Source: an uncultured delta proteobacterium (GTDB lineage Bacteria > Myxococcota > UBA727 > VGSZ01). From it: a stretch of DNA of 64,000 bases. This document shows positions 1 to 64,000 of the stretch, piece by piece; position 1 is the first letter of the stretch, and each line of letters opens with the position of its first letter. The translations under genes and the position numbers were made by a program. A model generated the notes under the pieces. That model worked only from the letters and a program-made list of their open reading frames with translations. It was not told where the DNA came from and did not search any database. Where the stretch lies: assembly GCA_963775425.1 (NCBI GenBank), contig CAVZJB010000011.1, forward strand, positions 544,001-608,000, written 5' to 3'.

Positions 1-6
1 GGCCGG

Positions 7-3000
7 ATGCAGCGGCTCCTCGGCTACAAGCACAACAAGGGGCGGGCGGTGCGGGCGCTCGCCGACGCCCCCGTCGACATCGCGGGCGCGCGCATCCACC
101 CCGCGCCCCTCGAGCTGCAGCGCCTCGCCGGGCTCTCCTGTGACCGCGACCTCTACCGCGCGGAGCAGGACGTGGTGCGGCTCCTCGTCACCATGCCCGG
201 CGGCGGCAACGCCGTCGTACGCGTCTCCATGAACGGCGCGCCGCTCACCGAGCGCCGCGTGGAGCTCGCGAAGGGCGTGTGCGTCGAGTCCCTGGCGATG
301 CTCCTCCCCGGGCGCTACGAGGCGCAGCTCGTCGTCGCCGGCGTCGACACCGGCGAGCGCGCGCGCTTCACCGTGGCGGAGTACACCCTGGCGCCGCTGT
401 CGGCGCGCCTGCTCGAGCACCGCATCGATCGCGCGGCGCAGACGCTCACCGTCACCCTCGGCGTGGAGAGCTACGGCGTGCATTGGGATCGCCCGCTGCG
501 CGGTGCGCTGGTCGAGAGCGGCCGCGAGATGTCCGAGGTGGTCTTCACCATGGAGCGGCCCGGGCGCTTCACCGGCAAGGCGCGCGTCGCGGGCGAAGGG
601 CCGTTCACGGTGCGCGCCGCCGCCGTCGACGACGCCGCGCGTACGGCGGACGTCGCGCTGCCCGGCACGCGCCGCCGTGAGCGCCAGCTCACGCTCGCCG
701 GGGAGCTCGGCAGGGAGCTGTTCGTGTCGCTGTTGCCCGAGCCGGGCGCTGTGGCGGTGCGCGGCCTGCACGTCAGCCAGGGCGACTTCGTGGCCACGCC
801 CGTCGTGCTCGAAGATCCGGTCGGTGATCGCGCGTGTCTGCGCGCCAACGAAGACATCGAGTCGCTGGTGGTGGCGGCGTGGGATCCCGCGCGCGACGCG
901 TTCAGCGTCGTCGACCTCGGCGACGTCCCGCGTGGGAGCAGCGCGTCGCTCGACGTGCCGCGGCCGATGTGTGTGGCGTTCCTCGGGTGCTTCGTGAACG
1001 GTGAGCCCTTCGAGGCGTTCACGGCGCTGTTCGCCGCCGAACGCCCCGTCTCGCTCGAGGTGCCGGACACGTGTCCGCCCGGTGGCGAGATCGCCGTCAC
1101 CGTGCGCACCGGGCGGAGCGCGCCGCTGCCGATGGTCCTGTGTGTGCGCGACGAGCGCCTCACGGCGAGCGACGCGCCCCAGCAGGTGTTGGCGGCGTCG
1201 GCCAGGCGCGCGCTGTCGGCGGCCACCGCCGGGCTCGGCGACGACTTCCGCTTCGTGCGCCTCGAGGAGCTGGCGGCGCCGGCGGCCGCGCCCCCCGTGC
1301 GCACGGGAGGCACCCGCGGAGGCATCGAGGTGTCGGTGCGCGGGCGGGGACAGCCGGCGCGCATCGAGCACTTCCACGACAGCGAGGTCAGCATCGGCCG
1401 CCTGCCGGGGACCCAGGTGATGCTCGCGCGCCCCAACGTCAGCAAGCTCCACGCGCGCGTTGTCCTGCGCGACGGCAAGCTCGTCATCGTCGATCTCAAG
1501 AGCACCAACGGCACGTACGTGAACGGCAAGCGGATCGGCGCGCCGCAGGTGTTGAAGGACTCGGACCGGGTGACGGTCGGCGACTTCTCGCTGACCTTCG
1601 CCGTCGGCGCCGCCGCCGCGCCCGACGACGACTTCGACGACGACGTCGCGGTGCTCGCGGCGCCCGCCCCGAGGGCCGCGCGCGCGCCCGGCGTGCGCGA
1701 CGAGATCCTCGAAGACGACCTCTTCGCCGTGTCGGCCGGTGACGACGGCCTCGTGCTCGACGACGAGGAGGAGGCGTCCACGCGCGAGCTGCGCCTGGGC
1801 GACCTGGGATCGCTCCGGGAAAAGGGCGGGGGCGGCGTCGAGGACACGCCGGTGCGCGCCGCCTTTCCCGAGGTGCTCTTCTGCGGGCTCGTGGAGGTGG
1901 GCGACGGCGACGTCGTGCGCGTCCCCGCCGGCGAGGCCCTCGGGGGGTTCGCGGTCGAGATCTTCTTCGTCGACGGCGGCGACTTCGGCGCTGCGCGCGC
2001 GCGCGTGCAGGTGGATCAGGCCGTGCGCGTGGACCTCGACATCGCGCCGGAGATCGACCCAGAAGATCGCGTGCAGGGCACGCTGCGCGTCGGGTGCCGC
2101 TCGGGCAGCGCGCGCGTCGCCCTCGTGTGCGACGGCCGCTCCGTGCCGCTGAAGACGGTCGACGGCCGCATCGTCGGCGTCGACGACGCGCTGCCGTCGG
2201 GCACGGAGCTGTTGTTCGACGCCGGTCCGGGCGTCTGGCTCGCCACCGCCGCGGCCGCCGTCGGCGGCGACGAGGACGCCATGGAGGTGCGCGTGGGCGC
2301 GCCCGGCGTCTCCCGGAGCGTCGCGCGCGAGATTGTCCTTGTGGACCGCGGCAAGCGCGTGACGCTCGACGGCGAGATGTTGTCCCTGCGCGTGCTGCCC
2401 GGCCTCGACGAGCCGTTCCGGATGCTCGCCGAGGCCACGGCCGGCTACGCGCACCTGTGCTGCGAGCAGACGGCCGCCAAGATCCTCTCGGCGGTGGTGA
2501 TGTTCCTGTCCGCCGACGAGCCCGCGCTCCGGCAGCGCGCGGAGGAGATCATCCTCGCCGGCATCGCGCGCGAGCGGCAGATGATCCGCCGCGACCGCGA
2601 CGGCCGCGGCCGCGGCTTCGCGATGTACCCCGAGGAGCCGTCGGTCTCGGAGCACTACACGCCCAAGGTGGTGCAGCACCTGTGGAGCCTCGACGGGCTC
2701 GCGGAGCTGAACGGGCTGTCAGAGCAGCTCGTCGACGCCGTGCGCGAAGGCATCGCCATGGCCGACGACGTCGCCGGGGCGTGCCGCATGGCCCGCGTCC
2801 CCGAGCGCGTGCAGACCATGGACGACGCGTGGGCGCTCGCGGTGCGCGCGCCGCGCCGCCGCCGGGAGGCGCTCGAGCTCGTCGCGCGCACCGTGTGCCT
2901 CGACGAGAGCGGCCCGCGCCTGCGCGCGCCGGCGCGCCGCGTGGACGAGCGCGCCACGCTCGCGTACGCGGCGGCGGTCCTGTTCGCGTCGGGGAAGACG

Positions 3001-3618
3001 CAGACCGCCATTCGCCTCGCCAACGAGGTGCTGCGCCAGCTCAACGAGCAGGGCCGGCTGTACTCGACGCTGGACTCGGTGGCCGCCATCGCCCTCATGG
3101 TGCAACTGCGCCGGACGGGCATCGTGGGCGGCGGCGCCGAGCTCGTGGTGAACGGGCGGACCGCCACCGCGCTCGAGGCGTCGCGGCTGTCCGACCAGGC
3201 GGAGGTCGTGGAGGTGAAGGAGGGCGTGTGCGTCGTCGAGGTCACGCGTGTGCGCGAGGACCGCTGGGCCGAGGCGCGCGCGACGTTCCCGCTCAAGGTC
3301 GGCTTCCGCGACGGCGCCGGGCGCTCGATCACGGGCTTTCGACGCGGCGACCGCGCCGAGCTCGTGGTCACGCTGCCGCGCGGCTACGCCGAGGGCGACC
3401 TCGTCCACGTGTGCTTGCCGCCGGCGATGGCGTGGCTCGAGGGCGGCGGGCGCGTCAAGCGCTTCAGCGTGGACTTCGCCGGGCGGGACGAGGTCCGCAT
3501 CCCCGTCGTCGTCACACAGGAGATCAACGGCCGTCAGCGCTTCGCCGTCGCGGTGCGGAACATGTTCCACGAGGAGCGCGCGGCGACGCCGGGGTTGATG
3601 GTGATCGAGAGCGCGTGA
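7..3618 (+). CDS. Alpha-2-macroglobulin-like thioester protein with internal FHA domain (5' end may lie outside the window)
   Basis: CxEQ motif YAHLCCEQT (2458-2469); A2M-like VRAAFPEVLF, GFAMY, YSTLDS and LPP segments; FHA signature IGR..SKLHA..DLKSTNGTYVNG (~1381-1600); frame is open back to base 1. Confidence 0.75.
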   Translation: MQRLLGYKHNKGRAVRALADAPVDIAGARIHPAPLELQRLAGLSCDRDLYRAEQDVVRLLVTMPGGGNAVVRVSMNGAPLTERRVELAKGVCVESLAMLLPGRYEAQLVVAGVDTGERARFTVAEYTLAPLSARLLEHRIDRAAQTLTVTLGVESYGVHWDRPLRGALVESGREMSEVVFTMERPGRFTGKARVAGEGPFTVRAAAVDDAARTADVALPGTRRRERQLTLAGELGRELFVSLLPEPGAVAVRGLHVSQGDFVATPVVLEDPVGDRACLRANEDIESLVVAAWDPARDAFSVVDLGDVPRGSSASLDVPRPMCVAFLGCFVNGEPFEAFTALFAAERPVSLEVPDTCPPGGEIAVTVRTGRSAPLPMVLCVRDERLTASDAPQQVLAASARRALSAATAGLGDDFRFVRLEELAAPAAAPPVRTGGTRGGIEVSVRGRGQPARIEHFHDSEVSIGRLPGTQVMLARPNVSKLHARVVLRDGKLVIVDLKSTNGTYVNGKRIGAPQVLKDSDRVTVGDFSLTFAVGAAAAPDDDFDDDVAVLAAPAPRAARAPGVRDEILEDDLFAVSAGDDGLVLDDEEEASTRELRLGDLGSLREKGGGGVEDTPVRAAFPEVLFCGLVEVGDGDVVRVPAGEALGGFAVEIFFVDGGDFGAARARVQVDQAVRVDLDIAPEIDPEDRVQGTLRVGCRSGSARVALVCDGRSVPLKTVDGRIVGVDDALPSGTELLFDAGPGVWLATAAAAVGGDEDAMEVRVGAPGVSRSVAREIVLVDRGKRVTLDGEMLSLRVLPGLDEPFRMLAEATAGYAHLCCEQTAAKILSAVVMFLSADEPALRQRAEEIILAGIARERQMIRRDRDGRGRGFAMYPEEPSVSEHYTPKVVQHLWSLDGLAELNGLSEQLVDAVREGIAMADDVAGACRMARVPERVQTMDDAWALAVRAPRRRREALELVARTVCLDESGPRLRAPARRVDERATLAYAAAVLFASGKTQTAIRLANEVLRQLNEQGRLYSTLDSVAAIALMVQLRRTGIVGGGAELVVNGRTATALEASRLSDQAEVVEVKEGVCVVEVTRVREDRWAEARATFPLKVGFRDGAGRSITGFRRGDRAELVVTLPRGYAEGDLVHVCLPPAMAWLEGGGRVKRFSVDFAGRDEVRIPVVVTQEINGRQRFAVAVRNMFHEERAATPGLMVIESA

Positions 3619-3630
3619 CACCCTCGCCGG

Positions 3631-4215
3631 ATGCCTTCGGTGATCGAGACCCCACGCGAGCTCGCCATCCGGCTCCTCGCCGACAACCGCGATCACATCG
3701 GGCGGTCCGTGTATCAGCTCACCTGCAGGCTGCAGCCCCACTGGGCCGACGTCGACGAAAACGCCTTCGTGCACAACACGCACACCGTGCTCCGTGCCGT
3801 GCAGGACTACCTCGCCGGCGGCGATCCGGAGGTCATCATCAACCTCGCACGCGATCTGTTGCGCGTGCGTCGCCTGGCCGGCTTCACCGGCCCCGAGTTC
3901 CACCTGGCCCTGCACACGTATCTGCCCGTGGTGCGCAAGGCGTTCCTCGCCCGCGCGCCCACGATGCGGCAGGGGCTCGCCGCGTTCGACGTGGCGGAGT
4001 CCATCTGTCTGCCGCTCTTCTCGCGCCTGCTCGAGGCCATCGCGCGCGCCGACGAGCAGACCGCGCCGGACGCGCGGCCGCCGTTCCACGGCCGTCCCTT
4101 CGAGGAGGTCAGCGTGGGCGATCAGATGCCCGCGTTCCTGCGCGAGCCGGCCGACGAAGAGTCCGACGAAGACCGCACCGACCCGCACGCGCGCCGCCCC
4201 GCCCGCCGCTCCTAG
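3631..4215 (+). CDS. Hypothetical helical protein, possibly RsbRD-N-like
   Basis: GC3-biased 194-aa ORF; RVRRLAGF-x-EF pattern resembles RsbRD N-terminal domains; acidic tail. Confidence 0.5.
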   Translation: MPSVIETPRELAIRLLADNRDHIGRSVYQLTCRLQPHWADVDENAFVHNTHTVLRAVQDYLAGGDPEVIINLARDLLRVRRLAGFTGPEFHLALHTYLPVVRKAFLARAPTMRQGLAAFDVAESICLPLFSRLLEAIARADEQTAPDARPPFHGRPFEEVSVGDQMPAFLREPADEESDEDRTDPHARRPARRS

Positions 4216-4216
4216 C

Positions 4217-4621
4217 TCAGAGGTGACCGCGCGCGGCGCGCAGGATGTCGACGTAGCTGACGATGCCGACGAGGGTGCCGTCGTCGGCGCTCACCACGGG
4301 GAGGGCGCCGCAGCGGTTCTCGAGCATCGCCTCGATGGCGTCGTCGATGTCGTCGTCGGGCTCCACCACCGCCGGCTCGCCGGTCATGATGCTCGCCACA
4401 GGCTGGCGCAGGCGCGCGCGCAGCCCGTCGGGCTCGGCGAGCAACGCCTGGTGCGAGAAGCGCGCGAGGTCGCGATCGCTGATGATGCCCTTCACCTCGC
4501 CTTGATCGACGATCGGGAGATGCCGGATCTCCTCGGTTTCGAGCGTTCGCATGGCGTCGAACACCGACGTGTCGAGCTTCGCCACCAGGGGATCCCGGGT
4601 CATGATGTCGCGGACCAGCAT
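4217..4621 (-). CDS. CBS domain pair protein
   Basis: MLVRDIMTRDP..IRHLPIVD..GIISDRD..ALPVV..GIVSYVDIL; GGAGG RBS upstream of ATG 4621. Confidence 0.9.
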   Translation of the reverse strand: MLVRDIMTRDPLVAKLDTSVFDAMRTLETEEIRHLPIVDQGEVKGIISDRDLARFSHQALLAEPDGLRARLRQPVASIMTGEPAVVEPDDDIDDAIEAMLENRCGALPVVSADDGTLVGIVSYVDILRAARGHL

Positions 4622-4676
4622 CTCTCTCTCCTCCAAGCACGGGGCCTCAGGGGCCGCGATCGCTGCCCGCTGCGTG

Positions 4677-4692
4677 TGCACCGCGCGTGCCG
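4677..4692 (-). promoter_or_regulatory. Putative sigma-54 (-24/-12) promoter of CBS gene
   Basis: CGGCACGCGCGGTGCA, GG-N10-GC spacing, ~55 nt upstream of the start. Confidence 0.5.
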
Positions 4693-4817
4693 CTCGCGGG
4701 GTCACCGACGGCCGCGTTCCTTCGTTGGGCCGGACGGCACGCCCGGTGTGAGAGCACACAGCTCCGGTGCAATCCCGCCCCATAGATGGGGGGGATGGCT
4801 GTGCGTATCCTTTCCGC

Positions 4818-6185
4818 ATGATTTCCGTCAGCACCCTCATGTGCCACGCGCCCATCGTCATCCCCGACGTCGCCGGGGTGCGTGGGGAGCAATGCGTTCA
4901 CAGCACCGCCGCGATGCGCGCCGCCGCCGCTCGCGTGGTGCAAAAACACCCGGATGTCGTCGTGGTGTTGTCGCCGCACACGCCGCGCCTGCCGGGCTTC
5001 GGCATCGTCGCTGGCGTCGGCCGCGGCCGGACCGGTCGCATCACCGGGTCCTTCGAGGACTTCGGCGCGCCGGCGGTGCAGATCGACCTGCCCGCGGCGG
5101 AGGACGCCACCGCCCGCCTGCTTCACAAAGCCGAGCAAGCCGGCGCCGACGTCTCCGCGATCGCGTTGGGCAAGCTCGATCACGGCGCCGCCGTGCCCCT
5201 CGCCTTCCTGGTTGAAGCCGGCTTTTGCGGACCCACGCTCGTCGTGGGCCTGCCGCGCGCTCCCTCGGCCGAGGGGATGCGCGCCTTTGGCCGTCTGCTC
5301 GCCGAGGCCGCCGGCGACGAGCGCTGGGCCGTCGTCGCGTCCGGCGACTGCAGCCACCGCCTCATCCCCGGCGCGCCTGCCGGCTTTCACCCCGAGGCGC
5401 AGCGCTTCGACGACGCGCTCGTGCGCGTGGTGACCGCAGGCGAGCGCCTCGAGGGCATCGACGCCGGCTTGCGCGACCTCGCCGCCGAGGACGTCGTCGA
5501 CACAGTGCAGATCGCGGAGGCGGCGTCGGGCTCCACACTCGGGCGCGAGGTGCTGAGCTACGAGGGCCCGTTCGGCGTCGGCTACCTCGTCGCCGTCTTG
5601 TGCGACCCGGACCCGGCTCCGTCCTTCCGCGCGAAGCCGGGCGCCGACCCCGAGGAGCGCGCCAACGTCCTCGTCGACGTCGCCGAGGACGCGCTGAGGG
5701 CGCACCTCGAGCGGCGTGGTCGGCGCGCGTTCGACACCGGACACGTCGACGCCATGGCCGTCAGCGGCGCCTTCGTCACCTGGCGCGAGGGCCGCGACCT
5801 GCGCGGCTGCGTCGGCCGCATGACGCTCGACAAGCCGCTCAGCGAGGCGGTGGCCGAGCTCGCGGTGTCGTCGGCGTCGGCGGACCCGCGGTTCCTGCCG
5901 GTGACCGCCGCGGAGGCCCCACGCCTCGACGCGGAGATCACGCTGCTGTCGCCGAGCGAGCACGTGAACGACGTCGGTGAGCTCGACCCGCGCACCTGGG
6001 GCGTGGAGGCCAAAAACGGCTGGCGCCACGGCGTGCTCCTGCCGGACATCGACGGAGTCGATAGCGTCGAGCAACAGCTCAACATCGTCCTTCGCAAGGC
6101 GGGCATCCGGCCCGACGAGCCCTTCACGCTGCGGAAGTTCCGCGCGCAAAAGGTGACGAAGAAGACCGCGGAACAAAGCGCATGA
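4818..6185 (+). CDS. amrA: AmmeMemoRadiSam protein A: LigB/MEMO-like domain fused to AMMECR1 domain
   Basis: HAP, SPH, LDHG, SGDCSH, YEGPFGVGY, then GAFVT..LRGCVG, DPRF, GVLLP. Confidence 0.85.
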   Translation: MISVSTLMCHAPIVIPDVAGVRGEQCVHSTAAMRAAAARVVQKHPDVVVVLSPHTPRLPGFGIVAGVGRGRTGRITGSFEDFGAPAVQIDLPAAEDATARLLHKAEQAGADVSAIALGKLDHGAAVPLAFLVEAGFCGPTLVVGLPRAPSAEGMRAFGRLLAEAAGDERWAVVASGDCSHRLIPGAPAGFHPEAQRFDDALVRVVTAGERLEGIDAGLRDLAAEDVVDTVQIAEAASGSTLGREVLSYEGPFGVGYLVAVLCDPDPAPSFRAKPGADPEERANVLVDVAEDALRAHLERRGRRAFDTGHVDAMAVSGAFVTWREGRDLRGCVGRMTLDKPLSEAVAELAVSSASADPRFLPVTAAEAPRLDAEITLLSPSEHVNDVGELDPRTWGVEAKNGWRHGVLLPDIDGVDSVEQQLNIVLRKAGIRPDEPFTLRKFRAQKVTKKTAEQSA

Positions 6186-7258
6186 ACGTCCCCGGCCGCT
6201 ATCACCACGCAGAAGGCGAGCGCTTCCGCTGCGACGTCTGTCCGCGCGGCTGCCTGCTGTCTCCCGGACAGCGCGGCTTCTGCTACGTCCGCGAGGGAAC
6301 CGCGGACGGCGTCGCCCTCACCACGTGGGGCCGCTCGTCGGGCTTCTGCATCGATCCCATCGAGAAGAAGCCGCTGAACCACTTCCTGCCGGGGACATCG
6401 GTGCTCTCGTTCGGCACCGCCGGCTGCAACCTCGGCTGCTCCTTCTGCCAGAACTGGGACATCTCCAAGTCGCGCCAGGACGACACGCTGCAGGCGTCGG
6501 CGTCGCCGGACGCCATCGCGGCGCTGGCGGTGAAGGCCGGCGCGCGCTCGGTGGCGTTCACCTACAACGACCCCACCGTCTTCGTGGAGTACGCCGTCGA
6601 CACCGCCAGGGAGTGCAAGAAGCGCGGCGTGAAGTCCGTGGCGGTGACCAACGGCTACATCAGCGGCAAGGCGCGCGAGGACCTCTACGCCAACATGGAC
6701 GCCGCCAACATCGACCTCAAGGCGTTCACCGAGGAGTTCTACACGAAGGAGACGCTCGCGCACCTGGAGCCGGTGAAGGACACGCTGCGCTACGTGGTGC
6801 ACGAGACGGGCTGCTGGGTCGAGGTGACCACGCTCCTCATCCCGGGGAAGAACGACGGCGACGACGAGATCGACGCGCTCACCCGGTTCATCGCCGGCGA
6901 GCTCTCCGTCGACGTGCCGATCCACTTCACGGCGTTTCACCCCGACTACAAGATGACGGACGTCGGGCGCACGCCCGCGTCCACCCTGCGCCGGGCGCGC
7001 GAGATCGCGAAGAAGAACGGCTTGCGCTGGGTGTACACGGGGAACGTCCACGACGTGGAAGGGCAGAGCACCGCCTGCCCCGGCTGCGGCGCCGTCCTCG
7101 TCGAGCGCGACGGCTACACCCTCGGCCGCTACGGCATCGCCGCCGGCGACGACGGCGCCGGGCGCTGCGCGTCGTGCGGCTGCGCGGTGGCCGGCACGTT
7201 CGAGGCGCGCCCCGGCACCTGGGGCGCTCGCCGCGTGCCCCTCCACATCCTGGCGTGA
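6182..7258 (+). CDS. amrS: AmmeMemoRadiSam radical SAM enzyme
   Basis: CDVCPRGC, DPIEKKPLNHF, GCNLGCSFCQNWDIS (CxxxCxxC), C-terminal CPGC; ATGA overlap with amrA. Confidence 0.92.
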   Translation: MNVPGRYHHAEGERFRCDVCPRGCLLSPGQRGFCYVREGTADGVALTTWGRSSGFCIDPIEKKPLNHFLPGTSVLSFGTAGCNLGCSFCQNWDISKSRQDDTLQASASPDAIAALAVKAGARSVAFTYNDPTVFVEYAVDTARECKKRGVKSVAVTNGYISGKAREDLYANMDAANIDLKAFTEEFYTKETLAHLEPVKDTLRYVVHETGCWVEVTTLLIPGKNDGDDEIDALTRFIAGELSVDVPIHFTAFHPDYKMTDVGRTPASTLRRAREIAKKNGLRWVYTGNVHDVEGQSTACPGCGAVLVERDGYTLGRYGIAAGDDGAGRCASCGCAVAGTFEARPGTWGARRVPLHILA

Positions 7259-7325
7259 CGCATGAGGCCCCCGGGGGCCGCTTTGTCGTGATCCGCAGGC
7301 GCGGACGCTAGACTGACGGAGCGGC

Positions 7326-8594
7326 ATGCTTCGTCTCGACGGCAAGCACATCCTCGTCGGCGTGGGCGGCAGTATCGCCGCGTATCGCGCTTGTGACGTC
7401 GTGCGCCGCCTGCGCGAGCTCGGGGCCAGCGTTCGCGTGGCGCCGACCCGCGCGGCCTCGGCCTTCGTCACGCCACTGACCTTCGAGGCGATCTCCGGGG
7501 AGCCGTGCCTCGGCGGCGTGCTCGAGCTCGAGCGCGGTGGCCACGCCCCGCCGGCGACGCCCGAGGCCGGCGCGCACGCGGCGCCGGCGCGGTCCGTCAT
7601 CCCGCACATCGAGGAGGCCTACCGCGCCGCCTGCGCCGTCGTCGCGCCGGCCACCGCCGACCTCGTCGCGCGGATGGCCCACGGCTTCGCCGACGAAGCG
7701 CTGCTCGCCACGTTGCTCTCGTTCCGCGGTCCGCTCGTGGTGGCCCCGGCCATGGAGACCCGCATGTGGGATCACCCGGCCACGCAGGACAACGTCGGCA
7801 CGCTCGTCACCCGCGGCGCGTTCGTCGTCGGTCCCGCCGCGGGCCCGCTCGCGTCGGGGCGGAGCGGCGCGGGGCGCCTCGCGCCCGTCGAGGAGATCGT
7901 CGAGGCCGTGGTCTACGCGCTCGCCGACAAGGACCTCGCCGGCAGGCACATCGTCGTCACCGCCGGCCCCACCGTCGAGGACGTCGACCCCGTTCGCTTC
8001 CTCACGAACCGTTCGTCGGGAAAGATGGGCCTGGCCCTCGCCCGCGCCGCCGCGCTGCGGGGCGCCCGCGTCGACCTCGTCCACGGGCCGCTGCGCGCCC
8101 CGCCGCCCTCGACGCCGGGCCTGACGCCGCGCCCGGTACGCTCGGCGCAGGAGATGCTCGACGAGACGCTCTTGCGCATCGACGGCGCCGACGTCGCCAT
8201 CCTGTGCGCCGCCGTCGCCGACGCGCGCCCCGCCAAGCCTGCGCGCAAGAAGCTGAAGAAGACCAAGGGGGAGCTCGCCGCCATCGCGCTCACGCCCACC
8301 GAGGACATCCTCGCCACGCTCGGCGCGCTGCCGTCGCGCAAGCAGGGCCGGCCCGTGCTCGTGGGCTTCGCCGCCGAGACCGGCGACGTCGCCCGCTACG
8401 CCCGCGACAAGCTCGTCCGCAAGAAGTGCGATCTGGTGTGCGCCAACGACGTCGGAGAAGAGGGGAGCGGCTTCGACGTCGACACCAACCGGATCCTGCT
8501 CGTGAAGAAGAAGGGCAGGGACAGGTGGCTGCCGAAGCTCGACAAGGCGGACGCGGCCTGGCGCATCCTCGACGAGGTGAAGGCGCTCCTATGA
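7326..8594 (+). CDS. coaBC: Bifunctional phosphopantothenoylcysteine decarboxylase/ligase
   Basis: GSIAAY, APATA, APAMETRM, TAGPTVEDVDPVRFLTNRSSGKMG, GFAAET, ANDV. Confidence 0.95.
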   Translation: MLRLDGKHILVGVGGSIAAYRACDVVRRLRELGASVRVAPTRAASAFVTPLTFEAISGEPCLGGVLELERGGHAPPATPEAGAHAAPARSVIPHIEEAYRAACAVVAPATADLVARMAHGFADEALLATLLSFRGPLVVAPAMETRMWDHPATQDNVGTLVTRGAFVVGPAAGPLASGRSGAGRLAPVEEIVEAVVYALADKDLAGRHIVVTAGPTVEDVDPVRFLTNRSSGKMGLALARAAALRGARVDLVHGPLRAPPPSTPGLTPRPVRSAQEMLDETLLRIDGADVAILCAAVADARPAKPARKKLKKTKGELAAIALTPTEDILATLGALPSRKQGRPVLVGFAAETGDVARYARDKLVRKKCDLVCANDVGEEGSGFDVDTNRILLVKKKGRDRWLPKLDKADAAWRILDEVKALL

Positions 8595-9409
8595 CGCGAT
8601 CGGAAGAAGGCTTCTCCGGCGACGACGCCGACGGCCCGCTCATCCTCACCGTGGACGGCGTCGACGTCCGCGAGTCCACGTGGGCCGGCGCCTATTACTG
8701 CGCCCACGTCCTGTGGCTCGCCTCGGGCGCCGCCGGCGAGGAAGCGACCACGCTGGTGCGCGACGGCGCGGGCGATCCGCTCGTGGGCTTCCTGCACGTG
8801 CCCGCCGACGCCGAGACCACCGGCCACCCCGGCCGCGCGCGCTTTGACCGCCACCGCGGCACCGCGCGCGTCGTCGCGTGCGCGCTCGCGGGGATCCTCG
8901 ACGAGCTGCGCGGCCGCATCGCGAGCCCGCGCGTGTTGCTCACGGGCTTCGGGCCGTTCGCGGCGGTGGTCTCGAACCCCACCGGCGACTTCGTCGAGCA
9001 CGATGAGTCCGTCGCGCACGCGCTGGCGCTCGCGGCAGGGATGCCGGCGCAGCGCCGGCCCGACCTGGCCAAGCTCGCCGGCGACGGCGCGCAGATCTCG
9101 GCACACGTCGCCGGCGACGTCCTCCTCGCGCGCCTGCGCCTCGACGTCGACGACGTCGCCCTCCATCCGACGCGGCCGGGCTCGCTGCCCTGGGCGCTCG
9201 CCCGCGTTCGCCCGCACGCCCTCGTCGCGCTCGGCGTGCACCGCGCGTCGAACAACTACCGCGTCGAGCTCGAGCCCACCAACGCCGGCCTCGCCGGCGG
9301 CCACCCGCCCCGCCACGAGCGCGGCCGCCCCATCGACGCGCGCCGCCCGCACAACCGCGCCCTCGCCCGCGCCATCGCCCGAGGCGCCGCCCGCCTCGGG
9401 GTGTCTTGA
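8591..9409 (+). CDS. Pyroglutamyl peptidase I (C15)-like protein, apparently circularly permuted
   Basis: AGAYYC and GFLHVP precede LLTGFGPF..SNPT and VALG..RVELEPTN; ATGA overlap with coaBC. Confidence 0.7.
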   Translation: MTRSEEGFSGDDADGPLILTVDGVDVRESTWAGAYYCAHVLWLASGAAGEEATTLVRDGAGDPLVGFLHVPADAETTGHPGRARFDRHRGTARVVACALAGILDELRGRIASPRVLLTGFGPFAAVVSNPTGDFVEHDESVAHALALAAGMPAQRRPDLAKLAGDGAQISAHVAGDVLLARLRLDVDDVALHPTRPGSLPWALARVRPHALVALGVHRASNNYRVELEPTNAGLAGGHPPRHERGRPIDARRPHNRALARAIARGAARLGVS

Positions 9410-9511
9410 GGGGCGCGCTCCCGCCGCCCGCTTGTCGGACGCACGTAGGCATCGGTCGGTTGGCCGTGGCGCCGCAATGGCGTGCGCACACGCCCCGATA
9501 CCTGCGTCACC

Positions 9512-10939
9512 ATGCCGGTGAACGCATCCATCAGGAACCTCGGAGGAGACGGGCGCTTCTCGCCCGAGGACGCACGCGCGCTCGAGGCGCTCGTGCAGCA
9601 CGGCGACGTCAGCGCCGACGAGGCGCGCGACGCCGTCACCCGCTACGGCGACGTGATGGACCCGGGGGCGTCGAGCCTCCTCGCGGCCTTCACCGGCGCG
9701 GAGCACCCGAGCACCTTCACCGGGATCCCGGCGTCTTTGCGGCGGCGCGGTGTCGCGCCGCCCGCCGCCGGCGACGACGTGCGCACGCTGCAGCGCGCGC
9801 TGATGATGCTCGGCATGCGTACGCAGGACGCGGCGCTCACGCTGCCGAGCGGCGTCGACGGCAAATACGGCAACGAGACCACGAACGCCGTGAGCGCATT
9901 TCAGCAGGCGCGCGGTATCCCCGCCACCGGCGCCGCCGACCCCGCGACGCTCGACGCGCTCGACCAGGCCGTGCGCAACGCCGGGGCCTTCCCGCGAGGG
10001 ACAGCGACGCCGCCGGCGACGACGTCCGACGCCACGGGGACCGTGGGCACGCGCCCGCGGCGTGGCCTCGCCGGGCGCGACACGCGCAGCGAGGCGCAGC
10101 GCTGGAGGGACGCGGCGACGGCGGGCGCCCGGTCGATCGTCGACAAGAGCGCCTCGCACGAAAAGGGCATCGAGGACGGCGGGCTCGGCGACTTCTACGG
10201 CGACCACGGCACGCTCGCCGAGGCAGTGCACAAGGGGGACAAGGACACCGTCGCCGCCGCGGTGTCGTCGATGTCGAACGGCCGCTGGACCTTCAAGTCG
10301 ATGACCAACAACTCCGTCACGGTGCAGGACGCGAGCGGCGCGGAGAAGAAGCTGCGCGAGAGCTCCTGCATCGGCTGGGTCATGGACAACGTGAAGGCGG
10401 CGTACCAGGCCGCCGGCAAGGCCGACCGCTTCAAGGAGATCGAGAGCCACATGCGCGCGAGCGGGATGCGCGGCACGGTGCTGTGCGAGGAGCTGCAGAA
10501 GGACGGCTGGAAGGCGGTGTTCTACTCACCGCGCACGGCGGACGATCTCGCGTCGTCGTCGAGCTCCAAGGCCAAGCTCGAGGCGCTCCAGATGGCCGAG
10601 GCCGGCAAGCGCATCTGGAAGGCCGGCGGCGATCCGCTCTCGCACGGCGTGAAGCCCGACGTCGTCGTCACCGGCTACCGCGACAGCGAGCCCAACGAAG
10701 CGACCGACGCGCTCCTGCACAAGCTCGAGAGCGCCCCGTTCCTCGTCGGCGTCGCCAACGGCGGAACGCACACCTTCGTCGGCCACGCCGGCAGCGTCAC
10801 CGACTTCCACTGGACCGCCGGCCCCGACAGCCAGCACGCCATCAGCGAGACGCCGATCCGCACCTGGGAGTGGGACACCGGTCTGTACATGATCCCCCCG
10901 GGCGCGTGGCCGAGCGCCACCCCGGGCAACAACGCGTGA
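9512..10939 (+). CDS. Peptidoglycan-binding domain protein with putative Cys-His (NlpC/P60-like) C-terminal domain
   Basis: GDDVRTLQRAL..DGKYGNETTNAVSAFQQARGIPATG; SCIGWV and GGTHTFV; no signal peptide. Confidence 0.7.
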   Translation: MPVNASIRNLGGDGRFSPEDARALEALVQHGDVSADEARDAVTRYGDVMDPGASSLLAAFTGAEHPSTFTGIPASLRRRGVAPPAAGDDVRTLQRALMMLGMRTQDAALTLPSGVDGKYGNETTNAVSAFQQARGIPATGAADPATLDALDQAVRNAGAFPRGTATPPATTSDATGTVGTRPRRGLAGRDTRSEAQRWRDAATAGARSIVDKSASHEKGIEDGGLGDFYGDHGTLAEAVHKGDKDTVAAAVSSMSNGRWTFKSMTNNSVTVQDASGAEKKLRESSCIGWVMDNVKAAYQAAGKADRFKEIESHMRASGMRGTVLCEELQKDGWKAVFYSPRTADDLASSSSSKAKLEALQMAEAGKRIWKAGGDPLSHGVKPDVVVTGYRDSEPNEATDALLHKLESAPFLVGVANGGTHTFVGHAGSVTDFHWTAGPDSQHAISETPIRTWEWDTGLYMIPPGAWPSATPGNNA

Positions 10940-10960
10940 CGCGCCGGCGTCGCGCGCCGC

Positions 10961-12049
10961 TCACGGCGCGAGCGCGCCGGCGGGCGCGGCGTCGCGCAGC
11001 GCCGGCGTGACGGCGAGCTCGCGGAGGACGCGGCGCGGCCACGAGGGGCCGCCGTAGACGAAGCCCGTGTAGCTCTGCACGAGCGCCGCGCCCGCCTCGA
11101 GCTTGGCCCGTGCGCCCGCGCCGTCCTCGACACCGCCGACGCCGATGAAGGTGAGGCGCCGACCGAATTCTCCCGCCAGCGTGCGCAGCAGTCCGGTGGA
11201 GCGTTCAAAGAGCGGCGCGCCCGAGATGCCGCCGGGGCCTTCGGGGACCGGGCCGACGAGGCCCTCACGGGAGATCGTGGTGTTGCTGACGACGAGCCCC
11301 GCGCAGCCGGCGTCGGCCGCGGCGGCGGCGCAGGCGCGCGCGTCGTCGTCGGCGAGGTCGGGCGCGAGCTTCACGAGGATGGGGCGCGGCGCGGCGCGCC
11401 TCGCGTTCGGCCCGCACACGGCGTCGAGCACGCGCGACAGCTCGTCGATGCGCTGCAGGTCGCGCAGGCCCGGCGTGTTCGGCGACGACACGTTGACGAC
11501 GACGTAGTCGGCGACGTCGGCGACGGCGGCGAAGCTCTCGGCGTAGTCGGCGGCGGCGTCCTCGAGCGGCACCACCTTGGTCTTTCCGATGTTGACGCCC
11601 ACGGGGATCTTCACGCGAGCGCGCTTGCGGACGTCGGCGAGGCGGGCGGCGCAGGCGGCGGCGCCGTGGTTGTTGAAGCCGAGGCGGTTCAAGAGCGCGC
11701 GGTCGCCGGGGAGGCGGAACAGGCGCGGCTTGTCGTTGCCCGGCTGCGCCTTCGCCGTCACGGTGCCCACCTCGACGAAGCCGAAGCCGAGCGCCTGCCA
11801 GGCCGGGATGCACTCGGCGTCCTTGTCGAAGCCGGCGGCGAGCCCGAGCGGATTCGGGAAGCGCAGCCCGAGCGCCTCGCGGGCGAGGGAGGCCGCGCGC
11901 GCCGGGTCACCTTGCGGGAGGTCGACGGTGCACACGCGCGACCACGCCGACAACGACGTCATCGCGAGCCGGTGCACGCGCTCGGCGTCGACGAGGAACA
12001 GCGCCGCGCGCGCGAGCTTCCAGACAGGCGAGGAGCGGGGTGGGGTCAC
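10961..12049 (-). CDS. pyrD: Quinone-dependent dihydroorotate dehydrogenase
   Basis: NPLGLAAGFDK, QPGNDKPRLFRL, NRLGFNN, NVSSPNTPGLR, VKLAPD, SNTT, GGISG. Confidence 0.95.
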   Translation of the reverse strand: MTPPRSSPVWKLARAALFLVDAERVHRLAMTSLSAWSRVCTVDLPQGDPARAASLAREALGLRFPNPLGLAAGFDKDAECIPAWQALGFGFVEVGTVTAKAQPGNDKPRLFRLPGDRALLNRLGFNNHGAAACAARLADVRKRARVKIPVGVNIGKTKVVPLEDAAADYAESFAAVADVADYVVVNVSSPNTPGLRDLQRIDELSRVLDAVCGPNARRAAPRPILVKLAPDLADDDARACAAAAADAGCAGLVVSNTTISREGLVGPVPEGPGGISGAPLFERSTGLLRTLAGEFGRRLTFIGVGGVEDGAGARAKLEAGAALVQSYTGFVYGGPSWPRRVLRELAVTPALRDAAPAGALAP

Positions 12050-12244
12050 GTCGGACAGGGCAATAGCATCGGCGTCGCCACGTCCAGAAGAACAAGGCGC
12101 AGCTCGCCACGACCACGGCCACCGACGGCCACGTGCGCGGGTCGACGAGCTGGGAGCCGAGGAAGAACATGCCGGCGACGAAAGGACGCGAGGTCGGGGG
12201 CGGTCCGGACCACGACGTCACGCTTGCACGCGCTATCATCCGGC

Positions 12245-13918
12245 ATGGTCTCTCGCTCCGGCGGCCCCGGCCCCGGCTTCGTCCCCTCGGGCGGCGCCAA
12301 CGACAACCGCCTCGACCAGGCGCGGGAGCAGCAGCTCCGCCAGCTCCAGGAGCAGCAGATCACGCACTCGCGCCAGGACTCCGAGCGCCTGGTCGAGCAC
12401 ATCACGCAGCGCTTGCAGCAGAGGAACGCGGGCCTGCGCGTGAGCGGCCCGCAGCCGGGCGAGCCCGGGCGGCCTGCGCGCGGCAACGCGCCCGACGGCC
12501 CGGTGCCGCGCGCGACGCCGCCCGCGCGAGGCAACGCGGAGGCGCCGCCGGCGAACGCGCCGACGTCGTCATCGACGCCGGCCGAGGCGGCGCCCGCGAA
12601 CGTGGACCTCGGCAGGCTGGTCGCGGACTTCCAGCGGCAAAACGGCCTGCCCGTCACGGGCAAGCTCGACGCGGGGACGGTCAGCACGTTGAGGGAGAGC
12701 GGCGTCATCGAGCGCGCGCCGTCGACGACGACGCAGGGGCGCGCGCCGGAGCCGGCGAGCCCGCGGGCGGCGCCGCGGCCGGCGGACACGGCGGCGGCGC
12801 GGCAGGCGCGCTCGGCGGTGGAGCAGCAGGTGCGCGCGCGCGTCGACGGCGCGGGGCCGAAGAGCGAGCCGCAGCCGCGCGAGGCGGGGGCGCCGCTCGA
12901 TCGCATCGCGGATCCCACGCGGATGCTCGCGTCGTTGTTCGCCGCCGGCTTCGTCGGACAAAAGGGGAGCCTCGAGGAGGGGCTCAAGAGCTTTCAGGCG
13001 ACGTTCGGCCTGCCGCTCACCGGCAAGCCGGACGCGGAGACGCTGAAGGCGCTCGCCGAGCACGGCGTCGTCGAGGCGGACGTCCCGAAGAAGGCGCAGA
13101 GCGAAAAGCCCGTCGAGCCCAAGCAGACGGTGCGGCGCGCGTTGAACGAGACCACGTCGAAGAACCAGGCCGATCGCGACGTCGCGCGCGATCCCCTGCG
13201 GCCGCAGGCGCCGACCCAGAAGCCCACCACCACCGCGGACGTCGCGGCCCGGGCGCCGGTGAGCGCGCAGTCCGCCGACGCCGTCGCGGAGCAGGCGCGG
13301 CTCGACACGGTGATGGCCCAGCAGCAGGCGGTGGAGCGCGGCGTGCAGGAGGGCACCGGGGATCCCGCGGCGGACAAGGGCCACGGGGAGGTCGAGGGGC
13401 AGGGCGCCGGGCTTCGTGGCAAGGGGGGCGTCACCGGCGGCGGCGGCGTCGAGGGAGAAGGCGAGGCGGCGGCCGCGCTCGAGGGGCCCGAGGGCGAGGA
13501 GAGCGTCACGGGCAACAGCAAGGCCGGCGACGACGACTTCACCGACGACGCCCGGGGCAACGCCAACATGAAGGCCGTCGGCGACGAGGACGGCGAGGTG
13601 CTTCCGGGGTACTGGCAGGTGCCGCCGCTGTCGGAGCAGGTGCGGACGGCGCTCAACGCCATCGCGCGTGACGACGACGGCAACGGCCCGGTGACCTACA
13701 CCTGGGACGTCACGTTCCTGCGGCCCGGCGTCTATGGCCCGGGCCAGCCCGCCGACGAGCTGTGGCACGTCGCCGTCAACCGAGCCACGGCGTTCGATCC
13801 CGTCTGGCAGACCGCCGCCGACGCCATCGCGTCGCGCATGCTCTACGCCGAGCCCGACGCCCAGCCGCCGACCCTCGACGACTTCATCCTCGCCCTCCGC
13901 CGGGCGCGCGTCCGATGA
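12245..13918 (+). CDS. Protein with two peptidoglycan-binding domains and unknown C-terminal domain
   Basis: FQRQNGLPVTGKLD and FQATFGLPLTGKPD; Pro/Ala linkers; TATCAT 5 nt before ATG. Confidence 0.7.
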   Translation: MVSRSGGPGPGFVPSGGANDNRLDQAREQQLRQLQEQQITHSRQDSERLVEHITQRLQQRNAGLRVSGPQPGEPGRPARGNAPDGPVPRATPPARGNAEAPPANAPTSSSTPAEAAPANVDLGRLVADFQRQNGLPVTGKLDAGTVSTLRESGVIERAPSTTTQGRAPEPASPRAAPRPADTAAARQARSAVEQQVRARVDGAGPKSEPQPREAGAPLDRIADPTRMLASLFAAGFVGQKGSLEEGLKSFQATFGLPLTGKPDAETLKALAEHGVVEADVPKKAQSEKPVEPKQTVRRALNETTSKNQADRDVARDPLRPQAPTQKPTTTADVAARAPVSAQSADAVAEQARLDTVMAQQQAVERGVQEGTGDPAADKGHGEVEGQGAGLRGKGGVTGGGGVEGEGEAAAALEGPEGEESVTGNSKAGDDDFTDDARGNANMKAVGDEDGEVLPGYWQVPPLSEQVRTALNAIARDDDGNGPVTYTWDVTFLRPGVYGPGQPADELWHVAVNRATAFDPVWQTAADAIASRMLYAEPDAQPPTLDDFILALRRARVR

Positions 13919-14322
13919 CCTCCGCGCGGCACGTCCTCACCATCCTCGCCGTCGACGACGTCGCGCGCGCCGCCGCTTTCTACCGCGGCGCCTTCGGCTG
14001 GACCGCCGCCGTCGAGCTGCCGCACTACGTGGAGCTCGCGCTCCCCGGGGGCATGCGCCTCGGCCTGTACGCGCGCGCGGGCTTCGCGAACAACACCGGC
14101 GCGCGCCCGGCGGATCGGCCGGTCGCGCCCGAGGGGCTCGCGCCGATGACCACGGCGACCGAGCTCTACCTGCACGTCGACGACCTCGACGCCGCCGAGG
14201 CCGCGCTCGCCTCGCAGGGCGCGCGCCGTCTGAGCGCCCGCGCCGCCCGCGACTGGGGCGACGTCGCCGCCTACTATGCCGACCCCGACGGCAACGTCGT
14301 CGTCGTCGCGCGCCCGACCTGA
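13915..14322 (+). CDS. VOC/glyoxalase family protein
   Basis: LAVDDV..FY, ELYLHVDDLD, WGD..YYADPDGN; ATGA overlap with upstream gene. Confidence 0.85.
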   Translation: MTSARHVLTILAVDDVARAAAFYRGAFGWTAAVELPHYVELALPGGMRLGLYARAGFANNTGARPADRPVAPEGLAPMTTATELYLHVDDLDAAEAALASQGARRLSARAARDWGDVAAYYADPDGNVVVVARPT

Positions 14323-14375
14323 GCCGCGACGGCCGTCGCCCCGACGCGGGAGAGGCGCCGACGGCGCGCGGCGTA

Positions 14376-14674
14376 GACATTCGCGGCGGGGCCCGACGTC
14401 GTCGTCGGCGACCCGGCGGAGCTTGACGTCGGCCGCGTCGACGCCCCGTAGGGCGGGGGCTTGTCCCCCGCGTCGGAGAGGCCAGGCGGACGTTGCCTCC
14501 GACGCGCCCCACGAGGGGGCGCCCTACGTCTCGATGCCGTGCGTGTCGTGTCGCCCCGATGCGAGAACGGCGGGCCAAGACGTCGTCGTCAGCGACGAAC
14601 GCCCTGCCGACGTGCCGTGTCGACGCGTGCGGCGACGACATTCGCGGCGGGGCCCGACGTCGTCGTCGGCGACC
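14376..14674. repeat. 38-bp direct repeat (14376-14413, 14637-14674) plus degenerate copy (~14568-14596)
   Basis: GACATTCGCGGCGGGGCCCGACGTCGTCGTCGGCGACC occurs twice between convergent genes. Confidence 0.85.
14448..14527. repeat. REPIN-like element: two inverted GTAG-type REP palindromes
   Basis: GTAGG-GCGGGGG-cttgt-CCCCCGC (+, 14448-14471) and GTAGG-GCGCCCC-ctcgt-GGGGCGC (-, 14504-14527), with inner inverted arms CGCGTCGGAG/CTCCGACGCG. Confidence 0.65.
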
Positions 14675-14687
14675 AACGCCGCTCAGC

Positions 14688-15236
14688 TCAGGCGCCGACC
14701 AGCATGCGCTCGGCGAGCTTCGTGGCCACGCCCTCGTCGCGCAGGGCCTCGACGAGGGCGAGCGCGAAGGGCACCGCGGTGCCGATGGCGCGCGAGGTGA
14801 TGACGTTTCCGTCGCGCACGACGGTGGTGGCCTCGAAGCGGGCGCCGCCGAGCTGGTCTTCGAAGCCGGGGAAGCACGTGGCGCGTTTGCCCTCGAGGAC
14901 GCCGGCCCTGGCGAGGGCGATGGGCGCGGCGCAGATGGCGCCGACGAGGGCGCCGGCGGCGGCGTGGGCCTGCACGAGCTTCTGCACGCCCCAGTGATCG
15001 CGCAGGCGCGCCGCGCCGGGCATGCCGCCGGGGAGCACGACGAGGTCGTAGCGCTCGCCCTTCCTGTCGGACAACAGCGCGTCCGCCTCGACGACGATGC
15101 CGTGGTTGCCTGTGACCTTCTTGGCCTCGACGCCGAGCACCTCGACCTTGACCTCGCCGCGGCGGAGCACGTCGATGGTGGTGACGGCCTCGGTCTCTTC
15201 GAAGCCGTCAGCGAGGATCACGCACGCGCGCTTCAT
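14688..15236 (-). CDS. DJ-1/PfpI (YajL/ThiJ-like) family protein
   Basis: ADGFEETE..DVLRR, LPGGMPG, AICAAP, ATCFPG, VITSR. Confidence 0.92.
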   Translation of the reverse strand: MKRACVILADGFEETEAVTTIDVLRRGEVKVEVLGVEAKKVTGNHGIVVEADALLSDRKGERYDLVVLPGGMPGAARLRDHWGVQKLVQAHAAAGALVGAICAAPIALARAGVLEGKRATCFPGFEDQLGGARFEATTVVRDGNVITSRAIGTAVPFALALVEALRDEGVATKLAERMLVGA

Positions 15237-16489
15237 GAGCCTGCCTCCCTCGGTGGCCGCGGGCGCGACCCGGGGTGCACGACTAGAACGACGACGCCCG
15301 AGAGGAAAGTCAGCCCGGCCACCACGCCGAGCGCGCCGGGGACGCCGACGGCGTCGGCGACGGCGCCGCCGACGAGGGCGCCGGCGGCGTAGCCGGAGTC
15401 GCGCCACAGCCGGTAGGTGCCGACGGCGGACGCGCGCCACGACGGCGCCGCGGCGTCACCGATGCCGGCGAGGAGCGTGGGGTAGACGAGGGCGGTGCCG
15501 GCGCCGAGCAGCAGCGCAGCGCCCGCGAACGCGAGGAACGACGTGGACACGGCGACGGCGGCGAGGGCCGCGGCCTGCGTGAGCATGCCCGCGACGACGA
15601 GGGGCTTGCGGCCGGTGCGATCCGACAGCGGGCCCGTGAAGAGCTGCAGCACGCCCCACGACGTCGGATAGAGCGAGACGAGCACGGCGATGCCGCCGAC
15701 GTCGAGGTGGGCGCGGGCGAACAGCAGCGGGAACAGGCCCCAGGCGACGCCGTCGTTCAGGTTGTTCACGAAGCCGGCCTGGTTCAGCGACGACAACGCG
15801 CGGTCCGTGAAGCTCGTGCGCAAGAAGATCGCGCGCTCCGTGGGCCGCGCCGCCGCCGCCTCGCCCGCCGCCGCGGCGTGCGCGCGCTGCTCGGTGGCGA
15901 CGTGATGCACGGTCTCGCGCGCGAACAAGGACAACACGAGGCCGGCGGCCGCGAAGCCCGCGCCGAGGAAGAACGGCTCGGGCCGCAGGTGCGTGCGCGC
16001 GGCGATCTCGCCGGTGGCGAGCGCGGAGAGGCCGACGGCGGCGTAGCCGGCGAACTCGTTGAGCCCCATGGCGAGCCCGCGGCGGGCGGGGCCGGCGAGG
16101 TCGATCTTCATGATCACCGTCGTCGACCAGGTGAGCCCCTGCGACACGCCGAGCAACGCGTTGGCCGCGAGGATCAGCGACCACGACGGCGCGTACGCGA
16201 GCATGAAGGGCACGGGGGCGGCGACGAGCCAGCCTCCGATGAGCACGCGCCGGCGGCCGACGACGTCGGAGACGCGGCCGGCGAGGTAGTTGGTGGCGGC
16301 CTTGGTGAGGCCGAAGACCACGATGAACGACAACATCGCGGTCTTCGCCTCGAGCCCGAAGACGTCGTGGGCGATGTCAGGCAGCAGCGAGCGCTCGAGG
16401 CCGATCATCGCGCCGACGAACGCGTTGATGACGACGAGCAGTGAGAACTGCCCGAGGTTCTCCCGGATGCCGAGGCGCGGCTCGTTCAC
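15233..16489 (-). CDS. MFS transporter
   Basis: About 12 hydrophobic segments; GRVSDVVGRR and GPLSDRTGRK motif A; start GTG 16489 (alternative ATG 16504). Confidence 0.9.
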   Translation of the reverse strand: MNEPRLGIRENLGQFSLLVVINAFVGAMIGLERSLLPDIAHDVFGLEAKTAMLSFIVVFGLTKAATNYLAGRVSDVVGRRRVLIGGWLVAAPVPFMLAYAPSWSLILAANALLGVSQGLTWSTTVIMKIDLAGPARRGLAMGLNEFAGYAAVGLSALATGEIAARTHLRPEPFFLGAGFAAAGLVLSLFARETVHHVATEQRAHAAAAGEAAAARPTERAIFLRTSFTDRALSSLNQAGFVNNLNDGVAWGLFPLLFARAHLDVGGIAVLVSLYPTSWGVLQLFTGPLSDRTGRKPLVVAGMLTQAAALAAVAVSTSFLAFAGAALLLGAGTALVYPTLLAGIGDAAAPSWRASAVGTYRLWRDSGYAAGALVGGAVADAVGVPGALGVVAGLTFLSGVVVLVVHPGSRPRPPREAGS

Positions 16490-16513
16490 GCCGCTGCATA
16501 GCATCCGGGACGC

Positions 16514-17509
16514 TCAGGGCGAGCAGCCGAGCAGCGATTGCGTGGGGAACAGCTCCACGCCGAAGGGATCGGCCGAGCCGAGGTTGCGCGGCCAGCCGGC
16601 GCACGGCTCGAAGGCCATGTCGGGAGGCAGGTCGGTGGTCGAGCGCCCGGCGCGCGGCCGGATCCCCGTGCCCGGGAGCCGGTAGAAGTGCACGTCCCAC
16701 GTCGCGGGGTGCGCGATCGTGCAGCCCGCGTGCGCGTGGCACTCGTCGGGCGTGACGTCGGTCGGGTTCCCCGGGATGAACGGCACGTCGAGCCCGCTGT
16801 GGTTCGCGGCGATCATCCAGCCGCCCCCCGTGTGCGCTCCCGCGACGTGGATGAACCAGTCGCCGGGCGCCGCCCATGGAACGTCGCCGGGCGGAGGCTC
16901 GCAGGCCCCGGTGAGGACGTCGCCGAAGGGGATCGTCACGCTGCCGTGGGGGGAGACGACGCCGGGGCCCGCGGGCCCGGGCCCGAAGACCTTGTCGAGC
17001 CGCGGCTGGAGCGCCCCCTCGGTGAGCCAGTCGAACGTGACGAAGCCGTCGACGAAGGCCGTCTGGTCCGGCGTGGCGTGCAGCTCGAGCGCGCGTCCGC
17101 CGGAGGTGGTGCGCACCTGGGCGACGACGGCGCCGGCGGCGACGTCGTTGCCGGCGACGACGGCCTGCCCGTAGCGGGTGGCGACGACGTGCGTCAGGCG
17201 CGCGCCGACGACGAAGCGGTCGCGCTCGAGGGGCGTGCAGCCGTCGCGGAGGATGACGCCGCCGGCGGGATCGTTGGCGGACACGAGGACGCCGCCGTCT
17301 TCGCGGGCCGTGACGGAGGTGGCGATGGAGCCGCCGAGATCGACCGTCTCCGTCGTCATCGCGTCGAGGTTGCGATGGGGCGCGACGGCGACGAGCGCGA
17401 GGCCGTCGGTGTCGCCGCTGGCGACGAGGTCACCGCGATCGAGGGCGACTTCGCCTGGGCACTCCGCGAATGGTGTGATCGACGACCGCGGGCGATCGGT
17501 GGAAGGCAC
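16514..17509 (-). CDS. Hypothetical protein
   Basis: 331-aa ORF with GC3 bias filling the gap between same-strand genes; His/Cys cluster near C-terminus; start uncertain. Confidence 0.5.
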   Translation of the reverse strand: MPSTDRPRSSITPFAECPGEVALDRGDLVASGDTDGLALVAVAPHRNLDAMTTETVDLGGSIATSVTAREDGGVLVSANDPAGGVILRDGCTPLERDRFVVGARLTHVVATRYGQAVVAGNDVAAGAVVAQVRTTSGGRALELHATPDQTAFVDGFVTFDWLTEGALQPRLDKVFGPGPAGPGVVSPHGSVTIPFGDVLTGACEPPPGDVPWAAPGDWFIHVAGAHTGGGWMIAANHSGLDVPFIPGNPTDVTPDECHAHAGCTIAHPATWDVHFYRLPGTGIRPRAGRSTTDLPPDMAFEPCAGWPRNLGSADPFGVELFPTQSLLGCSP

Positions 17510-17549
17510 TGCGCGTGGTCAGGGACCGGAGGGAGCGCGACGATCCGCT

Positions 17550-18551
17550 TCAGGAGGCGAGCTTGGCGGCGGGCCGATAGAAGTAGCTGAACAGCCCCGG
17601 AGGCATCGGACGCACGTAGGCGCCGTTCATGCTCCCCGAGTTGTCGTAGATGTACGGGACGCCGTGGTGCATGCCGGCGAAGAGCCCGCAGTGCCAATCG
17701 GGGCCCCACTCGTGGCCCTGCGCCGTCGCCAGCGGGGTGCCGACCGGGAGCTTCGAGAAGTCGTTGATCTTGCCCCAGTTGCGGTGCGCCTCCGCGCTGC
17801 CGAGGTCGGAGATGGGCAGGCCGCTCATGTGGTGCTTCGCCATCACCGGATCCCAGACGCGGCGCAGAAACCCGTAGCAGTCGTTGACGCCGTCGAATCG
17901 ATAGCCGCCGGTCTTGTTGATCTCGTCGCCGATGCTGTGCGCGCGCTTCATGATGGTGCGCCGCGTGCCGAGGCCGTCGTTTTCGACCGTCACCTTCTTC
18001 AGCTCGGCCCAGGTGTGCGCGTTGACGACGCCGGTCGGCGAGAGCTTCTCGCGTCGCTGGAACTCCTTCACCATGCCCTCGGTGCGATCGTCGAACGCGC
18101 CGCTCGTGTTCTTGGGGTCGAAGCCGGCGTCGCGCAGGTGCTGCTGGATGACGGACACGGCCTGGTTGTGGTCGCCGCGCTTCACGCCGCGCTTGGCCGC
18201 GCCGTCGACGAGGCGATCCTGCGCCACGGTCTTCTTCGTCTTGTTGCGCGTCACGGTCTTGGGCTTGTGATCGAGCGCGCGCACCTCCTTGCGCAGGATG
18301 TCGCGCGCCGATTTGGACAGCCCGCCGATGTCCTTGTTCGCGCGCAGCCGGGCCTCGTCGGCCTTGAAGCGCTTCGCCGCGTTCGCCGTCTGCTGGTCGT
18401 ACTTGCCGTCGACCTTGCCGGGGCTGTATCCGAGGCGCTTGAGCTCGCCCTCGATGTCCTTGACGTGCTTCCCCGTCTCGCCCGGCTTCCAGTACTTCGA
18501 GTGGGCGTCGTGAGCGGGGCGGGTCTTCGAGGTCTGCGCGGTGACGTTCAT
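17550..18551 (-). CDS. Peptidoglycan-binding domains plus NlpC/P60 family cysteine hydrolase
   Basis: VDGKYDQQT and FQRREKLSPTGVV binding domains; GYRFDGVNDCYGF and WHCGLF catalytic motifs; GGAG RBS. Confidence 0.8.
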   Translation of the reverse strand: MNVTAQTSKTRPAHDAHSKYWKPGETGKHVKDIEGELKRLGYSPGKVDGKYDQQTANAAKRFKADEARLRANKDIGGLSKSARDILRKEVRALDHKPKTVTRNKTKKTVAQDRLVDGAAKRGVKRGDHNQAVSVIQQHLRDAGFDPKNTSGAFDDRTEGMVKEFQRREKLSPTGVVNAHTWAELKKVTVENDGLGTRRTIMKRAHSIGDEINKTGGYRFDGVNDCYGFLRRVWDPVMAKHHMSGLPISDLGSAEAHRNWGKINDFSKLPVGTPLATAQGHEWGPDWHCGLFAGMHHGVPYIYDNSGSMNGAYVRPMPPGLFSYFYRPAAKLAS

Positions 18552-18717
18552 GTGTCGGTCTCCGTGTGAAGGCGAACCGGGTATCGGCGCTTCACCCACA
18601 CCGGCGCTCGGAGCCGCCGACTAGGGCGATCGCGTGGCCCGGTGGCGTACGACGATCGCGCTACGAATTCCGGCGGGCGCGGTTGCGCGGCGTCGTGGCG
18701 CGCGGCAGCACGGCGCC

Positions 18718-19113
18718 ATGACGAGCACGAACAACACCGGTGCGGGCGCGCGCCCGCTCTTGGCCGCGGAGCGGGTGAGCCCTCGGGCCGCGGAGCAGAT
18801 GGGCCGCTTCCAGGCGGACTTCCTCGCAGAGGTGGAGCACGTCGTCGCCAACAACGAGATCGCCGTGATCGGCATGGCGCAAAACCCCGTCGTAAAGCGC
18901 GCGCGGAAGCTGCTCGACGACGCGGGCCTCTCCTACGGCTACGTCGGTCACGGGAGCTATCTGTCGGGCTACCGCCGCCGGCTCATCGTCAAGCTCTGGT
19001 CGGGCTGGCCGTGGTTCCCGATGGTGTTCGTGAAGGGCACGCTCATCGGCGGCGCCAACGACGTCGCCGCGGAGCTCGCCGACGGCACGCTGCGGACACG
19101 CCTGGGCCGGTGA
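18718..19113 (+). CDS. Cysteine-less glutaredoxin-like protein
   Basis: WSGWPWFPMVFVKGTLIGG glutaredoxin signature; QNPVV in place of CxxC/S. Confidence 0.75.
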   Translation: MTSTNNTGAGARPLLAAERVSPRAAEQMGRFQADFLAEVEHVVANNEIAVIGMAQNPVVKRARKLLDDAGLSYGYVGHGSYLSGYRRRLIVKLWSGWPWFPMVFVKGTLIGGANDVAAELADGTLRTRLGR

Positions 19114-19218
19114 CGGCGGCGTCGGCGTCGCCGCGCACGCAATTTTTCCCGTCGCACAATCACGCTCGCAATTTCGCCGGCCGCACCATTTCTGCTCCAA
19201 GCAGCGCTACCATTCGGC

Positions 19219-20646
19219 ATGCCCGCCTGGTGGCTCGCCCTCGTCGTGCTCGCCGTCTCCGAACACCCGCCGGCCCCCGCGCCCCCGGCCGAGGCGCCCG
19301 CCCCGCCCGCCCCGCCCGCCCCGGAGGCGGCGCCAGCGCCCGATGCGTCGTCGAAGGCCATCCTCGTGCCCGCGCCGTTCGGCGCGCCCGCCGAGGAGAC
19401 CGCCGCCGCGCAGCGCGCGCTCGTGGCCGCGTTGCGCGCCGAGATCGGAGAGCGCGTCCTCGACGTCAAGAGCGTCATCGACGCGCAGCTCGCCGCCTCC
19501 ATCACCGCCTCCGATCTCGCCCTGTCGCGCAAGGCCAGGCGCAAGGAGCGCACGCCGCCGCCGCGCGGGCTCGCGCGCTTGATGGAGCAGGCGCACGCGT
19601 CGAGCGCGCTGCTCGTCGACGTGCGCGACACCGAGACCGTGGTCTACATCTTCATCGGCGGCCGCGGCCCGGCGGCGCCCATCGTGCGCCTCAAGAGAAA
19701 GAAGCGCGACCCCCTCGACGACGCGTGGGCGCAGCGCATCGCCAGGACCGTCAAGGCGCGCGCGGGCGACGCGCTGCAGGCGTTCGAATTCGAGATCGAC
19801 GTCGCCGGCGCGGAGGTCGAAGACGAAGCCCCCGCGGCGGACGCCGACATCAAGGCCGAGATGGCCGCGGAGCGCGCCGAGGAGGCGGCGCGGCTCGCGC
19901 GCCTCGCCGAGGAGAAGCGGCGGCGCGAGCAGGGCGAGCCTTTCGTGTCCGCGCTCCTCTCGGGCGGCGGCGCCCTGCGCTTCCTCGACGAGAGCGGGCC
20001 GGGCGCGGCGTCGCTCGCGCCCTTTCAAAACGGCCTCGTGCCCACCGCGGGCGTGTACGCGTCCTTGAGCCCGCTGCGCGCGCTCGTGCCGTCGCTGCGG
20101 TCGTCGCCGTACACCGACGTCACCGTGGAGGCCGCGTACCGCCGCGGCATCTGGGACGTCAAAGACGCCGCCGGCAAGTCCTGCGGCTACGACGACGACG
20201 ACGCGTTCTTCCGCGCGGGGTGGCGGGCCGCGTTCGTCGACAACCCGTGGGTCCCGAAGGTGGGCGCCGTCGCCGGCGTCGGCATCGAGCGCGTGCAGTT
20301 CGGCTGCGCGCTCCCCGTGCCGAGCACGCAGTACCAAAACGTCGCCGCCGGCGTCCGCGTCACGCAGCCGCTCCTGCCGCGCGCCGAGGACAACACCGGC
20401 TCCCCCCTCGAGCTCGACCTGCTCGCCGGCGGCCGCGGCGTGCTGCTCGCGCCCGACGAGGGATCCTTCTCGGCGGGCGCGTGGGGCGAGGGCTTCCTCG
20501 TCGCGCGCCCCTTTTCGTTCACCGAGGCGCGCGCCGGCGTCCGCTACGCGTCGGCGCACACCGACGTCCGGGAGGCCGGCGCAGTGGCGCTCGCCCTCGA
20601 CGACGCGCGCCTGTCCATCGAGCTTCAGGTCGGAGTGGTGTTTTGA
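19219..20646 (+). CDS. Secreted protein with probable C-terminal beta-barrel
   Basis: Hydrophobic N-terminus, Pro-rich linker, amphipathic strands, C-terminal IELQVGVVF. Confidence 0.6.
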   Translation: MPAWWLALVVLAVSEHPPAPAPPAEAPAPPAPPAPEAAPAPDASSKAILVPAPFGAPAEETAAAQRALVAALRAEIGERVLDVKSVIDAQLAASITASDLALSRKARRKERTPPPRGLARLMEQAHASSALLVDVRDTETVVYIFIGGRGPAAPIVRLKRKKRDPLDDAWAQRIARTVKARAGDALQAFEFEIDVAGAEVEDEAPAADADIKAEMAAERAEEAARLARLAEEKRRREQGEPFVSALLSGGGALRFLDESGPGAASLAPFQNGLVPTAGVYASLSPLRALVPSLRSSPYTDVTVEAAYRRGIWDVKDAAGKSCGYDDDDAFFRAGWRAAFVDNPWVPKVGAVAGVGIERVQFGCALPVPSTQYQNVAAGVRVTQPLLPRAEDNTGSPLELDLLAGGRGVLLAPDEGSFSAGAWGEGFLVARPFSFTEARAGVRYASAHTDVREAGAVALALDDARLSIELQVGVVF

Positions 20647-23600
20647 TGACGAGATCGCATTCGCGCCCCTCCGCCCTCCTGTGCGCCGCCGTCGTCCTCG
20701 CTGCGCTCGCGCCCGCTCGCGCGGCGTGGGCGGTGTGCGACACCGCGAACTTCCAGAACCCCGAGAACGACTGCGACAACGACGGGCAGACGGTGGGCCA
20801 GGGCGACTGCCTCGACTGCGACATCGACGGCCTCTTCGCCAACATCCCCGACTGCGGCGTGGACCCGCACCCCGGAACGCAGGACTTCGCCGACCCGCGC
20901 ACCGTGCAGCTCGGCGCCGCCGAGATCTGCGACGGCTTCGACAACAACTGCAACGCGCAAGCCGACGAGGGCTTCGACGTCGACGGCGACGGCTTCACCA
21001 GTTGCGGCGGCGACTGCAACGACGGCGACGGCACCATCCACCCGGGCGCCACCGAGCAGTGCGACGGCGTCGACCAGGACTGTGACGGCGTCCCCGACCA
21101 AAACGAGAACATCACGCGCGCCTGCTACGACGGCCCCGGCGGCACCAACGGCGTGGGCGTCTGCCACGGCGGCACGCAGACCTGCACCGGCGCCACGTTC
21201 GGCGCGTGCAACGGCGAGGTGGTCCCGAGCGCCGAGGTCTGCAACGGCCTCGACGACGACTGCAAAAACGGCGCGGACGACGGGCTGATCGTCGACGTCG
21301 ACGGCGACGGCGCGCGCGCCTGCGGGAGCTGCGGCGCGCCGGCGGCGCCCAACTGCGACTGCAACGACGGAAACGGCGCCGTGCACCCCGGCGCCACCGA
21401 GCACTGCGACGGCGTCGACGAGGACTGCGACGGCGTCCTCGACCAGAACGAGAACATCACCCGGCAGTGCTACGACAACTTCCTGCCCGCCGGCGGCACG
21501 GCCGGCGTGGGCGCGTGCTCGTTCGGCACGCAGAGCTGCACGGGGGCGTCGTTCGGCACCTGCACCGGTGACGGCACGGGTGCGTCGGACACCGAGAGCT
21601 GCAACAACATCGACGACAACTGCAACGGCAGCACCGACGAAGGGCTCATCGTCGACGTCGACGGCGACGGCTCGCGCGCGTGCGGCACCTGTGGCGCTCC
21701 CGCAGCGCCGAACTGCGACTGCAACGACGGCGACGGCGCCGTGCACCCCGGGCGAGGCGAGGTGTGTAACGGCGTCGACGACAACTGCAACGGGCTCACG
21801 GACGAGCGGAACGCCGCCGGCGACCCGCTGCAGCAGTCCTGCTACGACGGCCCCGGCGGCACGCGCAACGTGGGCGTGTGCCGCGGCGGACAACAGCAGT
21901 GCCTCGGCGGCGCCTTCGCCGGCAACCCGTGCAACGGCGAGGTCCTCCCGAGCGCCGAGATCTGCGACGGCCTCGACAACGACTGCGTGAACGGCGCCGA
22001 CGACGGCCTCATCACCGACGTCGACGGCGACGGCGTCCCCGCGTGCACGTCCGCGTGCCTCCTGCCGCCCTTCTCCGCCAGCAACTGCGACTGCGACGAC
22101 GGCGACCCCAACAACGCCCCCGGAAGAAACGAGGTGTGCGACGGCCAGGACAACAACTGCAACGGCGTCATCGACGAGGGCTTCGACAACGACGGCGACG
22201 GGTTCTTGAGCTGCGCCTTCTGCTCCACGTCTCCGTGCGACTGCAACGACAACGACAACACCATCTTCCCGAACGCGCCCGAGGACTGCGGGCCCGTGGA
22301 CAAGGACTGCGACGGCATCCGCTTCCCGGCGGGCACCGACCTCGACGGCGACGGCGTCCCCGGGCAGACGCCGTGCAACCAGGACTGCAACGACGACCCG
22401 AACGCCTTCGGCCAGTTCCAGCACCCCGCCTACGGCCCCATCGCCGCGCTCACCGACGTCTGCGACGGCCTCGACAACGACTGCAACGGCACCGTCGACC
22501 ACGCCGCCAACGGCAACATCATCTCGCGCTCCTGCTACGACGGCCCCGGCGGCACCGCCGGCGTGGGCACGTGCCGCGCGGGCACGCAGACGTGCAACGC
22601 CGTGCCCGGCAGCCACGTCTCGAGCTTCTCGGCGTGCACCGGCGAGGTCTTGCCGAGCAACGATCCCGCGTTGCCGGAGACCACGTGCAACGGCGCCGAC
22701 GACGACTGTGACACCAAGGTGGACGACGGCTTCGACGAGGACGTCGATGGCTTCACCACCTGCAACGGCGACTGCAACGACAACGACGCCACCGTGCACC
22801 CGAACGCCACGGAGCTGTGCGACGCCATCGACCAGAACTGCAACGGCAATCTCACCGACGTGCCTCCCGTGGTGTGCTTCGACGGACAAAACGTCACGCC
22901 CGACACGTTCACCGGCGTCTGCCCGGGGCCGGGCTGCACGCCGAACCCGCCGTGCCACGCGGGCGTGCAGACCTGCCTGCCCGACGGGACGCTCAGCGCC
23001 TGCGGCGGAGATCTGGTGTTGCCCGCCAACGATCCCGCCGGGCCGGAGGCGCAGTGCAACCAGATCGACGACGACTGCGACGGCGTCGTCGACGACGGCG
23101 ACTTCGATCAGGACGGCGACGGCTTCAAGGTGTGCGACGGCGACTGCAACGACAACAACGCCGACATCCACCCGGGCGCGCTCGAGATCTGCGACGACGT
23201 CGACAACGACTGCGACGGCAACATCGACGGCGATCAGACCCAGTGCTACTCGGGCCCGCCCGACACCGTCGGCGTCGGCCTGTGCGTCGCCGGCACCTCG
23301 CAGTGCGTCGCGGGCGTGCCGAGCGGCGACTGCGCCGGCGAGGTGGTGCCCGCCGCGGAGGAGTGCGACCTGCTCGACAACGACTGCGACGGCCTCGTCG
23401 ACGAAGACTTCGACAACGACGGCGACGGCTTCCCGGACTGCGCGCTGTGCCCGTCGCTCACGCCCGCGCAGTGCGACTGCGACGACAACGACCCGTTCAA
23501 CAACCCGGGCGCCACCGAGGTGTGTGACTGCCAGGACAACAACTGCGACGGCAACACCGACGAGGGCGGCGTGTGCACCGGCGCGCCGTGCCACGACTTC

Positions 23601-26486
23601 GACGGCGACGGCGTCACCAACTGCCAGGGCGACTGCAACGACAGGAACCCGGCGGTGGGGCCGAACCGGCCGGAGATCTTCGGCAACGGCATCGACGACG
23701 ACTGCGACGGCCAGGTGGACGAGGACACCGACGAGGACGGCGACGGGTACACCACGTCGCAGGGCGACTGCGACGACCGCTTCGCGGAGATCAACCCGGG
23801 CGCGGTGGAGGTGTGCGACGGCTTCGACAACAACTGCGACGGCAACGTCGACGAGGGCTTCGATCAAGACGGCGACGGCGCGCGCACGTGCACCGGCGAC
23901 TGCGACGACAACAACCCGGCGGTGAGCCCGTTCCGCGCGGAGATCTGCGGCAACGGCATCGACGACAACTGCGACGGGCAGATCGACGAGGACACGGACA
24001 ACGACGGCGACGGCGTCACCACGTGCGAGGGCGACTGCAACGACTACAACGCCGCGGTGCACCCGGCCTTCGGCGACATCGAGGCGGCGCCCGAGGTGTG
24101 CGACGGGCAGTCCAACGACTGCAGCGGGCCGCCCGACGAGGGCTTCGATCAGGACGGCGACGGCGTGCCCACCTGCTTCGGCGACTGCAACGACAGCGAC
24201 CCGAACATCTCGCCGCTGCTCCTCGAGATCCCGGGCAACGGCGTCGACGACAACTGCGACGGGCAGATCGACGAGGTCGACCGCGACGACGACGGCGACG
24301 GCTTCACCGGCGCCTGCGGCGACTGCAACGACGCCAACGCCTCGGTGAACCCGCACGCGGCGGAGCTGTGCGATCGCATCGACAACAACTGCGACGCGCT
24401 GGTGGACGCGCTGCCGGACAACCCGGCGCTGTGCTCGGTGTGCTTCGACAACGACGGCGACGGCTTCACCAACTGCGACGGCGACTGCGACGACACAGAC
24501 CCCGAGGTGTTCCCGGGCGCGGTCGAGATCTGCAACCAGAAGGACGACGACTGCGACCGCCGCGTGGACCTCAGCGCGGACGGCCTCCGCGTCTGCGGCG
24601 GCGACGACGACGCCGGCGTGCCCGACGACGCGGGTGCGCCGGACGCGGGCGCCGCCGACGCCGACGCGGGCCCCGTCGCCCAGGGGCCGGCTCCGCTTTC
24701 GCCCGTGACGGTCGGCTGCACCTGCGGCCTCGCCGGGCCCGCGAGCCCCGGCGACGCCGCGGCTTCCATGCTCCCGTTCGCCGCGCTCTTCGCGCTCCTT
24801 GCCCTGTGGCGCCGCGGTCCGCGCGCGCCCCGCCGGGCGCTCATCGTCGCGCCGGCGGCCTGGGACAACCCGGTGGCGCGCGCCAAAGGCGCTTCGCTCC
24901 CGGTCGCGCTCGCGGTGATCGCCGGCTTCGGCGCCTGCCAGTGCGACGGCGTGCGCGTGCCCAAGGGCGTCGATCTCACGCCCGCGGCCGAGGGCGAGGG
25001 CGACGGCGGCGAGGGGGAGGGCGAGGGCGAAGGCGAGGGCAATCCGAGCTGCGTCCCCGATCCCGCCGTGGCCGTCGAGACCCTCGACGTCCCCGGGGCG
25101 CGGACGCCGTTCGCCCTGCCGCGGCACGTCGACGCCACGTTCCTCGCGAACACCGCGGGCATCGCGCTCGACTCCGACGCCGACGTCGAGGCCGTCGTCT
25201 TGACGCGGCCGCTGCCGCCGGGCGTCGACGCCACCGACGCCGGCGCCGCCGACGTCATCCTCTCCGACGACTCCTCCGCCCTCGACGCGCTGCCGGGCTC
25301 ACCGGTGGTGTCCTCGCGCGTGCAGCTCAGCGAGCGCTCGTTCCTCACGCGTGAGGACCAGCTCCCGAGCGCGCAGGCGCTCTACCGCGTGCAGCTCGCG
25401 GGCCCCACCACGGCGGCGCAGGTGCGAAACCGCGCGGCGCAGGCCCTGGCCGACGCCGCGCCCGGCGCGCTGAACGACCTGCCGGCGCCGCGCCAGACCT
25501 CGCTGTTCACGTCGGAGATGCAGATGGCGGTCTTCGTCCGCGTCGTCGACGACGTCAGCGTCACCGTCATCGCGTTCACGCCGCAGGAGCTCGGCACGCA
25601 GAACGGCCCGCTCCTCGGTGACCTCACGAACGGCACGCACGTCGGCCCGCCCGGCGCCATCCTCGACGTCAACTGCGAGGAGAAGCAGTTCCCGGTCTTG
25701 AAGTCCGACTTCGTCTTCGTGGTCGACAACTCCGGCTCCATGCAGGAGGAGCAGCAGGGCCTCGCCAACGCCGCCGACGAGTTCTACGCCGCGCTCGTCA
25801 ATTCCGGGCTCGACGCGCGGCTCGGCGTGGTCACCACCGACAGCGACGTGCTTCGCGGCGCCGGCTTCACCAACGACCCGAGCGTGTTCCGCCAGGACGT
25901 GCAGGTGGGCATCGACGGCAACGGCCTCGAGATGGGCCTCGAGTTCGCCGCGCGCGCCGTCACCCTCGCCGACGACAACGCCGACGACGCCCGCCGCTTC
26001 CGCGACGACGCGGCCAAGGTCGTCATCATCATCAGCGACGAGGAGGCCAGCGACCTGCGCACCATCCCGGAGTACGTGGACTTCTTCACGTCCGAGGGCG
26101 CCATCGTCTACGCCATCGTCGGTCCGCGCCCCGTCGGCTGCGTGTTCGTCGGCCTCGGCGCCGCGCAGCTCGGCGAGCACTACATCGAGGTGGCGCAGGC
26201 CACCGGCGGCTCGTCGGCGAGCATCTGCAACCCCAACCTCGCCGAGACCATCGCCGACATCCTCGTCGGCGCCGCCGGCGCGGCCAGCCGCTCGCCGCTC
26301 GAGCGCACGCCAATCTCCTCGTCGCTGCACGTCGACGTGGAGGGCGCGCCCGTCGACCGCTCCCGCACCGACGGCTTCGACTACGAGGCCACCTCCAACA
26401 CGGTGCTGTTCTTCGGCTCGCGCCCGCCCGAAGGCACGCCCGTGGAGATCAGCTACCAGTTCTTCAACGTCGTCGAGAACGGCTAG
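20646..26486 (+). CDS. Giant MopE-type Cys/Asp repeat surface protein with internal MYXO-CTERM-like segment and C-terminal vWA domain
   Basis: Signal peptide; many DxDGDG..DCND..PGA.E.CDG.DNNC repeats; GCTC..FAALFALLALWRR; VVDNSGSM (25725); TGATG overlap with upstream gene. Confidence 0.85.
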   Translation: MTRSHSRPSALLCAAVVLAALAPARAAWAVCDTANFQNPENDCDNDGQTVGQGDCLDCDIDGLFANIPDCGVDPHPGTQDFADPRTVQLGAAEICDGFDNNCNAQADEGFDVDGDGFTSCGGDCNDGDGTIHPGATEQCDGVDQDCDGVPDQNENITRACYDGPGGTNGVGVCHGGTQTCTGATFGACNGEVVPSAEVCNGLDDDCKNGADDGLIVDVDGDGARACGSCGAPAAPNCDCNDGNGAVHPGATEHCDGVDEDCDGVLDQNENITRQCYDNFLPAGGTAGVGACSFGTQSCTGASFGTCTGDGTGASDTESCNNIDDNCNGSTDEGLIVDVDGDGSRACGTCGAPAAPNCDCNDGDGAVHPGRGEVCNGVDDNCNGLTDERNAAGDPLQQSCYDGPGGTRNVGVCRGGQQQCLGGAFAGNPCNGEVLPSAEICDGLDNDCVNGADDGLITDVDGDGVPACTSACLLPPFSASNCDCDDGDPNNAPGRNEVCDGQDNNCNGVIDEGFDNDGDGFLSCAFCSTSPCDCNDNDNTIFPNAPEDCGPVDKDCDGIRFPAGTDLDGDGVPGQTPCNQDCNDDPNAFGQFQHPAYGPIAALTDVCDGLDNDCNGTVDHAANGNIISRSCYDGPGGTAGVGTCRAGTQTCNAVPGSHVSSFSACTGEVLPSNDPALPETTCNGADDDCDTKVDDGFDEDVDGFTTCNGDCNDNDATVHPNATELCDAIDQNCNGNLTDVPPVVCFDGQNVTPDTFTGVCPGPGCTPNPPCHAGVQTCLPDGTLSACGGDLVLPANDPAGPEAQCNQIDDDCDGVVDDGDFDQDGDGFKVCDGDCNDNNADIHPGALEICDDVDNDCDGNIDGDQTQCYSGPPDTVGVGLCVAGTSQCVAGVPSGDCAGEVVPAAEECDLLDNDCDGLVDEDFDNDGDGFPDCALCPSLTPAQCDCDDNDPFNNPGATEVCDCQDNNCDGNTDEGGVCTGAPCHDFDGDGVTNCQGDCNDRNPAVGPNRPEIFGNGIDDDCDGQVDEDTDEDGDGYTTSQGDCDDRFAEINPGAVEVCDGFDNNCDGNVDEGFDQDGDGARTCTGDCDDNNPAVSPFRAEICGNGIDDNCDGQIDEDTDNDGDGVTTCEGDCNDYNAAVHPAFGDIEAAPEVCDGQSNDCSGPPDEGFDQDGDGVPTCFGDCNDSDPNISPLLLEIPGNGVDDNCDGQIDEVDRDDDGDGFTGACGDCNDANASVNPHAAELCDRIDNNCDALVDALPDNPALCSVCFDNDGDGFTNCDGDCDDTDPEVFPGAVEICNQKDDDCDRRVDLSADGLRVCGGDDDAGVPDDAGAPDAGAADADAGPVAQGPAPLSPVTVGCTCGLAGPASPGDAAASMLPFAALFALLALWRRGPRAPRRALIVAPAAWDNPVARAKGASLPVALAVIAGFGACQCDGVRVPKGVDLTPAAEGEGDGGEGEGEGEGEGNPSCVPDPAVAVETLDVPGARTPFALPRHVDATFLANTAGIALDSDADVEAVVLTRPLPPGVDATDAGAADVILSDDSSALDALPGSPVVSSRVQLSERSFLTREDQLPSAQALYRVQLAGPTTAAQVRNRAAQALADAAPGALNDLPAPRQTSLFTSEMQMAVFVRVVDDVSVTVIAFTPQELGTQNGPLLGDLTNGTHVGPPGAILDVNCEEKQFPVLKSDFVFVVDNSGSMQEEQQGLANAADEFYAALVNSGLDARLGVVTTDSDVLRGAGFTNDPSVFRQDVQVGIDGNGLEMGLEFAARAVTLADDNADDARRFRDDAAKVVIIISDEEASDLRTIPEYVDFFTSEGAIVYAIVGPRPVGCVFVGLGAAQLGEHYIEVAQATGGSSASICNPNLAETIADILVGAAGAASRSPLERTPISSSLHVDVEGAPVDRSRTDGFDYEATSNTVLFFGSRPPEGTPVEISYQFFNVVENG

Positions 26487-26490
26487 CGGC

Positions 26491-29400
26491 TCAGAACTCC
26501 CAGCGGTACCAGACGTCGCCGCCGAGGTCGCCCCACTGGTTGGTGCAGGAGGGGCACGTGCCCGTGTCCTCCGACGACCAGCTCAGGCGCAGGCGCACGT
26601 TGCTGTCGAAGCGCTTCTCCCACTCGACGCGCTGCTCGGTGCCCGAGCCGGTGGTGTCGACGAGCGTGCTCTGCAGACGCAGCCGCGACCCGTCGATGCC
26701 CCACAGCCCCGGGTTCACCTCCATGCCGAGCGCCACCGCCGGGACGCTCGCGCCCGCGCGCGCCGAGAATTGCGACGTCAGCCGCAGCTCGTCGAGGTTC
26801 AACGCGCTCGACTTGCGCACGGCCTCGGGGAGGACGCGCCTGAGCTCCTTGTCGAGCCCCGTGTAGGCGCTCACCACCTCGAGGCCCGCGGCGCCCGCGC
26901 TGCCGCCGGCGTCGCGCACCTCGAACTGCGTGAAGCCGAAGGTCAACAGCGACACGATGTCGATCTCCGACAGCTCCGGCCGCGAGCTCAGATCGATCTT
27001 GGGCGCCTGCGCCGGCCCCCCGAGGTGCGCGGTGACGTCGTAGTCGTGCACCGTGGTCTCCGCCTCCACGTCGAGGATGGGCATCACCCGATAGGTGTCC
27101 ACGAAGTCCACCGTGCCGCGCGCGAGCCGGTAGCGGTTGCCGCGGAAGGTGGCGTTGCCGCGGATGAGCTGCACGCCGCCCTTCAGGCCCGGCCGCTCGT
27201 CGGTGCCCGTGAGGAACAGGTCGCCCTTGGCCTCGAGGTCGAGCACGTTGTTTTCGACGACGAGGCCGCGGTCGGCGATGAGGTGGACGTCGAAGCGGAC
27301 GTCCTCGTCGTCGGTGTCGAGGCTCTGCAACGCGCTCCCGCGCCGTCGCAGATCGGGCAGCAGGCGCTCCCAGTTGATGTCCTCGGTGTAGCGCGCCGAG
27401 TGCACGCGCACGTCGCCGGTGAGCGTGGGCAGCGCCGCGTCGCCCTTCAGCGTCAGCCGGCCCGAGGAGACGCTCTCGATGCTCGACGGCACGTGGAGCT
27501 TCAAGCGGTCGTAGCGCAGGTCCAGGTCGTAGAAGCTCGGCTTCACGCCGTCGAGCGTGATGGCTCCCTGCCCGTGGATGGGGGCGCCGTCGGCGCGGGC
27601 GGTGGCCCGCTCCACGACGATGTTGGGCCCGCGAAACGCGATCTGCGCGTCGATGTCGTCGAGCTCGGGGAACGGCCCGTCGAGCGTGAGCTTGCCGCTT
27701 TGTACCAGGCCCTGGCCCGACATGGCGGCGTGGTCGAGGTCGCCGGTGACGGCGATGTCGAAGCTGAAGCGCCCGTCGGCGCTCCTGGCGCGCGACCACA
27801 CCCGCGGCAGGAGCGCGAGCCCGCCGTTGCCGGAGACGGCGAGGTCGAGGGCGTCGTCGGACAACAGCCCGCGCACGCTCACCCGATCGGGCTCCACCGC
27901 CGAGGGCGACGAGCCGTGCGCGGCGCCCGGGGGGGGCGCGCTCGACAAATCGAGGAGGTCGAAGGTGACGCGGGTGCCGTGGAAGTGCGCCGCGACGTCG
28001 CCGCGCGAGGCGAGCTTCAAGCCGCGCGCTTCGACCTTCATGGTCTTGAGCGCCAGGGTGCCGCGGCTGTCGCGGAAGGTCTTGAGCGCGCCGCGGGCGT
28101 CGACGTCGCCGCCGACGACGACGTTCACCGAGGCCGGCAGCAGGTCTTTGGGGAGCAGCGGCGCGAGCGCGCCGTCGCTCACCGCCACCGTGGCGTCGTA
28201 GTTGAACGGCGAGCGCGTCTCGACGTGGACGACGCCGTCGCCGCGCCCCGACAGCACCTTGCCGGTGAGCGTGAGCACGCGGCCCTTGTGGTCGAGGGCG
28301 ACGTCGGCGTCGCCGATGGGGACGGTGCCGTAGCCCGCGTCGTGCACCACCGCGCGCCCCACGAGCCCGGGGTCGTGCGCGCTCCTGCCGAGCTTGCCGT
28401 CGACGTCGAAGGTGCCGTGGAACGGCTTGGCCGCGTCCTTGAGCGCGTCGATGTCCGCGAGCGGGACGCCATGCACGGAGACCTCGCCGTCGAGGTCGGC
28501 GTCGGCGCGGCCGACGCTGGCGACGACGTGGCCCTTGCCCTTGGCGGCGGCGGCGGCGGGGCCGACGGCGACGTCGAGCTTGTCGATGACGAAGCGGTCG
28601 AGGTCCATGTGGAACGCGCCGCTGCCGGTGAGGTGCTGATCGAGGAGCGAGGCGCCGTCGAGGATGTCGAGGTTCCCCTCGCCCTTCATGTGATCGAAGG
28701 TGCCGTCGCCGACGGCGCCCTGCGCGACCATCCTGCCGCGGACGGGGCCGGCGAGGTCGAGGTCCTCGCGCAGGAAGTCGAGGACGCCCGTGGTGTAGCG
28801 CGCCGGGATCACCGCGCGCAGGTCCTGGGCCTGCGCCGGATCGAACGCGATGTCGACGGCGAGGTTGGGCGTCTCCTGAACCACGCCCCGCTCGTCGGCC
28901 TTGGGCGTGAAGTTGAGCGCCACGGTGCCACCGTAGCGGGAGCGGCCGTTCTTGACGGCGACGACGTCCTCGAAGCGCAGGTCGTCCTTGAACAGGTGCA
29001 CGCGCCCGGTGGCGTCGCCGAACGCGAAGTCCTCGAGGCCGAAGCCGCCGATCTCGAGCTCGGCGGTGAGCACCGGGCCCGACTGCGGCCCCTCGACGTG
29101 CATGTGCCCGCGGCCCACCCCGGTGAAGGCCAGGTGCGAGATGCGGTTGTCGATGCTCCTGAAGTCGGCCTGGTCGCTGTCGGCGTCGATGACGAGGCCC
29201 TTGTTCACGTCGTAATAGACCTGGAAGAACCCCGAGGCGCGCGTGAAGCCGTCGTCGATGGAGCCGTCGAAGCGCAGGCCCTGCTCGTCGACGCGGATGC
29301 CCACGTCGCGCCCCTGCACGGGCCGGGGCACCTCGATGACGATGCGGTCCTGGGGCGCTTTGCGGACGTCCATCGACGCCACGAGGATGTCGGTGAAGGT

Positions 29401-30699
29401 GCCGCCGCCCTTGCCGGTGAGGAGCAGCGGGCGCAGCGTGCCCGAGACGTCGACGCGCCCGTCGACGTGCGCGTCACCCCACGCGCCGTGCACGCCCATG
29501 TTGTCCATGAGCTGGTAGATGGAGAACGCGGGGGCGTCGGCCTTCACGTTCGTGTGGAGCGCGTCGTCGAAGGCCACGCGCGCCGAGCCGTGGACGGTGG
29601 TGTCGGCCCAGTCCCAGCTCGCCTGCTCGACGTCGAGCGCCTTCTTGTCCGCCTTGAAGCGGGCGCGCAGGGAGCCGAGGTGGAGGTTGTCGACGTCGAC
29701 GCCGACGGTGTCCACCTGACCCACGGCGAGCAGCTCCTCGCCGCCGGGCTTGGCCGAGATGTGCGCCGTGAGGTTGGCGGCGCCCTTCACCGGGAGCGGC
29801 AGGTGGAAGTGCGTGAGCGCGGTCTTGAGGTTGGCGCGCGCGCTGATGTCGGCGTCGAAGGCGGGGACGAGGCCGGCGGGGCCGAGGACGACGTCGCCGG
29901 AGACGCTCACCTCGGCGTCGTCGGCGTCGACGGTGACGTCGCTGACGGCGATGCGCTCGGGCGCGAGCAGCCCGTCGCCGCGGACGGCGAGGCTGCCGCC
30001 GAAGGCGTCGGCGGTGATGATGTCCTCGCCGCCGTCGTCGAGGGGCCGCTTCACGTCGGCCTGCGCGACCGTGAACTTCAGGCGGTGCTCCTCGCGGCCG
30101 CGGTCGCGCAGGCGCACCTCGACGCCCCCCAGGTGCGCCCGCACCGCAGGGGGCCCCGCCGCAGGCGCCGGGGGCGCCGCCGCAGGCGCAGCGCCCGCAG
30201 GCGCAGGGGGCGCCGCCAGCGCGCGCGGTGTGACGGCGAGATCGAGCTCACCGTCGTGGAGCTGGAAGTCGGCGACGTCGACGCGGATGAGCGGCTCGCT
30301 CGAGCGCTTGGCCGGCGGGCGGATGCCCGCGATCTTGCCGTCCACCACGCGCAGGATGCCGTGGGGGTGATCGATCTCGAGGTGCTCGAGCCGCAGCCGC
30401 CGCTCGAAGAACTTGAGCGGGGCCACGTCGGCCACGATGCGGTCGGCGGTGAAGAGCACCTCGCCGTCGTCGCCCTTCAACAGCACCGGCCCCATGACCA
30501 CGCGCGCGCTCTGCGCCTCGGCCTCGACGTGGGCGACCACGAGCGTGAGCCCGAGCTCGTCGTGGAGCCGCTCGGCGAGCCAATCGAGCGCGAAGTTGAG
30601 GGTGGGCTCGCTCAACAGGAAACGCACGGCGAGCGCCACCAGTCCCGCGAAGATCGCGAGGCCGATCGGGAGCCGCGGTCGTCGACGAGGCAGCCGCAC
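26491..30699 (-). CDS. tamB: Translocation and assembly module TamB / AsmA-like protein
   Basis: N-terminal TM anchor, long beta-rich body, C-terminal LSSRPELSEIDIVSLLTFG and VWYRWEF; GTG start inferred. Confidence 0.8.
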   Translation of the reverse strand: MRLPRRRPRLPIGLAIFAGLVALAVRFLLSEPTLNFALDWLAERLHDELGLTLVVAHVEAEAQSARVVMGPVLLKGDDGEVLFTADRIVADVAPLKFFERRLRLEHLEIDHPHGILRVVDGKIAGIRPPAKRSSEPLIRVDVADFQLHDGELDLAVTPRALAAPPAPAGAAPAAAPPAPAAGPPAVRAHLGGVEVRLRDRGREEHRLKFTVAQADVKRPLDDGGEDIITADAFGGSLAVRGDGLLAPERIAVSDVTVDADDAEVSVSGDVVLGPAGLVPAFDADISARANLKTALTHFHLPLPVKGAANLTAHISAKPGGEELLAVGQVDTVGVDVDNLHLGSLRARFKADKKALDVEQASWDWADTTVHGSARVAFDDALHTNVKADAPAFSIYQLMDNMGVHGAWGDAHVDGRVDVSGTLRPLLLTGKGGGTFTDILVASMDVRKAPQDRIVIEVPRPVQGRDVGIRVDEQGLRFDGSIDDGFTRASGFFQVYYDVNKGLVIDADSDQADFRSIDNRISHLAFTGVGRGHMHVEGPQSGPVLTAELEIGGFGLEDFAFGDATGRVHLFKDDLRFEDVVAVKNGRSRYGGTVALNFTPKADERGVVQETPNLAVDIAFDPAQAQDLRAVIPARYTTGVLDFLREDLDLAGPVRGRMVAQGAVGDGTFDHMKGEGNLDILDGASLLDQHLTGSGAFHMDLDRFVIDKLDVAVGPAAAAAKGKGHVVASVGRADADLDGEVSVHGVPLADIDALKDAAKPFHGTFDVDGKLGRSAHDPGLVGRAVVHDAGYGTVPIGDADVALDHKGRVLTLTGKVLSGRGDGVVHVETRSPFNYDATVAVSDGALAPLLPKDLLPASVNVVVGGDVDARGALKTFRDSRGTLALKTMKVEARGLKLASRGDVAAHFHGTRVTFDLLDLSSAPPPGAAHGSSPSAVEPDRVSVRGLLSDDALDLAVSGNGGLALLPRVWSRARSADGRFSFDIAVTGDLDHAAMSGQGLVQSGKLTLDGPFPELDDIDAQIAFRGPNIVVERATARADGAPIHGQGAITLDGVKPSFYDLDLRYDRLKLHVPSSIESVSSGRLTLKGDAALPTLTGDVRVHSARYTEDINWERLLPDLRRRGSALQSLDTDDEDVRFDVHLIADRGLVVENNVLDLEAKGDLFLTGTDERPGLKGGVQLIRGNATFRGNRYRLARGTVDFVDTYRVMPILDVEAETTVHDYDVTAHLGGPAQAPKIDLSSRPELSEIDIVSLLTFGFTQFEVRDAGGSAGAAGLEVVSAYTGLDKELRRVLPEAVRKSSALNLDELRLTSQFSARAGASVPAVALGMEVNPGLWGIDGSRLRLQSTLVDTTGSGTEQRVEWEKRFDSNVRLRLSWSSEDTGTCPSCTNQWGDLGGDVWYRWEF

Positions 30700-30794
30700 C
30701 GTGGGATTCTGCCGTTCGCCTGCCCGCCGCGCCAGTTCGGACACCGCGCTGTGCCCTGACGCCCATCCCGCCCCGCGCGCGTCGTGGGGGCGCG

Positions 30795-31118
30795 CTAGAG
30801 CAGGTACTTGACGCGGTCGTCGGCGCCGAGGGCGGCGTACACGGCGTAGACCTGATCGCCCGACGTCACCCACAGCCGCAGCGTGACGCTCTCGTAGCGC
30901 CCCCGGGCGCTCTTTCGCGTGCTGTGCTCGCCGTCGGTGATCTCGCGCCCGAGCACCTCGCCGACCCTCTCGAGCATGCTCTCCACGAAGTCCGACGCCG
31001 TCTTGCCCACGGCCTTGAAGCAAAACTCGCAGGGGAAGTCGACGAGGTCGTGGATGCGCTTTTGGTCCTGGACGGCGCCGAGCGACCATCCGAGCAGGGG
31101 GCCTGCGGAGTCCGTCAT
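30795..31118 (-). CDS. YbeD/DUF493 family protein
   Basis: VDFPCEFCFKAVG..SARGRYESVT..VYAAL..VKYLL. Confidence 0.85.
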   Translation of the reverse strand: MTDSAGPLLGWSLGAVQDQKRIHDLVDFPCEFCFKAVGKTASDFVESMLERVGEVLGREITDGEHSTRKSARGRYESVTLRLWVTSGDQVYAVYAALGADDRVKYLL

Positions 31119-31166
31119 GGGCCGATTGTAACGGCTGCTCCCGGCGACGACGACGGCGACAGAGAC

Positions 31167-31928
31167 CTACACAGTGGCGAGCAGACCGTCGGCGACGAGA
31201 TCGTCGATCAGCGCCTCCGCCTCTTCGTCGGCGCCGAGCTGCCGCGCCTCGTCGACGAGCGCCGCCCGCTCCCGCCCCTCGCGCGCGTACGCGAGGAGCG
31301 CGAACAGCGGCTCGGCGCACGGCGCCACGTCGGGCGTGGCCAGGAGGTGCTCGAGCCCCTGCTCGTCCCACACAGGCTCGGGGGCCTCGACGCGCGCGCC
31401 GCGCGCCACCGCCTCCTGCAGCGACGCCGCGCCGGCGGCCAGCCGCGCTCGCGCGCGGGCGTAGAAGGCGAGCGTGCCCGCCGGGACCCGGGCCAGCTCG
31501 ACGCCGGGCGCGCGGGCGAGCCGATCGTCGACGCCGCCCATGCCGCGACGACGTCGTCGCCGGCGCGCGAGCGCGACCGCGAGCTCGATCTGCGCCACCG
31601 CGCCGGCGCGCGGAAAGAGCCAGTCGCCGAAGGCGTCGACGACGAGCCGGTCCGTCATCACCGCGTGGCGAAACGGCGAGGAGCGCACGAAGGCGCCGAG
31701 CGCGCCGGCGCCGACGACGGCGCACGACACCGGGTACTCCTCGATGAGCGTGGCGAGCAGCCGGAGCGGCCGCTCGGGGTCCGTGCGAAACGCGCGCGCG
31801 TCGACGCGACACAACAGCGCGCGCTCGTCGTCGTCGAGGCCGCGCGCGCGCCCCGCGCGCACGTCGTCGGCGAAGGACGCGTCGAAGTGCATGAGCACCG
31901 CCGCGCGCTGGACGACGCTCGGCCTCAT
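31167..31928 (-). CDS. HvfC/BufC (DUF2063)-like MNIO partner protein
   Basis: LIEEYPVSCAVVG, FGDWL..AVAQIELA, C-terminal LIDDLVADGLL; GGAGG RBS; close to DUF692 gene. Confidence 0.6.
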   Translation of the reverse strand: MRPSVVQRAAVLMHFDASFADDVRAGRARGLDDDERALLCRVDARAFRTDPERPLRLLATLIEEYPVSCAVVGAGALGAFVRSSPFRHAVMTDRLVVDAFGDWLFPRAGAVAQIELAVALARRRRRRRGMGGVDDRLARAPGVELARVPAGTLAFYARARARLAAGAASLQEAVARGARVEAPEPVWDEQGLEHLLATPDVAPCAEPLFALLAYAREGRERAALVDEARQLGADEEAEALIDDLVADGLLATV

Positions 31929-31945
31929 GCAGCATCCTCCGAGGG

Positions 31946-32839
31946 ATGCACCCGCGAACGCCGTGTGCCACCCTCACCACGCCGCCGCGCGTGTCCGCAC
32001 CGAGAGGGCGAGGGAGACGCGCGCGCCGCGCGCCTCCGTGCGCCACAGCGCTGGCCGCCGCGCTCGTCGCCCTCGGGCTCGCCGGCCAGGGGCGCGCGCA
32101 GCAGCGGACGACGTCGCCGGCGGTGCGCGTCGCCGTCGTCGGCTTCACGGGCGACATCACGGCGCAGGAGCTCAGCGACCTCTCCGTCGCCGTGCGTGGC
32201 GCCCTCGAGAAGCTCGCCGATCCCAAGGCGCTCGCCGTGGTCACGCGCGAGGAGATGGCGCTCGTGTACCGCCAGCGCGGCTCTCCCTGCCGCCCCGACG
32301 ACGTCACCTGCGTCGTGGCCGCGTCGGACCAATGGGCCGGCCGCCTCTTCGTGCGCGGCGTCGTGCGAAAGACCGGGGACGGCGTCATCGTCGGCGCCAC
32401 GCTCGAGAGCGTGCGCGGCGTGCTGGTGGCCACGGCGCAGACGCCGCCGGCGCCGACGTGGGACATGGGCGTGGCCGTGCCCGCGCTGGTGCGCGAGCTC
32501 GTCGCCGGCGAGGAGGCCTACCGCGAGCGCATGGCCGCCGCCGCCGCCGCGCGCGCCCCCGTGCGCTGCGCGTGCGTCGCCGCGGGCGCCACGCCCGTCG
32601 CGGGCCAGCTCATCGCCAACGAGCGCGGCCTCGTCTTCGAGAGCGCGCCGGCGAGCCGCGCGCGCCGCGCGTGGCGCTATGCCTGGGCGCAGGTGGCCAA
32701 GGTCGCGGCCGCGCGCGCCGGCGAGGCGCCGGCGGTGGCCCTGGAGTCCACCACCAAGGACGCGCTCACGCTGACCTTCGAGGCCGGCGACGCGCGCGAC
32801 CGCTGCCTCGCCGCCGTCGACAAGAAGCGCCCGCGCTGA
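31946..32839 (+). CDS. Hypothetical exported protein, possible C-terminal PH/GRAM-like domain
   Basis: Hydrophobic leader LAAALVALGLAG; GQLIANERGLVFES..YAWAQVAKV pattern; start uncertain. Confidence 0.5.
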   Translation: MHPRTPCATLTTPPRVSAPRGRGRRARRAPPCATALAAALVALGLAGQGRAQQRTTSPAVRVAVVGFTGDITAQELSDLSVAVRGALEKLADPKALAVVTREEMALVYRQRGSPCRPDDVTCVVAASDQWAGRLFVRGVVRKTGDGVIVGATLESVRGVLVATAQTPPAPTWDMGVAVPALVRELVAGEEAYRERMAAAAAARAPVRCACVAAGATPVAGQLIANERGLVFESAPASRARRAWRYAWAQVAKVAAARAGEAPAVALESTTKDALTLTFEAGDARDRCLAAVDKKRPR

Positions 32840-32844
32840 GGCCC

Positions 32845-33702
32845 TCACGGGAAGCTCCGGGCGATGCGCCGAAAGCCGGCGTCGACGCCGTCGTTGGCGT
32901 TCCTCTCGCACTCGAACACCACGGCGCGCAGGTTCTTCGCGCGGGCGGCGACGACGTCGAAGATGCGCCAGGTGTCGTCAAGGACGGCGGTGCCGTGGGT
33001 GTCTTCGACCCACGAAAAGCCGGCCGTGTCGCGCACGCGCCCGCCGGCGACGTGGACCTCGACGACGCGCTCGAGCGGGAACGCGTCGAGGCCGAACAGG
33101 GGATCGTGTCCGGTGACGCGCTGGTACATCGCGAGGTGCGCGACGTCGAGGAGCATGCCGCTGTCGGCGCGCTCGACGACGCGCGCGAAGAACTCGAGCA
33201 GGTGGAGGTCGCCGACGAAGGCGGTGCCGGGCGGGTTCTCGGGCAGCACCTCCACGCCCGTGGCCTCGCGCAGCCGGGCGACGCCGCGGGCCATCCCAGC
33301 GGCCGCCTCGTCGACGAGGACCGGCGGCAACAGCAGCATCTGCGCACGATCGCGCGCGCCGAAGTGCCACACGCCGGCGTCGCCGCACAGCCACGCGGGC
33401 TTCATCTGCGCGACGAGGGCGTTGACGCCGGCGAGCCACGCGTCGTCGAGGTCGTCGGGCTCATGGAGGTTGACGTCGAGGAAGTGGTACGTACACGGCC
33501 GCCCGCTCTCGATCCAGGCGCGCGAAGAGGCATCCATGCCCTTGTCGATCTCGACGCCGATCTCGAGGAAGCGCGCGTGCTCGGGCCGCTCGCGCGCGAG
33601 CCGCTCGACATCGAGCGCGCCGGCGGCGGCGGCGGCGCCGTACTCGGTGCTCACGCCGATGCCGAGCCGGGGCAGCGCTGTGACACGACGGAGGAAGTCC
33701 AC
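32845..33702 (-). CDS. DUF692 family multinuclear non-heme iron oxidative enzyme (MNIO)
   Basis: LGIG, YH, PENPP, LLDVAH, EVHVAGG, EDTHG, VFE motifs. Confidence 0.85.
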   Translation of the reverse strand: MDFLRRVTALPRLGIGVSTEYGAAAAAGALDVERLARERPEHARFLEIGVEIDKGMDASSRAWIESGRPCTYHFLDVNLHEPDDLDDAWLAGVNALVAQMKPAWLCGDAGVWHFGARDRAQMLLLPPVLVDEAAAGMARGVARLREATGVEVLPENPPGTAFVGDLHLLEFFARVVERADSGMLLDVAHLAMYQRVTGHDPLFGLDAFPLERVVEVHVAGGRVRDTAGFSWVEDTHGTAVLDDTWRIFDVVAARAKNLRAVVFECERNANDGVDAGFRRIARSFP

Positions 33703-33835
33703 GCCGGGGACTAACCACCGCGAGGGCGCGTGCCAACGCCCTCGTCGAGAACGACCGCGGCGGGTGTTGTCATCTCGGCCCCGACGCGTGACACAGTCCG
33801 CGCGGCAGGGATCACTCGGCGGGGGCGGAGGCGAT

Positions 33836-34822
33836 ATGCGCGGCGACGGCGACGACATCAAGATCTTCGCGGGCAACTCCAACCCGGCCATGGCCGAGGC
33901 GGTGGGCCGCTTCCTCGAGACGCCGCTCGGCAAGTGCCGCGTGAACCGCTTCTCCGACGGCGAGGTGTGGGTCGAGATCGACGAGAGCGTGCGCGGCCTG
34001 CACACCTTCGTGCTGCAGTCCACGTCGCCGCCGGCCAACGAGAACCTGATGGAGCTCCTCGTCGTCATCGACGCGCTCAAGCGCGCCAGCGCCGACGAGA
34101 TCACCGCCGTCCTCCCCTACTACGGCTACGCGCGCCAGGATCGGAAGGTCGCGCCCCGCGCGCCCATCACCGCCAAGCTCGTCGCCGATCTGCTCTCTCG
34201 CGCCGGCGCCACCCGCGTCATCTCGATGGATCTGCACGCGGGCCAGATCCAGGGCTTCTTCGACGTCCCCTTCGACCACCTCTACGCCACGCCCGTGCTC
34301 ATCCAGGACATCCGCGAGCGCTTCGGCATCCAGCCGCCGGGCAACGGCAACCGGGAGGCCGACACCGACGTCGTCATCGTCGCGCCCGACGCCGGCGGCG
34401 TGGAGCGCGCGCGCTCCTACGCCAAGCGCCTGCAGTGCTCGCTCGCCATCATCGACAAGCGGCGCACGGGCCCCAACGTCGCCGAGGTCATGAACATCAT
34501 CGGCGACGTCGAGAAGAAGCGCGCCATCATCATCGACGACATGGTGGACACCGCCGGCACCCTCGCGCAGGCGGCGCGGGCGGTGATCGCCTCGGGCGCC
34601 AAGGACGTGTGGGCCTACGCCACCCACGCCGTGCTCTCGGGCCCCGCCATCGAGCGCATCGAGGGCTCGCCGCTCAAGGAGCTCGTCGTCAGCGACACCA
34701 TCGCGCTGCGAGAAAACGCCAGGAACAGCGGTCGCATCCGCGCCCTCTCGGTGGCGCCGCTCGTGGCCGAGGCCATCAAGCGCGTCCACACGGGCGAGTC
34801 CATCTCCACGCTCTTCCTTTGA
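33836..34822 (+). CDS. prs: Ribose-phosphate pyrophosphokinase
   Basis: FSDGE, PYYGYARQDRK, DLHAGQIQGFF, APDAGG, IIDDMVDTAGT. Confidence 0.97.
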   Translation: MRGDGDDIKIFAGNSNPAMAEAVGRFLETPLGKCRVNRFSDGEVWVEIDESVRGLHTFVLQSTSPPANENLMELLVVIDALKRASADEITAVLPYYGYARQDRKVAPRAPITAKLVADLLSRAGATRVISMDLHAGQIQGFFDVPFDHLYATPVLIQDIRERFGIQPPGNGNREADTDVVIVAPDAGGVERARSYAKRLQCSLAIIDKRRTGPNVAEVMNIIGDVEKKRAIIIDDMVDTAGTLAQAARAVIASGAKDVWAYATHAVLSGPAIERIEGSPLKELVVSDTIALRENARNSGRIRALSVAPLVAEAIKRVHTGESISTLFL

Positions 34823-34839
34823 GCTGAAGGGCCGGTGAG

Positions 34840-35190
34840 TCACGGCGCGGCGGCGACGCGCTCGGCGGGATCGAGCGCCCGCAGGCGCGCGAGCGCCGCC
34901 GCGACGCCGGGGTCGGCCCAGCCATACGCGGCGGCGAGGGCGACGACGGCGGACCGCGCCTTCATGCGGGCGCGGACGAGGTCGTCGCCGCGGGCCGTCG
35001 CCGGGCTGCTGTCGGGGCCCGGCAGCGCCGCTGCGAGCGCGTCGAGCGCGTCGAGCGCCTTGGGCGCCGGCGCCGGCGCGGACAGCGATCCGATCGACGA
35101 GCTCGCTCGAAGCCGGCGCGCAGCTCGCGGTGAACAGCGCGCTCTTCAGCGGGAGCGGCCACGCGCCGTCGAAGTCGGCGCCACGGTGTC
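34840..35190 (-). pseudogene. Possible frameshifted gene remnant between prs and rplY
   Basis: Coding-like minus frame ..ALDALDALAAAL..AAAYGWADPGVAAALARLRALDP..* without its own upstream start; coding-like DFDGAWPLPLK lies in another frame. Confidence 0.3.
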
Positions 35191-35307
35191 CCCGAGGGGG
35201 GGTTGACGCGGCGGGGGCGGTCGAGGACAAGCCGCCCATCGATACGCCCCCCGCGAGGCGGTCCACGCTCGTCGTGTCCCGCGTGATCGAGGGGAAGGAG
35301 AAAGAGC

Positions 35308-35973
35308 ATGCCCGGTCCCATCGTCCTCGAAGCCATCCTCCGCACCGGCCACGGCAAGGGCGCCTCTCGCCGCGTTCGCGCGGCCGGCCACGTGCCCGCC
35401 ATCGTCTACGCGCGTGGCAAGCCGACGCTCTCCATCGCCGTCGGCCCCAAGGAGCTGACCAAGGCGCTCATGGGACCGCTGCGCCGAAACGTCCTCCTCG
35501 GCCTCAACATCAAGGGTGAGGGCAGCCGCACCGTGATGGTGCAGGACCTCCAGACGCACCCGGTGAAGCGCGTCGCCACGCACGTCGACTTCATCGAGGT
35601 CGCGCCCGACGCGCGCGTGCCCGTGCGCATCCCCATCGAGGTCACCGGCAAGTCCAAGGCCGTCGGTCAGGGCGCCAAGCTGACGCTCATCTCCCGCACC
35701 GTCACCCTCGAGGCCGCGGTCAACGACGTGCCCGAGAAGGTCGTCTTCGACGTCACCGACGAGGGCTTCGGCGTCATCCGCGCCAAGCAGATCAAGCTGC
35801 CGGCCGGCACCTCCCTCGTCGATGCGCCCGACACGCCCCTCATCTCCTTGAAGATCCCGCGCGGTGACAAGGAAGAGGAAGCCGCCGCCGCCGCCGCTCC
35901 GGCCGCCGAGGGCGCCGCGCCCGCGGCCGCCGCCGCTGCTCCGGCCGCCGAGGCGGACAAGAAGAAGAAGTGA
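35308..35973 (+). CDS. rplY: 50S ribosomal protein L25 (Ctc type)
   Basis: GKGASRRVR..VPAIVY..QTHPVK..HVDF; AGGAG RBS; prs-rplY-pth synteny. Confidence 0.93.
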   Translation: MPGPIVLEAILRTGHGKGASRRVRAAGHVPAIVYARGKPTLSIAVGPKELTKALMGPLRRNVLLGLNIKGEGSRTVMVQDLQTHPVKRVATHVDFIEVAPDARVPVRIPIEVTGKSKAVGQGAKLTLISRTVTLEAAVNDVPEKVVFDVTDEGFGVIRAKQIKLPAGTSLVDAPDTPLISLKIPRGDKEEEAAAAAAPAAEGAAPAAAAAAPAAEADKKKK

Positions 35974-35982
35974 CGGCGGGCC

Positions 35983-36561
35983 ATGTGGCTCGTCGCCGGG
36001 CTCGGCAATCCGGGCCGTGAGTACGAAAAGTCGCGGCACAACGTCGGCTTCATGGTCGTCGATGTGCTCGCGCGGCGGCATCGCGCGCCGTCGTCGACGT
36101 CCAAGTTCAAGGGCGAGGTCTCGCAGTGCCACATCGGCGGCGAGACCGTCCTGCTGTTGAAGCCGACGACGTTCATGAACCTGTCGGGCTCATCGGTGCA
36201 GCCGGCCATGCAGTTCTACAAGATCGCGCTCGACCACGTCGTCGTCGTCCACGACGACATGGACCTCGAGCTCGGCCAGATCAAGCTCAAGAAGGGCGGC
36301 GGCGCCGGCGGCCACAACGGCCTCAAGTCCATCGATTCGCACATCGGGCCCCACTACCTGCGCGTACGCGGCGGCATCGGCCACGCGCGCAGCGAAGGGC
36401 GGCAGGTGGTCGGCCACGTGCTCGGCGCCTTCAGGGGCAAGGACGCCGAGGAGGCCGGCATCCTCGTCGAAAACTGCGCCGACGCCGTCGAGGCGCTCAT
36501 CCAGGAAGGGCTCGAGAAGGCGCAGATGCGCTTCCACTCGCTGAAGCCGCGCGCGGGCTGA
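35983..36561 (+). CDS. pth: Peptidyl-tRNA hydrolase
   Basis: GLGNPG..RHNVGF, KPTTFMNLSG, HDDMDL, GGHNGLKS. Confidence 0.97.
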   Translation: MWLVAGLGNPGREYEKSRHNVGFMVVDVLARRHRAPSSTSKFKGEVSQCHIGGETVLLLKPTTFMNLSGSSVQPAMQFYKIALDHVVVVHDDMDLELGQIKLKKGGGAGGHNGLKSIDSHIGPHYLRVRGGIGHARSEGRQVVGHVLGAFRGKDAEEAGILVENCADAVEALIQEGLEKAQMRFHSLKPRAG

Positions 36562-36708
36562 GCGCACCGCGTGCCGCTCACGGGAGGCGCGCGCGTCGAG
36601 GCCCGCGCGACGTCGCGGCACCCGCCCCGATGGTCGTTTGAGCAGGCCGACCGGCGAGGCGCGCGAACGTCAGGTGACGTGGGGCGAGGCTTTGCTAGGG
36701 TCCGCGCC

Positions 36709-38784
36709 ATGAAGCGCACTTCCTTCTTCGCCCTTCTCATCTCCGCGGCGCTCGCGTCGTCGGGCGCCCTCGCCGGGCAGCCCGACAGCGGCAAGACCGG
36801 CGCCGCCAAGAGCGCCCCGACCGCCCAGCACGCGCCGCTGCCGCCCGGGCTCGACGACAACGTCGGGGATTGGATGGCCAAGCCGTGCGACGACTTCTAC
36901 CGCTACGCCTGCGGCGCCTGGATCGACAAGACCGAGATCCCCGCTGACCGCTCGTCGGCGTCCAGGGGCTTCGTCCACATCGCCGAGCAAAACGAGCTCA
37001 AGCTCAAGGACATCCTCGAGCGCGCGGCGGCGGGCAAGCTCAAGAAGGGACAGCCCTTCGCCCGTCAGCTCGGCGACTACTGGGCCACCTGCATGGACGA
37101 AAAGAAGCTCGACTCGTCGCTGCCCGCGGTGAAGAAGCAGCTCGCCGCGTTCAAGGGGCTCAAGGGCAAGGCGCTCGCGACCACCATCGGCAAGCTCGAG
37201 GCCGAGGCCATCAACCCGGTGTTCGGCTTCGGCTCCATGCAGGACCTGAAGGACAGCTCCAAGGTCATCAACGGCATCAGCTCGGGCGGCCTCGGCCTGC
37301 CCGATCGCGACTACTACTTGAAGGACGACGCCAAGACCAAGGCCGTGCGCGACGCCTACGCCGCCCACGTCGCCAAGATGTTCGAGCTCCTCGGCGACAA
37401 GCCCGACGACGCCAAGAAGAAGAGCGACACCATCATGGCGTTCGAGACCCGGCTGGCCAAGGTCACGCTCACCAACGTCGACCGGCGCGACCCCGAGAAG
37501 ATCTACCACCGCGTCGAGAAGGCCGGCCTCGACAAGCTCGCGCCGTCGTTCGACTGGAAGGCCTTCTACAAGGCCATGGGCGCGCCCAAGGACAAGGAGC
37601 TCAGCGTCGAGCACCCGCCGTTCTTCGAGGAATTCGACAAGATCGTGAAGGACACGCCGCCCGAGACCTGGGAGACCTACCTGTCGTGGGTCTACGTGCG
37701 CAGCGTCGTGCCGGCGCTCCCCAAGGCCTTCCAGGACGAGACCTTCGCGTACACGTCCAAGGCGCTCACCGGCGCCAAGGAAGATCGGCCGCGCTGGAAG
37801 AAGTGCGTGTCGTTCGCCGACGGCCACCTCGGTGAGGCGCTCGGGCGCGTGTTCGTCGACGAGAACTTCGGCGCCGACGGCAAGGCGCGCACCCTCGGCA
37901 TCGTGAAGGCGCTCGAGGGGTCCATGAACGACGACCTGAAGGCCGTGACGTGGATGGACGACGGCACGCGCAAGGTCGCCCTCGAGAAGGCCTCCAAGAT
38001 GTTCAACAAGATCGGCTACCCGGACAAGTGGCGGAACTACGCGAGCTACCACACCAACCGGAAGAGCTTCCTGCAGAACTTCCTCGCCGGGAACGCGTTC
38101 GAGGCCAAGCGCGACCTGAAGAAGATCGGCAAGCCCGTCGACAAGGGCGAGTGGCAGATGACGCCGCCGACGGTGAACGCCTACAACGACCCGCAGCTCA
38201 ACCAGATCGTGTTCCCCGCGGGCATCCTGCAGCCGCCGTTCTTCAACAAGGACGCCACCGACGCCGTCAACTTCGGCGCCATGGGCATGGTCGTCGGGCA
38301 CGAGATCACCCACGGCTTCGACGACGAGGGCCGCAAGTTCGATCAGGACGGCAACCTGCGCGACTGGTGGAGCCCCGAGGCCGCCAAGAAGTTCGACGCC
38401 AAGACCGCGTGCGTGGTGAAGCAGTTCTCCGGCTACACCGCCATCGACGACATCAAGCTCAAGGGCGACCTCACGCTCGGCGAGAACACCGCCGATCTCG
38501 GCGGCCTCAAGATCTCGCTCGCGGCGATGCACAAGTACGTGAAGGAGCACCCGCTGCAGAAGTCGACGTGGACGGCGGACCAGCAGTTCTTCCTCGGTTA
38601 CGCGCAGTCGTGGTGCAGCAAGTTCCGTCCGGAGAACGTGCGCCTGCGCGCGGCCACGGACCCGCACTCGCCGCCGAGGTGGCGCGTGGACGGGCCGCTG
38701 TCGAACATGAGCGAGTTCGCCGCGGCGTTCGGCTGCAAGGCCGGCGACAAGATGGTCCGCAAGGACCGCTGCGAGATCTGGTGA
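36709..38784 (+). CDS. M13 family (neprilysin/PepO-like) metallopeptidase, secreted
   Basis: Signal peptide; PCDDFYRYACG, VNAY, HEITHGFD, GENTAD, DPHSP. Confidence 0.95.
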   Translation: MKRTSFFALLISAALASSGALAGQPDSGKTGAAKSAPTAQHAPLPPGLDDNVGDWMAKPCDDFYRYACGAWIDKTEIPADRSSASRGFVHIAEQNELKLKDILERAAAGKLKKGQPFARQLGDYWATCMDEKKLDSSLPAVKKQLAAFKGLKGKALATTIGKLEAEAINPVFGFGSMQDLKDSSKVINGISSGGLGLPDRDYYLKDDAKTKAVRDAYAAHVAKMFELLGDKPDDAKKKSDTIMAFETRLAKVTLTNVDRRDPEKIYHRVEKAGLDKLAPSFDWKAFYKAMGAPKDKELSVEHPPFFEEFDKIVKDTPPETWETYLSWVYVRSVVPALPKAFQDETFAYTSKALTGAKEDRPRWKKCVSFADGHLGEALGRVFVDENFGADGKARTLGIVKALEGSMNDDLKAVTWMDDGTRKVALEKASKMFNKIGYPDKWRNYASYHTNRKSFLQNFLAGNAFEAKRDLKKIGKPVDKGEWQMTPPTVNAYNDPQLNQIVFPAGILQPPFFNKDATDAVNFGAMGMVVGHEITHGFDDEGRKFDQDGNLRDWWSPEAAKKFDAKTACVVKQFSGYTAIDDIKLKGDLTLGENTADLGGLKISLAAMHKYVKEHPLQKSTWTADQQFFLGYAQSWCSKFRPENVRLRAATDPHSPPRWRVDGPLSNMSEFAAAFGCKAGDKMVRKDRCEIW

Positions 38785-38788
38785 CGGA

Positions 38789-39592
38789 GTGACGACGCCC
38801 ATCGCCCTGGCAGGCCGCGTCGTCGTCATCACCGGGGCGAGCGCCGGCATCGGCAAGGCGCTCGCGCTCGAGGTCTCCCGCCGCAACGCCAAGGTGGTGC
38901 TCGCGGCGCGCCGCGAGCCCGCGCTCGCGGCGGTGGCGGCGGCGTGCCGCGAGGCGGGCGCGGCGGGCGCGGTGACGGTTCGTTGCGACGTCACCGTCCG
39001 CGCCGACGTGGAGCGGCTCGCCGGCGCCGGCGAAGAGGCCGGCGGCGCCGGCGTCTGGGTGAACAACGCGGGGCTCGGCATCACCAGGATGCCTTCGCAG
39101 ATCAGCGACGAGGACTTCGACGAGATGATGCTCGTCAACGTCAAGTCGGCGCTGTGGGGAATGCAGGCGGTGCTGCCGCACATGAAGAGGCGGAAGCGCG
39201 GGCAGGTGATGAACGTGTCGTCGATGCTCGGGCGCGTTCCGTTCGCGTTGCCGCGCGCGATGTACAGCGCGGCCAAGCACGCGCTGAACGCGCTCTCGAC
39301 GAGCATGCGCATGGAGATCCGCGCGGAGCTCCCCGACGTGTGGATCACCACCGTGTATCCGGGCGTGGTCGCCACGGACTTCGGCCTGAACGCCAGGCAC
39401 GGCGGCGTCGACAACCGCGCGCTGCCGAACGCGCAGGACGTCGACGAGGTCGCCAAGGTGATCGCCGACGCCATGGTGACCCCGCGCGCCGAGGTCTTCA
39501 CGCGGCCCGAGTACCGCCAGATGGTCGCGGGGTACTACGCGGCGGAGGACCTCACCGACGTCGAGAGCAAGCCGCCGTTTCGCCGGCCCTGA
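38789..39592 (+). CDS. Short-chain dehydrogenase/reductase
   Basis: TGASAGIG, NNAG, NVSS, YSAAK. Confidence 0.92.
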   Translation: MTTPIALAGRVVVITGASAGIGKALALEVSRRNAKVVLAARREPALAAVAAACREAGAAGAVTVRCDVTVRADVERLAGAGEEAGGAGVWVNNAGLGITRMPSQISDEDFDEMMLVNVKSALWGMQAVLPHMKRRKRGQVMNVSSMLGRVPFALPRAMYSAAKHALNALSTSMRMEIRAELPDVWITTVYPGVVATDFGLNARHGGVDNRALPNAQDVDEVAKVIADAMVTPRAEVFTRPEYRQMVAGYYAAEDLTDVESKPPFRRP

Positions 39593-39687
39593 CGCCGCGG
39601 CCCGCCCGTGCCCTCGGGGAAACACCCGGGGACGGCCGTGGCGGATCTCCGGATCGCGTGTAGGCGGCTCGCGCGTAAAAGCCGCGG

Positions 39688-40395
39688 ATGAAGCACATTG
39701 TCCTCCTCGCCATCGCGCTGATCCCGGCCTGCGCCACACCGCTCGATGACGGTGGGCCGTCCGGCGGCGGCGAGGGCGAGGGCGACGCCGGCGAGGGCGA
39801 GGGCGACGCCGGCGAGGGCGAGGGCGACGCCGGCGAGGGCGAGGGCGACGCCGGCGAGGGCGAGGGCGAGGGCGAGGGCGACATCCCCGGCCGCGAGGGC
39901 GAGGGCGAGGGCGATGTCGGCGGTGAGGGTGAGGGCGATCCCGGCAGCGAGGGCGAGGGCGAGGGCGACCCGGCCACGCCGACGTGCACCTCGAGCCACC
40001 ACTGGATCCTCGGCGACCTCGGGACGTCCCTCATGCACCCCGGCCAGAGCTGCATCCAGTGCCACGCGCAGCACGGCGGCGCGCCGCACTACTTCGCGGC
40101 GGGCACGGTCATGGGCGGCGTGCACGACGAGGACGACTGCCGCGGCGTCAGCAACGTCACCGTGCGCGTCACCGGCGCCGACGGTCAGGTGCGCGAGAGC
40201 ACCACCAACCTCAACGGCAACTTCAGCTTCGATTCGGGCATCGCGACGCCGTACACGGCGGAGATCGAGGTCGGCGGCGTGACCCGCGCGATGCTCACGC
40301 CGCAGACCGACGGCGACTGCATGTCGTGCCACACGGTGGTCGGCCGAAACCTCGCGCCGGGGCGCATCGTGGTCCCCGGGGCGCCGCTCCCCTGA
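39688..40395 (+). CDS. Lipoprotein with GE-rich linker and two CxxCH motifs (putative diheme cytochrome c)
   Basis: Lipobox IPAC; CIQCH and CMSCH flank a TTNLNGNF beta domain. Confidence 0.75.
   Translation: MKHIVLLAIALIPACATPLDDGGPSGGGEGEGDAGEGEGDAGEGEGDAGEGEGDAGEGEGEGEGDIPGREGEGEGDVGGEGEGDPGSEGEGEGDPATPTCTSSHHWILGDLGTSLMHPGQSCIQCHAQHGGAPHYFAAGTVMGGVHDEDDCRGVSNVTVRVTGADGQVRESTTNLNGNFSFDSGIATPYTAEIEVGGVTRAMLTPQTDGDCMSCHTVVGRNLAPGRIVVPGAPLP
39769..39852 (+). repeat. Coding tandem repeat, 4 perfect 21-bp units (GEGEGDA), degenerate to ~39969
   Basis: (GGCGAGGGCGAGGGCGACGCC)x4. Confidence 0.9.
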
Positions 40396-40422
40396 CGGGG
40401 CCGCGCGCCGCGCCCGCGGCTC

Positions 40423-40557
40423 CTACGTAGAGGCCATGAGCACGAACAGCATGGCGACGACGCCGGCGTAGGCGGCCGACGCGAGCACGCCGAGCGTGAG
40501 CGGCGCGCGCTTCAAGGTGGGAGGATAGGCACGATAGAATTTCTCGAGCAGCGGCAT
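40423..40557 (-). CDS. Small single-TM protein (44 aa; alternative TTG start 40515, 30 aa)
   Basis: MPLLEKFYRAYPPTLKRAPLTLGVLASAAYAGVVAMLFVLMAST; absent from the ORF track. Confidence 0.45.
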   Translation of the reverse strand: MPLLEKFYRAYPPTLKRAPLTLGVLASAAYAGVVAMLFVLMAST

Positions 40558-40680
40558 AGAGCGCCTCGATGACGACGACGCCCCCTGCTCCTTCAACCTA
40601 ACGGCGCCCGCTTCGTGAGCAACCGGCCGCGCTGTCAGCGTGCCGTCCGACGCGATGCGCCTGCGCGCGACGGCGGCGCG

Positions 40681-41640
40681 TCAGCCGCGCTCGAGCTCGA
40701 GGACGAGGGCGTCGCCGGTGCCGTCGAGCGTGACCCACAGCCGGCCGCGGTCGTCGAAGCAGATGCCCTCGGTCTTGGCGCTGCGCTTCACGGGGACCTC
40801 GAACGACGAGATCACCTTCAGCTCGATGCGATCGAGGAGCCCGTTGCCCGCGCGCGCCTTGCCCATCTTGATGGCCATCTCCACGACGGTGTGGGCCTCG
40901 TCGGAGATGACGAGCAGGTGGCCCGTCTTCGGATCCACCGCGACGTCTGCGAGGTCGGGCAACAGCTCCTTTGCTTTCTTGGGCAGGCGCATGAGCACGC
41001 CCTCGTCGAGGTCGGGCAGGGCGTAGATGCCGATGCGGCGGGGATCTCCCTCGTGCGCGCACACGAGCTGATCCTTCTTGGTGCCCGCGACTTCCTTGGG
41101 GAGGAAGGTGATGCCCTCCCAGCCCTTGTTCTCGACGTGCTTGAGCTTGGGCAGGCGGTGCTCCACCTTGCTCTCGGTCAGCTCGAGGCCGCCGTCGTGG
41201 TCGCGCTTCACGTCGTAACGCGTGACGCGTCGCGACTCCTCCTCGACGGTCCAGACGTGCTTGCCCTTGTCGTCGACGGCGATGCCCTCGACGTCGTGCG
41301 TGTCCTTGACCAGGCGCTGGGCCTTGCCGTCGCGCTGCAGCGTGTAGATGCCCTTGTCGTCGTCGACGACGATGAGCTCGCCGGTGGGCAGGTGGGCGAT
41401 GCCGCTCGGGCTCCTCACGCCCGTGCTGATCTCCGCCACCACCGAAGCGCCGCGGATGCAATTCACCTCGAGCTCGGGCTTCTTGGTGAGCTTTTCGACG
41501 TCGAGCTTCTCGACCTTCGGCAGGTGTCCGAGGAGCTTGGAGGTGGGGACGTTGGAGACCACCGCCGGGCGCACGCCGTGCGTGCGCTCGACGTGGTGGC
41601 GTCCGATGATGGGCGGCGTGCCGCCGTGGACCTTGGGCAT
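40681..41640 (-). CDS. SdiA-regulated/YjiK-like beta-propeller protein
   Basis: SPSGIA, DVEGIA, NKGWEGITF, DPKTGHLLVISDE, TEGICFD; 1-nt overlap with upstream gene. Confidence 0.8.
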   Translation of the reverse strand: MPKVHGGTPPIIGRHHVERTHGVRPAVVSNVPTSKLLGHLPKVEKLDVEKLTKKPELEVNCIRGASVVAEISTGVRSPSGIAHLPTGELIVVDDDKGIYTLQRDGKAQRLVKDTHDVEGIAVDDKGKHVWTVEEESRRVTRYDVKRDHDGGLELTESKVEHRLPKLKHVENKGWEGITFLPKEVAGTKKDQLVCAHEGDPRRIGIYALPDLDEGVLMRLPKKAKELLPDLADVAVDPKTGHLLVISDEAHTVVEMAIKMGKARAGNGLLDRIELKVISSFEVPVKRSAKTEGICFDDRGRLWVTLDGTGDALVLELERG

Positions 41641-44600
41641 CAGCCCAGGACCTTCTCGACCGTGTCGGCGCCCTTGCTGCCGGTGGCCGCCTCCCACTTC
41701 ACGTCGAAGCCGTGCTTCTTGGCCTCGTCGACGACGTGCTTGCCGCGGAAGTCGGCGACGGACTCCTGCGTCTTCAACAGCGTGGTCCACACGAAGTTGG
41801 CCATGTCCAGGTCTTCCTTGAGCTGCGCGTGGCCCACCGTGGGTTGGTTCTGGTTGGTGGTGGCGAACGCCTTGACGTTGAAGTCCTGCATGCCCTTCTC
41901 GGTCCAGGCCTTGGACACACCGTGGTCGCTGAAGAAGTCGGTGAGGTCGTTCAGGAACTTGGTCTTCTTGTCCTGGCTCTGGTTCCAGCCGAGCTGCGCC
42001 TTGAGCCAGGTGTCCAGCGTGGCCGGGTCCTGCGGGTTGACGTTGCTGCCCTGCACGCCTTGCGCGAACTGCATCAAGAGGTCGACGGACTTGGCGTGCT
42101 TGGTGACGCCGGCCATCATGGCCTCGTCCATCGCCAGCGGCGATCCCTTGCTCCTGGCGAACGCGGCGAGATCGTCGAGGAACGCCTTCTTCTGGCCGGC
42201 CGGCGCCTTGAGCTGCGCGTCGAGGTACTTGGTGAACGACGCGGGGTCGTTGGCGGCGACGCCCGAGCCCTGCTTCTGGAGCGCGTAGTCCATGAACACG
42301 CCGGCGGCGGCGCTGCTGATGGCGGACTCGGCCTTGTCGATGGCGGTGGTGTAGGGGAGCTCGTAGCCGAGCTCGATCTGGAAGTCGTTGCTGATGCCGA
42401 ACCCGATCATCTTGGAGGCGTCGAGCGGATCACGCGACGCGCGCTCGGTCTTGCTGAGCGCGAGGCCGTTTTTGAGGTTGTACTGCTCTTCGACGTCGAA
42501 GCTGTCGATGATGAAGTTGGACCAGCCCGAGCGCTGCGCCGAGCAGTACGCGCTGCGCGCGGAGTCGAACCACAGCGTCTGGCCGAAGGTGGCACCCTCT
42601 TCGACCATGCGGTGGAGCACCTCGAGGTCCTCGAACACGAGGTTCTTGCGGATGTCGCCGAGCACCGCATCCTTGTCGGTGGCGGTCTTGAGCTTGTCGT
42701 TGCCCTTGGACGCGAGGAACGCGCCGAGCTGATCGATGAACGCTTGCTTGTCGGCCCCGGCGAGCTTGGCGTCGAACTCAGCGAGGAACGGCGCCGCCGT
42801 GGTGTCGCGCTCGAGGGTGGCCGGCACCTGCAGCGGGGAGAGCATCTCGAGCGTGATGTCGTCGAGGCGCTTGCTGGCGAGCCCGCTGTTGGCGAGCAGC
42901 TTCAAGCGGTCGTCCTCGGGCATCTGGTTGACCTTGTCGAGGTACGCCTTGTACGTCTCGGGCTTGCCCTGCACGACGCCGCTGCCCTGCTGCGTGGCGG
43001 CCCAGGTCATGAACTTGCTCGCGGTGGACTTGGCCTGAAGGAAGTCCTTCACGTCGTCGAAGCTGCCGGCCTTGCGCACGCTCTTGTCGTCGTTGCCGGC
43101 GATCTTGCGCTCGGTGTCGTTGTCGAACCTGGCGGTGAAGTCGTTGAACGCGGCGACGATGCTGTCCGCGACGACCTTGCGCTTCTTGACCTCGGTCTTG
43201 TCCGACGTGGTGCCCTGGTCGGGCCACAGCTTGTCGATGGCGGCCTTGTCCACGGTCATGTTGGGGTCGATCTTCTTCAGGCCCTCCGTGGCGCGCTTCA
43301 CGATCTCGCTCCGATCGATGAGCGCCTGGCACGCCGCGGACAGCGCCGTCTTGTCCGCCGCCGGCAGCGTCGTGGACGCGTTGATGAGCGTGAGCATGTC
43401 GCCGACCTTGCCGCTGCACACCTTGAACGCGTTGAGCAGCGCCTGCGGCTCGGTCTCGTTCAGGTGATAGCGGCCGCGCACCTGGCGCAGGCAGGCGGCC
43501 TGCTCGAGGACGAGCGTGTCCTTGTGCTGGCCGTAGGTCTTCAGCGCGCCCTTGGACTTGAGGTACGTGTACGCCTGCGCGAGGGGCTCGATGACCGCTC
43601 CCTGCTGGTACCAGCCGGCGCCGGTCAGCTTGGCGCCCTTGATGGCGTCGTCGAGCTTGGCGACGGTGTCGTCGGTGGGGCTGTCGGTGCGGATGTCGGC
43701 CTTGGCGGCGGACTTCACACCGTAGCTGTCCACCTCGGTGCCGATCTTCATGGCGATGAGCACGCGCGTGGGCTTGCCGCTCTCGTCGTCGACGCGGGTG
43801 CGGCCGCGGATCATGACGTTGTTGTCGAGCAGGTCGCGCGTGAGCTTGCCGGTGGTGGGGTCCTTGGTGGCGTAGAAGACGTCGAAGAAGGTGTCCCGCC
43901 CGACGCTGATCTCGCGGTCGCCGGTCTTCTGGTCGATCTCCATGCGGCCGGGCTCGACGGTGAGTGAGATGTACGGGTTCATCTGGCGCACCTCGTGCGC
44001 CTTGCTCGACCAATCGAGCTCGTCGAGGCTCATGCCCTGGTAGCCGACGCCGAGCGCGACGGTGTCGCGGTTCTTCTGGAGCTTGTGCAGCACCGTCTTG
44101 CTGCCGCTCTTGGCGGTCATCAGCGCATACATCTGGTCCTTGTCGAGGCCGTTGGCCTGGCGCACCGCCTCGACCTCGAGGCTGTCGCGCCCGCTCGTGC
44201 CCTGCGCGCCGGCGAAGGTGCTCGCGTCGATGAACGGGACGCCCTGCAGCGGGTCCGCGCCGGGCGTGGTCGTGGGGCCGGGGGTCGGGTTCACCGGGGC
44301 CGTGCCCGCGGCCCTGGCGGTGAGCATGGCGCCGGCGACGCTGAGGGTGCCGTCGGGCCGGCTGCGCGTGGCGTGGCCGAAGTCGGTCCGGGTGGACGCG
44401 TACCAGTGGGAGTCGTTCATGCCGAGCGCCTTGGCGAGGTCGCTGCCGCGGCTGAAGTCGAGGCTGTCGCCCTGGGCCACCGCCGAGCTCGGCTTGACGA
44501 CGTCATCGAGGGCCTCGAGGAGCTCGCGGGTGTACTCCTTGACGTCCTTGTTGCCCGCCGCCTGCTGGAGCGTCTGGTACGCCGCCTTGAGGTCGGCCGC

Positions 44601-44759
44601 GTTCTTGACGTCGACGGCGGCGGCGCCGTCGCCGACCTTCACGGTGATGCCCTTGGTCTCGATCTCCTTGCCGACGGCGTCGAGCCACTCGGCGTGGTCG
44701 GGCTTCGAGAAGAGGTCGGGGCGAAACTCGATACCGCGCTTGACATGGATGGTGGGCAT
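41640..44759 (-). CDS. Large (~1039 aa) hypothetical protein with split CYTH-like motifs and internal repeats
   Basis: Strong GC3 bias; LEVEA, FFDVFY..LL..MIRGR..IAMK, RQVRGRY, IIDSF, FQIE. Confidence 0.6.
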   Translation of the reverse strand: MPTIHVKRGIEFRPDLFSKPDHAEWLDAVGKEIETKGITVKVGDGAAAVDVKNAADLKAAYQTLQQAAGNKDVKEYTRELLEALDDVVKPSSAVAQGDSLDFSRGSDLAKALGMNDSHWYASTRTDFGHATRSRPDGTLSVAGAMLTARAAGTAPVNPTPGPTTTPGADPLQGVPFIDASTFAGAQGTSGRDSLEVEAVRQANGLDKDQMYALMTAKSGSKTVLHKLQKNRDTVALGVGYQGMSLDELDWSSKAHEVRQMNPYISLTVEPGRMEIDQKTGDREISVGRDTFFDVFYATKDPTTGKLTRDLLDNNVMIRGRTRVDDESGKPTRVLIAMKIGTEVDSYGVKSAAKADIRTDSPTDDTVAKLDDAIKGAKLTGAGWYQQGAVIEPLAQAYTYLKSKGALKTYGQHKDTLVLEQAACLRQVRGRYHLNETEPQALLNAFKVCSGKVGDMLTLINASTTLPAADKTALSAACQALIDRSEIVKRATEGLKKIDPNMTVDKAAIDKLWPDQGTTSDKTEVKKRKVVADSIVAAFNDFTARFDNDTERKIAGNDDKSVRKAGSFDDVKDFLQAKSTASKFMTWAATQQGSGVVQGKPETYKAYLDKVNQMPEDDRLKLLANSGLASKRLDDITLEMLSPLQVPATLERDTTAAPFLAEFDAKLAGADKQAFIDQLGAFLASKGNDKLKTATDKDAVLGDIRKNLVFEDLEVLHRMVEEGATFGQTLWFDSARSAYCSAQRSGWSNFIIDSFDVEEQYNLKNGLALSKTERASRDPLDASKMIGFGISNDFQIELGYELPYTTAIDKAESAISSAAAGVFMDYALQKQGSGVAANDPASFTKYLDAQLKAPAGQKKAFLDDLAAFARSKGSPLAMDEAMMAGVTKHAKSVDLLMQFAQGVQGSNVNPQDPATLDTWLKAQLGWNQSQDKKTKFLNDLTDFFSDHGVSKAWTEKGMQDFNVKAFATTNQNQPTVGHAQLKEDLDMANFVWTTLLKTQESVADFRGKHVVDEAKKHGFDVKWEAATGSKGADTVEKVLG

Positions 44760-44923
44760 GCCCCCTTCTAGCCCCGAAGGGCGCGATTTGGCGCGGATCC
44801 TGCCGCGCTCCCGCCCCTCGGGAGCGGCCCCCGTCACACCCGTCACCCGGAGCCCGGCCACAGGGACGATTTCCCGCTGGCCGGCGGAGCCCCGGGGGCT
44901 AGGGTCCGCGCACGGAGGCCGTC

Positions 44924-45583
44924 ATGCAAGTCGTCGTCGTCGGATCCAATCGCGGCATCGGGCTCGAGCTCGCGCGCATCTATCGCGAGCGCGGCGACGC
45001 CGTCGTGGGCGCGTGCCGCAAGAGCTCGGACGCCCTGAAGGCCACCGGCGCCGAGGTCGTCGAGGGCATCGACGTCGGCGGCGAGGGCGCCGGCGCGGCG
45101 CTGCGCAAGGCGCTCGGCGACAGGCACGTGGACGTGCTCGTGGTCGCCGCGGGCATCCTCAAGCGCCAGTCGCTCGACGACGTCGACGACCCCGGCCTCC
45201 TCGAGCAGCTCGTGGTGAACGCCGTGGGCCCGCTGCGCGTCGTCGCCGCGCTGCGAAACAACCTCGGCAAGGGCTCCAAGGTCGGGCTCATCACGTCGCG
45301 CATGGGCTCCATCGACGACAACACCTCCGGCGGCAGCTACGGCTACCGCATGTCCAAGACGGCGCTGAACATGGCGGGCCGCTCGCTCGCGCACGACCTC
45401 GCCCCCGCCGGCGTCTCGGTGATGCTGCTCCACCCTGGCTTCGTCCGCACCGACATGACCGGCGGCCACGGCGACGTCGACGCCCCCACGTCCGCCGCGG
45501 GCCTGGTGGCGCGCCTCGACGAGCTCACGCCCGAGACGAGCGGCACGTTCCGCCACGCCAACGGGCAGACGCTCCCCTGGTGA
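44924..45583 (+). CDS. SDR oxidoreductase, CsgA-like
   Basis: GSNRGIG, TSRMGSIDDN, YRMSK, LHPGFVRTDM; GGAGG RBS. Confidence 0.9.
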   Translation: MQVVVVGSNRGIGLELARIYRERGDAVVGACRKSSDALKATGAEVVEGIDVGGEGAGAALRKALGDRHVDVLVVAAGILKRQSLDDVDDPGLLEQLVVNAVGPLRVVAALRNNLGKGSKVGLITSRMGSIDDNTSGGSYGYRMSKTALNMAGRSLAHDLAPAGVSVMLLHPGFVRTDMTGGHGDVDAPTSAAGLVARLDELTPETSGTFRHANGQTLPW

Positions 45584-45586
45584 CGC

Positions 45587-48500
45587 TCACAGCTTGAAGA
45601 GCTCCTGGAGCTGGATGCCCGCGCCGGCGATGGCGTTCCAGCCCACGCCCTTGTTCTCGTCGAGCTTGCCCGAGACCACGAACGCGTCGACGAAGAGGAA
45701 CAGCGACGTCTTCTCCGTGAGCGGCAAGAGCAGCTTGTGCGTCCACTGCATGCGCAGGGCGAGGTCGGAGGCGCGGTCGTCGTCGTCGGGCACGAGGAAC
45801 CGCAGGTCGAGCGTGGAGTCGTAGAGGAACCGCCAGAACAGCGGCACCCGCAGCTTGTAGCCGGCGACGACGCCGGCGTCGTGGTGCACGGCGCCGACGC
45901 GGGTGTCGGCGGCGTACTCGGACAAGTCGTGCTGCACGAGCGCCCCGAGGCGCACCTCGCGGATCTGCGGGCCGGGATACGCGACGAGGCCGGCGGACTC
46001 GCGCAGGATGAGCTGATGGGGGAACGCCTTGTGGGGGTCGTTGGGCAGCGGCACCGGCGTGAATTCGGTGTCGAACGCCACCTGCCCGAAGGGGATGACC
46101 TGGAAAGCGTCTCCGGCGACGGACAACTTCACCTTGTTCAAGCGCAGCTCCGAGGACAGCACGATGTCGTCGCGCTGCTCCTGCGGCGGGATGTCCTGCC
46201 CGGGGATGTCGACGACGATGCCGTCGTACTGCGCGAGCGCGCGCCACTCCGACGCGATCCACGTGCCGTCGTAGAGGTAGAAGGCGTTCACGTGCGCGCC
46301 GAGCTGGTAGAGGTCCGGGTTGGCCAGGCGCGTCTCGCGAGAGCTGGCGAACAGCCCGATGTTGTCGCTGTTGCGGAACGCAGAGCCCGTCAGCGACAGC
46401 TCGTCGAAGCCGGCGGTGGTCTTGTCCACGACGACGTCGCTGTGGTCGAGCAGAAGGTCCAACGGATCCTTCTCCGCCTGCAGCTCGCGCAGCACCACGT
46501 CGTGCAGCGGGGGCTTGTCCGCCTCGACCTCCTTCCCGCGGAAGATCCCTTCGAGCTCCGGGATTCGCGCCACGGACTCGCTGAACGCGACGCTGTAGCT
46601 CTCGTCGGGGTTGATGGCGCGGCCGCCGATGCGGCCTTTCTTGGCGTCGAGGCCCGCGGCGAAGAGAAAGTCCTTGGGCTGCACCGTGTCCTTGGCCACG
46701 CGGGCAGCCACCTGCACGAGCTCGGCGCCCGTCAGGTGCGTCTCGAGGACCAGCTCATTGGTGGCGAGCCAGTCCTCGATGACGAGGCGAGGCAGGGCGC
46801 CGAGGACATCGTCACCGCGCTTGAGGTCCTTCGCGAGCGCCACCTCCACGTGGCGATCGCGCAGCATGGCGTTGGTGACGAGGTGCATCCACAGGGCGTC
46901 GGTGACGAACGGTGACCACGACCTCTCCCGCTTCATCCACGTCTGGTGGTCGAGCACGCGGTCGCCCCACACGAGCGGGTGGAGCTCGTCGTGCGCGCGG
47001 ATGAACGGCTCGGGGTCGGGCAGGAGGATCGCGCCGTCGCGCGCCACTTGTTTCTCCTCGAACGCGCGCAGCTTCTTTCGGTACACCGCGTCCACGGGAT
47101 CGCCGTCGAGGAGGGGCACCGTGTCGTCGCTGATCGCGGTCAGCACCCGGCGCGTGTCCGGCGGCGCGTCGTCGGCGGCGGCGAAGGACACCGTGGCGTG
47201 GCTGACGGACCACGCGTTGGCGGCGGACAACAGCGACGTGTCCTGGCCGGGCTGGCGCTCTCGCCCCCCGCGCGCCGGCGAGACGGCGACGTCGCGCTTG
47301 CGCTCGATGAAGTCGCCCCACGGCGTCCCCTCGAAGACGAGGTCGACGTGCGGGAAGGCGCGGAGGTCGAGGGCGGGCTCGTGGTCCGCCGACGACAGCA
47401 CCACGGTGAGATCGGGCCAGCGCCGCAACTGGTCGTGGACGGCCTGCAGGGCGTTGTCGAGGGCGAGGATGGGGGGATCCACGCGCCACTGCGCGCGCAC
47501 GGCGCTCGGCAGGTCGTCGAAGCGGTTGCTGCCGACCACGCCGAGGAGGGCGACCTTCATGCCGTCGACGTCCACGATGCGGAAGCGCGGAAACGGCCGA
47601 TCGCCGTCCTTGTCGCGCAGGTTCACGGCGACGTACCGGAGCGACGCGCTCCTGGCGAAATCGTGCAGGCCCTTCACGCCGAGCTCGAGGTCGGCGGTGC
47701 GCGGCACGACGGCGGCGACGTGCTCGCCGGCGAGCGTCGAGGCGCACAGCGCGGTCTCGCCGGCGTCGATGGGCCGCCGCGGCGGCACGTCGCCGGCGTG
47801 GACGACGAGGGTGCGCGCGGCGGGCAGCGACGACACGAGCGCGTCGAGCCTGGCTTTGACGGCGCCGCCGCCGCCGGCGGGGCGCGCGAACGCGAAGATC
47901 TGCGCGCCCGGGTCGTCCTTGGGCTTCACGGCGCCGAGCACCGCGAAGCGGCGGTCGAACGAGAGCACGCCTGACGTCAGCGGGTCGCCGGCGGGGGGCT
48001 TGCCGCCGGCGAGCCAATCGGCCTCGAGGGCGAGGACGACGTCGTCGCCGCGGGTGTAGCGCACGAGCCTCGCCTTTTTGCGCTCGAGGTCGGCGAAGCC
48101 GCCGGTGCGCGCGGCGTCGTCCTCGATGAGGGCGAGGTAGTCCGTCGTCCCTTCGACGGGCCACTGAAACGCGAGGTCGCGGAGGGTGACGAGCACGTCG
48201 AGCGACTCCGCGAGCACCTCGCGGCGGGTGTCGCCGCCGTGCGCGAGGAAGCGCCCGACGACGCCGACGTCGCCGAGGTGCGAGGCCTCCGGGAAGAGGA
48301 GGCGGTCGTCCTTGTGCAGCGCGCTGGGGTTGAGCGCCCGGATGACGTAGCTGCCGCCGCGCTGCGCCATGGGATCGAAGAGGCCGCCGGCGAGGTTTGC
48401 GTTGGAGGTCCGCGCCCCGAAGCAGCCGGGGCCGACGCGCACGATGTGAAGGACGTCGTCGCCGGCCGCGGCCGAGCTCCGCGGGGCCGGCGCCTCGTGG

Positions 48501-48595
48501 TCGCCGACGGGCGCCGGCGCCTCCGCGGGGGGCGTGCCGTTGTCGGCGGAGGCGGAGGCGGTGGCGAGGGCGAGGGCGAAGAGCGCGGCGATCAT
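45587..48595 (-). CDS. Secreted degenerate 5'-nucleotidase-fold protein with probable C-terminal beta-barrel
   Basis: Signal peptide; HAGD, YVAVN, DGMKVALLG, LTGAEL, IGGRAINPDESYSVA; GNHE and GHxH absent. Confidence 0.65.
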   Translation of the reverse strand: MIAALFALALATASASADNGTPPAEAPAPVGDHEAPAPRSSAAAGDDVLHIVRVGPGCFGARTSNANLAGGLFDPMAQRGGSYVIRALNPSALHKDDRLLFPEASHLGDVGVVGRFLAHGGDTRREVLAESLDVLVTLRDLAFQWPVEGTTDYLALIEDDAARTGGFADLERKKARLVRYTRGDDVVLALEADWLAGGKPPAGDPLTSGVLSFDRRFAVLGAVKPKDDPGAQIFAFARPAGGGGAVKARLDALVSSLPAARTLVVHAGDVPPRRPIDAGETALCASTLAGEHVAAVVPRTADLELGVKGLHDFARSASLRYVAVNLRDKDGDRPFPRFRIVDVDGMKVALLGVVGSNRFDDLPSAVRAQWRVDPPILALDNALQAVHDQLRRWPDLTVVLSSADHEPALDLRAFPHVDLVFEGTPWGDFIERKRDVAVSPARGGRERQPGQDTSLLSAANAWSVSHATVSFAAADDAPPDTRRVLTAISDDTVPLLDGDPVDAVYRKKLRAFEEKQVARDGAILLPDPEPFIRAHDELHPLVWGDRVLDHQTWMKRERSWSPFVTDALWMHLVTNAMLRDRHVEVALAKDLKRGDDVLGALPRLVIEDWLATNELVLETHLTGAELVQVAARVAKDTVQPKDFLFAAGLDAKKGRIGGRAINPDESYSVAFSESVARIPELEGIFRGKEVEADKPPLHDVVLRELQAEKDPLDLLLDHSDVVVDKTTAGFDELSLTGSAFRNSDNIGLFASSRETRLANPDLYQLGAHVNAFYLYDGTWIASEWRALAQYDGIVVDIPGQDIPPQEQRDDIVLSSELRLNKVKLSVAGDAFQVIPFGQVAFDTEFTPVPLPNDPHKAFPHQLILRESAGLVAYPGPQIREVRLGALVQHDLSEYAADTRVGAVHHDAGVVAGYKLRVPLFWRFLYDSTLDLRFLVPDDDDRASDLALRMQWTHKLLLPLTEKTSLFLFVDAFVVSGKLDENKGVGWNAIAGAGIQLQELFKL

Positions 48596-48771
48596 CCCGC
48601 GGACCGTCCCACGCAGCGGGCCGCCGGGGAAGGCGTCGGCGCGAGCTCGCCACGCTCGTCACACGGCGTCACGCTCGTCACACCGGGAGCGCGATGTTCG
48701 GCGGCGGCGGCGGATGTGTTGCGTCGCCCCGGTCACGGCCGGCCTCATCCCCCGCGTGCTATCCGATGGGA

Positions 48772-49794
48772 ATGTCACCTGTGCGCAACGACCGCATCTC
48801 CGCCCAGAACCTCAACAAGACCACGGTCCCCGACGTCGAGCAGCCCGACAAGGCCAAGCAGACGGCGACGCCCGCGCCCGCCGAGGTGCAGGCGCCGAAG
48901 AAGACGGCGACGCTCGAGGAGCAGACGGACGCCCGCAAGATGACCAGCAACGCCGGCGCCGTCGTCCGCGCGCGCATGCCCACCGACGAGCAGCTCGCGG
49001 CGCTCAAGACGCATCACCCGCTCGCGCGCGGCGACGACAGCCCCGAGGTGAACAAGGACGTCGTCGAGCTGCAGACCTTCCTCAAGGACAAGGGGTTGTT
49101 CAAGGGCGAGGCCAACGGCAAGTTCGACGCGGCCACCGACAAGGCGGTGCGCGAGTTCCAGGCGCAAAACGGTCTCAAGGTCGACGGCGTCGTCGGGCAG
49201 CAGACGTGGGGCGCGATGATGGGGCTCAAGCTCGAGCCCGGCTTGAAGCTCCTGCAGCCGTGGGCGCACTCGTTCGCGCACCGCACGGGCCCGGTGACGT
49301 CGTCACCCGACGCGAGCTCGCTGCGGTCCAAGGCGCTCGCCATGCACGGGCAGCCGTTCCTCGACAAGCTCGATCAGGTCGCCGGACGCCTCGGCGTCAG
49401 CCCCGACTCCATGCTCAAGATCATGAACAGCGAGTCCGGGCTGCGCACCGACGCCGTGAACCCCAACGGCGGTGCCACCGGCCTCATCCAGTTCATGCCG
49501 TCGACGGCGCGCGGCCTCGGCACGTCCACCGACGCGCTCAAGCGCATGAGCGCCGTGGAGCAGCTCGACTACGTCGAGAAGTACTACAAGCCCTACGCCG
49601 GGCAGTTGCACAACGCCACCGACCTCTACACCGTCACGTTCTATCCCGCGGCGCTCGGCAAGCCCGGCGACTACGTCATCGGCGGCAAGAACGCCGGCAT
49701 GATCGCCCGCGCCAACCCCGCCTTCGACATCGACGGCGACGGCGCCATCACCGCGCAGAACTTCCGTGACTGGTGCGCGCGCCGCTTCGGGTGA
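48772..49794 (+). CDS. Peptidoglycan-binding domain plus SLT-type lytic transglycosylase
   Basis: FQAQNGLKVDGVVG; SESG..ATGLIQFMPSTA; C-terminal DIDGDGAIT; no signal peptide. Confidence 0.88.
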   Translation: MSPVRNDRISAQNLNKTTVPDVEQPDKAKQTATPAPAEVQAPKKTATLEEQTDARKMTSNAGAVVRARMPTDEQLAALKTHHPLARGDDSPEVNKDVVELQTFLKDKGLFKGEANGKFDAATDKAVREFQAQNGLKVDGVVGQQTWGAMMGLKLEPGLKLLQPWAHSFAHRTGPVTSSPDASSLRSKALAMHGQPFLDKLDQVAGRLGVSPDSMLKIMNSESGLRTDAVNPNGGATGLIQFMPSTARGLGTSTDALKRMSAVEQLDYVEKYYKPYAGQLHNATDLYTVTFYPAALGKPGDYVIGGKNAGMIARANPAFDIDGDGAITAQNFRDWCARRFG

Positions 49795-49927
49795 AAGGCT
49801 CGTAGCAGCACCCGGCGAAGCCGCCCACAAGGTGGCTCGCCGCGCGGAGTACGTGGCGAGGCACGTCGGCGCGCAAAAACCGCTGCAGGTTGAGCGAAGC
49901 AGCGCGCTGTGCCGGACGCGGTGCCGC

Positions 49928-50581
49928 TCAGCGGCGCGGCGCGCAGTCGGCGTCGAGGCGGACGCGGACCTGCGTCCCCTGGATGGTCAGCTCGTAGCCC
50001 GTGTCGTCGTAGTCGACGGCGGCGACGGCGTCGGCGGGGGCGCCGGCCGTACGCGCGAGGTCCCAGAGCTTTGACAGCGGACACCGCGGATCGCCGGCGA
50101 TGTGGCTCGCCGCGCCGGGCGACGGAGAGCCTTCGCTCTTGAGGACGCCGCGCAGGATGACGCCGCCGTGTTGGCTCCCGTTTTGCCAGGTCTCGTGGCC
50201 GCCGGGGCGGCTGACGTCGACGTGGGCGTCGCGGTGCCACTCCCGTGCAATGGAGCCACCGGCGCCGAGCGGCGGTTGATCGGCGGGCGGGCCCTCGGCG
50301 CGCACGAAGCTGTAGTCGACCTTGGGCTCGAAGCGCTCCTCCTTCATGTTCACCGTTCCGTCGAGGCGAACGCCGAACGCCTGGAGCCTTTGCAGCGCGT
50401 AGCCCGCGCCCACCCGGCCGCGCATCGCCGGCGCGCGCGCGACCGGGTCGAAGCGCGTGAGGTCGCCCGGGATGGATTCGCCGCCGCCGCCGCCGAGGGC
50501 GACGACGAGCTTGGCGCACCCGATGGACATCGATACCGACACCGCGGAGAGCAGCAGCAGCGGCGCACGTGCACCACGCAC
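49928..50581 (-). CDS. Hypothetical lipoprotein
   Basis: Hydrophobic leader ending SIGC; GC3 bias. Confidence 0.55.
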   Translation of the reverse strand: MRGARAPLLLLSAVSVSMSIGCAKLVVALGGGGGESIPGDLTRFDPVARAPAMRGRVGAGYALQRLQAFGVRLDGTVNMKEERFEPKVDYSFVRAEGPPADQPPLGAGGSIAREWHRDAHVDVSRPGGHETWQNGSQHGGVILRGVLKSEGSPSPGAASHIAGDPRCPLSKLWDLARTAGAPADAVAAVDYDDTGYELTIQGTQVRVRLDADCAPRR

Positions 50582-50588
50582 GATGGCC

Positions 50589-52067
50589 CTACCGGTCCTT
50601 GAGGGGCTGCGGGGGGTGGCGCAGGTCCACGCCGCTGTCGGCGACGAAGTACACGAGCGCCGCCCACGCCGCGGTCGACTGCTCGAGGTCCTTGCGGTCG
50701 ACCTTGTCGAGCGTGTCGTCGGCGGAGTGGTGGATGTCGAAGTAGCGAGTGGCGTCCTCGTCGACCTCGATGATCGGGACGCCGGCCTCCTGCAGGCCGT
50801 CGACGTCGGAGCCGCCGAAGCGCGCCGGGTCGCGGGCGACGAAGACGCGCAACGGCGCGAGCACGTCCGCGAGCCCCGTGAGCGCCGGGTCCGCGGCGGC
50901 GTTTTCGGGAAGCGCGACGCGATAGACGGGGCCGGCGCCGAGGTCGCTCTCCGAGGCCATCGCGATGTCGGCGACCTCGCTTTGGTGCGCGTCGGCGTAC
51001 GCGCCGCCGCTGCCGCCGGTCTCCTCGGAGCCGAACAACACCACGCGCACCGTGCGCCGCGGGCGCGCGTGGTTGGGCAGCTCGGCGATGAGCTTGGCGG
51101 CGCCGACGGAGATGGCGATGCCCGCGCCGTCGTCGATGGCGCCCTCGCCGGGATCCCAACTGTCGAGGTGGCCGCCGATGACGACGACGCCGGCCTTGCG
51201 ATCGCGCCCCGGGACCTCGCCGACGATGTTCCACGCCTGCGCCTCCGGCAGCACCGTGGGGGCCATCGACAGCTTCACGCGCACGGGGCCGCGCGCGGCG
51301 AGGCGCGCGAGCAGGTCGGCGTCGGCGACGCCGAGGGCGGCGGAGGGGATGTCGGCGGGGGCGGCGCCCCAACCGGTGGCGCCCGTGTGCGGCGCGCGGC
51401 CGTCGCCGGTGGCGATGGAGCGCGTGAAGTACGCCACCGCGCCGCGCTCCTGCGCCACGCGCGGCCCCACGCCGCGCGCCTTCACCGCGGCGCCGTAGCC
51501 CTCGCCGCTCTGCGTGCGCGTCATCGGCTCGTTGACGAGCGCGATCTTGCCCTTGAGCGAGCCCGGCGGCGCGAGCGTGAGCGCCTCGTAGCTGTTGAAG
51601 ACGACAATCTCGGCCTCGATGCCGCCGGCGGGCGTAGCCGGGCTCTTGCCGAGGCCGATCATCCTGAGCGGCATGGCGTACGGCTTGGTCATCGCCGCGC
51701 TCTCCGGCCCGCGGAGCCACGCGTCCTTCTTCGTGAACGCCTCGACGTGGACGTTCTTGAAGCCGAGCCGCTTGAGCTTGTCGACCGCCCAATCCTTCGC
51801 GCGCGCCATCGCGGGGCTGCCGGTGGGGCGCGCGCCGACCTCAGTGGTCAGCGACGCGAGGACGTCCCACGCGACGGAGTCTCCGGCCAGCGCGCGGTCG
51901 CGGACCTTGGCGGCGTTCGCGGCGCTCGGCGACAGGTGCAGCGCCGGCGTCGTCGTCGACGCGGCGGGCGCCGCCGCGGGCTTGGCGGGCTCGTGCGAGA
52001 CCGCGGTGGGCGCTCCGGCGGCGACGGCGGCGACGGCGGCGGCGAGGGGCAGGGCGAGGTGCAGCAT
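50589..52067 (-). CDS. M28 family peptidase (carboxypeptidase Q-like, PA domain), secreted
   Basis: GHLDSWD, GAIDDGAG, SEETG, ESDLG, GSD, YFDIHHS. Confidence 0.9.
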   Translation of the reverse strand: MLHLALPLAAAVAAVAAGAPTAVSHEPAKPAAAPAASTTTPALHLSPSAANAAKVRDRALAGDSVAWDVLASLTTEVGARPTGSPAMARAKDWAVDKLKRLGFKNVHVEAFTKKDAWLRGPESAAMTKPYAMPLRMIGLGKSPATPAGGIEAEIVVFNSYEALTLAPPGSLKGKIALVNEPMTRTQSGEGYGAAVKARGVGPRVAQERGAVAYFTRSIATGDGRAPHTGATGWGAAPADIPSAALGVADADLLARLAARGPVRVKLSMAPTVLPEAQAWNIVGEVPGRDRKAGVVVIGGHLDSWDPGEGAIDDGAGIAISVGAAKLIAELPNHARPRRTVRVVLFGSEETGGSGGAYADAHQSEVADIAMASESDLGAGPVYRVALPENAAADPALTGLADVLAPLRVFVARDPARFGGSDVDGLQEAGVPIIEVDEDATRYFDIHHSADDTLDKVDRKDLEQSTAAWAALVYFVADSGVDLRHPPQPLKDR

Positions 52068-52212
52068 GCGGGGGCCATAGCGCGCTCGCGTGGCCGGCGC
52101 GAGACACGGCGGGCGCGGTCGCCGTCGACGACGGCGGCGCGCCGCGGGCGCACCTCGATCACCCGTTGACGCCGGGGCGGGCCTCACGAAAGACGCGGCC
52201 GGAGGTGCGCCG

Positions 52213-52995
52213 ATGAAGGATCGCTACACGCTGTACTACTGGCCGGGCATCCCGGGGCGCGGGGAATTCGTGCGGCTCGCGTTCGAAGACGCCGGCGCCG
52301 CCTACGACGACGTCGGCCGGCGCTCCGCCAAGGAGGGCGGCGGCGTGCCGGCGCTCATGCGAGCCCTCGAGCCCGCCGGCGCGGCGCTGACGCCGTTCGC
52401 GCTGCCGGTGCTCCACCACGGCGACGTCGTCGTGGCGCAGACCGCCGCCATCCTCATGTACGTGGCGCCGCGCATCGGGGTGGTGCCCGTCGACGAGGCG
52501 AGCCGGCTGCGCGCGCACCAAATCCAGCTCACCATCGCGGACCTCTGCGCCGAGATCCACGACGCGCACCACCCGATCGCGTCGAGCCTGTACTACGAGG
52601 ACCAAAAGCGCGAAGCGGCGCGGCGCACGCCGTTGCTCCTCACGGAGCGCCTGCCGAAGTACTTCCGCTATCTCAGCGGCGCGCTCGAGGGCCGGCCGTG
52701 GCTCCTCGGCGACGCCTGTAGCTACGTCGACCTCTCCGTGTTCCACGTCGTCGCCGGGCTGCGCTTCGCGTTCCCGCGCGCCTTGCCCGAGCTCGAGGCC
52801 GCGCACCCGCGCCTGGCCGCGCTGCACGACGACGTCGCGGCCCGCCCGCGGATCGCGGCGTACCTCGCGTCGCCGCGGCGCGTCGCCTTCAATGAGCACG
52901 GCTTGTTCCGGCACTACCCCGCGCTCGACGCCGGTGCCCGTCCGCCCCGCCCCGCGCCCCGCAAGAAGACGGCCGCCGGGAGGAGGCGGCGTTGA
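52213..52995 (+). CDS. Glutathione S-transferase
   Basis: YYWPGIPGRGEFVRL, PFALPVL, QTAAIL, SYVDL; GGAGG RBS. Confidence 0.9.
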   Translation: MKDRYTLYYWPGIPGRGEFVRLAFEDAGAAYDDVGRRSAKEGGGVPALMRALEPAGAALTPFALPVLHHGDVVVAQTAAILMYVAPRIGVVPVDEASRLRAHQIQLTIADLCAEIHDAHHPIASSLYYEDQKREAARRTPLLLTERLPKYFRYLSGALEGRPWLLGDACSYVDLSVFHVVAGLRFAFPRALPELEAAHPRLAALHDDVAARPRIAAYLASPRRVAFNEHGLFRHYPALDAGARPPRPAPRKKTAAGRRRR

Positions 52996-53030
52996 CTCGC
53001 TAGTCAATCCCGGATTGACACGATAATCAA
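52992..53030. promoter_or_regulatory. Tandem 16-bp palindromic operator overlapping probable -10 (GATAAT)
   Basis: TTGACTCGCTAGTCAA (52992-53007) and TTGACACGATAATCAA (53015-53030) in an AT-rich patch just before ATG 53036. Confidence 0.65.
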
Positions 53031-53035
53031 CCGGG

Positions 53036-55264
53036 ATGCCACGCGTGCTCACCCCCCCCTTCTTCGCGCGCGCCCTCCGAGGGGGCGTCGCGCTCTGCGC
53101 GCTCGCCGTCGCCGCCTGCGAGCCGATCACCGCCACCGCGCTCTTCCCGGCTCCCGGCGACGCGCCCACCTACGGCAAGGGACCGTTCCCCAGCGACATC
53201 TTCCTCGACGACGCCGGCCGCATCGGCCCCATCGAGGACCTCTCCCTCGTCGGGCCGCTCGAGCACGAGGCCTTGCAGGCGCAGCTCTCGCTCCTCGACG
53301 GCTTCGGCACGCGTCCCGTCGTGGAGCTCTTCTTCGACGCGCCCGTCGACGCCGGCACGGTCCCCGCACACACCGCCGCGGACACCGACGCGCTCTTCGT
53401 CATGAACGTCGACCCCGCGTCGCCGGCGGTCGGCCGCGTGACGCCCATGGACTGGCGTGTGCGCGACGGCGCCCGCGCCATCGCCGGCGCCGTGCCGCGC
53501 GGCGTGGTCCTCGAGACCGGCACGCGCTATGCCGCGTTCCTCACCACGCAGGTGCGCGGCGTCGACGGGCGCCTCGGCGGCAGCGCCGGCTTCGATCTCC
53601 TGAGGAGCGCCGCCCCGGAGGCGCTGCCGGACAACCTCAAGAGCACGCGCGCGGCGCTCGACTTCCTCGGCAGGAGCGATGTCGTCGCCGTCGCGGCCTT
53701 CACCACGGCGCACGCGCGGCGCGGGCTCCTGCGCGCGCGCGCCGAGATCCAGGCGCTGCCGGCTCCCACCGTCACTTTCGACGACGCGAGCGTCATCTTC
53801 GCCGGCCCCGAGCGCCTGCGCGCGCTCCTCGGCGTGCCCGTGCGCGACGACGACGGCGAAGCCCGCCTGGGTTGGAGCTGGCCGAGCGGGCTCGCGCACG
53901 ATCACGTCGCCGCCGTCGGCACCGGCACGCTGCACGGCGTGACGTTCCGGCGCGAGGAGAAGGACGGCGACGCGGGCAAGCTCCCCGACAGCGGCACCTG
54001 GGCGGTTGACGACGACGGCGCGCCCGTCGTGGACCGCGCGGCGACCTTCCCCATCACCTTCGCGGTGCCCGTGGGCGCGATGCCGGCGAGCGGTTGGCCG
54101 GTCGCGTTCTTCGGCCACGGCCTCGGCGGGAGCCGCGCGCAGATGCTCGCGTTCATCGACACGCTCGCGCGCGAAGGCTTCGTCACCGTGGCCATCGACG
54201 CCGACGGCCACGGCAGCCGCCACACCGACGTCGACGAGCACAACAACGCCGGCGCCCGCCTCGGCGACGCCTTCCTCGGCGTGCAGGACATGAAGGACGG
54301 CTTCGGCGACGTCGAAGGCACGGGCACGGCGCTCGACGTGTTTCACGGGTTCGTGAACCTCTCCGCCATGCGCGACCAGATGCGCGAGAGCGTCATCGAC
54401 CTCTCGCAGGTGGTGCGGCTCCTCGAGAGCGACCCCGACCTGTCGGCGCTCGTGCCCGGGACGCGCGTGGACGGCTCGCGCATCGCGTACCTGGGCGAGA
54501 GCTTCGGCGGCGTGCTCGGCGCCTTGTTCTGCGCGGAGGAGCCCGACGTGCACATGTTCTACCTCGACGTCCCCGGCGGCGGCGTCCTCGAGTACGCGGG
54601 GCCGAACTCGCCGGTGCTGTCGGCGTTCTACAAGCTGTTCATCCCGTCGGCGTGGGGCGTCGACAGGCCCCTCGACCGCTTCGATTCGCTCATCGGCCTC
54701 GGCGCCGCGATCTTCGACGGCGCGGACCCGCTCACCTACGCGCCCCACGTGCTGCGCGACCGCCCGCGCGTGGGCGAAACGCCCCTCGGCCCGCGCAGCG
54801 TCGTGCTCGGCGAGGTGGTGGGAGACGAAGTCCTCCCGAACAGCGCCACCAACGCGCTCGCCCGCGCGCTCGGCATCCCGCTGCTCGCGCCGGCGTTCGG
54901 CGCGCTGCCGGGCATCCCCGTCGAGGCGGGTCCGCTCGCGGGCAACGTCGACGGACAGACGGCGGCGCTCGTGCAGTTTGCGCCGGCCAACCACGGCGAC
55001 AACTGGAGCAAGGAGGCGGGCGCGCGCAAGTACGCCCCCTTCGGCGAGGACGACCTCGACTTCCAGCTCCTGCCGGCCACCATCCCGGTGGCGAACCCGG
55101 TGCGCGCCATCCACGAGCAGGTCCGCGGCATGCTCGCCGGCGTGCGCGACGAGGAGACCCCGGTGCTCGTGAGCACGGTGCGGCCGCGCCACGACTTCGA
55201 CGACGACGGCGTGAGCGACGAGGACGAGCTGTTGGCGGGCACGGACCCGCTCAGCCCGCAGTAG
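53036..55264 (+). CDS. Lipoprotein alpha/beta-hydrolase (Pla-1/VolA-like lipase with N-terminal Ig-like region)
   Basis: Lipobox VAAC; PFPSD, LDGFG, GHGLGG, GESFG nucleophile elbow, DP. Confidence 0.8.
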   Translation: MPRVLTPPFFARALRGGVALCALAVAACEPITATALFPAPGDAPTYGKGPFPSDIFLDDAGRIGPIEDLSLVGPLEHEALQAQLSLLDGFGTRPVVELFFDAPVDAGTVPAHTAADTDALFVMNVDPASPAVGRVTPMDWRVRDGARAIAGAVPRGVVLETGTRYAAFLTTQVRGVDGRLGGSAGFDLLRSAAPEALPDNLKSTRAALDFLGRSDVVAVAAFTTAHARRGLLRARAEIQALPAPTVTFDDASVIFAGPERLRALLGVPVRDDDGEARLGWSWPSGLAHDHVAAVGTGTLHGVTFRREEKDGDAGKLPDSGTWAVDDDGAPVVDRAATFPITFAVPVGAMPASGWPVAFFGHGLGGSRAQMLAFIDTLAREGFVTVAIDADGHGSRHTDVDEHNNAGARLGDAFLGVQDMKDGFGDVEGTGTALDVFHGFVNLSAMRDQMRESVIDLSQVVRLLESDPDLSALVPGTRVDGSRIAYLGESFGGVLGALFCAEEPDVHMFYLDVPGGGVLEYAGPNSPVLSAFYKLFIPSAWGVDRPLDRFDSLIGLGAAIFDGADPLTYAPHVLRDRPRVGETPLGPRSVVLGEVVGDEVLPNSATNALARALGIPLLAPAFGALPGIPVEAGPLAGNVDGQTAALVQFAPANHGDNWSKEAGARKYAPFGEDDLDFQLLPATIPVANPVRAIHEQVRGMLAGVRDEETPVLVSTVRPRHDFDDDGVSDEDELLAGTDPLSPQ

Positions 55265-55331
55265 GCGCCGGACGATGCCACGGAGCGCGCGAGCCACGAC
55301 GGCGCGGAGGGGGGCGGGGTATCGTGGGCAG

Positions 55332-56786
55332 ATGAAATTCGGGCGCTACGAGCTGCTCGAGCGGCTGGGCGAAGGCGGCATGGGTGTCGTCAGCCTCGCG
55401 TGCGAGCGCGCCGCGCCCGGCGGCGACCGCTTCGTCGCGCTCAAGATCGTGCACCCCGATCGCTCGTCCAACCCGCGCTTCATCGATCTGCTCGAGCACG
55501 AGGCGTCCATCATCGCGCGGCTCTCGCACCCGAACGTCGTGCGCATCCACCGGCTCGGCGAGATCGACGGCCGCTACTTCATCGCGATGGAGATGGTGAA
55601 CGGCGCCACGCTGCGGGAGCTGCTCGAGGCGGCGGGCGGCCGGCCGTTGCCGGTGGGCGCGTGCGTCGCGGCGGTGGTGCAGGTGTGTTACGGGGCGCAC
55701 GCGGCGCACGAGCTCCGCGACGACAACGGCAAGCCTCTTCACCTCGTGCATCGGGACATCACGCCGCACAACGTGATGGTCGACGAAAACGGCGCAGTGA
55801 AGCTGCTCGACTTCGGCGTCGCCGCCGACGACTCGTTCGACGACCCCACCGGCGTCGTGATGGGAAAGCCTGCGTATCTCTCGCCGGAGCAGGCCAACGG
55901 CTCCGCCGTCGACAGACGCAGCGACGTCTTCGCCATCGGCGCCTTGCTGTGGGAGCTGTTCGCGGGGCGCCGCCGCATCCTCTCCGATCGCCCGCGCGCC
56001 GCCATCGCCGCCATCGCCGGCGGCGCTTCGCCGGACATCCTCGACGTGCGAGAGGACCTCGCGCCCATCTTCGTCGACGCCCTCAAGCGGGCGCTCGCGT
56101 TCCACGCCGACGACCGCTTCGAGTCGGCGTGGGAGCTGGCCAAGGCGCTCGAGCACGGGGCGCGGTTGACGTCGACGGACATCACGGCGTCGGTGCTGGC
56201 GGAGACCATGCGCACGTTCGCCGGAGCGCGGCTCGCGGCGCGGGCGCAGCGGACGCTGCGCGCCATCGAGCGCACGCTGATGACGCCACCGTCGTCGGGT
56301 GCGGGCGGTGGTGACGACGAGACCGTGCTCGATCCCGCGCCGCCGCCGCCGCGGCCGCGGCCGGGGGCGGCGGTGGTGCCGCTCGACTTCAACCTCCCGG
56401 CCGTGGCGCGGGGCGACAACTACGAGCTGTCGGCGGACCCGCACATCGCGGTGTGCCGCGTGTGGGCGCGGCCCGACAAGAGCCGCGACGACGGCGCCCG
56501 CAGCGCGCAAGAGCTGGTGGAGCGCGTGGAGGCGCTGTTGAAGACCGAGTCGCGCCGCGGCTTCGTGCTCGACGTGCGCGAGGCGCGCATGGTCCTCGGG
56601 GCCAAGACCTTCGACGTCCTCGAGCGCATGTTCGCCGCGGCCGAGCAGCGCGGGGTGCGCATCGCCGCGCTCGTGTCGGCGGACCCGCTGCAGCGGCTCG
56701 ACTACAGCGAGCTGGTGGCCCGGTCGGCGCCGCGCTGCGGCCGCGTCGTCGCAGACGTCGACGAGGCCCGCCGCTTCGTGCGCTGA
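55332..56786 (+). CDS. Hanks-type Ser/Thr protein kinase with C-terminal STAS/SEC14-like domain
   Basis: GEGGMG, VALK, HRDITPHN, DFG, YLSPEQ, SDVF; tail FVLDVREA. Confidence 0.9.
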   Translation: MKFGRYELLERLGEGGMGVVSLACERAAPGGDRFVALKIVHPDRSSNPRFIDLLEHEASIIARLSHPNVVRIHRLGEIDGRYFIAMEMVNGATLRELLEAAGGRPLPVGACVAAVVQVCYGAHAAHELRDDNGKPLHLVHRDITPHNVMVDENGAVKLLDFGVAADDSFDDPTGVVMGKPAYLSPEQANGSAVDRRSDVFAIGALLWELFAGRRRILSDRPRAAIAAIAGGASPDILDVREDLAPIFVDALKRALAFHADDRFESAWELAKALEHGARLTSTDITASVLAETMRTFAGARLAARAQRTLRAIERTLMTPPSSGAGGGDDETVLDPAPPPPRPRPGAAVVPLDFNLPAVARGDNYELSADPHIAVCRVWARPDKSRDDGARSAQELVERVEALLKTESRRGFVLDVREARMVLGAKTFDVLERMFAAAEQRGVRIAALVSADPLQRLDYSELVARSAPRCGRVVADVDEARRFVR

Positions 56787-56920
56787 CGGCGCGTGATCAC
56801 GGTCACGGGGTCCTCCCGATGACGTCCTCCGGTTGACGGATAGCGCAGGTCGAGGTGCGCGAGTTGCGCAAGCCCGTGCGCGACCGCCGCCGACGCCGCG
56901 GCCGGACGCGCCGCTTTCGC

Positions 56921-56936
56921 CGGCACGCGCGCTGCA
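56921..56936 (+). promoter_or_regulatory. Putative sigma-54 promoter
   Basis: CGGCACGCGCGCTGCA (GG-N10-GC), ending 12 nt before ATG 56949. Confidence 0.45.
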
Positions 56937-56948
56937 GATGGGCCGGCC

Positions 56949-57386
56949 ATGGCACACGACGGCAGCTTCTCCGCCCCCATCGCCCTGGTCATCGACGACG
57001 ACCCGAGGTCGCAGCGGCGCACCCTGCGCACCCTCCACGAGCTCGGGCTCGCGCCGTTCGCCTTCGGCTCCGCGGAGGACGCGCTCGCGTGGATGGACGC
57101 GCACGGCGCGCCGGCGCTGGTGGTCACCGACGTCACGCTGCCGCGGATGTCCGGCTTCGCGCTGTGCGACGCGATGCGCTCGGCCGCGTCTACGCGCGCG
57201 GTGCCCGTGGCGGTCGTCTCCGGCCGCCGCGGCATGGAGCTCGAGGACCACGCCCGCGCGCTCGAGCTCGACGTCGAGCTGCTCGCGTCGGCCAAGGAGG
57301 TCGAGCGCTTCGCCCGCGACGCCCTCGACATCGCGCCCGCCGAGGCGCCCGCGCCGCTGTGGGCGCGCGTCTTCGCGTTCGCTTGA
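56949..57386 (+). CDS. Single-domain response regulator (receiver)
   Basis: LVIDDD, VTDVTLPRMSG, VVSG; canonical KP motif not evident. Confidence 0.82.
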   Translation: MAHDGSFSAPIALVIDDDPRSQRRTLRTLHELGLAPFAFGSAEDALAWMDAHGAPALVVTDVTLPRMSGFALCDAMRSAASTRAVPVAVVSGRRGMELEDHARALELDVELLASAKEVERFARDALDIAPAEAPAPLWARVFAFA

Positions 57387-57395
57387 TGCCCGGCG

Positions 57396-58226
57396 TCAGG
57401 CCGGCGCGGTGTTGGCGACGCCGCGGTGCAGGACCGCGGGCGGCAGGATGTTCTGCGTGCGGAAGGCCTCGAGGACGCGGAAGTGCACGTCGGTCTCGAA
57501 GGGCTTTTCGTACTTGCAGTCGAACACGTACGGGCGCGCCTTGAGCTCGACGGCGACGTAGTCCTGCAGGATGAGCTGCTTGGCGAGGACGGGGACGTCG
57601 CGCGCGAGGAAGACGTAGGGGCTCGTCAGGCACGCCTCGCGCACGATGTCGGCGGCGCGCTGCAGGTCCTGATCGACGCCGACGTAGAAGATCATCGGCA
57701 CCTGCATCTCCAACGCACCGTAATTGCCGCACGCGGTGACGTCGGTGAGCACCTTGTTGTTGGGGATGGTGACGATGTTGTGGTCGAGCGTGTTCATGCG
57801 AACGCTGCGCAGGCCGATCTTGATGATGTCGCCGTACTGCCCGGCGTACTCCACGCGGTCGCCGACCTGGAAGGGGCGGTCGAACATGATGGTGATACCG
57901 GCGATGAACGCGGCGACAAGGTCGCGCATGGCGAAGCCGACGGCGAACGCGAGCGCGCCGCCGATGACGGTGATCGCCGTCTTGTCCAGGCGGATGGACA
58001 GCGAGATGGTGAGCACGATGGCCACCACGTAGATCGCGAAGCGCAACACGCTGACGACCAGCAGGATGGTCGGCCGGCGATCGGTGAAGCGCGCGCTCAG
58101 CCGGTCGCTCGCGTTCTCGATGAGGCGAATGGCGACGATGGACGCGACGATGACGGGGACCGAGACCAACACCCCGCCCCAGCGGATGAGCTCGGCGATG
58201 GCTCCGATGTCGGGCGTCTCGTTCAT
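57396..58226 (-). CDS. Small-conductance mechanosensitive channel family protein
   Basis: 3 TM segments; AVGFAMRD, DRPFQVGD, IGLRS, TIPN. Confidence 0.92.
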   Translation of the reverse strand: MNETPDIGAIAELIRWGGVLVSVPVIVASIVAIRLIENASDRLSARFTDRRPTILLVVSVLRFAIYVVAIVLTISLSIRLDKTAITVIGGALAFAVGFAMRDLVAAFIAGITIMFDRPFQVGDRVEYAGQYGDIIKIGLRSVRMNTLDHNIVTIPNNKVLTDVTACGNYGALEMQVPMIFYVGVDQDLQRAADIVREACLTSPYVFLARDVPVLAKQLILQDYVAVELKARPYVFDCKYEKPFETDVHFRVLEAFRTQNILPPAVLHRGVANTAPA

Positions 58227-61200
58227 GAAACCACCAGGAGGTGCTTGCGCTGCAAGAGGCGCGTGATGGGACGAAGCCAGGTCCACGTGATGGTGAAGCG
58301 GCCGTCGTCCTCGGTCACGTAACCGCGGGCGAGCGCGTAGCGGAGCGCGTCGGCGACGGCGGACCCGTGCAGGAGCGTGGCGCGGCGGATATCGGGCGCC
58401 GCCACCGGCGCCATCTGCAGGATGGCGCGCAGGACGAACACGGCGGCGTCGGGGAGCCGCTCGAGGTCCGCGGAGTCGAGCGACGGAAACAGGCGAACGA
58501 GCACGCGTCCGTCGGCGTCGACGCCGAGCGCCCGGCGCCACACGTCGAGGGCGACGGCGGGGTTTCCACCGGCGTAGTCCCAGACGAGGCGGGAGTAGCC
58601 GGTGGCGCGGTCGGCGAGCGCTTCCTCGCGGTCGACGGCGTCGGCGCTCTTGGGCAGACCTTCGAGGAGCCGCTCGTAGCTCGGCTCGATGCCGGCCTGC
58701 AGGCAGCGCGAGCGCAGCAGCTCCGCCACGTCCGGCTCGCGCCAACGCGGCACGCGAATGACGTCGTCGAACAGCGGGTGGAGGCCGCGCGAGCGCTCGA
58801 GGAACTGCCAGATGGCGTTGTCGAACGCGAGCAGCCAGGCGCAGCGGCTGCTGTTGGCGCGCGCCACGCCGATGAGGGTGTCGAACGAGCGCAGCCCGCC
58901 CATGAGCGGCAACACGAAGCGCTGCGCGTCGTCGATGAGCACGGCGGGCGGACCGTCCTCGTCGTCGAGGCGCGTGGCGACGTCGGCGAGCGAAGCGGTG
59001 TCGGGCAGATCGAGCGCGGCGCGGGCGGTGGGCAGGAGCGCGTCGAGGTCCGGCGACGCCGCGTCGAGGCGGAGGCAGCCTTGGACGTCGGCGGCGAGCC
59101 GCGCGAGCGTCGCCGACTTGCCCATCCCGCGTTCGGCGACCACCGCCACCACGCGGCCCTTGCGCGCGCGCATCCGCGCCGCGATCTCGTCGAGCCTGGG
59201 GTCGAGCTCCGTGGTGATGCGCACCGCCGACGTCGTCTGCGGGCTCATGGCGAGGTCGCTCGGCGGCGTCAGAGGCGAAAGCGGCGACAGCGCGGACGCG
59301 TGCTCCGGCTCGAGCCGCTGCAGCTCGCGGCGGAACAACCACGCGAGCGCGCGCCGCGTGACGTCGAAGCCGCCGGCGCGGATGCGCAGGACACGGTACG
59401 CGCCGCGCCCGAAGAGGAACACCGCGCCGCCCATGGCGGCGATGAAGCTCTTCCACCCGACCTTGTTGTCGAGCACCCAGCGCTCGAACGTCGACGACCT
59501 CCGATGCGCCTCCATGCGCGTGAACACCGCGGCGCGCCACCAGCGCACGAGGATGAGGAACACGGGGACTGCCGCGAACCAGCACGTGGAGAACACCCAC
59601 CCGTAGATGGTTCCGCGGCCGACGACGCGCGCGCTGATGGAGAGCGTGAGCCCGAAGACGATGATCACCCGCCCGACGAGACGCAACGAGCGCAGGCGCA
59701 GCTCCTTGTCGGCGCTGTGGCGGCGCCCGGTGTCCGCGATGGCGTTCACCGTGTTCACCGCCAGCGCTCCCGCCAGGATCCAGGCGAGCGCCACCGTGAT
59801 GAGCTGCACCTCGAGGAGATCGGCCGCGCCGTCGGGGAGCAGCCAGCCGAGCACCGCGAACAGCACCAGCCACTCGAGCGAGCGGCGGATGCTCTTCAAG
59901 AACAAGACGGCGCGAAACAGCGGGCTCGGTTGCGCGAGGTGTTGCGCGCGGTCGTTCTGGCGCGCGCGCTTGAGCGCGCCCTCGAGGAACGCCGGCGCCC
60001 GGCGCCGCCACCACACGAACAGCGCGATGGCCACGCCCCAACGGAACGCGAGGAACGCGAGGCGCGCGGCGACGCCGAGCCCCTCCGTACCTCCCGCGGG
60101 CGCTCCCTCCGTGGCGGGCTTGCGCATGACGGAGAGCCAACGGGTGGTGGCGTGGCGGTGGTAGCGCAGCACGAGCAGCAGGTGGCGCAGCTCCATCGCC
60201 GCTTGCGGCAATCCGTCGGCGGAGATCCCGGTGACCGCGTCGCGCTTGTGCGAGGTCAAAAGCGGCAAGAGGCCGAGCCGCAACTGGTTGAGCACGTCGA
60301 CCTCGTCGAAGAGCTGCGCGGCGTTCCCCTCGCGGACGCGGCTCTCCTGCGCGGTCAGCCGCCGGGCCTCCTCTTCGACGCGGTGGCGCGCCTCGCGGAC
60401 GGCGGTGACGTCGACGTCGGCGCCGAGGCGCCCGAGGGGGTCCGGCCCCGGCGACGGAACGGCGCTCTTGCCGGCGGAGAGGTCGTCGAGGGCCGAGGAG
60501 AGCTGATCGTGGGCGAGGCGGAGCGCGCGTACGATGTCGTCGTAGAGCGCGTCGACGTCGTCAGGCGCGGCTTTGTCTGCGTGCGCTTCGCGCGCCTTTC
60601 GTTGCCAGCCGAGGGTGGCCTCGCGGCGCGCGTCAATGTCGGTGCGCTGCGCGAGCGCGCCGGCGAAGTCGGCCTGGGCCTGTTCCACGGAGAGCAGGCG
60701 CGCGAGCTCCTCGGAGACGAGGCGCTCGGCCTCGGAGCGCGCATCCTTGGCCGCCTGCAACGCCTGCTCGCGCTCCTCCTCCGCCTCCTTCGCGCGCTGC
60801 TCGACCTCCTCGCGCGTGGCGGCAGCGGTGGCGGCGGCGGTGGCGGCCTGGCTGAGGGCGGCGACGCGCCTTTGGTGGTCCTCCAGCAGCGCCTTTCTCT
60901 TCGCCGCCGGCAGCGACAGGAACGCGAGCCGCGCCTCGTCGAAGGCCCGGCGCGCGCCCCACAGCGCCGTGCGCGCGTCGATGCCGGCGTCGGCGCGCTT
61001 CGCGTTCGCCTTGGGCGGCGCGATGGCCGCCAGCGCCTTGAGCCGGACGACCTCGAGCGAGACGGCGGCCTCGTCGTCGAGGTCCACGTCGAACAAGCTC
61101 CTGGGGCTCACCGCCGGCGGGAGCTTGCCCGCCGCGAGCGCGTCGACCTGCGCGGCGCGGTCGAGGAGCGCCTGCACGCCCGGCGCCACCGTCGCCGGGG

Positions 61201-61435
61201 CGTCGTCGCCGGCGGGTCCGGCGTCCGGTGCGCCCGCGTTGGGGGCGGTTGCCTTGGGTGCGGTTGCCTTGGGTGCGGCGGCCTTCTGTGCCGCGCCCGC
61301 GTGCCGGGGTCCCTTGGCGGCGGCGGTGGCGCACCACAACAGCCCGCACGCGCCGAGGGCGGCCGCGCAAAGCGCCCAGGATGGCGGGCGCGTCCTCGAG
61401 GGGCGGCGTCGACGGAGCACGAGAGCGTGTACCAT
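58223..61435 (-). CDS. Large membrane protein: coiled coil, ~6 TM, P-loop AAA+-like domain with winged-helix-like tail
   Basis: Leader peptide; AERGMGKS Walker A, VLIDD Walker B, GGNP; ATGA overlap with MscS gene; start uncertain (61420-61462). Confidence 0.75.
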   Translation of the reverse strand: MVHALVLRRRRPSRTRPPSWALCAAALGACGLLWCATAAAKGPRHAGAAQKAAAPKATAPKATAPNAGAPDAGPAGDDAPATVAPGVQALLDRAAQVDALAAGKLPPAVSPRSLFDVDLDDEAAVSLEVVRLKALAAIAPPKANAKRADAGIDARTALWGARRAFDEARLAFLSLPAAKRKALLEDHQRRVAALSQAATAAATAAATREEVEQRAKEAEEEREQALQAAKDARSEAERLVSEELARLLSVEQAQADFAGALAQRTDIDARREATLGWQRKAREAHADKAAPDDVDALYDDIVRALRLAHDQLSSALDDLSAGKSAVPSPGPDPLGRLGADVDVTAVREARHRVEEEARRLTAQESRVREGNAAQLFDEVDVLNQLRLGLLPLLTSHKRDAVTGISADGLPQAAMELRHLLLVLRYHRHATTRWLSVMRKPATEGAPAGGTEGLGVAARLAFLAFRWGVAIALFVWWRRRAPAFLEGALKRARQNDRAQHLAQPSPLFRAVLFLKSIRRSLEWLVLFAVLGWLLPDGAADLLEVQLITVALAWILAGALAVNTVNAIADTGRRHSADKELRLRSLRLVGRVIIVFGLTLSISARVVGRGTIYGWVFSTCWFAAVPVFLILVRWWRAAVFTRMEAHRRSSTFERWVLDNKVGWKSFIAAMGGAVFLFGRGAYRVLRIRAGGFDVTRRALAWLFRRELQRLEPEHASALSPLSPLTPPSDLAMSPQTTSAVRITTELDPRLDEIAARMRARKGRVVAVVAERGMGKSATLARLAADVQGCLRLDAASPDLDALLPTARAALDLPDTASLADVATRLDDEDGPPAVLIDDAQRFVLPLMGGLRSFDTLIGVARANSSRCAWLLAFDNAIWQFLERSRGLHPLFDDVIRVPRWREPDVAELLRSRCLQAGIEPSYERLLEGLPKSADAVDREEALADRATGYSRLVWDYAGGNPAVALDVWRRALGVDADGRVLVRLFPSLDSADLERLPDAAVFVLRAILQMAPVAAPDIRRATLLHGSAVADALRYALARGYVTEDDGRFTITWTWLRPITRLLQRKHLLVVS

Positions 61436-61498
61436 ACGTGCGCGCCGCAACGTCACGCCCACCGGCTCAGGCGCGTCGGCCCCCGCTCAGCGCACAGC

Positions 61499-62749
61499 TC
61501 AGAACGAGGCGCAGCCGCCGGGCCAGGCCGGTGCGATCGCGGCGCTCTCGAGGGCGTCCGCCTGGGCACGGATGTCGTCGCAGGTGGCGTCGTCGGCGAT
61601 GCGGCTCATCCGGAACGTCGAGGGGCGGCTCCTCGAGCTCGGGACGAGGAACGCCGCCGGCGAAAGGAGCGACGACTCGCCGTCGACCTGGAAGCTGCCC
61701 GGCGCACCGCCGTCGATGGCGTCCGACGACTCGATGATCCCGCTGAACGCGCGGATGGTGCGGCGGAGCACGACGAGCTGCGGGCCGTAGCTCGTGTCGA
61801 GGGTGATGCCGGGTTGCTGGTCGCCGTCGGGGTCGTCGACGGCGGGATCCGACGGATCCGTCGGGAGCGACCCGAACGGGTTCGGCAGCAGGGCGCCGCC
61901 GATGAGGGGAACGCCGAGCCGATCCATGGTCGGCGCGAAGGTGGCGCCGACGCTGGCGTCGTCGAGATCGAAGCTCGCCGTGAGGTCGCCCATCTGCTCG
62001 ATGGCCCGGTCGGGCGCGGACGAGTCCGAAACGCCGAAGAGGAACACCTGCACGCTGGGCATCGTCACGTGGCAGGTGTGCAGCGTCATGTCGACGTGGT
62101 TGCCGGTCTGCGCGATGGAGACGCGGGCGAGCATCGGCGCGCGCGCGCACTGTCGGCTCGGATCGAGGGCGCCGTCGGTGAGCTCCGGGTTGTCGAACGC
62201 GACGAGGGCGAAGGTGCCGGTGAGATCCACCGGCGCGCCGGGGCTGGTGACGGGATCGACGCCGGGGTCGCCGCCGCCGTCGTCCGGGTTCGTGCCGGGA
62301 TCGTCGACGGGATCGACGACGGGATCGCCGCCGCCGTTGTCGCCGCCGTCGTCCGCGGGCGCGTCGACGACGACGCGGCAGCGGGCGGCGGCCACGTTGC
62401 CCTTGGCGTCGGTGATGCTGAGGCTCACGGTGGCGATGCCCGCGGGCGCCGTGAACTGGCCGCTGAGGTCCGGAACGCTGTCGCCGCCGGGCGCGAGCTT
62501 GAGCTCGGCCGTGGCGCCTGGCGCGTCATCGAAGGTGCTCGCCGAGCCGTCGACGTCGAAAGGCGCGTTCGCCGCGACGTGGTCGGGGCACGCGAGGACG
62601 GCGACGGGGAAGCTGCCGGCGGGCCCGCCGGACTGGATCTCGTTGGTGCAGGCGGGGACGAGCGCGAGCGCCGCGGCGAGGCCGGCGGGCGACAGGCGAG
62701 CGAGGAGGGAGAGGGGGGCGCGACGCATGGTGGTGATCCTCGAGCTCAT
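61499..62749 (-). CDS. Lipoprotein with PKD-like domain and unknown C-terminal domain
   Basis: Lipobox VPAC; FDVDGSAS..VSLSITD; DPDGDQQPG. Confidence 0.65.
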   Translation of the reverse strand: MSSRITTMRRAPLSLLARLSPAGLAAALALVPACTNEIQSGGPAGSFPVAVLACPDHVAANAPFDVDGSASTFDDAPGATAELKLAPGGDSVPDLSGQFTAPAGIATVSLSITDAKGNVAAARCRVVVDAPADDGGDNGGGDPVVDPVDDPGTNPDDGGGDPGVDPVTSPGAPVDLTGTFALVAFDNPELTDGALDPSRQCARAPMLARVSIAQTGNHVDMTLHTCHVTMPSVQVFLFGVSDSSAPDRAIEQMGDLTASFDLDDASVGATFAPTMDRLGVPLIGGALLPNPFGSLPTDPSDPAVDDPDGDQQPGITLDTSYGPQLVVLRRTIRAFSGIIESSDAIDGGAPGSFQVDGESSLLSPAAFLVPSSRSRPSTFRMSRIADDATCDDIRAQADALESAAIAPAWPGGCASF

Positions 62750-64000
62750 TGGCAGAAGCTTTGGACGTTCGGGGGCGGCAGTTGCTGCTGCAGCTCGGCC
62801 TCGTACGCGATGACGTCGCTGCAGGAGACCGACGACGGGTCACCGTCGCGGCTCGCGATGTTGGTGGCGCCGTTCAACCCGTCGACGCGGACGAGGGCGT
62901 ACGGCGAGGCGAGCGATGTCACCGTCGGCGAGAGCCCGCCGCCGTTGAAGATGTTGGTCTCGGTGTCGGCCTCCGTGTCGCCGCTCAGGAAGTCGGAGCT
63001 CTCGATGGTGCCGTTCATGCTGCGGACCACGGTGCGGTAGCAGGTGTACTGGTCGCCCTGGGACGAGTTGTGGACGGTGACGCCGGGGTGTCCGTCGTTG
63101 TCGTCGTCGCGCGTGCGCGGATCGTCGGCGCTGGTCGGCAGCGCGTCCGAAGGGTTGGCGAGCGCGGCGCCGACGATCAGCGGGGGGAACGCGGAGCCGG
63201 GGAGGTCGAAGGCGGCGCCCGCGCCGACGTCGTCGAGGTCGAAGTCGGCGTCGCCGCCGCTCCTTTGGTTTGCGGCGTCGATGAAGCCCTGGTCCACGGA
63301 CGAGTGGGAGGTAATCCCGAACACCGCGGTGACGTCGGGCATGCTCATCGCGCACAGCTCCTGGCTCATGGTGACGTGGTTGCCGGTCTGGGTGAGGTGG
63401 ACGAGCGAGTACGAGGGCGCCACCACGCACTGGGGATCAGGATCGAGGAAGATGAGGTCGCCGATGCGCACGGCGCCGTACGAGACCTGGGCGAAGGTGC
63501 CGGTGAGGTCGAACGCCGGGGCGTCGGCGGCGATGAAGTGAAGCACGGCGGTCGCGGAGACCGCGCCGCCCTCGCCGGCGACGGAGACGGTGACGTCGAC
63601 GGGGTCGGCCGGCGCGGGCACGGTGACCTCACCGTGGAACAGCCCGCCGCCCTGGTCGTCGAGGGTGACGGACGCGGGCAGCGCCACCGCCGGCGAGTCG
63701 GCGCTGAGGGTGACGTCGCCGTCCGTGAGGCGGCGGCCGTCGATGACGAGCGTGATGACGTCGGCGCCGCCGGCGACCACGCGATCCGGCGAGGCGCGCA
63801 CGTTGAGCACGGGCGCGCCGGTCTCGGGCACGGTGAAGGTGAGGTCGACGGACTGCGGGACGACGGCGTCGTTGTCGGTGACGCTCGCGGTCACCTTGGA
63901 GGTGAACGACGCCTGCGCCGACAGCTCGTCTTCGAAGGGCGCCCACACGGTCACCGCGGCCACGCCGTTGTCCGCGCCGACGTTGGTGGCGCCGAGGAGG
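62746..64000 (-). CDS. Partial (5' end outside the window) Ig-like repeat protein paralogous to the downstream gene
   Basis: Frame open to the window edge; shares DLTGTFA..QC..QTGNHV..C..MP..DxDxDGxPG with 61499-62749. Confidence 0.7.
   Translation of the reverse strand, partial: LLGATNVGADNGVAAVTVWAPFEDELSAQASFTSKVTASVTDNDAVVPQSVDLTFTVPETGAPVLNVRASPDRVVAGGADVITLVIDGRRLTDGDVTLSADSPAVALPASVTLDDQGGGLFHGEVTVPAPADPVDVTVSVAGEGGAVSATAVLHFIAADAPAFDLTGTFAQVSYGAVRIGDLIFLDPDPQCVVAPSYSLVHLTQTGNHVTMSQELCAMSMPDVTAVFGITSHSSVDQGFIDAANQRSGGDADFDLDDVGAGAAFDLPGSAFPPLIVGAALANPSDALPTSADDPRTRDDDNDGHPGVTVHNSSQGDQYTCYRTVVRSMNGTIESSDFLSGDTEADTETNIFNGGGLSPTVTSLASPYALVRVDGLNGATNIASRDGDPSSVSCSDVIAYEAELQQQLPPPNVQSFCQ

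Follow-up and report, generated by a model that had tools for sequence, protein, structure and literature searches.

A predicted cytoplasmic alpha-2-macroglobulin-like protein with a conserved thioester motif and an FHA domain in its bait region

Can a thioester macroglobulin operate inside a bacterial cell, and what would an FHA domain do in its bait region? These questions are raised by P0003, a gene at the 5′ edge of the 64,000-nt stretch of DNA analyzed here (the window; G000:C11:544001-608000 in assembly coordinates). We know of no precedent for a thioester alpha-2-macroglobulin (A2M) in the nucleophile-rich cytoplasm. The reading that we favor, with a probability of about 0.5, is that P0003 is a cytoplasmic covalent A2M/TEP snap-trap with a phospho-dependent layer and a MerR-like partner.

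The reading frame at window positions 7-3618 (+ strand) encodes 1203 aa without the stop and corresponds to the last 1203 codons of a 1360-codon gene truncated at its 5′ end by the window edge; in all, the 3′ 1205 codons and the stop of P0003 occupy positions 1-3618. In the assembly DNA, the frame remains open over a long distance upstream of the window. The credible start is an ATG at G000:C11:543536 (window −464), 465 nt 5′ of window base 1, which is preceded by GGGAGG and lies 2 nt past the stop codon of the upstream gene. The original prediction had suspected that the N-terminus lay outside the window, which is the case, and the upstream extension that it proposed yielded a second, cytoplasmic-type FHA domain (FHA1, residues 1-92 of the complete 1360-aa protein), not an export signal.

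The assignment of P0003 to the A2M/TEP superfamily fold is well supported. An AF2 model of residues 161-1360 (pLDDT 85.7, pTM 0.77) matched CD109 (E = 5e-32), Salmonella A2M (E = 1.8e-31), ECAM (E = 5.8e-31), and TEP1 (E = 6.7e-31) in Foldseek, and more than 40 A2M, TEP, and complement entries, including C5 and A2ML1, were recovered at E values from 5e-32 to 1e-26. Foldseek TM scores were higher for native forms (0.39-0.43) than for activated forms (0.22-0.30). Using VIA, 760-790 residues of the model were aligned to native TEP1s, CD109, and SaA2M (Z = 16-19); residues 133-580 were aligned to residues 1-627 of the C3 beta chain (3t4a_A; 393 aligned residues, Z = 10.9, rmsd 6.2 Å), and residues 617-1200 to residues 745-1476 of the C3 alpha chain (2a73_B; Z = 15.9). 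The A2M/TED fold that had been predicted was thus recovered. The description of the protein as compact was correct for its length but not for its extent, since the N-terminal half takes in the entire C3 ring from MG1 to MG6. Among PDB chains, the family profile matched human A2M (E = 2.4e-7) and ECAM (E = 4.8e-6) at the post-bait block, where VRAAFPEVLF was paired with human A2M ...TVRKYFPETWIW. No Pfam match to A2M (PF00207), TED (PF07678), or MG2 (PF01835) was found in P0003 at E ≤ 1; PF00207 was listed for 22 of 36 relatives, reached or exceeded its 21-bit cut-off in 11, and matched the R-x-x-FPE spot.

P0003 is ordered as follows: FHA, small alpha/beta domain, compact MG ring, bait slot (FHA plus a 77-residue acidic linker), R-x-x-FPE, MG6′/MG7, reduced CUB, TED with CCEQ, and MG8. 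FHA1, a disordered stretch (residues 95-113), and most of the small alpha/beta domain (residues 120-175) lie upstream of the window. All features within the window are on the + strand, and every sequence feature named originally was found where it had been placed. The in-window part of the MG beta-sandwich ring (residues 156-557; positions 1-1206), supported by the C3 beta chain alignment and modeled at pLDDT >90, contains MVLCVRDER (positions 1132-1158); at its end are the conserved VRDxRLT motif and one half, the first, of an MG6-like domain that is split. The bait slot (residues 558-777; positions 1207-1866), defined by the family alignment, the profile alignment, and the AF2 model, holds, in order, the end of a helix (residues 548-563), a 34-residue linker, the second FHA domain (fold from residue ~597 to 690; Pfam core, residues 618-682), and an acidic disordered linker (residues 694-770; positions 1615-1845). 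VRAAFPEVLF (positions 1852-1881) contains the R-x-x-F-P-E motif, which comes after the bait region in proteins of the A2M family, as placed by the family profile against human A2M and ECAM. Residues 778-957 (positions 1867-2406), assigned from secondary structure and pLDDT, complete the MG6-like domain with its second half, continue with an MG7-like domain, and end in the initial strands of a CUB-like domain that is reduced. The thioester domain (TED), an alpha/alpha toroid of ~237 residues (958-1194; positions 2407-3117) identified by alignment, model, Foldseek, and VIA, includes CCEQ (C975-Q978; positions 2458-2469), GFAMY (positions 2614-2628; GFAMYP to 2631), and YSTLDS (positions 3061-3078). 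CUB-like return strands and a C-terminal MG8/receptor-binding-like beta-sandwich (residues 1195-1359; positions 3118-3612; model and VIA) complete the protein, and this region has a nearly invariant C-V-R-N-M-F-x-E-E-R motif, a pattern that was also used for scanning.

Across the family, the bait slot measures 74-339 residues; it is hypervariable and unalignable and, in most cases, disordered with an acidic or Pro-rich composition. Against human A2M 695-782, the profile alignment sets the P0003 insert at the bait position, and the R..FPE block follows directly after the human bait region, which agrees with the predicted location of the FHA domain. The acidic low-complexity stretch noted between MVLCVRDER and VRAAFPEVLF corresponds to the 77 residues that separate the FHA from VRAAFPEVLF (23 D/E and 7 K/R; pLDDT 30-47), and this linker is likely to be a protease-accessible bait. 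Its T749 lies in the motif A-(S)-T-[KR]-x-[LIM], which is common to P0003 and its two closest relatives.

The FHA domain predicted at approximately positions 1381-1600 was detected by Pfam at positions 1387-1581 (frame residues 461-525; 62.3 bits, cut-off 20.7, E = 6e-17), and the whole of P0003 has two stretches matching Pfam FHA (PF00498; 114.9 bits, cut-off 20.7). In PDB profile matches, the closest solved relative of the bait FHA was GarA (E = 2.1e-10). The bait FHA keeps IGR (620-622), SKLH (636-639), and STNGT (656-660), which contain what we take to be the phosphothreonine pocket residues of FHA domains (Arg of GR, Ser and His of SxxH, Thr and Asn of TNG). Judged by these residues, its pocket is intact, and the domain is a putative phosphothreonine (pThr) reader. 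FHA1, which matches the 11-strand beta-sandwich of solved FHA domains (VIA Z = 16-17 to GarA, FhaA, EmbR, and OdhI; 90-95 residues, rmsd 1.4-2.0 Å), also keeps IGR, but has DRAH and STHGT, so that two pocket positions are changed, from Ser to Asp and from Asn to His.

We infer protease triggering, covalent capture, and phosphorylation dependence for P0003, which would work inside the cell as a monomeric snap-trap of the kind known from the periplasmic A2Ms of bacteria. A foreign endopeptidase, introduced by a phage or through the effector of a competitor, or else a death protease of the cell itself would cleave the disordered bait linker; the MG ring would rearrange, and the buried Cys975-Gln978 thioester would be exposed and would acylate a lysine of whatever the bait holds. 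The bait FHA may act in targeting, by tethering a pThr-marked protein beside the warhead, or in gating, by binding the linker of P0003 itself when phosphorylated (T749 being a candidate site, with pT+3 = Leu), which would hide or expose the bait, as in GarA/OdhI. The MerR-like partner would be a DNA-binding regulator or the output of the system. The A2M snap-trap is among the subjects of a review (PMC12939704).

A plug-in domain was present in the bait slot of 34 of 150 representatives (FHA in 8, MshEN in 26), and the other 116 had nothing but a disordered slot. The bait FHA is a lineage-specific plug-in; with just 8 of 150 representatives carrying it, control by phosphorylation is no core feature of the family. 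The survey of homologues proposed in the original prediction therefore found the slot FHA, but not as a general trait. The search for kinase neighbors had a divided outcome as well: a Ser/Thr kinase (Pkinase) domain is fused to one bait-FHA member (P0175), but the 35 kb flanking P0003 on each side contain no kinase gene. The P0003 genome as a whole has at least 150 matches to kinases, and FHA was found at 33 further places. Kinase neighbors of relatives were concentrated in one Obscuribacterales lineage, or were expected by chance in kinase-rich genomes. Taken as a whole, the earlier interpretation of a cytoplasmic covalent trap dependent on Ser/Thr phosphorylation was partly supported: none of the three outcomes named as refuting it was observed, and the fold, CCEQ, the bait FHA, and the predicted location agree with it, but the FHA is not a family property and no kinase gene is nearby. 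No conserved protease neighbor was found, with 3 of 57 immediate neighbors being peptidases (families S9, C1, and C14, one each), and PADLOC had no model for P0003.

FHA and MshEN are both N-terminal modules of secretion or pilus ATPases, MshEN being the N-domain of MshE/PilB-type ATPases. At least eight changes of bait-slot state are needed on the family tree, and slot domains were therefore gained repeatedly. Within its own genome, the bait FHA of P0003 was closest to the FHA at the N-terminus of a TadA/VirB11-type ATPase (47% identity, E = 3.3e-30; next-best match, E = 2.4e-11). That FHA scored 114 bits, and the bait FHAs from other clades scored 40 bits. The slot of P0184 holds MshEN and the first 112 positions of the T2SSE core, a piece that is found C-terminally in P0075 and P0181. 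It is conceivable, if doubtful, that bacteria own a cytoplasmic counterpart of complement/A2M in the form of a modular sensor, with a thioester chassis, a bait slot filled by a disordered bait or by plug-ins copied from their own secretion/pilus ATPases and signaling proteins (FHA, MshEN, T2SSE N-domain), and a MerR-type output; the plug-in of P0003 would be a pThr reader derived from a TadA-like ATPase. If so, covalent capture of the attacker and a transcription switch would both follow when the bait is attacked or when it reads a signal in the form of phosphorylation or c-di-GMP. The same observations argue for an integrated-decoy sensor, in which the slot domains are copies of N-terminal modules of secretion/pilus ATPases (T2SSE superfamily), a protein from a phage or competitor that would otherwise bind or cut such modules is captured by the macroglobulin instead, and a MerR-type module reports to transcription. 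This explanation is rather unlikely, given the 116 representatives with a disordered slot only. No ATPase donor was identified for the other bait-FHA clades, no T2SSE gene adjoined family members in the neighbor scan, and no attacker protein is known; FHA and MshEN are, moreover, common signaling modules that could be recruited for ligand binding (pThr, c-di-GMP) instead of mimicry.

The covalent snap-trap that we favor has a warhead that can be followed through the family. In an alignment of 115 relatives, CCEQTAAK, GF..YP, and YST.DS were nearly invariant, and the features named originally are therefore not due to chance. CCEQ, which had been proposed as the thioester motif, was retained in 107 of the 115 relatives and replaced by CIEQ in 2 more; from its sequence, an intact thioester motif in P0003 is well supported. 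CxEQ was present in 134 of 150 representatives and absent from 11 of the 145 full-length ones. The two closest relatives, P0005 and P0007 (49 and 47% identity), are without CCEQ, FPE, and ~80 residues of the MG ring, and warhead selection is therefore not universal in the P0003 clade. Such losses would be consistent with a noncovalent scaffold or regulator, a macroglobulin platform (as in the thioester-less MagD/YfaS and C5) docking via FHA, MshEN, or MerR onto kinase-signaling, c-di-GMP, or pilus/secretion machinery, with the thioester unused. In the first set, the motif was missing from 6 members, all of which belonged to the 17 that had a domain in the slot, and from 0 of the 98 that had no such domain, and 5 of the 11 motif-less full-length representatives had a slot domain; however, the link between motif loss and slot domain was weak in the wider, less redundant set (5/34 vs. 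6/111), and related sequences are not independent. Near invariance of CCEQTAAK in the family and its presence in P0003 make this alternative clearly unlikely. The family is rare and patchily distributed, with 444 clusters recovered at E ≤ 1e-30. No paper describing the P0003 family, a member of the known A2M/TEP superfamily, was found in the literature.

The MerR-like gene P0004 lies directly upstream of P0003, and the two genes are translationally coupled. P0004 matched PF13411 (MerR-type winged HTH; 46.9 bits, cut-off 21.6), and the NCBIfam MerR, CueR, and CadR models matched only its HTH part, far below their cut-offs; past the HTH, where metal- and drug-sensing MerRs have a dimerization coiled coil and a C-terminal effector-binding region, the alignment showed a linker that is variable and rich in Pro, followed by a conserved tail of one strand and one helix. 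Of the 50 loci with sufficient DNA upstream, 14 (this locus and 13 others) had an adjacent MerR-like gene, and a MerR-like HTH was fused N-terminally to the macroglobulin in 11 of 242 family proteins examined (11 clusters). A palindrome 5′ of the MerR-like gene (L003:10934-10951) was conserved in 10 loci, and the relaxed pattern TTGACAGTAT[AT]TACTGT matched 13 times across 1.26 Mb of loci, with 10 matches immediately 5′ of a MerR-like gene. The MerR family includes known sensors of metals, oxidants, and drugs, and A2M thioesters are opened by small amines. These points, together with the operator-like palindrome, would suit a chemical stress sensor, in which small nucleophiles, electrophiles, or oxidants modify the thioester or the adjoining Cys975-Cys976 pair and the resulting conformational change acts on the MerR-type regulator. 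The second Cys of CCEQ, shared with the 107 relatives, would suit it as well, since this position varies among canonical A2Ms (paralogues in the P0003 genome have CAEQ, CVEQ, and CLEQ). We consider such a sensor highly improbable: a hypervariable disordered bait and plug-in protein-binding domains would be superfluous for small-molecule sensing, and no metal-binding Cys/His motif was found in the alignment of the MerR-like tail.

The snap-trap reading places P0003 in the cytoplasm. None of the 115 family members had a lipobox, a hydrophobic N-terminus, or a signal peptide. The highest 12-residue hydropathy in their first 45 residues had a median of 0.86 and a maximum of 2.07, compared with 2.43-2.87 in three of the four canonical A2M paralogues of the P0003 genome. 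The N-terminal fusions in the family were FHA, zinc ribbon, MerR HTH, ankyrin, and protein kinase. With the upstream FHA1, these sequence properties leave the cytoplasmic location originally claimed well supported, and P0003, which lacks an export signal, retains its reactive thioester site, and bears an FHA in the trigger loop, therefore probably acts inside the bacterial cell. That P0003 is a conventional extracytoplasmic protease trap reaching the periplasm or the outside by a nonclassical route is barely credible: to our knowledge, every characterized A2M/TEP protein acts outside the cytoplasm, but no signal peptide or lipobox occurs in any of the 115 members, the fused modules are of cytoplasmic type, and the genome already has four canonical A2M genes, at least three with signal sequences.

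Among known systems, P0003 shares with the type I bacterial A2Ms ECAM/YfhM (4ziq, 5a42, 4rtd) and SaA2M (4u48) the MG ring, bait slot, R-x-x-FPE, CUB, TED with CxEQ, and C-terminal MG domain; 783 of its residues align to 4u48, and the family profile matches at 4.8e-6 and 2e-3. Its mechanism is likely to be the same monomeric covalent snap-trap. P0003 differs in having no lipoprotein signal, ~1020 rather than ~1650 structured core residues, and additional FHA domains, the CCEQ motif, and the MerR-like partner. Its alignment begins only at residue 361-385 of SaA2M/ECAM, and the extra N-terminal MG domains of these proteins are therefore absent. No Pfam bMG3, bMG5, bMG10, A2M_BRD, or TED match was found in P0003, whereas the canonical paralogues of the genome (L093, L094, and L096) match. 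Genes for type I bacterial A2Ms neighbor pbpC; here, a general family scan found no transpeptidase or transglycosylase family among the neighbors that it covered.

The best overall fold matches were the eukaryotic TEPs CD109 (8s3o), mosquito TEP1 (2pn5, 4lnv), A2ML1, A2M, and C3/C5 (TMq 0.39-0.43, native). Relative to complement C3, the N-terminal half of P0003 covers the MG1-MG6 ring and the C-terminal half C3 745-1476. Eukaryotic TEPs are secreted, glycosylated, and larger; P0003 is only 10-15% identical to them, is predicted to be cytoplasmic, has a folded signaling domain in its bait, and is without anaphylatoxin, C345C, and receptor-binding functions. The thioester-less MagD (Pseudomonas aeruginosa) and YfaS (Escherichia coli) are described in one paper as periplasmic members of a multi-gene operon (PMC5764988). 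In these proteins and C5 the warhead is lost, as in P0005, P0007, and the 11 full-length representatives, whereas P0003 keeps CCEQ.

GarA/OdhI (2kfu, 6i2p, 2kb3) are the closest solved relatives of both the bait FHA (E = 2e-10 to 9e-10) and FHA1 (Z = 15-17). In these proteins, a pThr in their own flexible tail binds the FHA and switches function, which is the model for the proposed gating by T749; in P0003, the FHA is embedded in a 1360-residue macroglobulin, and the candidate pThr is C-terminal to the domain. Plant NLR-ID receptors combine a conserved sensor chassis with copies of the attacker's targets that were inserted repeatedly and independently. In concept only, without homology and with a decoy role being hypothetical here, they resemble the P0003 family, in which a conserved chassis has undergone at least eight changes of slot state.

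The open frame at window 7-3618 (+) gave 1203 residues on translation and was unbroken up to the first base of the window, which in assembly coordinates is G000:C11:544001-608000. When 12 kb of DNA upstream of the window (locus L003) were searched for the start, the stop-to-stop frame ran a further 2 kb upstream; a longer start was rejected, the first 525 codons of this frame being Arg/Ala-rich nonsense that lies antisense to another gene. L003:11536 (window -464) carries the credible ATG start, which is preceded by GGGAGG, lies 2 nt past the stop of the upstream gene (protein P0004), and is equivalent to the starts of the two closest homologues. The N-terminus, which the original prediction had suspected to lie outside the window, is of FHA type. 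The protein, P0003, has 1360 residues and two FHA domains by Pfam, at approximately residues 20-90 (FHA1) and 618-682 (FHA2). FHA2 corresponds to residues 461-525 of the window frame (window 1387-1581, +; 62.3 bits), in which Pfam found nothing besides FHA. All motifs named in the original prediction were found at the positions it assigned to them.

Searched singly, P0003 matched only FHA chains in the PDB (phmmer) and only FHA, with no A2M match, in Pfam and NCBIfam. Kinship with the alpha-2-macroglobulins (A2M) was detected only through the family profile and the fold. The search for homologues yielded 114 proteins (865-1438 residues), one of them named 'alpha-2-macroglobulin family protein' by NCBI. 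PF00207 was listed for 22 of the 36 relatives scanned (11 at or over the cut-off), always directly behind the FPE motif. The profile of 115 sequences matched human A2M (E = 2.4e-7), E. coli ECAM/YfhM (4.8e-6), and Salmonella A2M (2e-3) in the PDB. Its alignment paired R..FPEVLF with human A2M ...TVRKYFPETWIW, which follows the bait region, and G-R-L-Y-S-T-V-D-S with G-G-F-S-S-T-Q-D-T of the thioester domain (TED).

An AlphaFold2 model of residues 161-1360, built from the 115-sequence alignment, had a mean pLDDT of 85.7 and a pTM of 0.77, with low confidence confined to parts of the internal FHA and the acidic linker. The predicted A2M/TED fold was recovered by Foldseek against the PDB (CD109, 5e-32; Salmonella A2M, 1.8e-31; ECAM, 5.8e-31; TEP1, 6.7e-31; also C5, A2ML1, A2M, and C3), with TM scores of 0.39-0.43 for native and 0.22-0.30 for activated forms. 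VIA-align gave Z of 16-19 (aligned residues: TEP1s, 790; Salmonella A2M, 783; native CD109, 761), and over the C-terminal part it equated model residues 617-1200 with C3 alpha chain 745-1476 (MG6', MG7, CUB, TED, and MG8). A second model, of residues 1-600 (pLDDT 90.6), comprised FHA1 (residues 1-92; Z 16-17 to GarA, FhaA, EmbR, and OdhI), a disordered segment (95-113), a small alpha/beta domain with the family's G-x-x-F-V-F motif (120-175), 28 strands (180-499), half an MG domain (505-540), and a helix (548-563). When residues 133-580 were compared with the whole C3 beta chain (1-627), 393 residues aligned (Z 10.9). Thus, P0003 has the layout of the eukaryotic TEP core, MG1-MG8 with CUB and TED, each domain trimmed. 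A language-model look-up of residues 775-1360, taken as a lead only, returned A2M-family clusters exclusively.

The family cannot be aligned over the stretch bounded by K557 and P778, two nearly invariant residues. This slot, which precedes the R-x-x-FPE block, varied from 74 to 339 residues across the family and was mostly of low complexity, either acidic (SLDLE-like) or Pro-rich (GFGPPPP-like). In P0003, it holds a helix end, a 34-residue linker, the FHA, and a 77-residue acidic linker with 23 D/E, so that the FHA and the acidic stretch lie in the bait region, where they had been predicted. FHA2 retains IGR, S-K-L-H, and S-T-N-G-T, whereas FHA1 has D-R-A-H and S-T-H-G-T in those places; the GR, SxxH, and TNG residues of FHA domains have pThr-binding roles. 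The linker motif A-(S)-T-[KR]-x-[LIM] was common to P0003 and its two closest relatives, and T749 of P0003, with Leu at +3, is by this motif a candidate intramolecular FHA ligand. In a distant clade (P0085-P0098, P0117, and others), members with an N-terminal zinc ribbon also had a TPR-like insert at approximately 390-450 within the MG ring and a bait slot with Pro-rich GFGPPPP repeats.

The fold, the motifs, the FHA position, the lack of export signals, the modular slot, and the MerR link are observed. Beyond these, we propose, with a probability of about 0.5, that P0003 is a cytoplasmic snap-trap with a targeting or gating FHA, and that the MerR-like protein P0004 regulates or reports. A peptidase would cut the disordered bait, presumably within residues 694-770, the ring would rearrange after the cut, and the Cys975-Gln978 thioester would acylate a nearby lysine. 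The bait FHA would either keep a pThr-marked protein beside the warhead or bind its own phosphorylated linker and so gate the bait.

A folded domain occupied the mid-protein slot in 34 of the 150 best representatives, MshEN in 26 and FHA in eight (P0008, P0021, P0066, P0121, P0151, P0175, P0005, and P0242). In this survey of homologues for FHA, which the original prediction had suggested, slot FHAs recur; most homologues lack one. In a FastTree phylogeny that left out the insert columns, at least eight changes were needed for the slot state (FHA, MshEN, or none) and three for the N-terminal FHA. For the bait FHA of the P0003 clade, the score was 114 bits with one other FHA in the genome and only 40 bits with the slot FHAs of P0008 and P0021. 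Among the genome-search matches to this region, the best, that same genomic FHA, had E = 3.3e-30 and the next 2.4e-11. The best match was the N-terminal FHA of a TadA/VirB11-type ATPase (T2SSE superfamily; G000:C11:490265-492244, on the contig of the window, equal to L097:3265-5244), 47% identical to the bait FHA and likely its donor or sister. The gene of this ATPase directly follows a large ORF (L097:3-2987) of Omp85/BamA-type look, by eye only. MshEN is the N-domain of MshE/PilB-type ATPases. P0184 had MshEN together with T2SSE model positions 3-114 in the slot, P0075 and P0181 had the same T2SSE piece at the C-terminus, P0175 had a Ser/Thr kinase domain ahead of a bait-FHA member, and P0191 had ankyrin repeats ahead; some of these five fusions were on short contigs, where chimeric assembly is possible. 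Thus, wherever they can be traced, the folded inserts are N-terminal modules of secretion or pilus ATPases. Such inserts would also suit an integrated-decoy sensor of attacks on secretion ATPases; tblastn found no T2SSE ATPase neighbour at related loci, and we consider this alternative unlikely.

The thioester motif CCEQ (P0003 C975-Q978, window 2458-2469), expected to be conserved, was intact in P0003 and present in 107 of 115 relatives, with CIEQ in two and degenerate forms in six (GAEV and GCEP twice each, SCEA, and CCVQ). Among the 150 cluster representatives, 134 had CxEQ, five were N-terminal fragments, and 11 full-length proteins had lost it. The two nearest relatives of P0003 (49 and 47% identity) lacked CCEQ, FPE, and approximately 80 MG-ring residues. 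CxEQ was lost in 6/17 proteins with a folded bait domain vs. 0/98 without one in the first set, and in 5/34 vs. 6/111 among the cluster representatives; a firm tie was rejected because it weakened in the wider set, leaving a tendency only. Losses of this kind would be natural in a non-covalent scaffold, a distinctly improbable reading of P0003 given its intact warhead motif. The Cys after the thioester Cys (P0003 975-976, window 2458-2463) was also kept in 107 of 115 family members. Paired cysteines next to a MerR-like gene might point to a chemical or redox sensor, which we regard as very improbable.

The MerR-like gene is the one recurrent partner. P0004 has 196 aa (PF13411, 46.9 bits), and a homologue occupied the same position in 14 of the 50 loci with enough upstream DNA (P0003 locus counted) and, by tblastn, in two further loci. 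Loci with the upstream gene were found in Myxococcota, Acidobacteriota, Gemmatimonadota, and Pseudomonadota. A MerR-like HTH was fused to the macroglobulin N-terminus in 11 of the 242 family proteins examined, four of them confirmed by Pfam. The palindrome TTGACAGTAT[AT]TACTGT(CA) was located immediately 5' of the MerR-like gene. Across 1.26 Mb of loci, a relaxed form of the motif occurred 13 times, 10 of them, from four phyla, at that place (L003:10934-10951, window -1066 to -1049, and loci L005, L014, L022, L027, L033, L044, L046, L077, and L079). Here, this element and the first ATG of P0004 overlap, which leaves the P0004 start codon uncertain. When P0004 was co-folded with P0003 residues 110-560, the scores were 0.02, 0.44, and 0.00 against a mark of 0.32, which speaks neither for nor against binding. 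PADLOC gave P0004 a weak match to the mad1 HTH (1.1e-5).

No export signal was found upstream, in agreement with the predicted cytoplasmic location: the N-terminus of P0003 is an FHA, and a lipobox was found in none of the N-termini of 115 family proteins. The best 12-residue hydropathy (Kyte-Doolittle) within the first 45 residues of these proteins was 0.86 at the median and reached 2.07 at most. As a control, four canonical A2M genes of the same genome passed PF00207 (L093-L096: G000:C17:263358-269348, C17:305220-311777, C16:686530-690015, and C16:1240708-1249464; open frames of 1162-2919 codons). Three of the four matched A2M_BRD, MG2, and bMG10, two of those three also matching TED; three of the four had a hydrophobic N-terminal region (2.43-2.87) followed by Cys (signal/lipobox-like), and three of the four had CxEQ. 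Makarova et al. (2021) describe archaeal A2M homologues as typically carrying signal peptides. The N-terminal additions in the family, namely FHA (8/115), zinc ribbon, MerR HTH, ankyrin repeats (P0191), MshEN (P0171), and a Ser/Thr kinase domain (P0175), are all modules of cytoplasmic type. A conventional extracytoplasmic trap, the usual role of its canonical kin, is extremely improbable for a protein with such an N-terminus.

Besides the MerR-like gene, there was no conserved neighbour. Clustering the flanking ORFs of 74 loci revealed lineage-specific synteny only, and the 57 directly adjacent same-strand ORFs belonged to heterogeneous Pfam families. Kinase neighbours, which the original prediction had suggested surveying, were also looked for: a kinase/TPR ORF cluster was present in 18 of the 74 loci (10 of 11 members scanned with Pkinase), but mostly in one Obscuribacterales lineage. 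In the 8.3 Mb of the P0003 genome, kinase matches numbered at least 150, those closest to the gene lying 35 kb upstream and 52 kb downstream. We rejected kinases as partners, since one lineage dominates and proximity by chance is common at this density. PADLOC matched no defence-system model in P0003 and four relatives. An ORF at window 3631-4215 (+), 13 nt past the macroglobulin stop, encodes 194 aa of helical look with an acidic tail; Pfam, NCBIfam, and PADLOC assigned it to no family, tblastn found no match beside any of 79 related loci, and for want of a counterpart there it was rejected as a system member.

Several other neighbours were recorded. In three Thiotrichales loci (L011:11306-12073, L016:5108-5872, and L017:11322-12080), an alpha/beta-hydrolase gene begins at or overlaps the macroglobulin stop; the L011 hydrolase had Abhydrolase_6, thioesterase, and S33-like matches. 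Peptidase genes lay directly upstream on the same strand in single cases (L073:6464-7681, caspase-like C14; L043:6139-7911, C1-like; L034:5615-7666, S9), too few and too unlike to form a pattern. In the window, a LigB/Memo-like and AMMECR1 fusion gene (4767-6185, +) overlaps the start of a radical-SAM gene (6182-7258, +), presumably the known AmmeMemoRadiSam trio. A CBS-pair gene is on the opposite strand (4217-4861, -), and CoaBC (DFP and Flavoprotein) is at 7326-8594.

When the core profile was run with HMMER against 1.84 billion cluster representatives, 1118 proteins passed E ≤ 1e-3, of which 622 remained at ≤ 1e-10 and 444 at ≤ 1e-30. In species-representative genomes, 99 stretches encoded a relative and 79 loci were kept: Myxococcota 20, Pseudomonadota 17 (14 of them Thiotrichales, including Thiomargarita, Parabeggiatoa, and Achromatium), Acidobacteriota 12, Obscuribacterales 12, and a few each from Gemmatimonadota, Thermodesulfobacteriota, Cyanobacteriota, Planctomycetota, and others. 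Cultured, harmless myxobacteria with a homologue include Minicystis rosea and Archangium (loci L049 and L058). The P0003 gene is single-copy in its own genome, and a P0003-type gene was found in only 2 of 30 related genomes (46-48% identity). Thus, the distribution is patchy, in the pattern of an accessory gene.

To our knowledge, and as far as the open-access literature shows, characterised A2M and complement thioester proteins all act outside the cytoplasm, and our searches of that literature turned up neither a cytoplasmic A2M nor one carrying FHA or MshEN. The P0003 family is a cytoplasmic, modular-bait clade of the A2M/TEP superfamily, not previously described as far as we searched. The family is conserved, has no export signal, and retains the warhead motif; its bait evolves fast, its slot has repeatedly taken up signalling domains, and a DNA-binding module is coupled or fused to the macroglobulin. 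A TED-like toroid that lacks the cysteine is noted in a 2026 preprint on ParA-like NTPases. If P0003 is indeed a snap-trap, thioester-based capture would reach the inside of bacterial cells, and the family would be a natural scaffold for programmable covalent capture there.

When the family was compared with known systems, we observed that canonical A2Ms vary after the thioester Cys (CAEQ, CVEQ, and CLEQ in the paralogues of the P0003 genome), whereas most of the family has a second Cys. ECAM and Salmonella A2M have extra N-terminal MG domains that P0003 lacks, and the alignments begin at their residues 361-385. In layout, the P0003 fold is nearer to eukaryotic TEPs than to ECAM, and for this reason the finding bears on the origin of complement-like immunity.
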